From positions 14,384,001 to 14,448,000 of the forward strand of contig NC_135760.1 in NCBI RefSeq assembly GCF_052425735.1: 64,000 nucleotides of DNA. The letters run 5' to 3'. Position numbers and translations under genes: made by a program. The stretch comes from Oculina patagonica (Eukaryota). Position 1 is the first letter of the stretch, and every line of letters begins with the position of its first letter. Below are positions 1 through 64,000 of this stretch, in pieces. Under the pieces are notes generated by a model. It had not been told where the DNA came from. It was given only the letters and a program-made list of their open reading frames with translations, and searched no databases.

Positions 1-200
1 CAATAGGACAAAAGATTGTCTTTTCCACCAATAGAAACGCCGCTTAGACAAGTGTTCAAAGTCCACGGGCATAAATTTACAAAACATTTGTAAATCTGAA
101 GTTTGTTCTTCTTTAGTATTTTTACGGAGAAGCGTCTCCCTGAGTAAGGATTTCCAAGTCTACTAGAGTCGAGTTTTAAGTTTTTTCGATCTTTTTCACA

Positions 201-2591
201 ATGTATTCCAAACATCAGCGATTCGAAGGAATCAAGAGGAACTATAGCCCAGAGACTGTCGAAAAGCTCCGCGGTTCTTTAAAGATCGAGTACACTTTGG
301 CGAGGCGAGGCACAACAAAACTCTGGAATTACTTGACTCGTGGAGGAAATTCTTACATAAACGCTATGGGAGCCCTAACAGGTAAGAAAACGTCGTTTTT
401 ATCGGAATTCCCAGTCCGTATCCTCGATGTCTATTTTGACGCAGGGCCGAGTTTTTGCTCCACGTGAAAGCCACTCTCTTCCCAAATATGGTGAATGTTA
501 CGATGTGGCGCGCAATTTGCTTGGGATTTTTCCGCGAGCGAGTTTGACAAGCTCGATCTCTTGAATTTAAATGCCTTTTCATCTTTTTTCACTAGTTTAT
601 TGAAAATAACTCTAAAAAAAATTTACGATACGATTTTTTCACGGCCACGTCAACCCAAGAAAATCGAATGACGTGGAAATTTAGCGGAACGGCAAATGAA
701 CTTTGGACTGAGATGTGAAAACCGGTGAAGACTGATGTGACTCGACAATTTTCCACTCGATTTCCTTTCAAAAACTTAAATGCCGACTTCAAAACAAAAC
801 CGCAAAAAAATATTTTTAGATCGGATGAACGGACTAACGTTCAATGATCATCTTTACGGGAGGCGAATGACGCATTTTGACTCGATGGAATTCGACTCGA
901 TCACCCTCTTAGATCGCATCGCATCAGGAAAAAAAAAAAAAAATAAGCTTAATTATAATGAAAGAAGACTTAACTTATCAAATCTAACACGATTTTTTGA
1001 TCTAATATTCTGGCAAAGTAGAAGGAAAAAAACTGAATAACTTTTTATTTATTTTTTTTTGTTAAAAAGAAATATATTGATTAAACATGTTTGTGATTTC
1101 AGGCGGCCAGGCGGTACAGATGGCCAAAGCAGGCCTAAAAGCCATCTACCTGAGTGGCTGGCAAGTTGCCGGGGATAACAATCTTGCTGCACAGACATAT
1201 CCTGATCAGAGCTTGTATCCCGCTAACTCTGCACCTAAGCTAGTGGAGCGTATCAATAATGCCTTCATCAGGGCAGACCAGATTGCGCACATGGAAGGAA
1301 CTGAAAAGCACATTGATTACTTTTTGCCCATTGTTGCCGACTGTGAAGCTGGATTTGGGGGACCACTGAATGCATTTGAACTCACTAAGTCCATGGTAAG
1401 TTCCTGGCTTTTAAAACTTTTATTGACCTACATGTACCTTAAGATTAAATTTTTATCTCCAAATATACCCTCATTTCTACTTCAACAGCTTTTTCTCAGC
1501 AATTAAAATTGGGTCACCAAATGCCAAGTGAAATGATCTGTGAAAGTTTAGCTTACTCTATTAATGATCACTAAATATTATGTTGACCGAAGAACCCTAT
1601 CAAGTTGTTGGTTGACGAATAAACAGGGGTGAAGATTAGGGTTAAGTCAAGTCAGTACCCTTAGTGCCAGCCGTTTTTGTTTGCTATGATCTTTCACACC
1701 TCTGGTATTTTATCAGTCAAGTACATTACTTACAGGTTAAAAAATAATTTTTGGCTAACAACTCATGACTTCTTTTGTCAACAGATTGCAGCAGGTGCTG
1801 CCGCCGTTCATTTTGAAGACCAACTGGCCTCAGAAAAGAAATGTGGCCACATGGGAGGAAAAGTTCTTGTGCCGACTCAGCAGTTCATCAAGGTGTTGAA
1901 TGCAGCTCGATTGGCTGGCGATGTTTTGGATGTCCCTATTGTCATTGTTGGCCGCACTGATGCTAACTCTGCCGCCCTGGTCACGTCAGATATTGACCCG
2001 TATGACAGGCCATTCCTTACAGGCGAGAGGACTCCTGAGGGGTTCTTCCGTGCGAAAACAGGTTTAGATCAAGCCATTGCTCGAGGACTGGCCTATGCAC
2101 CTTACTGCGATGTTCTGTGGTGTGAAACTGGCAAGCCAAACCTGCAAGAAGCAAGAAGATTTGCTGAAGCCATTCACGCACGTTACCCTGGAAAAATTCT
2201 TGCATACAACTGTTCCCCATCATTCAACTGGAAAGCCAATCTCAGCGATGCAGAGATTGCAGTGTTTCAGAAAGAACTGGGCAAAATGGGTTATCGATTT
2301 CAGTTCGTTACCTTGGCCGGATTTCACTCACTTAATCACGCCATGTTTAAGCTCGCACGTGATTACAGAGACAATGGCATGTCTGCCTACACTAGGATCC
2401 AAGAAGATGAGTTTGCGCAAGCTAAGCATGGTTTCACAGCACATAAACACCAGAGGGAGGTGGGCACAGGGTATTTTGACAAAGTGTCCATGGCAATCAG
2501 CGGAGGAACAAGCTCGACGACAGCACTGAAAGGATCCACAGAAGAGGAGCAATTCACCCAGAAGCCATCATACGCTATGGCCAAACTTTAA
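201..2591 (+). CDS. ICL: Isocitrate lyase (glyoxylate cycle), 3 exons: 201-381, 1103-1395, 1785-2591; ~426 aa; ends in PTS1-like AKL
   Basis: GT-AG splicing joins GALTG|GQAVQM and TKSM|[13 protein letters not shown] in frame. Contains catalytic [43 protein letters not shown] and [11 protein letters not shown]. Length matches the short bacterial AceA type. Confidence 0.96.
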
Positions 2592-4071
2592 GGCTGCACT
2601 TTAAGACACTCATTTTTTTTTTCTTTCACAAACATTCAAAGGGAATTTCAAGTGGTTTTTAACTTTGCTCCACAGTTTATTGTGGTATTCTTTCCCAGTA
2701 TACCACATATTTCATTGTTGATAGTCAGACTATTTTCATTTTCATGTTAATCAATACAGAATGACTATTCTGTATTTATTTAGATCTCTGATAAACACAA
2801 AATCAACTACCAGAACATTAGGATCTAAAAGAATTTTATTATTTGCTCAGTATTGGAGTATGGCTTTGCTATTTACCGGTATTGCTTACGCTTTGTAAGA
2901 AATTTAACTTTCGTAATATTGCTCATTAAGGACTTGAAACTTATCAATTTGAGCAGTTTAGGTTAGAAGTTTGATGTTAAGATTCCATGTATGAAAACCA
3001 AGCCTTCAATTTTTGTTATTAGAAGTGACTTTACAGCTTTGTTACAGCAAAACCGTGTAGCTGAAATTCTAGACTCCTTGAAATTTATTACACAGGAGCT
3101 GGCATTAGTTTAGAATAAGTATAGATGTTGGCCAACAATTCATCCTGGAATATAAGATGAGAAACTGGAGATGAAAGAAAGACAGAGGATGAGTTAGAGT
3201 TGAAAATAATATTAAATATTAATATTTAAATAGTTTTATGGATACTTGGAAAAATCTAATCCTATGCATTTAGGTTGCAGTCTAAGGATTTTTGTAGATT
3301 TTGTGATCTGCAGACTTAAATAAAAATGCTTTAAGCCAAGCATAAAATATAAATATTGCCTTCCTTTACTTGACTAAATATTATTGTTATTAAATACAGC
3401 AAATCCAATTGTTTTAAATATTATTTGTCCACACAGATAATTGAGATCACTGACATGCAGCATTTCACTTGTCTCCTCAAATCTAACTCAAAAAAGTGAA
3501 CCCAGAAAAGAACTTGGTTTAGTCATTTGTCATCTACCGGTATTATGGAAGAAAAGATCTGATTCTTACTGTAAAATTATGAAAATAAACCCTGGGCTTA
3601 CATTTGCTCAATATCCCTGTCGGGAGGGGGTGAATAGGTTCGAGGATTGACAGATTTTTTTGCGATACATTGAGTGGATTTGCAGATTCCAAGAATACAG
3701 CGAATCACTGATAAGCTAAGAATTTTGGCGCTGATTCCGGACTCTTCATGTCAAGAAGTTTAGATCATGAATACTAAACAAAAGTTTGGATCACTTTGGT
3801 CAGTCGTCGTCAATATGTTATATTGGTGGAATTGTCGCAAAAACAAGCTAATAAAACAAAACTCCTTAAAAAAAATAACATAAAAAAACTCCATCTACCA
3901 TACGTCACAGTAAAACTATACCACACAAAGTTTTTAAGTACCGTAAATGTGGATTTGAACAAAAATAGTGGTGGATTGTCAGATTTGGCCAAAAAAATAG
4001 CACAGATTGGTGGATTTGCTTACCCCTATTCACCCCCCTTCTTTCAAGTCCACGGGCTTTCTTTTGGAGGG

Positions 4072-4250
4072 AGTTCATAATTTATATGATGGAACTTATT
4101 TTCAGAAGGATTTTTGCATCTGAGATTTGAATTGGGGGGGGGGGAATCTTACAGTAAGAATCAGTTCATAATTTATATGATGGAACTTATTTTCAGAAGG
4201 ATTTTTGCATCTGAGATTTGAATTGGGGGGGGGGGGGGAATTTAACAGTA
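4072..4250. repeat. Tandem duplication of a ~90-bp unit ending in a poly-G run, just 3' of the YdjC stop
   Basis: agttcataatttatatgatggaacttattttcagaaggatttttgcatctgagatttgaattgggg... occurs twice in succession. Confidence 0.85.
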
Positions 4251-7200
4251 TCACAATTCCTTAAAAGAGCACACCCTTATATTATTAGATTTTAGGTACT
4301 CCTTGAGGTCATAGCTCTTAAGAATTGCCAATTCATGCTCCCTATCATCAGAGCAAGCAAACAAATCAGGTCCCTCACCACACCCTCCACTCCCTGTAAT
4401 GCTTTTATACCCAGGATGCACCATGAGCTCACAAACAGTTTTAAAATCTGCTTCTGTGACGTCATGTTGCTGTTGTTGTATGAATGCACTTTCTATAGAT
4501 TGTTTAAGACTTGAAAGTGTCATGTATTTTCCCATGGTGCTAAGACCAATAAAATGATTTGGGAACCTGCAAAAAAAAGGAAATAATTTTAGTAAATTAA
4601 AATACTTAAAGATGATTTCTAGTCCGTACTGCGCAGACTCAGGGTTTGTATTCATTTTTGTTTTGAATTCGTTGAAACGTTACACTTCGGTGATAGCGTA
4701 CATGAAGTTTTTTAGTTCGCCATTACGGATCGTTTCGTTCAAGAATTCATGATGAACTAAAACGTCCGTTTGAAATACCATCGAGCTTCTTTTACTCGTT
4801 ATTATTGTTTTGCAAGGATATCTGGCGTTAATAATGAAGAAAAAGGTAAGTTTTGTCCCGGAATTTTTATTTTTGCTAGTAAACATTCTTCTGTTTGTGA
4901 GATTCACAAACATTGCAGGCGGAGATTGTGCAGTACGGACTGGAAATCATCTTTAAGGCAATGTATCACACATGCTATTTACCTTTGAAGAGAAAAATTA
5001 AATAATAGTTTAAGCAGTATCAACTCTTCATCTTCAAAAATTGATTAGGTTTAAAAGCATCTGCATTTAGGCTATGAACCAGGGAGTATATGTTGTGGTT
5101 CAAATTCTTTGGTTTAAAATTTTTCAAACCAGTTTGCTTTTTATTTCCCTTGGTCTCAGATTATGATAATGGACATGAGAATCAAACTGTTTTAACAAAT
5201 TTTAGACCAAAGATAAATTTAAACCACAACATGTAGGTATACTCTGGGTATAATCAAATATTCAAAATTTCTTTTCTCAAATTCACAGATCATAATTTTA
5301 TTAGCTTTTAACATATTACCTTATTCCGTGGCAAGAGAAAACTTCTTTGGCATTTTCTGCCTCTGTTATGACAGATTTGAAGAAGTGTTTTCTTGGTTCT
5401 TCTATCCACGCACATTCATCTAAGTTTTCTTGCACAGGTATTCTTGTCCAGTGAATTCCATTCTTTTTCATGACTGTGGCAAGAATTTCACACACTTGTG
5501 GTATCACATGAACATGTTGATGTCCATCAATATGCGTAGGTGATGATCCAACAATGTCAACAAACCACTGCAACTGAGCCTGTATTTCCTGTTTAACCTG
5601 CCTTGTCAAGAAAAAGATAAAATACATGAGCTTGCCAAACCATAAGATGAACTCTCCACACATGGTGTACATAGAAAAGAATCTATCTCAAAGTGATCCG
5701 ATCCACATCTAATTCTCCTTACAATTTTAACACTTTGTCATCAAGCAGAGAGGAAATAAGCATCAAGAAATCAACATGTAATTGCACATGTTAATCAAGT
5801 TTACACAACCTAGTGATACAGACACTTTATTGAAGTTTGGGAAAACTTAATGCACAATTCTGTAGATGCCATAGATCATGCCCAGGGGAGGGGGGGGGGG
5901 GGGATCCTCCGGCTTGTAAATGACGGGGATGATCGAATGGCGGCAAAACTCAGGACCCCAAAAAATCCCCAAGTCTTCCGACATTACCCAAAAAAATCCC
6001 TGGACCAAAAATAACCCCCAAAAAATCCTTTGTCAAATTACCCCTAAATTGCCAGGAGGGGTAATAATATAACACAAAGAACACTCATTTTATTTATTCA
6101 TCATACCATAACTACGCCAAGGCCGCGCCAAGGCACTTTATTAATACCCAAAAAAATCCCCTATTTAAACCAGGTCACCCAAAAAAATACTTGACAAATT
6201 TTCCAACCCAAATAAATCCCGGAATCGAAAATTTCAAACCCAAAAAAATCCTTCGATCATCACCGTCATTAACAAGCTGGAGTACCCCCCTGCCCGGGGG
6301 GGGGGGTACTCCCTAAAATTTACCACGGGGGTGTGCCGCTGAGTCTCTGAGACTCTGGACCTGTTCCAGAGAAAAAAAGCTGAATTTGCGACCCTGTTCC
6401 AGACAAACATTGCAAAATAGGTACCCTGTTCCAGACAATATCCACAATGGAAATATATGTAGATAGATATAAAAACACTAGCGTATACATCACACAAAGC
6501 GTTCACTCTGGCTCACTTGACTTCTTCTGTGGCTCGGAGATAAAGCGATTAGAGGAGCAGAGTTTAATAGCCAAACTTGATCGTGTTTAATCATGATTCT
6601 GGGTAAAAAACGACCCTGTTCCAGAGTCAGAGAGGCAAAAAGCATACCCTGTTGAGCGGCACATACCCGTATAGCCCTTATATGGGAGTACCCCCCAGGC
6701 CCCCCTGGGAGATCATGGCGGTTATAAATCCCATTTCCCAGCTAAAATTTAGCCCAAATCCCATTTCCCAGCCTCCATTAAGCCCAAATTGCAGTTACAG
6801 GCCCATTTTTGTTGGTGATTCCCAGTCCCATTTTTCAGTGAAAATTTTGTACGAAATTCCAGTTCCCATTTTACCCCCTTCAGGCCCCTCTATTAAATAT
6901 TTAAATATAAAGTAATTTTAAATAAATTTACCTCATCCAAATCAATTTTTCCACTTTTAAAAGCTTCCCTAAATCCGAACTTGCCTCTCATGTAGCCGTT
7001 CTTTGCCGTAAGTGAGTTGTGACTTGTTTTCATTGGTCGGCCCTCAGTCAGATTGAGGTGAAGACCAAGGGGTATCCCATGCTCCTTAGATAACTTTACT
7101 GCTTCTAATGTCTTATCTGCGTTTACAAGGAGAGAAGCACTCGAAACTACTCCAGTTTGAAAGGATTCTACTATACCACGGTTCCTTTGATCACAATATC

Positions 7201-7261
7201 CAAAATCATCAGCATTTATAACGAGTAAACGTGTTCCATTGTCCGCAGACTTAGCCGCCAT
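4251..7261 (-). CDS. YDJC: YdjC/ChbG-family carbohydrate deacetylase, 3 exons: 7261-6932, 5597-5320, 4566-4251; ~307 aa
   Basis: Motifs INADDFG, GLHLNLTEG, THIDGHQHVH, ELMVHPG; canonical splice sites keep the frame (330+278+316 nt). Confidence 0.93.
4610..4952. mobile_element. Non-autonomous DNA transposon (MITE), TTAA target duplication and AG...CT termini (Kolobok-like), in YdjC intron 2
   Basis: ttaa|agatgatttctagtccgtactgcgca ... tgtgcagtacggactggaaatcatct|ttaa; ~26-bp TIR with 2 mismatches. Confidence 0.7.
5091..5231. mobile_element. Short MITE with TGT...ACA termini
   Basis: tgttgtggttcaaat ... atttaaaccacaaca inverted ends. Confidence 0.5.
5880..6700. repeat. Two adjacent dispersed repeats/MITEs with poly-G/poly-C ends; related pieces at ~9670-9890 and ~47396-48320
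   Basis: Shared blocks gacggggatgatcgaat, ttcgatcat(c)cccgtca, accctgttccaga and ggcaaaaagcataccctgttgagcggcaca...tatgggagta recur in the window. Confidence 0.65.
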
Positions 7262-7334
7262 TTTGATTTTTGTAAACAATGAGAACTGGTCAGCGGAAAA
7301 CAAACTAGTGCCAGATTCCTGACCGAGAATCAAC
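7262..7334. promoter_or_regulatory. Putative bidirectional promoter between YDJC and PIGS (73 bp between start codons), YY1-like ATGGCG motifs
   Basis: Divergent ATGs at 7261 (-) and 7335 (+); aaaATGGCGGC and aacATGGCGAA. Confidence 0.6.
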
Positions 7335-10300
7335 ATGGCGAACGGGGAAAAAGATAGGAAAGGTGAGTAAGAAATGAAGGACTTGTTGCGCGCAAAATAT
7401 TTTAGTCAGTTAAATCGGAGGCATTTTTTCAATCTATTTACATGTTAGACGTTACAATATTATGGATGATTATTCAATATTATGGCATAGTCAACACTAC
7501 TTTACTTTTATATAAAAGTCTACTGCAGTCTGTTTTTATTATTATTCATGACAACTAGCTACTTGCAATTTCTGTTGATTTGGGCCTGATGGAACATGTA
7601 GTACTTTGTGATAGAGAAACACGTCTTCCCATAGTATAATACACTGTCAGATAGTTCAATGCCCCCATTAAAAATTTGAAATTGCTGTATATCAACCTCA
7701 TATTAAACTGCTGGTAAACTTTAATGAAGTTTGTACAGCCCTGTTCAAACACTATTGCAAACCAAGTGGTACATCTCTTCTGAATTATTAGTTGCAATTT
7801 AAAGACTTTAAAATCTCAAATAATAATTACCGGTATTTCAAGGGGGCCGAGCAAGGGGGGGGGGGGGGGGATTTCAAGGGTTGTGATTTTGTAGGATGCA
7901 TGATACAAGTGGAGAGATAACCCTTCCCCAAACAATAACTGACTATAACCAAGCTAAGCAAACTCAAACCAAGCCAACCTTTACTTTTGTCCAAACCAAT
8001 TACAGTCAACTCCCTCTATAACAGACTCCTTTGGGACCATCATTTGCTGCCCGTTATACAGGAAGTCCATAGTAACAAGAGTTATTTTTACTAATTTTTA
8101 TTCGCGAGGACTTCAACTCCTGTCCGTAAAAACAGGGTGTCTGTAATAGCGAAGTGTCTGCAAGGCAAGAGTTGACTGTATACTGTATTGGTACACACAA
8201 TGGCATCCAGCATTCTGGATTATGTGTCTTCCAAATGCAGTCATCAAATCAAGAGGAACCATTTTTAATACTTTGAATGATGGTAATAATTTATTACAGC
8301 TCTGATAGAGAAGAGGACACAAGCATTGGTTTCACTTAGCGTAGGAGTTATTTTTATTTGTGTTGGTCTTCCTCTTTGGTGGAACACAACAAAAGTGTAC
8401 AGAGCATCCCTTCCCTATGCTGAGATAGAGGAGCTCAACCAACTCAAGGTATCTTGAATAACTAATTTGAACAGTAGCACACAATAGTGGAATGAAATTT
8501 AGTCTTCGAACACACTGCTTTCTCACAGGTTGTTGAGTAAGAAGCACATTTGGCATGTCACCTTGAGACATACTCTCCTAACAAATTTTAATTTTGTTTG
8601 ATTATGCTGAACTTATAGTGATAATAATGATGATGATGATGATTGAAGATGATGATAATGATGATGATGATGATGATGATGATACTTGACACATGGATAG
8701 AATAATAGCAATTTAGTATAACAATAACGAAGTTGTGCAATATTGAACAAAAAATATTGTTTCAGTGGCAGATATCTGTGACTTCTGATTTCGTGTAGGT
8801 GAGGTATGTAACAAACCTGAACGTTATTCTTCTGGGGCTTCAAGATCCTGTTGCTTTAAAAGAAGAGATTGAGAAAGAGCTTGGTAAAGAAAGGGGTAAG
8901 TTACCATATCTAGTGCTGACAAGTTATGTTAATATGTTGCAAGCACAAAAAGTTATTTGATTAAAATGTTTGTTACAACTGTGTTATGATATTTTGCTGT
9001 GCTCTCTCAGTCTCCTTTTCTACTTAGTATAAATTGAAATACTGCTGAACTTACATTAACTTTGCATTTAATGTCTTCATATTATGAATTATAAGAAGTT
9101 AACTTACCTCAAAAAATGTAGTTTAAAGCCTGAGTCTAACACACACTCATGCCAATCCTTTCTATGTATTTATTAAAGGCATGACTTTAATATTTTAATG
9201 CTGTTTTCAACCCTTTAGATGATTCTGTCATATCAGCTGACTATAAGCTGACAGTTGAAAAGAAAGAAATTTCAGATTCTGCAGCTGTATTCACAGAACT
9301 GAAAACCAGATCCTTGCAAGGTAAAGCAAACAAAATATAGTTTCACTTTGTCTTACAGCTCAGTTATCTTTTACCCACAAGAAGAATTTAACCTTTTTCA
9401 AAGGCACCAGACAATAATAATTATTTCTGCTTGTAAGCAAAGAACATACCATGTAGTGTAGCCAGTCAATATAACAATTGAAAGTAGGTGGCACTTTTTG
9501 TCAGGAGCCAGCTACATATGAAAACCCTGCAAATATTCAAGGCAAAATGCCAAGATTAAACCTAAAAAAACCTTCAGTTGGCAAACATGTGACCATATTT
9601 AATTTGTGTTATTCACTAAAAAATTTAGACATAGCAGCTATACTTGATCATGCTTAATCAGGATTCTAAGGAAAAATCGACCCTGTTCCAGAGAAAAAGG
9701 CTGAATTCTATACCCTATTCCAGGGTCAGGGAGGCAAAAAGCATGCCCTGTTGAGCGGCACATGCCTGTATAGCCCATATATGGGAATGCCCCCCTCCCC
9801 CGAGTCAGGGAGACAAAAGCATACCATGTCTAGTGGCACATGCCTAGTATATAGCCCATATATGGGAGTAGCCCCCCCCCCCCCCCCGAGGTCAACATTA
9901 ACAAATTATGTAACAAGCACAGACAGTGTATAATTTAAACGAGGTTCCGAATGTTTCTCATCAACAGAGTTAGATGATTATTTTCAACTGCAAGACAGCT
10001 CGTCAAATAAAGGAAGTCAGCATTACTCATTTTTTGTGCTACCTCATGAAAGTCCAGAGTCAAATGGCATTGATGCATCTGTTGGAAAATACTTTCATTG
10101 TATCTTATACAATGACAAAGGTAGGAAAGGTTTGAGATAGTTTAGGTTTCTGTCATAAGAATAAACCCTCTTAAAAAAATCAAATAATTTTTTCCCTTGA
10201 AAGGACATGCGTCCGACTAAGTTACCATTTTGATTGGACAAAACAAAAGTGAGGTCGGACGTCATCTTAAAGTACTGCTCCATATGTGAACCTGCTAATA

Positions 10301-13300
10301 TAATGCATTGTCAATGCGGAACATTGGTGTTTGCACTGGAACATTCTGTCTGACCACAGTTGGAATTTCATCAGACATTGGCAAATTGTGGTTGGCTAGT
10401 GTCCAATGTCGGACTGTTATTTGCAGCCCTGGAATTTGAAGGACTAAACAATAGAGAAATATTTAATATATGTCTGATAAAAGTGCAACACCCTCTAGGG
10501 AATTTGCTTGGTCCTGTAAAAAAGAAAATATTTATTTGATGTTTGTTTTTCAACATGGAACTCAGGTTATGCATCTAAAATGCATTATTTTGTAAAATGT
10601 CTACATGTACTCACAAGTAATTTTAAAATTTAAAAGTAATTTTAAAATTTAAAAATTTGTTTCTGTAGATTCTGCAAAGCTGGCTTCGGCAATCACTGAC
10701 GTTGTTAGGAGCATTTTTGTCAATGAAGAAGAAGTCAACAGAGCATTTAGTATGGCTTCAAAGAGGCAATTTGCAAAGGTGTGCAGTAACTATTAAATTA
10801 GAATGATGTGGTTTTGTCAAGCAAAATGCTGAGGGAAAAATTAAAAATTAAATTTGTGTATTTAACCCGTTGCCTACCAAGGACGTATATATATACGTCC
10901 TCTCTGTTGTCACGCAATGACCGAGGACGTATATATACGTCCTCAACCAAAAGACATCACTGAAAGCCTGGTTGTTCGCGATGCCTTGAATAAATCATCC
11001 CCGGTTGTTGAGAAAGGTCTGGCACTACTTTTGAAACACCGCTGACCCAATAAAATTGCTTTTTGCTCAGACAATGTACAAAATGGCGGCTTGTGTCACA
11101 GGCGGCCCAAGCTCTCTATCAGATTACCTTTGGACGTGACTCTTGCTTACGAGCGGTGTTGTGTTACAAAGATTCGATTTATAAGGGTTTGTATGGGAAA
11201 CAACGGTTTTGCTTTAAAAGTAAAAAAAATGTATATTTTGTGAACAAAGTTGACTTACTCTGATTCGTTGTTTCATTCTTCGTTGTCTGCCAGATTCTCA
11301 GGTCGATACAACGCGTTTTCGGCGAGTTATCGTTATTTAGGTGTCCACTGCTAAAATAAAGACAAGGCTGTACACTGATTTCCGGAGTGCCCGCCGCTCG
11401 AAGCGAATAAATCCTCTGAAATTAGTCCTGTTGACCCAATTCCTCCACAGAATCAAAGAAGAGATGTTGAAGTTCCATGTCTGTTCACTTGATTCGCAAT
11501 TCTGCGCTCAAACGCCTTCGCTACGAAAGCTTTTTTCCGAAATTTCTTCACTTCACAAATTCGAAATAGCCGCGTCCAAACTGGCGTGGACGTTCTCGTG
11601 GTTGGGTGACTATAATTAACCCGACGGGGGTGGACAGCATCGATTTGTCGCCGGTGCATAGCTGTCAACAAATCGATGCTGTCCACCCCCGTCGGGTTAA
11701 TTATAGTCACCCAACATGCTATGCGAACCACGAGAACGTCCACGCCAGTTTGGACGCGGCTATTTCGAATTTGTGAAGTGAAGCAATTTCGGAAAAAAGC
11801 TTTCGTAGCGAAGGCGTTTGAGCGCAGAATTGCGAATCAAGTGAACAGACATGGAACTTCAACATCTCTTCTTTGATTCTGTGGAGGAATTGGGTCGACA
11901 GGACTAATTTCAGAGGATTTATTCGCTTCAAGCGGTGGGCACTCCGGAAATCAGTGTGCAGCCTTGTCCTTGCCAAACGCGACTCTGATGCAAGCGATTT
12001 AAGTCACAGCGAACTAATGGCAAGTGATTCTGAAGAGTATGAACAAAAAGAAGAAGAAGGTGGCGACGAAGAAACCTCGATCGATCGAAGAAATTGAACC
12101 TCCAAATGCACATGGTCAAGGAGTTCGCCGGGGAGCTGTACGAGTCAACAGTACAGTAAGAGAATGCGGAAAAGGCAGAGGAACTCATTGTAAATGCTTA
12201 ATCTAGGTGTACTTTAATATTTTATCTGAAAAGATGCCATTGCTTAGCCAAATGTAGAATCTCATTAAAAATTCAATATGGCCGCCGGTCGCTTGGTGTG
12301 TTTGGCTGTGGTAGGCAAGGGGTTAATAAAACAAGTATAAATATCAAGTCTTTATTTCTGAGTTTTTGGTACCCTATGGCTTACAAGTCAATTTTGTTTT
12401 AGACTGATTCTAAAGGGTCTTTGTTTTAGGGACTAATTTCTTTTCTTCATTAACATTCCCTGAAAATAGTGTGTTTTTCTTGTTTCAACTCACTTGATTC
12501 AAGATGCTTGAATGTGCCATTATGGAAAGATGTCAGTTTGCTTATACAGAGAATCTCATTATTGAAAATATTATTTGACAAGGTTTTATATTAATGCTTT
12601 CCTAGGACACTGTGGAAAGTATGAGAGCCCAGAAGTCAATAACAGGTTTGAACTGTCAATTATAACATTATAACCACATAATCAGGATTTTTCTTTATAG
12701 TTTCCAGTTCTTTATGTATGCTTTCCATATAACTTATGACCTGTGTGTTGTGCAGTGTTAAAGACAGTTTAACCAGACAGTCATGAAGAATTTTAAAGTT
12801 AATTTGCTAAGCACAAATTAATGTAAGCTGTATGTATTACCGGTTGAGAGAGAGTATCTTAGCTTATTGATAAATTCCAATGAATATTTTCATATTTTTG
12901 TAGGTTTCCAGGTTTCTTTTACCCTCCTTAACTCTGATCCAGACTCTGTTCTGGCTGAATGGGATATTGAGTCTGCTGTACAAAGTAAGTCAAATCCTTC
13001 ATTGCTTGCTCACTTCTCTATTTGTTTGTTTATTTATTATTTTTTTATAGTTCTTTCCCTAAACAAATTTTTAACCCTGTTATCCAGAATACTTAGATCC
13101 ATTTTTGCTGAAGGTTCCTCATTTGGATATCACTGTGGATTCTCAGGTATTATTACTAGTTTCTCTTATTTTTTATAATTCAAGAATTTGATGCATATTT
13201 GAAGCACGGGGCACTCAGACTCACAATGCTGCCATTCAAATTTGTATGGAACTTTATGAAACATCGTCATTGAGTGGTTTTATTGTAGTTCTGGAACCAT

Positions 13301-16300
13301 TTGTGGGAAGAGGGATGGCAGAATGGTAAAAAAAAAGTGGATACTTGAAATCCGAGATTCAAACATTGCTGGAAACAGAGAAAATTTGGTATTGTGACAA
13401 GATAGAGGCATCATGAAACGGAACAGAAGATTGCTCTTTACCTTCAGAATTTTATGATATTGAAAGGTGATGTATGACTGCTTCTTGTTTGCCACAGGTT
13501 CTTCATTACAGTAGCATCAAAATCAATCCCCGCAAAGATGGACAGACTTTCTATCTTCCTTACGAAGACTTGCCGCACATGATTAATCCCATTGAAGCAA
13601 AACTTGGTATGTGAATAAAATGTATATAAGATCCTGGTCATAGTTACTGTGTTGTGCTCTTAGGCAGGACACTTCCAGTCTCCCTAAGCAGGATCCACAT
13701 ATGAAAAATTTATAAAATGCTGCTGGGTAACCAGAGATGGACTTTCATCTGGTATCTGTAGAAGCTGGGGCGTAGGGCTGGTTGCTTGGACGCAAGTGAA
13801 TCATAAACAGACTTTGCTGGTATTTGACTGGATTAGAGCACAAACTTTAAGCAGTAGCAAGCAGCAAAGCTGTAATCTGGGAGTTTTGTGGCTGCATTTG
13901 CATGAAGTGTGCGCAGATCTTAGATGGCTTTTGCAGCTAATTTTGTATTCTCTCAGTTCTTTTGAGAGACAAATAGAGGCTGCTAATGGTGCTGACACAT
14001 GAAGAGACAAGTAACAGTGACATGTCACAGAAAAATGTAACGGGGTCAAAAACACAACATGTACATGGTACACACAGTAGAAAATAAATGTAGCGGTGAC
14101 ATATCCTTGAAAAGCATCAGCACACAAGGGAATATGTCAATTCAACTTTTCCTCACTACACATCGTGCTGTGATTTTGTCCCTGCTACATGTCTCTGCAT
14201 GTCCCTTTAACACGTCCATTCGTGTTTAAGGACCTTAATAGTCTACTCCTTCGCCAGTTGAGTTTTTGCAGCAGTGGGAAAGAACATTTCATAGTTTTGA
14301 CGAACTGTTTTTTCCTTCCAGGTTCTCATATTTCCTTGTATCCAAGTCTGAACTTTGTTGTTTATGTCCCTTCTCAGACGCAAACGCCTCTTTACATGAA
14401 AAATAAAGACGGTAAGACCTAACTTATCAATTAGTTTTTTTTAAAAATACGTAATGAAGACTGATAGTTTGGTGGCCTGTGGGTTGGTAGCAGGAGCACA
14501 GGATAGGCAGTCTATTGAGAATCTTTCTCCCTTTTCATTCCATTCCTTCATGAAATTACTGACAATTACATGACGTTTAAATCTTGTGCAAATTTTTCCT
14601 GCAGGTGAGCTGAGCAGTAGCAATGCATTTTTGAGTCCTCAGTGGGGCGGAATCATGATCTACAATGTACAGAAGACTGCACCAGCGAACAGCACCAAGC
14701 CACAGCAGATAGCTGTGGATATGAAGCCCGTCATGAGTGTGTTCCTCTCACAACTCAAGCTGTTGTTAGGCTTGATGCCCGTGGTAAGAACTCAAGCAAT
14801 GTAAAATACAATGCGACCACTGTAAGATTAGCGGTTGGGCAACATCACTGCGAACACAGGCGTATTTCGGTGGAGACAAGCGACAGCCGGAAATACGTCT
14901 GTGTTCGCAGGCTACAACAACATTAACAACGGCAAAAAGAAAGACACCACGTAAGAAGGTTTAACGAGCAGAACAATAGCTCAGCACGAGCGTCATAAAC
15001 TTGCTAATTTTCTTAGCCGCCTTCTGCAAAACAACAACGTGAAACATGACGGCTATTTTTTAGTATTTCTATTCGGAATCAAATAGTCATGTAAAGCAAA
15101 AACAATCAAAACAAGTTTCGTAAATAATATAAATTTGTTTTATACTAGGCGTTGCCGTGACCATCGCTCAAGCTCCCTGATACTGTATGACTACTGTAGT
15201 GCTAGCTAAGGCACAGGCAGACCACCCTATGTGTTCGTGGTTAATATTGTTGGTGACATGAGGCGAACAAAAAAATTAAAATCTATAAGGGCTACTGAAA
15301 TAACTGGAAATAAAGCTTTAGAAATTAAATATCTAAACTACATTTCGCTCTAAATATCTCAATAAAGTTTAATGAAACGTTTATCCGGCTAAATCAGTTA
15401 TAAAGGCGCTTAAAACGGCCTGCGCAGGAGAAGAAATACAACACAAGAGTCGATAAACGTTTCATTAAACTTTATTGAGATATTTAGAGCGAAATGTAGT
15501 TTAGATATTTAATTTCTAGAGCTTTATTTCAGTAGTCCTTATAGATTTCAAAATTTGTTTTGTTCGTCTCATGTCACCAACAATAAGTAACCACGAACAC
15601 ATAGGGTGGTCTGCCTGTGGCTAAGATTTCCTTAATGTTAATTGATTGTTCTTTTTTATTGCAACTGTCCATTTTTTTCTAGAAACCCTTGAATGGTATT
15701 GAAATGAGGCTCGCTGGCGATGTTGGAGTGACAAAATGGGTAACTTAAATTTGTTTCATAATGTTAATTTTTTAGTTACTATAAAAGTAGTTTTGGGGAA
15801 AAAGTTCAACAAGAAGTTATTTTGTTGCTTCGACAAATTGGTAAATGAAGAAAACTGTTTTTGCTTCCCATTAATGTTTAAAGATACAGTTTAAGCTGGG
15901 AAATTGTTTGGATCACAGAATGAAGGAAAACACGAAAAAGCAGAAATGAGTCCTTTGGCTTGGAGATATATCAAGATGTTTGATCACGAAATAAGTTTGT
16001 TTGATTCTGCATGAGCAATAGATGAGCACGGATAAACTGTTTTAAATCTAATTTGTGTTGTTAACTACAGGAACAAGAGTCGCTGATGAGACTGAAAACA
16101 ATGGAGTACCTGGCGACTTCTACCATCACGCTGACTTCACTCGCTCAACTTCTGGGAAAAATCAGCAACATGGTGATTAATGATCATATTCAACAGCAAG
16201 TGGAGCAGGCACTTGAAGCAATTCATCAGGTATTGTGCAGTAGATCAAATTTCTTAATTTTGACAGGCTGGAGTGTACTGGCGCTACACTACGAAGTAGA

Positions 16301-16912
16301 GCGATTTTTAGAACGAGGAGAATTGGAGCGAGTAATGATTCGAAATGGAGGGGAATGTCCCTGTTCACCACGACTATCGCCACAAGACACCATTCACTGG
16401 CTATTCGTAGTTTCCCACCACCGGAGACGGTGGTGTCAAGAATTTCCTGCCAAAACACGCGCTGCCATGTGGTCCCCGAAAAGTAGTTTGTCCAGATTGT
16501 ATAAGCCAGGACATCTTTCTTGACTGAGTGACTAATATAAAACTATTAACACAAACTCGTGTTGTTTTGTAAGTCTACAACAGCTCTTCAAGATGGAAAC
16601 TTTACTGCAGCTGTCCTCACAGCTAAGAAAGCTATCAGATCATCAGGTTAGTAAACTTTTTTTAAGCTTCTGTTATTGTTTCTCTATTGGTACAACAGTT
16701 TAATGAAAGACGATACTTTTCTTATTGTAGACAAACTTACTTTGTTTACGGGGCTATATTATGAAGCTGATTCCAGATCACTATGTCGCCATTTATTTGT
16801 GTGTTTAGGTGACTGCTATGCAGGCTAAGTTTTAGGCTAGATAAATGAGAATTCCGTTAAAACTTTAGCCACTTACGTTTAAATACAGCGTTATAGCTTC
16901 CGTGCCTGCGCG

Positions 16913-16986
<74 letters not shown>

Positions 16987-18527
16987 TGATATTTAAACAG
17001 GGTGACCCCTTCAGTCGCAGGACTGGTATTAACGGGGGCCCTGTATAAATAAAATAAATTAAAAAAAGAGAATATTTATAAAATATATATATCTATAAAA
17101 ACTTACTACTTTAAAAAGATACCGCTTAAATGCTAAAAAAGTTAAAAAGTTTAAAAAGTGCTAGAGTTGTCATAAAAAAAATTGAATTACGAATTAAAAA
17201 TGTTCTAAAAACAACCTAAGAATAAAAAGCAGAGATAGCATGGAAACGTTCCTTTGGCTGCATAGTCTTAATGTTCTTATTATGAGGCAAGTTTTATTGA
17301 GGATTGCAAGCGCCACCAGCAATGTCCTTTCATTTCTTGGAGATCTGTTCCATTGCTTTGTTGATCATGTTTTTTTTGTTTCATGTTTCAGAGGAGGCAT
17401 TTTTTGACCCATCAATACTGGAGCTTTTGTACTTTCCAGACGACCAAAAGTAAGCATGGTGTTATTTTATCGTGTCTAATATTATATTGCTACCTATCAG
17501 TCGTAACATCCAAGGAAAATCTTTAGAATCTCGGCCATGGTTCGTAGTTTGGCGAGACTCGTGGATCCACAATGCCCATGACGAGACCAAACGAGCCTGA
17601 TATGCCGTCAAAGCGTACCAGAAAGGCGTAATTAGGTATTTACCGGATACTTTTTGAAGATCAGGACAGTAGACAAAACTTCTAATTGGCCGTTTTCACA
17701 CTACAGAGACGGACAAATCGTCTAGACGTACAAACCGTCTGAGACGGACAAAAAACGGACACGATTTTGGACGTACAAGTCGTCTGAATTTGTCCGTCCA
17801 TTTGGCCGTCTAGAAAGACGAATTTTCGAGGACGACTTGGTCGTCTAGACAGACAAGTCGTCTAAACGCCGTCTTAAATTTACACTAGACAAACAAACCT
17901 TCAGACGACTTTTCCGTCTAGAAGATTTGTCCGTCTCCTAGTGTGAAAACGGCCAATGACTAATTCCGAGGCTGGTTCGGTGTTTGGTAAAAGCAAGAAT
18001 TTATATACCTAAGTTGTGGGTTTGGGGGGGGGGGGGGGGGAGTGGGGGGTGGGGGCGCGTGGACATGGAGTCTTTACTTCACTTTTCCTGTACCCTTTTC
18101 TCCTAGTTCCCACCCCTCCCTTAATGGTTCCCACCGCCTTGTGCTATTTTAATTGCAAAAAAAATACGTAAATTTGAGAATTTTTTCCTCCATTTTCCCG
18201 ATTCCCGCCACCTTGGGAATCCCGCTTCCCGCCCTGTCTTCTCCCGCGTCCAGTGCCCCCCCCGCTACCTATTCTCCTGGGCTACGGGCCCCTGATCCCC
18301 TCCAATGAGTTGTAATGGCCGGCAAACAACCTGCGAAAAACGCATAGCATCAGCGGTGTCTAATAATATATTTCGTTTGTCCTTCATTTTCTAGGTACGC
18401 CATATATATTCCTTTGTTTCTACCGATCAGCTTGCCAGTTCTGTTGTCTTTGAGGCAAGCTATAAGGTGGTACAGAGGAAAAGATAACGCTGACAAAAAG
18501 GACGAACAGAAGGATAAACACAACTAA
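7335..18527 (+). CDS. PIGS: GPI transamidase component PIG-S, 17 exons (7335-7362, 8300-8448, 8799-8895, 9219-9320, 9968-10120, 10669-10778, 12606-12645, 12904-12984, 13088-13146, 13498-13606, 14322-14411, 14605-14783, 15683-15739, 16071-16229, 16574-16646, 17392-17449, 18395-18527)
   Basis: PIG-S signatures [87 protein letters not shown]; splice phases are consistent. Confidence 0.93.
8003..8178. mobile_element. Tc1/mariner-type MITE (TA target, CAGT...ACTG)
   Basis: ta|cagtcaactc ... gagttgactg|ta; same termini as 39775-40370. Confidence 0.65.
8621..8683. repeat. (GAT/AAT)n microsatellite in PIGS intron 2
   Basis: Direct trinucleotide repeat. Confidence 0.85.
10866..12322. mobile_element. 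Non-autonomous piggyBac-type element in PIGS intron 6
   Basis: ttaa|cccgttgcctacca ... tggtaggcaagggg|ttaa (TTAA TSD, CCC...GGG termini, 14-bp TIR with 1 mismatch); two subterminal palindromes ggacgtatata(ta)tacgtcc at ~10881 and ~10925; no intact transposase. Confidence 0.8.
11361..11968. repeat. ~610-bp near-perfect palindrome (arms ~290 bp, short loop near 11657)
   Basis: gacaaggctgtacactgatttccggagtg ... cactccggaaatcagtgtgcagccttgtc; mirror-image ORFs on both strands in the ORF track confirm the symmetry. Confidence 0.93.
15212..15619. mobile_element. Fold-back MITE with ~170-bp inverted arms (CACAGG...CCTGTG termini)
   Basis: cacaggcagaccaccctatgtgttcgtggtt ... aaccacgaacacatagggtggtctgcctgtg; superfamily not assignable, TSD unclear. 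Confidence 0.75.
16914..17045 (-). repeat. (AAT)n microsatellite plus adjacent GC stem-loop, probably the 3' end of an L2/CR1-type LINE on the minus strand
   Basis: Minus strand reads cagggcccccgtt...ggggtcaccctgtttaaatatcaa followed by (TTA)n. The microsatellite is certain; the LINE assignment is inferred. Confidence 0.55.
17688..17954. mobile_element. PIF/Harbinger-like MITE with internal tandem motif repeats
   Basis: ggccgttttcacacta ... tagtgtgaaaacggcc TIRs; repeated gacggacaa/cgtctaga motifs. Confidence 0.7.
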
Positions 18528-19882
18528 AACAAGCTTCGAGAATATGGTGGTGCGGTGTGCCGCGCCAAGAACGATTGCTGTATCATCGGTTTCATGGAAT
18601 GTAAAAGAACAAAATAAGGAAACTTGAAGCATGACACGCTTTGGAGGTGGACACAGGGATAGTATAAAATCAAGAAATGTTTGAATGCGCTATGCACGAT
18701 GCACAAGTCCCAGTAATGGCAGGCAATCGGCAAATATGACCGCACACCGAGGACACATGCCTGTGTGTGACGATATAAGAAACATAAAACGTGAAAAACA
18801 TTCTAAGAAAGAACCAAGGAAGTAAAGGAGTATGATAGCCCCTGATATTCAGAGCGTTCAAGGACTTTCTAAAGTTGTCAGTTGCCTCACTTTAACTTTT
18901 ACCGGGCGAAGTAAATGTATGCCGCTCTTTAATCTTGCCCGTTCAACCAGGATCCTAGATTATGGAAAATATAGATGGCCATACGTCAAACTCGTCAAAA
19001 TATAGTAACCAACACTTTGTAGTACGACAATTTTTAGTAACAAAATAAAAAATTCCCACTTTCAGTATTAGTAACGTGAATAAAGTGGAGACATCGTTTT
19101 TATCCTCGTAGCATCAAGAACAGAAGAAACGCGCTCACCGATATGTTGAAACACGATTCATTGGAACCAGTTATTCCGCTACATCATTCCGTCACTGCCC
19201 TGTTTACTCTTATACCCCTCAGTTCTGTGCCACCCATCCCAAGAAGTTGCCTTTCGCCTCAGTTTGAAAGCGAGGCTCGGTGCAAAACCTTCCGTATGAC
19301 AAGTTTTGACCAGGAGCTGTATTTTAACTTTGACATGGCTGCAGATTTGGAAAGCTTCTACCTAACCTCGTTTAGAAACAGAGGCAAAGGTATGGTTGGT
19401 TTTGGCTAGTTGATGGTCATCACGGGCGATGGGGTGAACAAGAAAAACAGGTTAATTAAGACGAGTTTCATTACTTGAGCTCCCTGCGATTTTCGACCCT
19501 CACGGGAAGTTTTCCACTGTGTCTTTAGTTTACCGGTAGAGACACCGGCCAAGAGGACAAGACTGATTTTGATCAAAGTGTAGACAGCCATTTCCAAAAG
19601 TTAAATTTTTAATATTCTATTGAATCTATTTCTATTGAGTGAATTCCTACAATTGAATTGTTTACATCAGAGTTTTAAACCAGTTAAAAGTATACAACAT
19701 TCTAGTAAATATGTAGCCTGCTTGCAGGCTAGTAAATATGAGTCACAGTGTACAAATGGACATAACTCATGGTGTATGCGTCGGGTATGTGCTTTTAAAG
19801 CAAATCACATAAAGTTAAAACGTAATGACTAATCATGCCATCACATCAATCACTTTACTCTTATCTCGTTTAATACTCTCAG

Positions 19883-22800
19883 CTACTTCAGACTGGCCCT
19901 ATAAAGAAGAAAGAATAAAGTATCGGTGAAAGGAGTCTGAAAAAGTACAATTTGAGCTGCAAAATGGAAAAGAATGAGGTCCATTCCCAGGCCTACTCTG
20001 GGACCCAAAATCGCCTAAAGTCGCCCAAAGTCGCTTTAAGTATAGATATTTTCTGTAACAGTGCTTTATGGTGTACAATGATGATTCCCATGTACATGTA
20101 TACTACAACTGTACTTAGGTCGGTCACCTAAAATTGCCTATTAAAGTCGCTCAAAATCGCCTAAAGTCGCCCAAAATCGCCCGTAATTTTGGACAAAATA
20201 AGCTAAAATCGCCTTAACCCTTAACATGCTAAGCGCGGATTCCGGGATTTGGAGGAATGGCCATTCTGCCACTTATGACGTCACCAATTTACACGTCAGC
20301 AGATTTTTGTGATTTGCATCTTATAGAGCTAGGATAGATCTTTCCACAGGACTATCCATCTTCAATATTGACTGCATTCCGACAGAGTTAATCGAAAAAA
20401 ACACGATCAGTTTTTGGTGTAAAATTGGTGCTAAAACAGGCCAAAATACCCGTACTTGATCATGATCTCCTTTCCAGGGTTTTCCATTGATTCAGATCAA
20501 AACTTTTCAGGCCAGTAGAAGAAGTGCACAGAGTAAAAGATAGAGAGAATAAGAAAGCAGAGAAAAACGAAAAGGAAAGGAGCAAGGAAAAAAATCGGAA
20601 AGGTTCAGCCAAAAAAAAAAAAACAAAAAAAAAACAAACCAAATTTTGGCTTATGCGCATGCGCCAAAGTAAAATATTGTACATTTTTCCATGGAAATTT
20701 CATCAAAATCTTCCTGCATTGTCAGAAAGTGCATTTTTAGCGAATTTAGAGAACTTTTGGACCGTAGGGCCAAGAAAATCGATTAACGGTTATAAAAAAC
20801 GCGTTTTTAGGAATAATTCCAACATATTTAAGGGTTAAGTCGCCCAAAGTTACGGCGACTTTGGGTCCCTTAAGACAGGGATAAACGTTAATTTGAGTGA
20901 CATTTTAAGAGATTTAAAAAGGGATTAAAAAAAATGGAACACCATCAGACAGTCGACCATCACGCAAGAGCACCCCAGGCTGTCAAGGGACTGTTTTAGC
21001 GTTCATCTACTAATTTTTTTTACTTCAAATTTCTAGTTTTAAATCACACTAAATCTTTAATTTTTCCTTCTCTCAATTTTACTAATCCTTTGTGAAAAAC
21101 TATTTCCTCCTAAACATGCCCAAAAAATTTCAAAACACTTTAAAACAGGTTCGTGTAATGATCAGAGAGTCTTTGGATTGCTTGAAATGCGAACGAGATA
21201 TTCGCATTAAACCCAAGTTAAACAGTGGATAAACGTCCTTCAGGTGTACTCCCGCCTTTAAGGCAGCCAGATGACTTTTGGTTAGTGGCCCGTACAATAT
21301 TTGATCACTTTATAGAGCGGTTTTCACTTGAGTGTCGAAAGTAAATTGCGTTTGCTTTGGTTTTGCATTACTACGCTTAGTGATTGGCTTAAAATTCTCG
21401 CGCCACTTTCTCAGCCAATCAGAACTAAAACCAAAACCAATCGTGACTCGCTCGCGCACGTTTTCCCGCGCTTCGTGTCGGCTACATGTATTTGCTTCGA
21501 GTTTTGATTGGTTCACTGGATTGTCTGTGGCCTTTATGATTGGCCAGAGTAATTACTATGGTTTTGGATTTACGACACTCAATTGAAAACTGCTCTATTG
21601 TGGAACTGACGTTAAGTTAACTTACCTTATCTCAGATGCAGAGCGCATCTTTCCCTCAAACATTTCATTAGCTGCTTTAGCCGTTGCATTACCAGGTCCC
21701 ATGGACGCTACAGCCAGAACTTTGTCACCTCTGGAAACAAAAAATGCAATGCTATTAAACAAATTAATTATGTTAAAAATGTTGTTGCTTAATTTTATCA
21801 TCGTGAAGATTTTTTTCGCCCAAACAGGCAAACATCGATACCAATCATGTGACATTTCCGGTACTTTTTAACGGGTCACGTGCCATTGAGTGGATTTCTG
21901 ATTGGTTGTCATATTTTACGAAATTGTGACGGGTTCTGTGATGATTTTTTTTGTCTTTCACGATTACAAAAGACATTCCAATGCGTCTCTTTAAAAGAAA
22001 TGAAAAGACGAAGTTGGACTTACTTGACAAAGTAAGCTGTGAATTTCTGTTCATCCACGTTACCGTCAATGATAACGTCATCAAATGAATGGGCGTGACC
22101 TAAGGGCATATATCACTGTTAAAAGACCTCATGTGATGCATACAATAATCAACTCTTGGTTACATAACACACATGCACTGGTTGAATGGCTAGGAGTTTT
22201 GCAGAAGCTAAGAAAACTAGTTATGAAGTCAGGTTTTATATACTCGTCTCAAATTTAATAAGGAGAATAGAACCCAACGGTGGATGCAGAGACTTGCAGT
22301 GAATATTTGGAAGTGGGATAAGTTAAATAATAATTAGGAGCAAATTAGAAAGTCGGGTAAGGTAACACTATGGTATTGTTCATTATCGTGTTTGCATCAA
22401 GCTAACCCGCACATGCGCGCTTTCTATTCCAATTTATTGGGTTGAGGATAGCCCTAAATGACACTCTCTTTCCTGAGGGGAGGGGAGGGGGGAGGACAAG
22501 GAACCTAGGATGATGAGGAGAAGACGAAGAAAACAGTGCTGACCATTTCTTGAGAAAAGTTACAAGGATTCTAAAATAATTTGACTTTACGCTAGAGCAA
22601 ATGCTGAAGACCGTATTGAGCTATTTAACAATATACTTTCCGACACAGTACATGAAGTACATTCTCGCCACAGCAATACAGCGTGACACTTAAGCCCGAG
22701 AAAAGGAATCACGTAAAGGCTACACTGGTCACATGCTTGAAACTATCAATTTCAAAACCGAAGAATCAAGTTCAAGTGGACGGAAACAATCAAAAGAATG

Positions 22801-25800
22801 GCGAAGGCTTACCACAATATCTGATACTCTTGCCATACTGTGAAGTCCAAAAGAACGGAATTGTATTGATCTCTTCGTTTCTTCCAAGCATGTTACGCGC
22901 GGCTGTCAGTCCTGCAAATTAGAATGGTAACAGATGTTCATTGTATATGGAATTAAGAACCTGTTGTAACATCAGTATGTGAGCGTGCAGGACAGGTTAT
23001 TGGATCCAAACGAATTTCTACACCTAAATTAATTCTCTTTACAGATCTTTGAAGACGGTTGGCGAAAAAGGAGGGGTGCAGGGAGAGCTGGGAGCCATCT
23101 TGTTTGCCTAGTTCGCTTACGCTGCAGTTCATTCGTTTTCTTCATAAGCTGAAAGCAAGGGTTTGGTCTCCGTTTGAAGAAAATAAGTCAAACAAAAGGG
23201 AACAGAGAAAATGGGTCACCAAAGCAACCTTGCTTTCATTGCTGTCTGTTCGCTAGTTTTTTCATGTACATTATGAAACGTACCATGTTTGTGTGAGATC
23301 TGCCAGTGACCAATTGAAACCCGGTCCCAGTTCAACATCTTGAGAGGAAAGTGAGCGATATCTCCGGAAGCAAACACTCCATCACACGCCTTCATGTGCT
23401 ACAGGATAAAACAAAGAAATGCTCAGCTCCGTGACGTGCTTGTCCGTGACTTGCCATCACGCAAGCCAGTGACGGTCACGCTATGCACAATGGCAAACCT
23501 ACATTTCCTTAATAACAAAAGTACGCTCAAGTGAGCAGCAAATCATACTCCTACCTTGTCAACAATCACATCTCCACGGCTGGATAGCGGTACGCCACTG
23601 CTTTTTAAGAAATCAGTGGATGGTATTACGCCTAAGTAAGATGCAGATAACAGGATACACTTTTCATTAGTCACAGCCTTTTTTTGTATTCAACTGAGAG
23701 GTACGACCAGTAGCTCCGTCAGTGTCTTATAGTGTCATGTAGAGCACCCTTGCGGTTCACTCTCCTTATAATGTCAACCTCATTTTAAAACAGCCCTTAC
23801 CTACTCCTTGGACACAAATATCAGCGGGAATCTCCGTTCCATTGTCAAAACACACTGCAGTTAACTACAAAGACAGAAGGAAGGACACTAATGAGCCAGC
23901 ACCTTTTAAGCTTCACGGCTTTGAGACAAAAACGCCAAAACAACAAAATTACCCTAGCCCTCGTATTTCCTTCAATTGTGTAGGTGGGAAATGAATCGTG
24001 AGACAACTGCGCAACAGACAAGAACGGAAGGCGTGACGCCCGCCCCCGCCCCCACCCCCTCGTGCTCCGCACTCGCACTCTGCTTCTCTTGCGTTCTTTT
24101 AGGTTAAAAACACAGAGGCTGTGAACAGTCTATTTTGGCACTTTCTCAAGTCGTTTTCAACTGTCATCTCTTCTTGAAAGTGCAGGAAATCTGAGAACAG
24201 CTTGAGGACAAGGAAGGCGAAAGAATGCTTCACACAGAGCAAAATCGTACTTTTCCATTCTCTCCTTTGAAGCCAGTCACTCCAGCGTCAGTTATGAACT
24301 TGACTCCTTTACTTTCATGAACCTGAAAAAAGGAGAAGCTGTCCTATTAATTCCAATAATAATAGCTGGTTGCTCTTTGACTAGCTTAATAGATCATTTA
24401 AATCAACAGGGCTTTCACCAAAATAAATAGCATGTCTCTTTCTTTACGTGCATTTCTTCTCTTGCTCAAGAGATGTCTAAATTTGACCCAAAAATTTCCA
24501 CACAAATGAAGAAGCTCTGCTATCAGTGATCCATGTAAGATCTCAGGTACTTGCCTTTGTTGGTTACAAATTTTTCTCACGAAAACTTTACAGATCTCTG
24601 TAAAACTTAGACTACTTTTGAGTAGTCCTTTTCCCTTCTTCTCTTCTATGGTGTGAGAAGAAAACAAAGCAGGGGAATCAAGAGGAACAACCACGTGACT
24701 GGGAAAGGCATTAGTCGCTGGGTTTTCCTCTGTTAATGTAAATTATGAAAGTTAACATCAGAAACTTTTGTTTAAAAGCATGTCTGCTAGTCAGTGAAGC
24801 TCAGAGTTTGACGACTCTAACTTACATTACCTTTTTCAGCATGGAGCCAATTTTTTCTCCAAGCACATTTGCAAAAGGAATGCTGCTTCTTCCAACACAT
24901 GTCACAGAAGACGCTTTGTCAGAAAAGTTGGATGCCAGTTCCATACCTAAGAGAACAGGAAATTGCACCAATTTCTCAAAACTGAGATGAGTAAAGCAGC
25001 GAGTAAAGATCAGTATGAGACTTGAAGTGAAGTGTTATGCCATACAGGTGTGCACAGAGAACATATTAGAAGAGAATTTACTACTTACCAATAAATGATG
25101 TTCCTATGATCACCACATTCTTTTCAGGAACAAGGGAAACTGCAGAGGGTGCAAAAGTGCACGAGTAATTGCTTAATTTTTTTTAATTATATAACAAAAA
25201 AAAATGAAATTAAATGACATCCTGTATACTATATGTATCTGGTTGGCAGCTGGTGAACATGAGGCTTACTTAAAACATTTTTATTATTTTATAATTATAA
25301 TCACATAACATGTTTTAGTAGAGAATGTGAGTTTGGAAACACTTGAAAATTATAATAATTCATGATTGCAGGCTACTTTGGCCTGAGCACAGAGTCCCCT
25401 TTTACTTTTGATTTCCATGAAGGTGACTCTACATATTGTTAATGTTTCAATGTAGCAGATAATACACATACTAATCTGGTTGGCATCATCTGGGCTTCTC
25501 AATAGGAAAATGTTCTCTAGATCACTTCCAGGCAGGTTTAACTTTCTTGGTCTGAAGGTAATTAAAAGCAGCAAAATATTACTATCAATTAATTTTTCAT
25601 TCATACAACTAAAATGAATGGACAGATCGATGGACAGACATAAAAATGGATGTATGGACAGACAGAGACGACGCGCAGACAGGCAGGCAGGCAGACAGAC
25701 TAGATAGATTGACAGAAAGACTGACAGACAGACAGAATGATACAGACATCAGAAGCTGTCATGAAATACAGACAGGCTGAAAGGCAAGTAGTTGGATGGA

Positions 25801-27139
25801 AAGACAGATGGACAGATGGATGGATAGATCAATACATGGAAAGATAGAACTATACAAATGAATATATATGTGCAGAAAAAGATATTGAGGTTTGTGAACA
25901 AACACATAACAACTCACTTTCCCCCAGTGGCAATCAAAACATTATCATAGTTCAAAACAGTGCCATTACTTAAAGTAACAGTCTTCTTGTTGTTATCCAA
26001 TGCTGTAGCCTACAATGATAAAAAAAAAAAATCAGTAAAAATTGTGTCTAATATCGCTTCAATTAAAAGCCAACAGAAATAAGTCCAGTCTCAAAAGGGT
26101 GGATAATGGCAATACATGGAAGTTAAGGGGTACTGCTGACTCCCAATAGCTAAACAAGGTTTGGACAACCTCAGAACAGGTGGAGGTTGGAGGGGGTGGG
26201 GTGGGGGGTTGTTGCCTTAGTAACGACTAATGGTTGACCTTCCGATGCAGGGGGAGAAGCAATACTGCTAGTTGCTCTGGCAGTATGGGCCACTTTAGAC
26301 CAGAGGTGCAGACTTACCAATATGTCACTCTTTCAAATTCTTACCAACAGGACAGGACATGCAATGTGTGCAAAGAGACAGATAATAATGATAAAGCAGG
26401 AGTCAGACTATGCCAATATCCATTTACAAGTCATAGGTACAGCTAATCTACAATGAAAGGTTTTTGACTTACCTCAGCTTCATTTATAAATTCAATGTCA
26501 TGCTCCTTGAGATATTCCAGTGAACGAAGCTTTATTCCATCAGCAGTGGCAGCCAATTTCTACAATAAAGGAAAACTATCACAATCCCACATACACAACA
26601 CACACTTCTACACTGACACAATATGAGTAAGGTACAATAATAACAACCTTTGATCAGCATGCAACCAGTCTAAAATACCGCTATCAACATAAACACTCTT
26701 TGCAAACTTGACACTAACCTTACTCAGTATTGGTCTATCGTAAGGAACATGAGCTTCTTTTGAGACCATGATAACACGACCTGTACAAAGCATCAAGTCA
26801 GACTATCATACAGGGGTGCACATTCTTTGAAAAATTGTAATAAATGTGAATTGTAAAATTCATTAACTATTCATGAGGGTGCAAACCAATCCCAGCACAG
26901 TATTCAGATCACATGTACACAACTATAAACCCCAATACAAATCAAACAAGAGAATTAACTTTTGATACAAACTCCTGCTCAGCTAATTAGTATTCATTAA
27001 CTTTTGATACAGATCTCTACTGATTCACATAACAATACTTTGCATTCAATTTATTGTTTTCATTTCACAAGTAGAATAAAATATTCGCGTTTCCGAGAGA
27101 GTTGGACAATGGCTCGCCTAACGGCTCGCCATTGTAAAT

Positions 27140-27176
<37 letters not shown>

Positions 27177-30100
27177 CATATTACACAATGTTGCACCAGT
27201 GTTCCCATTTCTCCTAGTTCTTACCATCTTGGAAATCTTGTTTCCTGCCCTCTCTTTTCCTACCCTTAACTCCTGAGCTTCCACCCATCTGTCCCTCCTG
27301 CCACGCCCCCATAATCCCCCACCCCCACCTCTCTCTGCTATCTGAAAACCTGTCCTTGGGTCCTTTGGTCTGGAATCATCCCTTTGCTCTTCTTAGTTAT
27401 ATCCATAAGATCTTAAGTCACTGTAACAATGAATTTTTTTTTGTAATTTCTTACCTCTGAATCCCTCCTCTCTCAGTGTTTCTGCAGCTTTCATGGCTGA
27501 CCCACCTGCATTGTTAAAAATTAAAACATGTTAATTTTATTGATTAAAATATTTTTATTAATGAACCATTTACATCCTGCAAACACACCAAGTCTTACCT
27601 CCACCAATAATAACAAAGACTCTTTTGTCATAATTTGTGTCTGCTTTAACCATCTTCTTCACTCTTTTATGGGATGTGAATTGCTAAGCAAAGGAAATTA
27701 AAATTAAAACAATTACATAGTAATTTTATGTATCAATTTTATAATCACTAAAGAAAGTTAGTTATAACAGATCATGCAATCTTTCTGTATACTAACTCTT
27801 TTATGGTACATGTTGTCAGTAACAGCAGAACTCACTTCTTTTATTATACATAATTTTAATAATTTTATTCTAAATTATTTACTGTAAACATCTTACCTCT
27901 GGGTGTGCTCTCACAATCACATTATCGTTCTTAATGACCACCTAAAATAAATTCATACCAAAATGATTAATTTAAAATTAATTCAGTAAAAGTGGCCTCA
28001 CAAGGCAGAGTATAAAAAATTAGAATATGATTTTGTTTATTAATAAATATAACTCTTGCCACTGCAAACTGGCATAATTGTTTATAAATGCATTAGACTC
28101 CAGGGCTGTGCTCTAAGGGCGCCCAGGAGCCTCAGGGGACTAACTTTTGTCTTTGGGCGACCAGATAATCTTATTTCTTTCATATAAGCTAGTTATGCTG
28201 GGCACCCTAGATCTTATAGTTTGGAACCTTTGGGCTCCTTGTAATTTTTCTTAGAACACAGCCTTGAGACTCTTGGTCAAGCAGACTCGGTTCTGTAGGG
28301 GAAATAATCAGCAGGGCCCAGTTGCAAGGAGTGGATAAATCACTATCCAGTTGATAGCGTACTTATGTTTTGACATTTATCCACTGGATAGCGATTGTAT
28401 CCAGCGGCTACCATTAGATCCATCCTTTGAAAAGAAGTGATGCCAGGTAGTAGTACTTAGTAAGTTTATGACAACTACATTTGTATATAGCAAATTAAAT
28501 GCCATATGTATGGGAAACCTCAACAGCAAAATTAATCACTTTACAAACCTCGAATTTGGGCAAACTGTCTAGCCCAGGAAAGTCTTCAATATCACCAGTC
28601 TTGATATTGAAGCAAGCTCCGTGCCAGGGGCAGCGTACACGTCCATTACAGAGATGTCCCGTGGATAGTGGTGCTCCATAATGAGTACACTTGTGACCCA
28701 CAGCAGAGTATTCTCCATTTTCACGCACCAGCAGTGCTTTACCAGCTTCTCCAATGTCAATTGTTTTCATCCTTCATACAAAAATTGCAAATGCAAAGTT
28801 CAAAATATTTTTATCGATATTGAAAAAGAGTAACATTCATGACAAGTGCAACATGGATCTGACATTCTGCAAGTTTCTGAATTTGACATCAGCACACACA
28901 CATCTGTAATGTATTGGGCCGCAAAGCATGTTGGGAAAACCTTCCATGTGCTTTTGGAAGCGGCGGCCATGTTGTCGGCCGAATAAAACATGTTGAGTTA
29001 AATCTGGAAGCTTAAATGTGTTATTGATCCAAGGGACACTACACTGGCGACGAGGATAGTTGCATCATCGCACATTAGAGCAATTTGGCGATGGAAAAGA
29101 ACGTGTTACCAAAATTTGATTGTTTTTCTGACCCAGCGACGATTGGTCCACGATGGACAAGATGGTTGAATTCATTCGAGCTGTACGCCGACGGGAAAGG
29201 GCTTATTATAAACGAAACAACTACGGCAGCAACGAAGCAGAGGCGAAGAGCCATGTTACTCCACTTGGCTGGGCCTGACGTACAGGAAATATTTACCACC
29301 TTAACCGAAACCGGGGACGCTACAGATTACGCCCGTGCAGTCAACATTCTAAACGCCTATTTCGTACCACAAGTGAACTCGGCGTTCGCCCGCCAGACCT
29401 TTCATCAGATCACACAGAAACCAGGTGAGACCGTTCAACAATTTGCTACACGCTTAAAGAAAGCAGCTAAAGATTGTGATTTTGGCACCGATGCCGATAA
29501 CCAGATTCGAGATGCAGTTTTGAATAAATGTGCTTCAACCTACATAAAACGCAAATTGCTTGAAGAAGGGCAAGGCCTTAACTTAAAACGCACTTTAGAG
29601 ATCGCTGAACAATGCGAAAAAATTGAAACACAACTGGCTGCACTTTCTGCAAAAGGGGAGGAACCAGAAAGTATTAACAGAGTCAATGAAAGGGATAACA
29701 ATCCGAGCACTAGCACACAGGGGAGATCCCAAACGAGAGATCAAACTTGTTATAGATGCGGTTTAAAGGGGCATTTTGGTCGTGATCCCCAGTGCCCAGC
29801 AAAAGGCAAGACGTGCAGGAAGTGTCGTGGGAGGGATCATTTTGAGAAAGTCTGCAAGACGAAATCATATGCTCACCAGGTTGGAAAGGGACCCAGTGAC
29901 CCCCAACATGACTATGCATTCAGTATCAATGAAGGTGAACAATCAGAAATGATCACCGTGCAAGTAGGAGGGGTGGACCTTAAGATGCTAATCGATTCTG
30001 GGGCTAACAGCAATATTGTTGACGAAGGGACGTGGGAACAGCTGAAGGCGAAGGGGGTGAAATGTGAATCACAGGCTGCTTCCCCAGACAAAAAGTTATA

Positions 30101-33100
30101 CCCATATGCATCAAATCAGCCATTGCCAGTGAAAGGAAGTTTTAAGTGTACGGTGGCCGTTTGTGATAGATCCACCAGAGCAGAGTTCTTGGTAATTAAG
30201 GGTAGAGGGATGTCACTACTTGGAAAAGTAACAGCAACAGAATTGGGGGTGCTAAAAGTTGGTATTAACATTGCTGCAGTAACCACCAAGGCCCATGATT
30301 TGAAACTGCAATACCCAGAAGTGTTTGAGGGTGTCGGAAAGCTAAAAAACAAGCAGATATCCCTGGATATAGACCCCACTGTGAAACCTGTGGCACAGCC
30401 ATACAGAAGAATACCTTTCAATCTCAGGGAAAAGGTCCAAGACAAAACCACAGAACTCTTGGAATTGGGAATAATTGAACCAGTTGAGGGACCTGCCCCT
30501 TGGGTCAACCCTGTGTAATTGTTCCAAAGAACAATGGGGAGATCCGTCTCTGCATTGACATGAGGCAGGCAAATCAGGCAATAATGCGAAGGCGATATCC
30601 AATACCCACAGTTGACGATGTGTTACACACCATGAATGGTTCTAAGGTCTTCAGTAAATTGGACCTCAAGTGGGGATACCATCAGTTAGAGTTGAGCCCA
30701 GAGTCCAGAGAAATTACAACATTTGCCACACCCGATGGGTTGTTTCGCTACAAACGCTTACTCTTTGGTGTATGTTCTGCCAGTGAACAATATCAACATG
30801 AAATCGCTTCAGTCCTCGCAGGTATCGAAGGTGCAGAAAACATCTCGGATGATATTGTGGTGCATGGTCCTGACACAGAAACACATGACAAGAGGCTCCG
30901 GCAAACGATCCAGCGCCTGCAAGAGTGCGGTCTCACTTTGAATGCTGAGAAATGTTTGTTCAACATGGACAGGTTGGTGTTTATGGGAATGTTGCTTTCA
31001 GAGAAAGGGATTGGTCCCACAGAAGATCGAGTCAAAGCAGTATTAGAAGCGAAGGAACCAGAGAATGCCACGGATGTACGCAGTTTCCTGGGTTTGGCCA
31101 ACTACAGTAGTAGGTTCATACCTCACTTTGCCACGTTGTCTGAACCACTGCGAAGATTGACCAGGAAAGAGACGCCGTTCGAATTTGGGCCAGAACAGAG
31201 AAAATCCTTCGAATCACTCAAACAGAAGATGGCAGAAGCATGCACGCTGGCGTATTTCGATAAAACCGCACCCACCAAGGTCATTACAGATGCCAGCCCA
31301 GTTGGTCTAGGAGCGGTTCTCGTACAGGAACAGGGTGGCGCGTGGACACCAGTATGTTATGCAAGTCGTAGTCTGACTGTATGTGAGCAGAAATATTCCC
31401 AAACAGAAAAGGAAGCATTAGGTGTGGTGTGGGCGTGTGAGAGGTTCCATGTCTATCTGTATGGAATGAAGTTTGTTGTGGAGACCGACCACAAGCCATT
31501 AGAGGTGATATACGGTCCACGGTCGAGGCCATGTGCACGGATAGAACGATGGGTTCTCAGATTACAGCCATATGATTTCAGTGTGGTACACAGGCCTGGG
31601 TCAGGGAACATTGCCGATCCACTGTCACGGCTGCTCCACAGGGAGGTCAAACCTGACAACCACCAGCAGTGTGCAGAAAAATATGTTAGATTTGTTGCCG
31701 TAAATGCGACTCCGACAGCACTCACAACCCGCGAGATAGAGGAAGCATCAGCTGTTGATGAAGAACTGATAGAAGTAAGAAGGGCCATTGCAACCGGGCA
31801 GTTTGAGAAGTGCAAACAATACATGGCGGTGGCTGGGGAGTTGTGTGTCATTGGCCAGCTTGTGCTTCGAGGTACGCGCATTGTTATTCCCCAAAAGTTT
31901 CGACCGAGGACCCTAGCCCTTGCTCATGAAGGCCACTTGGGGGTGGTTGGCACAAAACAAAATCTCAGGACCAAGGTGTGGTGGCCAGGAATGGACAGGG
32001 CAGCTGACAGACACTGCCGAACATGCCATGGATGTCAGTTAGTGGCACGGCCAGATCCTCCTGAACCAATCCGGTCCACGACACTACCAGATGGGCCCTG
32101 GCAGGACTTAGCGGTTGACCTGATGGGACCACTACCGTCCGGACATTCATTGTTGGTGATTGTCGATTACTATAGCCGGTTCTACGAGGTCGAGGTCATG
32201 CAATCCACTACCGCTGAAAAGGTCATTGACCGCCTGGCAGACACTTTCTCTAGACATGGGTTACCAGCCACCATCAAGTCTGACAATGGTCCACAGTTCA
32301 AATCAAGTGAATTTAGAGAATATTGTGAACAGCAAGGAATAATTCATCACAAAGTTACCGCCAAGTGGGCCCAAGCCAACGGGGAGGTGGAGAGGCAGAA
32401 TCGGTCACTACTGAAGCGTCTGCAGATTGCTCAGGCAGAAAACAAATCCTGGAGGGCAGAATTAAGGAAGTATCTCACTGCCTACAGAAGCATTCCCCAC
32501 GGTACGACTGGTAGGAGCCCTGCTGAGCTATTGTTTAACCGGAAAGTTAAAGGAAAGATCCCTGATTTAAGCATTGATCACGCTTATGACCATGAATTAC
32601 ACGATCGCGATGCCGAACAGAAAGCTAAGACCAAAGACTATGCAGATACACAACGCAGAGCCAGTCACTCCAATGTCGAAGCAGGTGATGAAGTCCTAGT
32701 CAAACAGGACAAAACTAACAAGCTCAGCACAGCTTTCAACCCGAACCCGTTCAAAGTAATCAGTAAGAGCGGAAACAGTCTTGTGATTGAAAGTCCAGCA
32801 GGGAATCAGTACTCCAGAAACACAAGCCATGTGAAGCGTTACATCACGGAAGGGGACCCCTCTTCCCAGCAAGAACCAGATGTCTTGGTAACACCTGCCC
32901 CACTACCCGCAGAGGAACCAGCTACGGGGCCGCTGAACAGTGAAGTTTACCTTGACACACCGGAGAGCGTTGGGGCAAGATCAGAGACACTAAGTACCCC
33001 GCGACCACAGAGGACACGCAGATTACCAGAGAGATTGAGAGACTATGTTGTTAACTTTCTCTGGGGAACATGAACACTGAACATTGATTCTGTTTAAACA

Positions 33101-36100
33101 GAAAGCTTAAGAGACAGTGTTGTTTATTACAGTAGCTTTCTCAAGAGAACACTGATTTCACTTAAACTAAAACAGTTTGAACAGTTAAGTTTAATTTGTT
33201 ACATGTTTCATTGGGGAACCCCCCCCCTGACTTTGTCGTTTCTGCAGTTAGAAATACTTGTTTATGTAAAGAAGCATTTATCAGAGAAAAGGGGAGATGT
33301 AATGTATTGGGCCGCAAAGCATGTTGGGAAAACCTTCCATGTGCTTTTGGAAGCGGCGGCCATGTTGTCGGCCGAATAAAACATGTTGAGTTAAATCTGG
33401 AAGCTTAAATGTGTTATTGATCCAAGGGACACTACAACATCTTGGGAGGGGTAGTGGCCTAATGGTTAGCGTGCCAGACTCCGGAGCGGACTTTCCGGAC
33501 TTTTCTGGCTGGGTCACTGAGTTGTGTTCTTGGGCAAGATACTTTACTCTCACAGTGCCTCTCTCCACACAGGTGTATTAAAATGGGTACAGGCGAAATA
33601 ATGCTGGGGGGTAACCCTGTGATGGACTAGCATCCCATTCAGGGGGGAGTAGAAATATTTCTAGCTGCTTAATGCTATTGAAACCAGGATAAGCTCCAGC
33701 TGTATGCGGCACTTGGCTAAATGCTGTCCCCCTTTACACGCATATTTTACATTATTGCCATACACAAAGAAAATTAATCCTTACGTTCCATCTTGCAAAC
33801 AGTCATCATACTGACCCACATTAACCTCAATCATGTTGGTACTTTCCACAGAAATTCCTGGTTATGAAATGAACACATCCTAGTCAATAATCACTCACTA
33901 ATATGATATGATGAGAAAATGACAATACACTTTTTAAAAAAAAAATGCATTTCTAGCAGACCTTTAGGCCACAAACAAAAAATGCATTTTTAGCAGAACT
34001 TTAGGCCACACCAACTCCATTTCTTTTACAAGGCTTAGCAAGTCTCAGGCTGACAGAAGATGTAACAGGCTTGTTGTCTCGCAACAGCAACCCTCCAAGT
34101 TAAGACCATTTTAGTCGCCATGGCGACTAAAATTTTGGAGCAGGCGAATACATTGAAATCGAACTTGCCAGCCTGGCGACTAAAATCAAGAAGAAGGATT
34201 GAAAGAGTGAGCTTAATTTAGCAACTAAAATGTTTCACTGGCAACCAAACTTGAGCAGTTGGTGGCCAAATGGCCACTAAGGAAAACAAATACACTTGGA
34301 GGGTTGAACAGCAAAGTGTGAATTTACCCTTCACTGCGAATGACAATAAATGACATTGGCTGGGGTGGGGGGCGGGGTACAGAACATTGCAAAATTATCT
34401 GTGCAAGTCTTTCAAACCTCCTTCTTTCCTTTCTTCACAAAAACCACACTGTGAATCAGTGACAATTTCTTTGATAGCCTAGCTCACAACCTCTATCTGC
34501 CATTGTTGAATTAACAGTAGAGGAAAATGAATTATTTGTCTGAGATGTACGTTATAATTCTAGGGGTTGCCAGAGGGTTTTTTCTGTTTTGTGGTGAAGC
34601 TATCTGTGAGCAGTGGAGCTGTGATGACGGCAAGCAAACTTTCACTCACCATGATTGGAGGCTCACTACTCGCAGGTAGCAGCACTGCTCACAGATAGCA
34701 GTAACCTGCGATCAGGCTTTCTTTTTTTTTCGCGGCGGAGGGAAGGCGAAAAAAGGAAAGCCTGATACAATTACTTATGAAGTCGTCTGCCGCCCCCTAA
34801 TTAAAGTATCTGTCAACGTCGTCTAGAATGTCGGCGATGCCATCAGATAAGCGTGATTAGCGCCTTCAAATTATATTTTTACTCTCACAAACGTGTGTTT
34901 GAATAACCCTTTTGAACGAGCTGATCGGATGGTTTTTAAAATTTGTTTTTGCGAAGGCTGATTTTGTGTAAGACTCAGGTTAGACATTTCAAGGTTGTAG
35001 TTTTCGTCACTGGCACGATCGTCTGGCGTCTTTGGTGGTGTGATGTAATACTGTCGACACCATTGGTGATAGATCACGCTCTTGCCGAATTCCGTCGGAA
35101 GCACCGCCAAAACATCTTTTCTTTCACAAACTATTCGTCGAATACACTCCCTTTGTTCGTCTTTAAATGTTTTGTGAACAAAACTCTTCAGAGATTTTCT
35201 AAAAGCTAGAAGAACTCGCTCTCTGCTTCATTCCGCCATGATAACAATCATCTACGCGTGATATTTTTGGACCGGAAATTAGACTTGAACTCAATTAGCC
35301 AATCAGGATAGAGTTTTAATGTTGCCTTTTGTTTTCTGACCAATCAGAAAAAAGTCCAGATTCTGGACTTTTTACAGACGACTCGACAAGTAATTGTATC
35401 AGGCGTTCATTTTTCCGTTGACCCCTCCGCCGCGAGAAAAATAACGCCTGATCGCAGGTTAAGATAGCAGCTTCACCACAAAGAAGAAAAAAACCCTCTG
35501 GCACCCAGGGTAAGATTAACGCAGGACACAGATGAAATTAATGCCAGGCTGGCTTGTTTTCTGTCCTTGATGAATTTTAATGTCTAGTGAAAACATGTCT
35601 TGAAATATCTGTCATGACGAACTTACTAAGATTAGACGTAAACTTATAATTTATTAACTTTGATCTGAGACAATTAAGAACTAGCTTTGTAAATTTAATA
35701 GACAGTAAATTTCTTATTAAAAACCCAGTTAAAATATTTTTCTGTCCATTTTTTTAATCAGATTTCCGAAAAACTATGATATAGCAACAATATCCTTGAC
35801 AACAAAGTAATGATTTTCTAGCCAGCCCACCGCTGTTTATATTATATTGAGCGCACTAAGCGATCAAGATCGACAGATATCTAATATTGAACAAATGCCT
35901 GTTAAAAGGCGACAGAGACAACAAACCAAATGGCTTCCGTCGTTTTAGCAGGTGTGAATCCATAAATTATCGAGAAAGCAAATCATTCCCACCTTACGCA
36001 CAAAAGCGGATCAAGCCATTCTGTATTGAGCTAATCTGGCAAGAGTTTTGCCAGACGAAGTGAGACAACTCACCTTCTTCGACATAGGCAGAAGTAGTTA

Positions 36101-36191
36101 AGGTCCCTGTAGTAGAAAAGCTCGCAAAAGATGGAGGAGGGACCCTTTTAACTACGTTCTTCTCCCTCTTAGACGAAACCGTGACTCCCAT
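19883..36191 (-). CDS. AIFM3: AIFM3-like Rieske + FAD/NAD(P)H oxidoreductase, 20 exons (36191-36074, 33857-33785, 28771-28549, 27941-27897, 27683-27599, 27505-27455, 26780-26719, 26559-26473, 26009-25918, 25551-25472, 25139-25089, 24946-24831, 24322-24251, 23864-23801, 23631-23555, 23398-23284, 22911-22813, 22099-22024, 21730-21626, 19898-19883)
   Basis: Rieske motifs CTHYGAPL and RCPWHGACF; FAD-binding VIIGGGGS, PYDRPILSK, ATGG, GTSFIGME, VFASGDIA, IGHWQ, IPFFWTSQYGKSIRYCG; splice phases consistent. The first and last small exons are less certain. Confidence 0.9.
20000..20869. mobile_element. MITE (gggacccaaa...tttgggtccc) with aaagtcgcc tandem motifs, interrupted by a nested piggyBac-type MITE
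   Basis: gggacccaaaatcgcc at 20000 and ggcgactttgggtccc ending 20869; the motif array resumes after the insertion. Confidence 0.7.
20218..20834. mobile_element. piggyBac-type MITE nested at a TTAA site
   Basis: ttaa|cccttaacatg ... catatttaaggg|ttaa. Confidence 0.7.
21312..21597. mobile_element. MITE with tagagcggttttca...tgaaaactgctcta inverted ends
   Basis: ~25-bp imperfect TIRs; internal gattgg/ccaatc motifs. Confidence 0.7.
25615..25850. repeat. Degenerate (GACA/GATG/GGCA)n tetranucleotide repeat
   Basis: Directly visible low-complexity array. Confidence 0.75.
28905..29043 (+). repeat. 5' LTR
   Basis: tgtaatgtattgggcc...gggacactaca, identical to 33298-33436. Confidence 0.95.
29045..29057 (+). 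promoter_or_regulatory. Primer-binding site, complementary to the 3' end of tRNA-Ser(GCU)
   Basis: TGGCGACGAGGAT is the reverse complement of ATCCTCGTCG-CCA. Confidence 0.75.
29085..30518 (+). CDS. Gag-protease part of the Gypsy polyprotein (frameshifted at ~30515)
   Basis: Two CCHC knuckles (CYRCGLKGHFGRDPQC, CRKCRGRDHFEKVC); aspartic protease LIDSGA; start of RT (PYRRIP...WVNPV). Confidence 0.9.
   Translation: MAMEKNVLPKFDCFSDPATIGPRWTRWLNSFELYADGKGLIINETTTAATKQRRRAMLLHLAGPDVQEIFTTLTETGDATDYARAVNILNAYFVPQVNSAFARQTFHQITQKPGETVQQFATRLKKAAKDCDFGTDADNQIRDAVLNKCASTYIKRKLLEEGQGLNLKRTLEIAEQCEKIETQLAALSAKGEEPESINRVNERDNNPSTSTQGRSQTRDQTCYRCGLKGHFGRDPQCPAKGKTCRKCRGRDHFEKVCKTKSYAHQVGKGPSDPQHDYAFSINEGEQSEMITVQVGGVDLKMLIDSGANSNIVDEGTWEQLKAKGVKCESQAASPDKKLYPYASNQPLPVKGSFKCTVAVCDRSTRAEFLVIKGRGMSLLGKVTATELGVLKVGINIAAVTTKAHDLKLQYPEVFEGVGKLKNKQISLDIDPTVKPVAQPYRRIPFNLREKVQDKTTELLELGIIEPVEGPAPWVNPV
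30500..33073 (+). CDS. Pol: reverse transcriptase, RNase H, integrase
   Basis: RLCIDMR, FSKLDLKWGYHQ, ISDD active site, TDASPVGLG, YSQTEKEAL, TDHKPL, HHCC zinc finger, SDNGPQF, ANGEVER. Confidence 0.93.
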   Translation: MGQPCVIVPKNNGEIRLCIDMRQANQAIMRRRYPIPTVDDVLHTMNGSKVFSKLDLKWGYHQLELSPESREITTFATPDGLFRYKRLLFGVCSASEQYQHEIASVLAGIEGAENISDDIVVHGPDTETHDKRLRQTIQRLQECGLTLNAEKCLFNMDRLVFMGMLLSEKGIGPTEDRVKAVLEAKEPENATDVRSFLGLANYSSRFIPHFATLSEPLRRLTRKETPFEFGPEQRKSFESLKQKMAEACTLAYFDKTAPTKVITDASPVGLGAVLVQEQGGAWTPVCYASRSLTVCEQKYSQTEKEALGVVWACERFHVYLYGMKFVVETDHKPLEVIYGPRSRPCARIERWVLRLQPYDFSVVHRPGSGNIADPLSRLLHREVKPDNHQQCAEKYVRFVAVNATPTALTTREIEEASAVDEELIEVRRAIATGQFEKCKQYMAVAGELCVIGQLVLRGTRIVIPQKFRPRTLALAHEGHLGVVGTKQNLRTKVWWPGMDRAADRHCRTCHGCQLVARPDPPEPIRSTTLPDGPWQDLAVDLMGPLPSGHSLLVIVDYYSRFYEVEVMQSTTAEKVIDRLADTFSRHGLPATIKSDNGPQFKSSEFREYCEQQGIIHHKVTAKWAQANGEVERQNRSLLKRLQIAQAENKSWRAELRKYLTAYRSIPHGTTGRSPAELLFNRKVKGKIPDLSIDHAYDHELHDRDAEQKAKTKDYADTQRRASHSNVEAGDEVLVKQDKTNKLSTAFNPNPFKVISKSGNSLVIESPAGNQYSRNTSHVKRYITEGDPSSQQEPDVLVTPAPLPAEEPATGPLNSEVYLDTPESVGARSETLSTPRPQRTRRLPERLRDYVVNFLWGT
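33298..33436 (+). repeat. 3' LTR
   Basis: Identical to the 5' LTR, preceded by the PPT and followed by the TSD. Confidence 0.95.
33444..33719 (+). mobile_element. tRNA-derived SINE (Nin/Deu-domain-like family)
   Basis: A-box gtggcctaatggttag; conserved core gttgtgttcttgggcaagatactttactctcacagtgcctctctccac...aatgggtac; two more copies in the window. Confidence 0.8.
34557..35512. mobile_element. Nested MITEs: outer (gccagagggttttt...aaaaccctctggcac), inner ~34702-35461 (taacctgcgatcaggc...gcctgatcgcaggtta)
   Basis: Two sets of inverted termini, one inside the other. Confidence 0.6.
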
Positions 36192-37839
36192 AACGGGAAA
36201 AAACCGATATGGTAATTTTCTGTGATAATGATGTTTACGTATGAATCTACCGATGAAAACTGCACACACTCGCGATAGAATGCCGAGCTTTCTCGCTTCG
36301 CGCAACATGCAGATGGACTTTGCAGGTGAATAGGTAATGACGTAGGTTGGTTTTAGAGTCGGATAATTATACCTCAGTACTTACTGTCTCTTAAAAGGTC
36401 ATCAGCTGCACACACTGGAGCTCTTCTGCACCTTGCAAACAACCTTGACAATGGAAGGGGTGGGACCCTTAATTACAGTCAGTGCTTCACGTAAACCCCC
36501 TTGTAATGTCTCACATTATCAAACATTCTGGCTGCAACCACGGACGAAGGGCAGTGGGGGCAAAAATGAGCAGAGAAAAGAACCAGGGAGGGAAACGCGC
36601 GTCCCCCAGCAGGCCGGGACGCAGGCAAGCCAGCAATAGGCACGTATGACCTGCAAGAGCAGTTTTTTTGGTGGGTTGTGGGGTGCTTATATGTCAACAT
36701 ATGGCTTATCTCAGTATCTCAAACGATACTTAAACCTTCTCAGATACGGCAAAGTGTACTGTCATCCTGTGTACAGTTTTTTTTTTTTTTTTTTCTCCCC
36801 AGGGAAGGGGGACAGCTGTACACAGGCTAGTTGATGGCAGCCCCAAGCTGATTGCTGCGGCAAACCAAAGCTGTGCACTAAGAATAATTGCAGGGTGCCG
36901 GAAGGCTCTTATGAAAGAAATCTTGGGTACCCAGGTCTTAAAAGCTTTCATGATAGCAAAGTTATACAAGTCGCCCAAAGACTAGCCTGCGGCAAGCGCC
37001 GCGAGCGAGGGGTGTAGGGCGAACGAATATTCTGGCGAAGAGGAACGCTTGCAACGCAGGCTACCCAAAGACAAAAGTAAGCTGCCTGTGGCACCTGGGC
37101 TCTGCTAGAGCACAGCTCTGCTTGAAACTTGTGACCAATCGTCCAACATGCAACCTCACCCCCAGTGTCTGTCTTCTCCCACAACATAAAGTTTGAGAAA
37201 TGATTTGGAAATGGAGGGGTGGTGAATGGTCCTTCAAAAAAGGCGAGTCTCGCAGAATTTTAGCCAAATTGTAGGGTCTCGTCCTCTCAAAGTTTTCTTT
37301 GATGCCTTCTCGGAGTCTCAATTTTTTTTGCAAGGCTAAAATGGTCACGCAGAAAAGATATCAGTCTTGTCATCTCTCAAAGTCTCCCATCTACCATTCA
37401 ACACCCCTAAATAGCAGAAAGCCAAGAGGCTAAAAGTATGTTACTGTTTGCCAACTTCTCTGAACAAAGCAGAACAAAGTAGCAGTTTAGCACTGTTCAT
37501 TGGCCATTGTAGGCTCGATTTCCGCCGTTTCCCGGGTCCGGTCTTCTTTCCCCCCCGTGGCCGCGGCTCTTTTTCCCAAAAGGGGGGGAGGGTGGCCATT
37601 GGTGCTTACTGAAAGCATGTAAGACCCTTTAAATTTTGAAAAAATAAGTAGAGTGGGATAGATGTATGACACAAAAAGAAAAGTGCAGATTTTACATTTT
37701 ATTCACAACCAGTTAAGAAATTTAATCCAGCATGACAAAGCAATGACACTATCATAGGTCCAACACATCTTCAAACAATTTTCCAATTAATGAAACGCCT
37801 TGAAAACAGCAATGATGAACAAAAAGCCTGCACAAGTGC

Positions 37840-40800
37840 TCAGTGCTCATGACCGTCATCTTCATAACCCTCAGGTAAGGCATTGGCATGCGGGTTGTGG
37901 AACAACGAGTGATTACCATCACCCCATGGGAATGCCTGCAAAATAAAAACATAAATTTAGCAGTAATTTAGCTGTATGTCATTTAGCAATGTTGCTATCA
38001 CCAACCTTCTTCCTTAGCCTCAGATGGGTATATGGCACAAATTCAGCCCTGGGATGAGAGTGGTGCTCTTTCTCCTTTAAGATGGCATTATATGCACAGA
38101 TGAGACACCCAGGGATGGCAACAAAAAATGAAATCATCTTCCAGGTCTTCATGGTTGCTAAAGAGAGAAAGTAAGAAAAGAACTTTCTAAGGCTTTCAAT
38201 TGCATTTTATTATCAATGTTAACTTTACTTGAAATATTCTTTTTCTTGTCCATCTTCTTTCATTTAATTAACTAACTAAGTAAAGTGCATTGAAATTCCA
38301 GCATGAACTCCAAACATTAATGAACAAACTTGTGCATGGACGAGAGGGTGTTGTTTTATGATTTGAGGCTGAAAATGTTCTTAAGATGTTCTTGTTACAT
38401 AATGGTATTTCAATAAAACCTTGTGAACGTGCCCAGGAAACGTATCAAAGAACATTGTTCACTGTTGTGATGTATCAAGTTGCTTTTGACATGCCTGCTC
38501 TCTGTGGTCTGGTGCCGTGGACAATTCAAGATGTCCCACCAACCAACTGTTGATAAATTTAGCTTTAAAAAAGCATTGAAGACAGAGGTTCACAATGGCC
38601 AAAATAAAGACGTTCTTAGCTCATCTGACTTTCAGCCTGGGGTATGTTCTTGGACAATCTCAGCCTCAACGTTCTTATAAAAAAGTGTACTCTGAACACA
38701 ACTAAGTTTGGACTTTATTTCTTTCATAATGTATTGAACTTGTGTGAATTATATTTCTGATGCAAAGCCAGTCTTGCTACTACCTAGGAGGTGGGAGAGG
38801 ACGCGGGTGGCGGCGGCGGGACGAGGAGACTGGGCGAGGCCCCACTGGTCAGCGTGCAGTGAGCGCGGTCGGTACAGACCGATGTGAGAGGACGGACGAG
38901 TGAAGAGGGAGGGGCGGGTCAGGGGAGGAGGGGAGTGACGAGAGTGGGCGGCGTGGCGGGTGACGACCCTGTGCGGGACGGACGGGGCGGGGACAGCGGC
39001 GGGGCCGGGACAAGGGAGGGGCCCCGAGCAGGACCCCCACTGGAACGGGGGTCCCGGACCCCTCACCTAGTGGGAACCGCTTAATAAACATTTGTTAGCT
39101 TCCTTGCATTTTAGGAAATAGAACAGTAGATATTCATAATGCAAGTGCTGTAATATTTCTATTACTTATCAAATTAAACAATATGGCATTGCCATAAAAT
39201 GGGAGGTGGGATCGGATACTGTAAAATTCCAGTTACAACTGTATATACCCCCCCCCCCAATTATAAGCCCCCCTGGTTATAGACGCATCTCTCTGGAAAC
39301 AAAAAAAACATCCAATTGTAAGCCCACCCAGATATAAGCCCCCTATGCCAGATGGTCGCCAGTCAGATCGCTCCATAGTTAGATCGGTCCAAACTGAAGT
39401 GACTTCGCTTTAAGTTAAAAAAAAGTGTCTATCAAGATGATCGAGTACTTAGTTTTGCTCATAGCTTTCGATCCCTCCATGTTTTAACTTTATAGTCTTT
39501 ACTTCTTACTACAGATTGTTTAAGATGTATCGCGATGATCAAGTAATAAACTTAGGTTTTGTCTGTACGTTATAAGTAAAAGTCTGAAGTAAAAGTTGAA
39601 TCAAATACAGACCATGTTATTTTGTTGTTCGTTTCACCGCAAAAAAACTGTCAAACATTTTCTCAGAACCGTAGATAATCCAACGACATTTAGGATGTTT
39701 GGCAATTCAAGCGCGCCCAAAATCAGTTGATTGTTGCGTACTACGGCACACTAAATAGACTGTCAAACGTGGTACAGTCAACTCTCTCTAAGACGGACAC
39801 CGTCGGGACCGGCTCCAAATGTCCATCTTAGAGAGGTGTCCGGCTTATAGGGAGTCGAGGTAACGTGACACCAGTAATTCTGAGATAATAAAGCTGAACC
39901 TATGCACAATGAATACATGTCTGTTCTGAGTCTGTTTAAAGTCGTTTACTTTAGCAAAACCTACAAACTGGAACAAAAATGATATCAGAAAATTAACTTG
40001 TTTGTTCATTACAATGTTTAGTTTTACAAAGTGTAATACTGTAAGTAGAAAACTTTGATATCTTTGGTGCTCATGCACTTAAGAGAGGCAATCTGTTATG
40101 GCGGTTCGTTTTTGGAGAGAAAGTTTGGTATCCTCAGAGCGCTGACTAACTTTGCTTAAGAAGTTTTGAACTACTATTCACTAAAAAAAACCCTTTCTCA
40201 AGTGTCCGTTGACAGTTTCAAAGTGTCCGTTGTCCGTCTTAGAGTGGTGTCCGTCTTATAGGGAGTTTAGTTACAGTAAAATGACTGAAAAACGGCAGGG
40301 ACCAACACAAGGTGTTCGTTTTATAGAGGTGTCCGTCTTATAGAGGTGTCTGTTAAGAGAGAGTTGACTGTAGTGTCAAAATAAATTTTTCCGATTGTTC
40401 CTTGCTTGTGACAAGCTGACAAAAAACAAATTGTTCAAGTTAGTTGTTTATACTTGTGACTATCTTGACACTTCTAACTTTTTCGATGGGGTGATCTGGC
40501 TTTTGTTGGGAGCGATCTGACAGGGAGCGATTTGACCATGGTGCGATTTCACCACAATTCTGCCAGATGATAGTACTGAACATGGCCAAATGTTGCTTTA
40601 TTATGTGTTTTTAACTTAAAAACGTGTTTTGATCAACACTCCCGTGGCTCATTTTGAAAAGTTTTTTTCATTCTGCTTTATATAAGCCCTCCCAGATATA
40701 AGCTCACACAAAGTTGGATAAGCCCAGGGCTCAAAACCGGAATTTTACGGTATTATAAATAATAATTGGCTGATTTGACATGATCAGCTAACAAAAAGTT

Positions 40801-41103
40801 ATCTTAGGTTTACATACATTTATATGTTAACCATGATCATGAGTTCAAGTTTCAGATATGGAAGTATACTTGAATTAGTGTACAAACCCATAGTTTTCAA
40901 TCATGGCGTATCCGATATTAACGTCACTACATTTTTACAACTTTATAATGGAAATCACAAGACAAGAACCAATCTTCAAACTTACATGCAGCATGTTTTT
41001 GTTCAGCCAGCTCCTTCTGTACTAAAGGAGACTCTGCAGAAGCCCCATTTGAGAAAAATCGCCTTGAAACCAAGTTCAATCGGGAAAGTATGCGCGCCGC
41101 CAT
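37840..41103 (-). CDS. COX6A: Cytochrome c oxidase subunit 6A, 3 exons: 41103-40986, 38157-38006, 37935-37840; ~121 aa
   Basis: Arg-rich mitochondrial presequence; [13 protein letters not shown] transmembrane segment; [28 protein letters not shown] signature. Confidence 0.95.
39355..40560. mobile_element. Middle element flanked by a 9-bp direct repeat (Mutator-like TSD)
   Basis: tgccagatg at 39346-39354 and 40561-40569; subterminal agatcgctcc / ggagcgatct motifs. Confidence 0.55.
39775..40370. mobile_element. Inner Tc1/mariner-type MITE
   Basis: ta|cagtcaactctctct ... agagagagttgactg|ta; repeated gtgtccgtcttatag motifs. Confidence 0.75.
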
Positions 41104-41273
41104 CTTGAAACTCTTCGACTGGTGCTGATAGCGTCGAACAGACGTCTGGGATGTCCTCAAGATAGACCAATCAGAGCTCGCCTTATATTGCACCACCAAG
41201 AGAATCCAAAATGGCGGCTTGACCTTTCACTCATTCACAAGAGTTATTGATTGTAAAAAAAAATATTCAAAAA
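41104..41273. promoter_or_regulatory. Putative bidirectional promoter between COX6A and the RWD-GTPase gene (170 bp between ATGs); CCAAT box, YY1-like motifs, 3-codon uORF at 41211-41222
   Basis: gaccaatcag at ~41165; caagATGGCGGC (-) and aaaATGGCGGC (+). Confidence 0.6.
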
Positions 41274-41992
41274 ATGGATTATTTAGAAGAACAAAGAGAA
41301 GAAGTTGAAACATTGAAGTCTATATTTCCTGAAGAATTCTCAGAGCTCAGTGTTTTTCCACCGACGTTTATGATCAGAATTGATGACCTAAACATTTCTT
41401 CTTCTGTTTCATCCATTCAGCTGAAGATTTCTCTTCCGGAAAAATATCCGGACGAGATTCCTTCCTTCGAGATCCCAAACCGCTCCAATGCAATGCCAAA
41501 AGACTTCATAGAAGAACTAATCACCTTCTTACGATGTTCATGTGAACAGTATATTGGAATGCCTATGGTGTTTGGTCTGGTGGATTCAGCCAAAGAATGG
41601 ATCAATGAAAACGCGGGAAAGATCAACAGCTTGGAAAAAGATGAATCTGTAGTGGTTGAAACTGATGGAGAAGTCAATGATCAAGACTCAATCAACTTAG
41701 AAAATGTAAAAGACAAGCTAGAAATGATCAATGCAAAGGGTGGAAAATGGAACTTTGTCATTGGCCTTATTGGTAATTATTAATTTTTGGTAATAATTTG
41801 CATCAATGGCAAAACTCGTGTTTCTGATTTGTTTTCCATGTGCCTATTTAACAATTAGACTACGAGCCCGGGTTTTTTATGAGAAAATATTCAACGGGGG
41901 GCGGGCGGGTGTTTTTTCTCTATAGAGAGAGAGGGGGGGTATTTTTTTTTTTTTTTAAAAAAAAAGGAATAGTATAACAAAAAAACAAAAAT

Positions 41993-42028
<36 letters not shown>

Positions 42029-42071
42029 TTTCTTAAATAACTACCCACGGGCGCCTGTTTTTTTTCACAAG

Positions 42072-42103
<32 letters not shown>

Positions 42104-44601
42104 CCCATCTAAAAAAAAAAAAAACAGTTTATTATCATTGTTATTGGAGCACAATTTCATGGTTGGATACTTATGTCACTTGCATACCAGGCTGCATTTT
42201 ATGCAGGTAACACCAGATCTTCAGCATGGATAAAGGACCTTGGCATTGACTTTATTTAAATACCTTTGGCATACCTTTGGTGTGGTGTGTACACGGTCAT
42301 GCAGCATGGCTTGCACATCGATGATTTGTACTTCAACGGCTTCTTTCTGTTTCACCACTGTTTGAAGGGGGGGGGCACTTTCATAAAAAAATTTCCTGCA
42401 CAGAAAAACGGCTGAAAAAAATCATGCAATGGGAGCCATGGGAAAAAAAAATAAAAAACATCTTGCATAACCTAATGGTGAAAAAAATATCTTGTTGAGA
42501 AAAATTGCCCCCCCTCCCCCCCCCCCAAAAAAAAAAGTAATTTATAATGCTACATCCTTAACCAGAATGATCGTTAGAGATTGTTTGGCAGTCGACCACC
42601 AGCAATCCCTCTTTTCCCAAACTTCTTTAATCAAGAAAGGGGAAAAAGGAGCATGAGGATAAATGAGCTATTCACACAACTGTAGTCATGTTTTGCACTC
42701 AAGAAGGGGCACCCCATCTTTCATGTTTTTGCTTGAGTACCACCCAATACCAACCCCCTCCTCCCATCCCTTAGTCATTGTCCTCATCTTGTAAGCTCGT
42801 ACAAACAATAACAATTATAATTATTGGTGTTGTTACAACAAATTGTATTTCTTTTGTAGGAAAACCTTCTGCTGGAAAATCAACATTCTTCAATGCTGCC
42901 ACTCACCAAAACATGGCTAAGATAGGGGCCCACCCATTTACGACAATTGAGCCAAATATAGGCCAGGCATTCTATTCAATACCATGTCCATGTGCACAGT
43001 GGAGTCACAGATGTCAAGCACGGTACGGTCACAGTGCTCTAGGTGAAAGGTTTGTTCCAGTCTTACTCAAGGATGTGGCTGGTTTAGTACCCGGTGCATG
43101 TGAAGGAAGAGGACGGGGAAATAAGTTTCTGAATGATCTGCTGGATGCTGATGTGCTTGTTCATGTTATTGACCTGTCTGGGCAGACTGATGAAGATGGA
43201 AAACCTACCACAGGTATTTAACACTATTGACTGGATTGATTTGAAATAACCAATCAGCACACTGATTTTATGTTTGGGGGATCGTCAAGTGACTGTGATG
43301 AGGCTCTACTTGATTTGCACTGCAGGGCTTGAAAAGAAGTGCTGTCTAATTGTCTGACAAGGAGATTTTCCTGCAGGGCAAGTAACATTTCTTGCTCACC
43401 AGCCTGATGCGCAAGGGCCTTGGCAAGTCATCTGCTAACTAAATCATACTAAAACGTAAACAAAACAGGCATGCCCTGGCCAAGCAAAATTTGAGAGCTG
43501 CTTGCAGTTCAAGTTTTTTTTCTTGAAAGCCCTGCACTGTCTAAAAAAATAGTGGCTAAAAGAAATTATTTTAACTTGTTGAATTGTACATACTTTGCCA
43601 TCCTTTAGTGAAATGCCTCATTGCTTTTGAAGATATGTTCACTCCTTCCAGGGCTAAAGCTTAAAACCTGAATTACAAACAGTGATTTCTCTCTTTTGTC
43701 ATCAGAGTATGACCCCAGAAGAGATGTGGAGTGGATTCAACAAGAACTTCACAGATGGATTTATGATAACATCATGGACAAATGGGATTCTATTAAAAAG
43801 AAACCATCTAAACTCCGTGACATGTTTACTGGGTACCACACCTCGCAAGCACTGATTCAGCTAGCATTTGACTCCACAGGAATAACAGACGAAAAGCTTC
43901 TCGCTATTCCAAGGATGGAAAAAGCAAAGGCTGAACTTTTGGTGCACAAAATAGTTGATAATTTTTTGCGGCTACGCTTTCCTATTCTGTTAGCTCTCAA
44001 CAAAGTTGATCTTTCTGATGCTGCTGATAATCTAAAGAAGTTTCAAGAACAGTCTAATGACATGATAATGGTCCCAGTTAGCGCAAGAAGTGAGTGTGCT
44101 CTACAACAGAAGTGCAAAGATGGTCTCATATCATACCAAAGTGGAGCATCGCATTTCAATTTTAATGTTCAGCAACAAGATGAAAATGACAGGTCTGACA
44201 AAGAGTTAGCAGATATCAAAGACAACATTCTTGAAGTTTTTGGTGACACTGGTGTTCTGCGAGCCTTGTCACAAGCTGTAAGTCTGCGGTCACCAGTGTA
44301 TGCATTTCCTGTCAGCTGCCTTGACACCTGTCAATCAATCAGTATCGTTACAAATGAGAAACACCAAGTTCTCAGGGACTGTATTGTGTTAAAACCAGGC
44401 ACAACAGTAGGGAAACTTTTTGATATTATGCTTTATCCACCAGTTTCTCTTCTTGCTGGAGAGTATGTAAGAGCAGAAGGGATCAATTCAAATGGAGTGA
44501 AAAGTGTGTTACATAAACATGACCTTGTGAATGAGTCAAACCAGATTATTAAAATTATGAGCACAAAGAAAGCTTCTTCCTCAGCAAAGACAAGAAATTA
44601 A
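41274..44601 (+). CDS. RWD-domain + Ygr210/archaeal YchF-like Obg-family GTPase with C-terminal TGS-like domain, 3 exons: 41274-41772, 42860-43213, 43706-44601; ~582 aa
   Basis: RWD (EEQREEVETLKSIF, EKYPDEIP, GMPMVFGLV); G1 GKPSAGKS, G2 PFTTIEPN, CPC..C insert, G3 DVAGLVPGACEGRGRGNKFLNDL, G4 NKVD, G5 VSA; C-terminal DCIVLKPGTTV...IIKIMST. Confidence 0.9.
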
Positions 44602-44679
44602 AAACTATTTTATCATAATTGTCAGTTTTAACAAAACTGATGTGGATTGAAAAACAGATTGAAATTGAGTATCTGTTAA

Positions 44680-45072
44680 TTGCGTTCGACGGTAGGAGAA
44701 CGCATCCTAATCTTGCGGTGGCCTGTGGCCCCGTGGTTGTCCTGTGAACGCGCAAGCGAAAGTGGTTCTATATGTGGTACTATGTATGTCGGTATGTGGC
44801 AAGTTGGCCTCGATCTCATGTGATTAGACATTAGAAAGCAATTAATTGCGTCACAGCAACATCAACAATGACATTAAGCCGCAAAGACACCGCGCGCAAA
44901 AACAATTCAATTAAGCCGATACCGCTAGGCTGCCGCTGTAAACAATTTTTGCGTTCGATGGTAGCAGTCCGTATCCTAATCTTGTGAACTGTGGCCCTGC
45001 GGTTGTCTTGTGAACACGCAAGCGAAAGTCGTTTTATGTGTCGTTCTATGTATCTTGGTATGTGGCAGGTTT
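44680..45072. repeat. Two diverged ~125-bp direct repeats (~270-bp period) between convergent genes
   Basis: ttgcgttcga(c/t)ggtag...atcctaatcttg...ctgtggccc...ggttgtc...gtgaac.cgcaagcgaaagt...ggtatgtggca at ~44680 and ~44949. Confidence 0.75.
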
Positions 45073-45684
45073 GCTAATTAATGACGTCGGAGTTTCTTTG
45101 CGAGAGACCTTGGGAACGAGGTTGATTCGTTCTAACGATCTTCTTCGGTTTGCATTTGCGTTTTCCGCAGTCCTCCTTTTAACAGTAGTAAAAAAATTGC
45201 TGTGCTGCCTCGTGCACTGTTGGATTGAGATTGTTTTTCTGATAGTTTAAAGTGATGTTGGATACGCGCTTTATGTTGCACGCGCGGTCGTTTTAAATTT
45301 GTATGACGATATAAACAGTCGTGTAATTCGGATTACGTTTGCTAGCCTTATCTTGGGTACCTATCTTGGGTCGAACGCACTCCCCTAATCTCTGATTATT
45401 ACTAGTAATAATTAATAAAGTTTATCACAATTTGTCAAACTGTATTTGTTTAATAAATATGTTTAGGTACACTTTTAAAAAATGACAATATTTGATAGCA
45501 AACCATGCATTAAATAATGTTTTGTGCAATTAAAGAAAAAATCGAGCAGTTGGCTTTCCAAGGTAGAATAAATATTTCTTTCTCCATGACATATTTTTTG
45601 TAAAAAAAAAATGGACAATAAACTGTTACATGCTGAGCAAAATTTGTTTTTAAATTTGCTGTAATGCATACAGTGTAGACGGCA

Positions 45685-48600
45685 TCATGTTTCCTTGCTC
45701 TCTACTGATAATACATCCTTCACAAAGAATTCATCTTCAGTGTAAAATTTCACTCCACAATTTGCTGCAAATTCCTTATCACTTGCACCATGATCTTTTT
45801 TCCTTCCAGCTGCGTCACCCACAAAGAAACTTTTCTTTTTGTCTACTTTCACATCACCATTACAGTTTTGGCAAAAGAACTCCCACATTCCTGTGTTGGG
45901 TTTACGATAGGCATCCTTTGATGTGGCCACAAGGATCTGGAATGGCAGATCTACCTAGAGAAAGAAAATCATAGAGAAAAATATTTGCAGAACTAGAAAA
46001 AGAGGAAAATAATAAAATAATAAGAGAAAGAAATTTGCAGAATGATTCAGCCAGTATATAATTTTACTACCAAGGATTGTAGGTGTGCAGAGTGCTATTT
46101 TGCTGTGTTTGCATTTGCATGTGATGCACTGGATATTTCTAAGCCTGGATAGACATGGAGAGGGTGACAGCTACATATCACTTAACACGCATTGCATGCC
46201 TATGTTGCTTGGTAAATTCCTTGGAAGAAGAGTTTTATTCCCAAAGTGATCAAAGTCCTGGACATTCTTTTATGACTTTTATATTATGACTTTAATACTC
46301 TGCTGACAAAGGTGATAAAAAAATTTGATGGCACATAATGCTAAGATGTTTATCAGAGAACAAAGGTATAGGTTGTTGGCATGCATTAAAACCTGAAATG
46401 AAACGAAATGAAATCACAGTATTTCACTCCAACTTGCTTGCGGTTATAGCTTTCACTCCAGTTTGCTTGCAATTAGCTTTTATTTGTTGTTTAGGTTTTG
46501 TTTTGTTTCTTTTCCTTTTGGTGGTTTTGTTTTGGGTTTTAGTACATGACATAGGATGTTGAGGTTTATCATGTAATAGGTCTGGGGGGGGGCAAAAGAA
46601 AACAGATATATTGAGTAATCAAAATTGTTATACTGTATTTGCTAATTATTTAGTTGCCATGGTTTGTCTTTTTTTTCATTGTTTTAATGTGCCCCTGAAT
46701 GACCTAGCTATGTTCTTTGATTTTGTACAGAACAGAAACTTCACCCCATGACCATCTTACTCTTTGCAAGGAAACTTTTCAATGACTCCTGCAGCTATTC
46801 ATGCAATAAATTATGGTGAAAGTCTGATCAAGAAATGAAAGTCTTGTGTTATGAATCACTGTTCTGCTTGGGGGGGGGGGGCCCTCACCCCCACTCTTTT
46901 CACCATTGAGATATGTCCTAAATCATACAAGATCTCAAGTTACCTTTTTGAGAAACCCAATGAGTCTCCCTTTCTTTTCATCTATAACCTTCTGTTTTGA
47001 TGCCTTGGCTTTGCCTATTGCAGCTTGATTGGTGAAGATAACAAGTTTATATCCACTCTTGTGTAGGTTTGTGAGCTTCTGTATACAAGTTGGATAAAGA
47101 ATGGACCAGGCATCTGGTCCATGTTTGAATAAAGATGTCTTGGCTAAAGTACCATCAAAATCAAAACTGGCAATTTTCTCTGAATGCTGGATTTCCTGTG
47201 ATTCATAGTAGAATAAGGTTCCTTTCCACTTCCAAGTGGGTGTTGAATGACTGGTTCCTTGTGATTTTGACATAACAGTGCTGTTTAAGTCCATTTCTAG
47301 AGAAAGAACAAGTTATTTTTGTTAAAAAATTATATAAAGCTTAAGCTAAATTAAGTTAATTATACCCAGAAATGCAGGAGTCATGCAGCCAGAATCCCAG
47401 GGGGGGGGGGGGGGGGGAAGGGTACTCGGTATTTCATGTGACGGGGATGATCAAAGGTTTTTTTGGGTTTGAAATTTTCGATTCCGGGATTTTTTTGAGT
47501 AGGAAAATTTGGCAAGTATTTTTGTGATTTACAGTGCGACTACTCGAACCGGGACACCCTGAACAAAATTAACCAATCACAGTGTTAATTGAAAACAAAG
47601 GATAGGGACTTTTTTTGCAATGGACCAATAACGTTCTAGAATGTAAACAAAAGATTACCTACAAAATTTGAACTGTCAACAACATCACAAACAGATGCGG
47701 ACCTCTCAGGAAACTCGCCTTGTTTTTGATTGGTTAGTTTTGATCCATAATTTTCAAGAGGTCAAGATGTATGTGACCCTTTTCGCGAAACGTTTACGAA
47801 TCAAACCACGAGACCATATTTTTTTTTCACAGCCAAGAGAATTGAAGATTCTACACTGTGTTCACTCGACTTTTGTGAAAAATTTCACACTGGGAGTAAA
47901 ATGAAGACCGTGAAATCAAAATCACGCCGTCCACATCTGTTTGTAACGTTGTTGACAGTTCAAATTTTGTAGGTACATGTAATCTTTTGTTTAGGTTGTT
48001 GAATGTTATTGGTCCGTTGCAAAAAAATGTCCTTATCCTTTCTTTTCAATTAACACTGTGATTGGTTAAGTTTGTTCAGGGTGCCCCGGTTCAAGTAGTC
48101 GCACTGTAAGAAGGGATGTTTTTGGGTATTAAAAACACTCTGAAGATTCAGGGTTGTGCCTTGGCTGTATAGTTCTGCGAATAGAGTACAAACAACCGTG
48201 TTTGCTGTTGTCTTATGAGGGTCAATTTTTGGTCTAGAGATTTTTTTGGATCTTGATTTTTGCCCCCATTCGATCATCCCCGTCACTTGAAATCCAGAGT
48301 ACCCCCCCCCCCCCCACCCGTGGGCCCAGAATCCAAACAAATTAATTTGTGAAATAATTGTGTGTAAACCAATCACAAATATCACCGCAACCTTCACAAC
48401 CTTCACACCTGCGACATTAAATCACCAAACGTGTTGCGAGAGGTGGGTGATGTATGAAATGCATGAGCAGGGGTCGCGGAGCATTTTTCCAATTGGAAGG
48501 AGGGGGGGGGGCTGACGAGTGACTTGAAGTAAGGGGCTTTAGAGACTCCTCCCTTAGTAAGTCTTTATTTTTTCAGAAATATTAGGGGCGGGCTAAGCCC

Positions 48601-49055
48601 CCAGCCCCCCGGCTCCGCGGTTCCTGATGAGCTTGCAATGGTGAAAATTATATATTCAAACAATATTTTACTTCATTGAACAAACAAAATTTGGCTTATC
48701 CCAGCTAATCCTAGTAGGGATGTAAACAGACTGGGGTCTAAAAAACCCTGTAAAACTCATCAGTGACGTAAAACAAAGAAAAAAAAAAAACAGGGAGCAG
48801 GAAAACAATAGTTACAAAACAAAGAAAAACTTGCATGTTTTAACACCGAGCAAAAATGCAAAAGCTGAAATTCAGAGCTTATACTTTTAAAGTAAAGCAA
48901 AAGTAACCGAAGGCAAAACAAATCAACTGTCTCTTGCCTTCTTTACGTGCTCCAAAGAAGCGTTTGATGCTATTTGGTTTTCCGTCGCCTTCATCATCCT
49001 CGACCTCTTCTATTTTCCTCTTCGCTGATTTTGAACTGCCCTCCTTTTTCGCCAT
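45685..49055 (-). CDS. Stand-alone HAD-family DNA 3'-phosphatase (PNKP phosphatase domain / Tpp1-like), 3 exons: 49055-48947, 47296-46944, 45954-45685; ~243 aa
   Basis: KIASFDFDGTL, LVIFTNQ, YRKPNTGMW, SFFVGDAAGR..DH..SD..FAAN; stop soon after the phosphatase domain; no FHA or kinase domain. Confidence 0.85.
47532..48106. mobile_element. Tc1/mariner-type MITE with long (~150 bp) TIRs, nested in the 47396-48320 repeat
   Basis: ta|cagtgcgactactcgaaccggg ... ccggttcaagtagtcgcactg|ta. Confidence 0.8.
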
Positions 49056-61200: not shown

Positions 61201-63600
61201 CTCTTGAGAGTTTACAAATATGTGGATCCAAATTTTGTCTACATAACCCCTATTCTACCATTTTTAGCTTGTAAACAAGCAAAAACGTCGAAAAAACAGG
61301 AAGTAACCCTTTCCCATACCGGGAGTCGAACCCGGGCCGCCTGGGTGAAAACCAGGAATCCTAACCGCTAGACCATATGGGATTTGGGTATCAAGATTAA
61401 CCTCACAAAACATTACTTATCAAAATTTCCATAGAATGCGTTTTGTGATTGTCATTTGGAATCCCTGTTGCACTGAACTTGTTTTTCCAAATCACCAGTT
61501 GTCTTGAACATAGTAGTTGTCTATAAAGTATTGGTTACTTAACATGTTTCAACCATTAAAAATTAAACTGTTAAAAAAAAGTCAAAGGAAGTTGTCGATT
61601 CCCATGCTGGGAGTCAAAACCCATATGGGAAATAGATACATATGTATGGCTTTTCTAACATTAGTTTATTTCCTCGTGGATCGCTACCTGGGGAACGTCT
61701 TTTTATCACATTTCCGCTGAATTCTTTGTTTCTTCCGTAGTGGGAGTTTGTTTGTTTATTTCTCAGCGTATTCCATCCAAATCTAGCAAGGAGTTATGTA
61801 CGCAACGAAATCTTCTGATGTAACTCACTGTTCTTGTTCTTAATTTTCGATCTACATAACTAAACGAAACTGACATTTGACTGAAACTATCAAAATTTAA
61901 TACATTTTGTATTGAAACTTTATTAGACATCTTCAATTCAACGTAAAAGAAAATGTTTTAGTAACACCGTAGAATATAATATAAATAGCAAATGATTTAC
62001 CATCGAGTTCCCATATGGTCTAGCGGTTAGGATTCCTGGTTTTCACCCAGGCGGCCCGGGTTCGACTCCCGGTATGGGAAACGCTATTTTTTTTTTTTAT
62101 CAATGGTAATTTTAATAGTGCGAACGCAAGGTTTACCAAAACGCCGCGAAGTTCTAGTCTACCTCATATTGTAGTTTGTTTGTTTTTTCTGGAAAATATA
62201 CAATCATTGGAAAGAAAAATAAAACAGCTCGTACGCTACACGGGGACTTCTGGTGTAAAAGGAAATCTCTAACTAATGTGGAGTCGGTGAAATGGTGGAA
62301 AGAATGACTTGGAAACCTGAAAGTTGTGTTTAAGATGAAAATCTGAAATAAACTGTAAATACTGCAGGTGGTGTATTTATTTGTTGGCCAGTAATAAATG
62401 AGCTGAAAACTGACTGAGATAAAATATCTTGCTTCTATCCAGAACTCCACCCTTGAAGACCATACTCTGGAACTCAAGATGTCGCACAGGAAAGCCAGGT
62501 CAGTGAAGATTTTGCGGTTGTTGAACTTTTTCGTTGTTTTTGTTTTATTTTTGCGTTCATTTTTCAATAATGAAACGTTCTCGTCGAAGGATTCTCCAAG
62601 GAAATAATGTGAGGACGTTGCTTTTGCTTTTGTTCTAGATTATTCTGCACTTGTTCTAGATTATTTTATGTAGGATGCGTTTTATTACAAGTCAGAGTGT
62701 TCTGTTTCGTCAAATTGTCATAGCCTTATCTATATCGCCGCGCTGGTTTCATGTGTGCTCTTTGGTCACCGTTACAACGCGTCATTCTGACATAAATGAT
62801 TGTTGAACTTATAAACTCCACTAATAGTAGAGAGAGCTGCATGCTTTAGTGTTCAAAAGCAAAAAAGGCTCAAGAAATGCGCGACAAACAAATCAGTCAA
62901 CCAAGCTGTGATGTAGTAATGTTGCTCATTCTCTTTAATATTTTTTTCTTTTTTTTCAGCGACAAGGTGTCACAACGCAAATCAGCTTCTACAACGAAAC
63001 AAAACAGTTCTAAAATCCTGGTGCGAAATGTGCCATTTGAAGCGTCAAAGAAAGAAATCAAAGAACTTTTTGGGTAAGCAGTATTGGCCTTATTAAAAGT
63101 AATAACGGCGTTGCATAGACGTGCGTTTGCTTTAGCTTGCGTAGCTGGCGGTATTATTGGGTTGGCGGTATTGTTGGTTTTAAAGCGCGCCACTCGCTTG
63201 CTTGCGCACGCATTTAAACCCAACAATACCGCCAGCTACGCAGGCATATGGAATCGTTGACTTTTTCGTGCTTGATGTGTGCTCTAAACCTATATTTTGC
63301 ACAAAAAATACTCACAAAGGCAAAACTTGTTCGAGGTTGCTAGAACCGCAAAAAGTTGCCCCAAACGCCAAAAGTTGCTCAAAAGTTGCCGAGCTCAATC
63401 GGGACAGGCTTAGTCTGGAGCCGTGGTGCCCTAAACCCCTTTGGGACCCTGCTATGTCATACTTAGCGTTGGTTTCACCGTGTTCTCTTTACAGCACATT
63501 CGGGGAAATAAAGACGCTGAGGCTTCCTCAGAAACTGTCGGGGACTGGGTCTCACAGAGGATTTGCATTTGTTGATTTCCTCACCAAACAAGACGCAAAG
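49204..63600 (+). CDS. RBM19: RNA-binding protein 19 (multi-RRM ribosome biogenesis factor, Mrd1 orthologue); 13 exons in window (49204-49821, 51004-51076, 51681-52393, 52962-53226, 53940-54205, 54888-55088, 55446-55559, 56382-56513, 57058-57124, 57705-57784, 62443-62498, 62960-63073, 63495-63600); 3' end lies beyond the window
   Basis: [10 protein letters not shown]...[13 protein letters not shown]..., [66 protein letters not shown]. Confidence 0.95.
49881..50170 (-). mobile_element. tRNA-derived SINE copy
   Basis: Reverse complement of the 33444-33719 family, with a (ctttac)n-type tail. Confidence 0.8.
50218..50792. mobile_element. MITE with atcaat/attgat motif arrays
   Basis: cccagggtattcaattgatgaaa ... 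tttcatcgattggatacccc inverted ends. Confidence 0.55.
51195..51504. mobile_element. MITE with aatcgaac/gttcgatt motif arrays
   Basis: cctggcgtatccaatcgaac ... gttcaattgaatacgccggg. Confidence 0.6.
53504..53790 (+). mobile_element. tRNA-derived SINE copy
   Basis: Same core (gttgtgttcttgggcaagatactttactctca...aatgggtaccggc) as the other two copies. Confidence 0.8.
56080..56270 (-). mobile_element. Degenerate 3' fragment of an RTE-type non-LTR retrotransposon ORF
   Basis: Minus-strand translation gives [13 protein letters not shown]... and [22 protein letters not shown], typical of the RTE/RTEX RT C-terminus; interrupted by a stop. Confidence 0.65.
57871..57942 (-). tRNA. tRNA-Glu(TTC) variant with T-loop/B-box GTTTGA instead of GTTCGA (possible pseudogene)
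   Basis: TCCCACATGGTCTAGCGGTTAGGATTCCTGGTTTTCACCCAGGCGGCCCGGGTTTGACTCCCGGTGTGGGAA. Confidence 0.85.
58834..58905 (-). tRNA. tRNA-Glu(TTC)
   Basis: Canonical 72-nt TCCCATATGG...GGTATGGGAA, oligo-T terminator downstream. Confidence 0.96.
59670..59741 (+). tRNA. tRNA-Glu(TTC)
   Basis: Canonical sequence followed by a T-run terminator. Confidence 0.96.
61311..61382 (-). tRNA. tRNA-Glu(TTC)
   Basis: Identical to 58834-58905. Confidence 0.96.
61599..61630 (-). pseudogene. Internally deleted tRNA-Glu remnant
   Basis: ttcccatgctgggagtcaaaac joined directly to ccatatggga: both ends kept, middle missing. Confidence 0.55.
62009..62080 (+). tRNA. tRNA-Glu(TTC)
   Basis: Identical to 59670-59741, followed by a long T-run. 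Confidence 0.96.
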
Positions 63601-64000
63601 GTAAGTAGAATCTCTTGTGTTATTAATCAATAAATCCGTACAATTTTTTCTGTTAGACCATGAAATACGTTTCTATGGTGTTGGGACTAGTTTCCCATGA
63701 TTAGTGGCGGATCCAAAAAATAAGTTACTTCATGCCCACAAGATGCCATATCCGTGAGAGTGGCGCTTATTTTGAGACGACCAACATAACGGCTGCGATG
63801 GAGACCAGGATCTACACCGCCTTTCGACTCATCAGTCGAGCAAGTTCAGTTGAAACACAATTTCATCCTGCTTGAGTAGAATGTTTAGTGACTATTTCTT
63901 GGCTTTCGAGAATCCAAAAGTGATCGCAGCAAGAATCGGGCTCCAGTCTCCGGGGGGGGGGCTCCCATATGAAACGGACGGGGATGCTCGTCGGAAATTT

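Follow-up and report, generated by a model that had tools for sequence, protein, structure and literature searches.

The locus at 41274-44601 on the forward strand of the window, the 64,000 nucleotides of Oculina patagonica DNA that were analysed as a whole, raises the question of whether an RWD domain and an Obg-family GTPase are truly made as one protein, and whether such a protein could act on stalled ribosomes. As read from the sequence, the gene has three exons, and its CDS of 1749 nt, from the start ATG at 41274 to the stop TAA at 44599-44601, is translated without internal stop into 582 aa (Table 1). Many homopolymer A/T and G/C runs occur in intron 1. Exon 1 alone holds the complete RWD domain, the linker and the first G-domain strand in one open frame, and its end, GGKWNFVIGLIG, is spliced in phase to KPSAGKS of exon 2 to give the P-loop. 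The protein is RWD from the outset and carries no presequence.

Table 1. Exons, introns, domains and motifs of the coral RWD-GTPase gene, with positions in the window.
Feature	Position	Strand	Details
Exon 1	41274..41772	+	residues 1-166 and first base of G167; one open frame
RWD domain	41286..41603	+	residues 5-110; PF05773 2.1e-21
Linker	41613..41747	+	residues 114-158; RWD-extending helix, acidic low-confidence stretch, short helix
GGKW motif and strand beta-1 (WNFVIGLIG)	41748..41772	+	runs into split codon of G167
Intron 1	41773..42859	+	phase 1; donor GT at 41773, acceptor AG at 42858-9
Exon 2	42860..43213	+	P-loop, G2, Cys-rich insert, G3, glycine-rich motif
P-loop GKPSAGKS	to 42882	+	residue 167; invariant column in 58 homologs
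G2 FTT, then Cys-rich insert	exon 2	+	motifs located in sequence
G3 DVAG	43072-43083	+	residue 238; then LVPGACEGRGRGN
Glycine-rich motif GLVPGACEGRGRGN	exon 2	+	after Walker B; invariant in 58 homologs
Intron 2	43214..43705	+	phase 1; donor GT at 43214, acceptor AG at 43704-5
Exon 3	43706..44601	+	helical insert, G4, YGR210-like_G4, C-terminal beta-grasp, TAA
G4 NKVD	43999-44010	+	residue 383; invariant in 58 homologs
YGR210-like_G4 domain	43993-44313	+	PF08438 4.4e-24, 85.4 bits vs cut-off 24.7
C-terminal beta-grasp (TGS-like) domain	about 44293-44577	+	fold match, ortholog model

A 2035-bp contig of a related coral (L001) contains an uninterrupted ORF for a 582-aa ortholog, 80% identical in protein. 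Its DNA aligns to the window in three abutting blocks (41272-41776, 42859-43217 and 43703-44576), both predicted introns being skipped exactly, and residues 1-581 of the spliced window protein align to the ortholog with no gap at either junction (intron 2 falls at residue 285). Exon-1-like ORFs from public assemblies, 45-95% identical to exon 1 and presumably of related corals, formed 31 clusters, and 27 of these have YPxxxP and GGxWxxxxGLxG in one frame and become degenerate right after GLIG. As an indirect hint of transcripts, about ten sequencing runs contain 31-36% of the sampled words of the gene with intron-1 words below the 5% threshold; some intron words were present in two runs (X1 and X5). 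The preliminary description had placed RWD, linker and strand in exon 1 with an in-phase splice onto KPSAGKS, as is also read here, and its further claim that the fusion is not a gene-model join is borne out by the single frame of exon 1 and the collinear contig. It is thereby confirmed that the coral gene encodes one protein, an RWDD1-like RWD joined to a Ygr210-type Obg GTPase. The dN/dS ratio was 0.13 overall, 0.086 for the RWD and 0.158 for the linker, the highest of the protein. These ratios point to purifying selection on every part, in support of a real gene. The PF08438 locus is the single one in the 529-Mb genome, and the matches of a homology search with the 582-aa ortholog included no full-length protein of the window's own species. 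The results show the coral gene to be functional and single-copy, and its 582-aa product to be a cytosolic protein from a distinct RWD-type branch within the Ygr210 subfamily of Obg-like GTPases.

The PF05773 match covers the full length of the profile (positions 1-112) with 76.6 bits against a cut-off of 22.8, and the YPxxxP motif is present as YPDEIP at residues 58-63, with Y58 and P59 invariant in 58 family members; the domain is thus an RWD. In a word-index search, exon 1 retrieved nothing but exon-1-sized ORFs of related genomes, with no stand-alone RWD protein among them; RWDD1 could not be ranked in this way against other RWD families, and PDB searches with the RWDs of four family members were used for the ranking. 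The coral RWD matched human RWDD1 (2EBM) at 6.7e-19, GCN2 at 6e-3 and RNF25 at 1e-2; the oyster RWD matched RWDD1 at 6e-17, GCN2 at 1e-5 and IMPACT at 0.016; that of Entosiphon matched RWDD1 at 3e-8 and GCN2 at 3e-3, and that of Ichthyophonus GCN2 at 9e-7 and RWDD1 at 9e-5. The top matches of all four are therefore GCN1-binding RWDs. By Foldseek, the model of the 80%-identical ortholog resembles 2EBM with 34% identity and TM 0.78. An RWD may resemble RWDD1 in this way and yet not bind GCN1. No RWDD1-like exon turned up when the coral genome was searched in six frames with the RWD; coral RWDD1 is probably split into small exons, and the closest RWD paralog was RWDD4-like by sequence reading, with 29% identity. 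In the AlphaFold model of the ortholog the linker has pLDDT <50 at residues 129-137 and helices at 114-129 and 142-152, and it is predicted to be flexible and disordered like a tether.

At the junction of linker and GTPase, W159, G164, L165 and G167 are invariant or nearly so across the family, and the alignment is free of gaps. Exon 2 matches MMR_HSR1 (2.6e-12) and PRK09602 (5.4e-47), and exons 2 and 3 cover positions 10-124 and 129-396 of the 397 positions of the latter. The sequence matches 1WXQ at 7.6e-16, and with the ortholog model (pLDDT 89) Foldseek ranked 1WXQ highest (1.6e-20, TM 0.79), followed by YchF/OLA1 structures that include 8KIE, YchF on the 50S subunit. The pTM of the model is 0.74 and pLDDT is high in RWD and body alike. 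Its C-terminal domain has the order beta-beta-alpha-beta-beta; the Pfam TGS model gave no match to the window protein and is present in archaeal relatives among the cluster members. From PF08438, PRK09602 along the whole length, intact G1, G3 and G4 and the 1WXQ fold, the GTPase is an Obg-family member of the Ygr210 type with a YchF/TGS-like three-domain body, and its GKPSAGKS, DVAG and NKVD motifs predict that the G domain is GTP-specific. Both family assignments of the preliminary description, an RWD resembling RWDD1/DFRP2 and a different Obg-type GTPase with a TGS-like tail, hold by these matches; of the Pfam domains it expected, RWD, MMR_HSR1 and YGR210-like_G4 were found and TGS was not.

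Yeast Rbg2-Gir2 and animal DRG2-DFRP2/RWDD1, found on Gcn1-bound disomes, likewise pair an RWDD1-type RWD with an Obg-family GTPase that ends in a TGS-type domain, whereas the coral protein has both parts in one polypeptide. Unlike DRG/Rbg, the coral GTPase has neither the N-terminal helix-turn-helix nor the S5D2L insert, the score for the DRG/Rbg profile PF16897 (MMR_HSR1_Xtn) stayed at 14.3 bits, well under its cut-off of 35.2, and Rbg1 structures came far below 1WXQ and YchF in Foldseek with the ortholog model (TM 0.28-0.31); it is not a DRG. DFRP2/RWDD1/Gir2 proteins bind DRG2/Rbg2, and stabilise it, through a DFRP domain at their C terminus. A Pfam search of exon 1 gave no family beyond RWD and hence no DFRP domain, and since a linker of 45 residues is all that separates the RWD from the G domain, the coral protein is not a DFRP either. 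What it has in common with Gir2-Rbg2 is therefore the logic; it belongs to neither family. The canonical Ygr210 GTPases (S. cerevisiae YGR210C, S. pombe SPBC428.15 and Pyrococcus horikoshii PH0525, PDB 1WXQ) share with it the G domain with glycine-rich motif and NKxD, the YGR210-like_G4 domain, the helical insert and the C-terminal domain, but their first residues are strand beta-1 (Dictyostelium, Rhizamoeba, Cladochytrium), they lack RWD, linker and GGxW, and in the tree they stand apart on a long branch of their own. YchF/OLA1 proteins prefer ATP and have an altered G4 motif. They are likewise built of three domains (G domain, helical domain, TGS-type C-terminal domain), and YchF binds the ribosome (8KIE); they differ from the coral protein in their YchF-GTPase_C domain and the lack of an RWD.

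The RWD-GTPase form was found in molluscs, amphioxus, annelids, ascidians and other cnidarians, and a form with an additional FSH1 hydrolase in choanoflagellates, ichthyosporeans, chytrids, dinoflagellates, stramenopiles, euglenozoans and green algae. In the latter proteins (e.g. Chlamydomonas Cre12.g538200; PMC12711092) the RWD, linker, GTPase core and GGxW-beta1 junction are as in the coral, preceded by an FSH1/OVCA2-type serine hydrolase of ~200 aa that the coral gene lacks. The ORF of the ortholog contig begins at the RWD and has no FSH1, five FSH1 domains, compared with the 64-kb window by tblastn, reached no E better than 0.58, and the FSH1-like loci of the coral lie on other chromosomes. 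All ten nearest full-length cluster representatives combine RWD and GTPase, and among the nearest 69 an RWD is present in 42 and FSH1 in 35; in transcriptome-derived proteins (TRINITY, MMETSP) all domains lie within one ORF. No insect or nematode members were among the matches listed. The fusion is old, widespread in eukaryotes and already in databases, and the common model organisms do not have it. Vertebrates, land plants and the red alga C. merolae are without the subfamily, and budding yeast has the RWD-less form only. We infer an origin of the family in early eukaryotes, with the animal form as the version without the N-terminal hydrolase. Hence the composition given in the preliminary description, an RWDD1-like RWD fused to a Ygr210-type Obg GTPase, stands and recurs in the architecture search across eukaryotes, with the correction that it is not special to this genome. 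That description knew of no characterisation and allowed for automated annotations, in line with the automatic names that are all that RWD-type members bear in databases, and with a literature search that returned no functional study of the RWD-Ygr210 family and a single mention in a supplementary legend.

The RWD-binding region of GCN1 lies around R2259 in yeast and R2312 in human. A GCN1 gene is present in the coral (C3:13.82-13.84 Mb). The exons of its C-terminal HEAT region are short (25-78 aa in the relevant part), and one of them, compared with the PDB, matched no Gcn1 chain. GCN1 is a hub on collided ribosomes where GCN2, IMPACT, DFRP2-DRG2, RNF14 and RNF25 are RWD competitors, and binding through RWD domains is documented for GCN2, IMPACT, DFRP2 and RNF14 (PMC10931611). 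Gir2 needs its RWD, and no other part, to bind Gcn1, and by this domain Rbg2 is connected with Gcn1 on the leading stalled ribosome (bioRxiv 10.1101/2020.10.31.363135). The best explanation of the coral protein, which we favour tentatively and at slightly below an even chance, is an RWD-Ygr210 GTPase docked on GCN1 at stalled or collided ribosomes, similar to Rbg2-Gir2 but in cis. The chain would run from an RWDD1/DFRP2-like RWD through a flexible acidic linker to the G domain with its helical insert and a C-terminal TGS-like beta-grasp. The GTPase/TGS body would bind the ribosome like its relatives YchF/OLA1, Obg and Rbg/DRG, and the tethered RWD would attach to GCN1 at its RWD-binding region. 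In this way the GTPase would reach stalled or collided ribosomes, with the RWD as a competitor of GCN2, IMPACT and DFRP2 for GCN1; the logic of Rbg2-Gir2 (DRG2-DFRP2) would be realised in a single chain with another Obg-family GTPase. By analogy with these systems, GCN1 binding, association with ribosomes or disomes and competition with GCN2, as suggested in the preliminary description, are plausible, and the suggestion is now better founded.

That the fusion is an artefact, by a chimeric gene model, read-through of two genes or dinoflagellate symbiont sequence, is very improbable. Homologs do exist in Symbiodiniaceae (Cladocopium, Durusdinium, Effrenium), but the window protein is 48-50% identical to mollusc and amphioxus proteins, while its 80%-identical ortholog shows only 32-35% identity to those of dinoflagellates. 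In the tree it falls among cnidarians within Metazoa, and the dinoflagellates are set apart in a clade of their own (100% support), their proteins being 757-966 aa long and mostly FSH1-bearing by Pfam. With the RWD and first G-domain strand sharing one exon and frame, and with the whole ORF uninterrupted and collinear in the ortholog contig, symbiont contamination and a gene-model chimera were rejected. A real RWD-Ygr210 GTPase whose RWD does not serve GCN1 is a much more serious alternative, to which we give about a third of the probability. The RWD would then bind another partner or be an intramolecular stabiliser or regulator, and the GTPase would act in initiation (eIF2/eIF2B) or in small-subunit biogenesis. 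Yeast YGR210C was placed in an eIF2/eIF2B module by one protein-interaction analysis (PMC2233647) and with SSU processome proteins by others (PMC1940025, PMC4839750); these high-throughput hints come from the RWD-less paralogous branch and contradict each other, and neither side names Gcn1. RWDD3 and kinetochore proteins are RWD proteins that act without GCN1 (PMC10931611), and the ortholog model, by its pTM and its high pLDDT in RWD and body, would allow the two to be fixed against each other within the molecule. Against this stand the linker, predicted to be disordered and tether-like, and the top PDB matches of the four RWDs, which are the GCN1-binding RWDD1 and GCN2.

An RWDD1-like RWD hard-wired, in a conserved protein, to another kind of Obg-family GTPase points to one more client of the GCN1 hub, and offers the first functional lead for the Ygr210 subfamily since its definition. 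A wider reading, possible and in our judgement rather unlikely, makes the RWD-type Ygr210 GTPases a third, cis-wired, GCN1-docked arm of ribosome-stall surveillance that dates from early eukaryotes and was originally coupled to an FSH1-type esterase. Such an arm would have been overlooked because of its absence from vertebrates, land plants and C. merolae and the RWD-less state of the budding yeast protein. Read as a 'Rosetta-stone' fusion, the gene would also predict a joint action of yeast YGR210C with an RWD protein and Gcn1 in trans. If the RWD does not bind GCN1, the finding reduces to a well-conserved, ordinary domain fusion that databases already list. The FSH1 hydrolase of the non-animal forms raises the question of which ester a ribosome-tethered enzyme would cleave. 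The idea is directly testable since the family is present in tractable organisms, among them Chlamydomonas, Nematostella, Salpingoeca, ascidians and chytrids, and a Chlamydomonas strain without Cre12.g538200 exists already as a by-product (PMC12711092).

The gene model of the RWD-GTPase gene, read from the window sequence, is shown in the table below. Both introns have GT-AG ends and lie in phase 1, and the joined coding sequence of 1749 nt translates into 582 amino acids with no internal stops. Exon 1 encodes an RWD domain, a linker and then GGKWNFVIGLIG in a single open frame, and the RWD profile PF05773 matches it with 2.1e-21 over residues 5-110 and profile positions 1-112, which is the full-length domain. 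The split glycine codon after GGKWNFVIGLIG runs on into KPSAGKS of exon 2. Since the RWD, the first G-domain strand and the start of the P-loop share one exon, a gene-model join is impossible, as the preliminary description had held, and the in-phase splice onto KPSAGKS that it had read was borne out by the split codon and the phase-1 GT-AG intron. In a word search of public sequencing runs, to be taken as a hint only, 10 runs contained about one third of the gene's words, those of intron 1 staying below the 5% threshold. Intron 1 contains long homopolymers at window positions 41900-42110 and 42500-42540, where A/T tracts reach 20-35 bases and runs of G/C also occur.

Gene model of the RWD-GTPase gene in window coordinates
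Feature	Position	Strand	Basis
Start codon ATG	41274	+	read from window sequence
Exon 1	41274-41772	+	read from window sequence
Exon 2	42860-43213	+	read from window sequence
Exon 3	43706-44601	+	read from window sequence

Residues 1-581 align at 80% identity with P0187, a 582-aa ortholog from a related coral, and no gap falls at either exon junction in the alignment with P0187 and the Acropora, oyster, amphioxus, ascidian and snail orthologs. P0187 is encoded by the 2035-bp Logan contig L001 (SRR10968394), whose uninterrupted ORF at 75-1823 leaves no space for introns of 1.1 kb and 0.5 kb. The blastn alignment of L001 to the window falls into three blocks that abut one another (41272-41776, 42859-43217 and 43703-44576) and correspond exactly to the three exons. 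Between the two, dN/dS is 0.13 for the whole coding sequence, with 0.086 for the RWD. Public assemblies yielded 31 clusters of exon-1-sized ORFs, presumably of related corals, that share 45-95% identity with exon 1; of these, 27 have YPxxxP and GGxWxxxxGLxG in one frame that degenerates immediately past GLIG, showing that the boundary of exon 1 is conserved.

Exons 2-3 score 2.6e-12 with MMR_HSR1 and 4.4e-24 with YGR210-like_G4, and cover positions 10 to 396 of the 397 in NCBIfam PRK09602 ('YchF-related putative GTPase'). The Obg-family GTPase expected beforehand was thereby recovered, with its MMR_HSR1 and Ygr210 domains, and by profile the part is assigned to the Ygr210-type Obg-like GTPases. 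In the PDB its sole real sequence match is the Pyrococcus protein 1WXQ (7.6e-16). G1 (GKPSAGKS), G3 (DVAG) with the glycine-rich motif, and G4 (NKVD) are all present and invariant across 58 homologs, which suggests an active enzyme specific for GTP. The structure that AlphaFold predicted for P0187 with a 58-sequence alignment was confident (pLDDT 89.2, pTM 0.74), the only disordered stretch being linker residues 129-137. Foldseek placed 1WXQ on top (E 1.6e-20, TM 0.79), followed by YchF/OLA1 structures including YchF on the 50S subunit.

The resemblance of the RWD to RWDD1/DFRP2, previously noted by eye, was upheld by searches of the PDB, in which the coral domain matched RWDD1 with 6.7e-19, GCN2 with 6e-3 and RNF25 with 1e-2. 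The best Foldseek match of the N-terminal domain of the model was likewise RWDD1 (2EBM, TM 0.78, 34% identity), with the GCN2 RWD behind (23% identity). RWDs of other family members gave RWDD1 6e-17, GCN2 1e-5 and IMPACT 0.016 (oyster), RWDD1 3e-8 and GCN2 3e-3 (Entosiphon), and GCN2 9e-7 and RWDD1 9e-5 (Ichthyophonus), so the family's RWD groups with known GCN1-binding RWDs.

An exhaustive search with exon 3 gave 590 cluster representatives, the best matches being mostly proteins of 550-1000 aa matched at the C-terminus. All 10 nearest full-length representatives have RWD, MMR_HSR1 and YGR210-like_G4, four of them with an extra N-terminal FSH1 (serine hydrolase); among the nearest 69, the G4 domain was found in 67, MMR_HSR1 in 57, RWD in 42 and FSH1 in 35. 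RWD-GTPase members occur in Acropora (575 aa), many molluscs, Branchiostoma, Capitella, Lineus and Phallusia, with partial gene models in Desmophyllum and Nematostella (GTPase part only), Saccoglossus and Glandiceps. FSH1-RWD-GTPase members occur in Salpingoeca, Ichthyophonus, many chytrids, Symbiodiniaceae, Polarella, Tribonema, Plasmodiophora, Entosiphon and Tetraselmis; in Chrysoparadoxa the RWD-GTPase has just an FSH1 remnant at the N terminus, and in Diplonema Pfam finds FSH1 and the GTPase but no RWD. To judge from this species distribution, animals may have lost FSH1. None was found in the 64-kb window, and FSH1-like loci of the coral lie solely on other chromosomes. Several named members come from transcriptome assemblies (TRINITY, MMETSP), which places the domains on one mRNA. 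The fusion is already visible in databases, the window gene being one ortholog among hundreds, and all members carry automatic names, as had been anticipated ('uncharacterized GTP-binding protein YGR210C-like', 'C428.15-like', 'RWD domain-containing protein', 'ribosome-binding ATPase YchF'). Canonical RWD-less Ygr210 forms (Dictyostelium, Rhizamoeba, Cladochytrium) begin directly at strand beta-1, and they form a separate long branch in a quick, unrooted maximum-likelihood tree with poorly resolved deep nodes. The window protein lies among cnidarians within Metazoa in this tree, far from the dinoflagellate clade, which excludes symbiont contamination. Two FSH1-RWD-GTPase proteins of Chytriomyces hyalinus (P0201 and P0289) have two more precomputed Pfam families, PF13563 and PF07823, which we take to be of the 2H type (2'-5' RNA ligase / cyclic phosphodiesterase); in that case they would hint at RNA-end or tRNA-related chemistry joined to the family in some lineages.

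No paper on the fusion was found in the literature, where a supplementary legend holds the one mention, in keeping with the earlier statement that no characterisation of the architecture was known. A GTPase inventory lists Ygr210 for yeast only, and not for Arabidopsis, rice, C. merolae, human or E. coli (PMC4263083). Gir2 needs its RWD, and nothing more, to bind Gcn1, and on the leading stalled ribosome this domain connects Rbg2 with Gcn1 (10.1101/2020.10.31.363135); GCN2, IMPACT, DFRP2 and RNF14 bind the same GCN1 region via RWD domains (PMC10931611). The window protein has no DFRP domain and is therefore not a DFRP, nor is it a DRG, since PF16897 stayed under the cut-off and Rbg1 matches it poorly in structure; it resembles Rbg2-Gir2 in design and is not a member of that group.

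In the proposed mechanism an acidic linker, predicted to be disordered, would tether the RWDD1-like RWD to an Obg-family GTPase whose nearest characterised relatives are ribosome binders, and GCN1 would recruit this ribosome GTPase, which would also compete with GCN2. This is the most economical reading, and we stop just short of calling it probable. RWD domains can have other partners than GCN1, and hints from yeast point away from it: YGR210C appears only in high-throughput analyses, in an eIF2B/eIF2 module in one (PMC2233647) and grouped with SSU-processome proteins in others (PMC1940025, PMC4839750). Of the preliminary description, the observation of an RWD-GTPase fusion gene stands, and its interpretation is supported in part. 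The literature gives the family no function, nor does it say that the family's RWD is, by its matches, like the GCN1-binding RWDs of RWDD1 and GCN2; from this point the Ygr210 subfamily gains a first functional hypothesis that can be tested.

The coral genome has one Ygr210-type locus and at least 11 RWD loci. Its GCN1 (G000:C3:13824075-13835807, minus strand, L019-L024) has HEAT_EF3_GNC1 and HEAT_GCN1_C_2 exons, the RWD-binding region being spread over short exons. It shares a chromosome with the RWD-GTPase gene, but the distance of about 0.6 Mb is too large to suggest functional linkage. A divergent neighbour on the minus strand (first exon at window 40985-41106, ATG near 41106, GTAAGT donor near 40985), with an N-terminal start that looks like a mitochondrial presequence, is arranged head-to-head with the gene; the start codons are about 170 bp apart, so the promoter is probably bidirectional, and a CCAAT box near 41168 and a AAAATGGCGGC motif near 41210 lie between them. 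Just downstream of the stop codon, a unit of about 267 bp stands in two tandem copies at window 44680-45074 (44680-44808 and 44949-45074) that share 84-86% identity; ARAGORN found no tRNA there, and the repeat may be of a short interspersed or satellite-like type. Identical RWD exons, read as RWDD4-like, at G000:C8:19820236-19820544 and on a small unplaced contig, G000:C1379:8721-9029 (pair L007, L008), are probably an uncollapsed haplotig. Neighbouring paralogous RWD exons about 9 kb apart, G000:C3:3225797-3226438 (L006) and 3234696-3235331 (L004), each have a long acidic, serine-rich insert within the RWD and appear to be tandem duplicates of one RWD gene.
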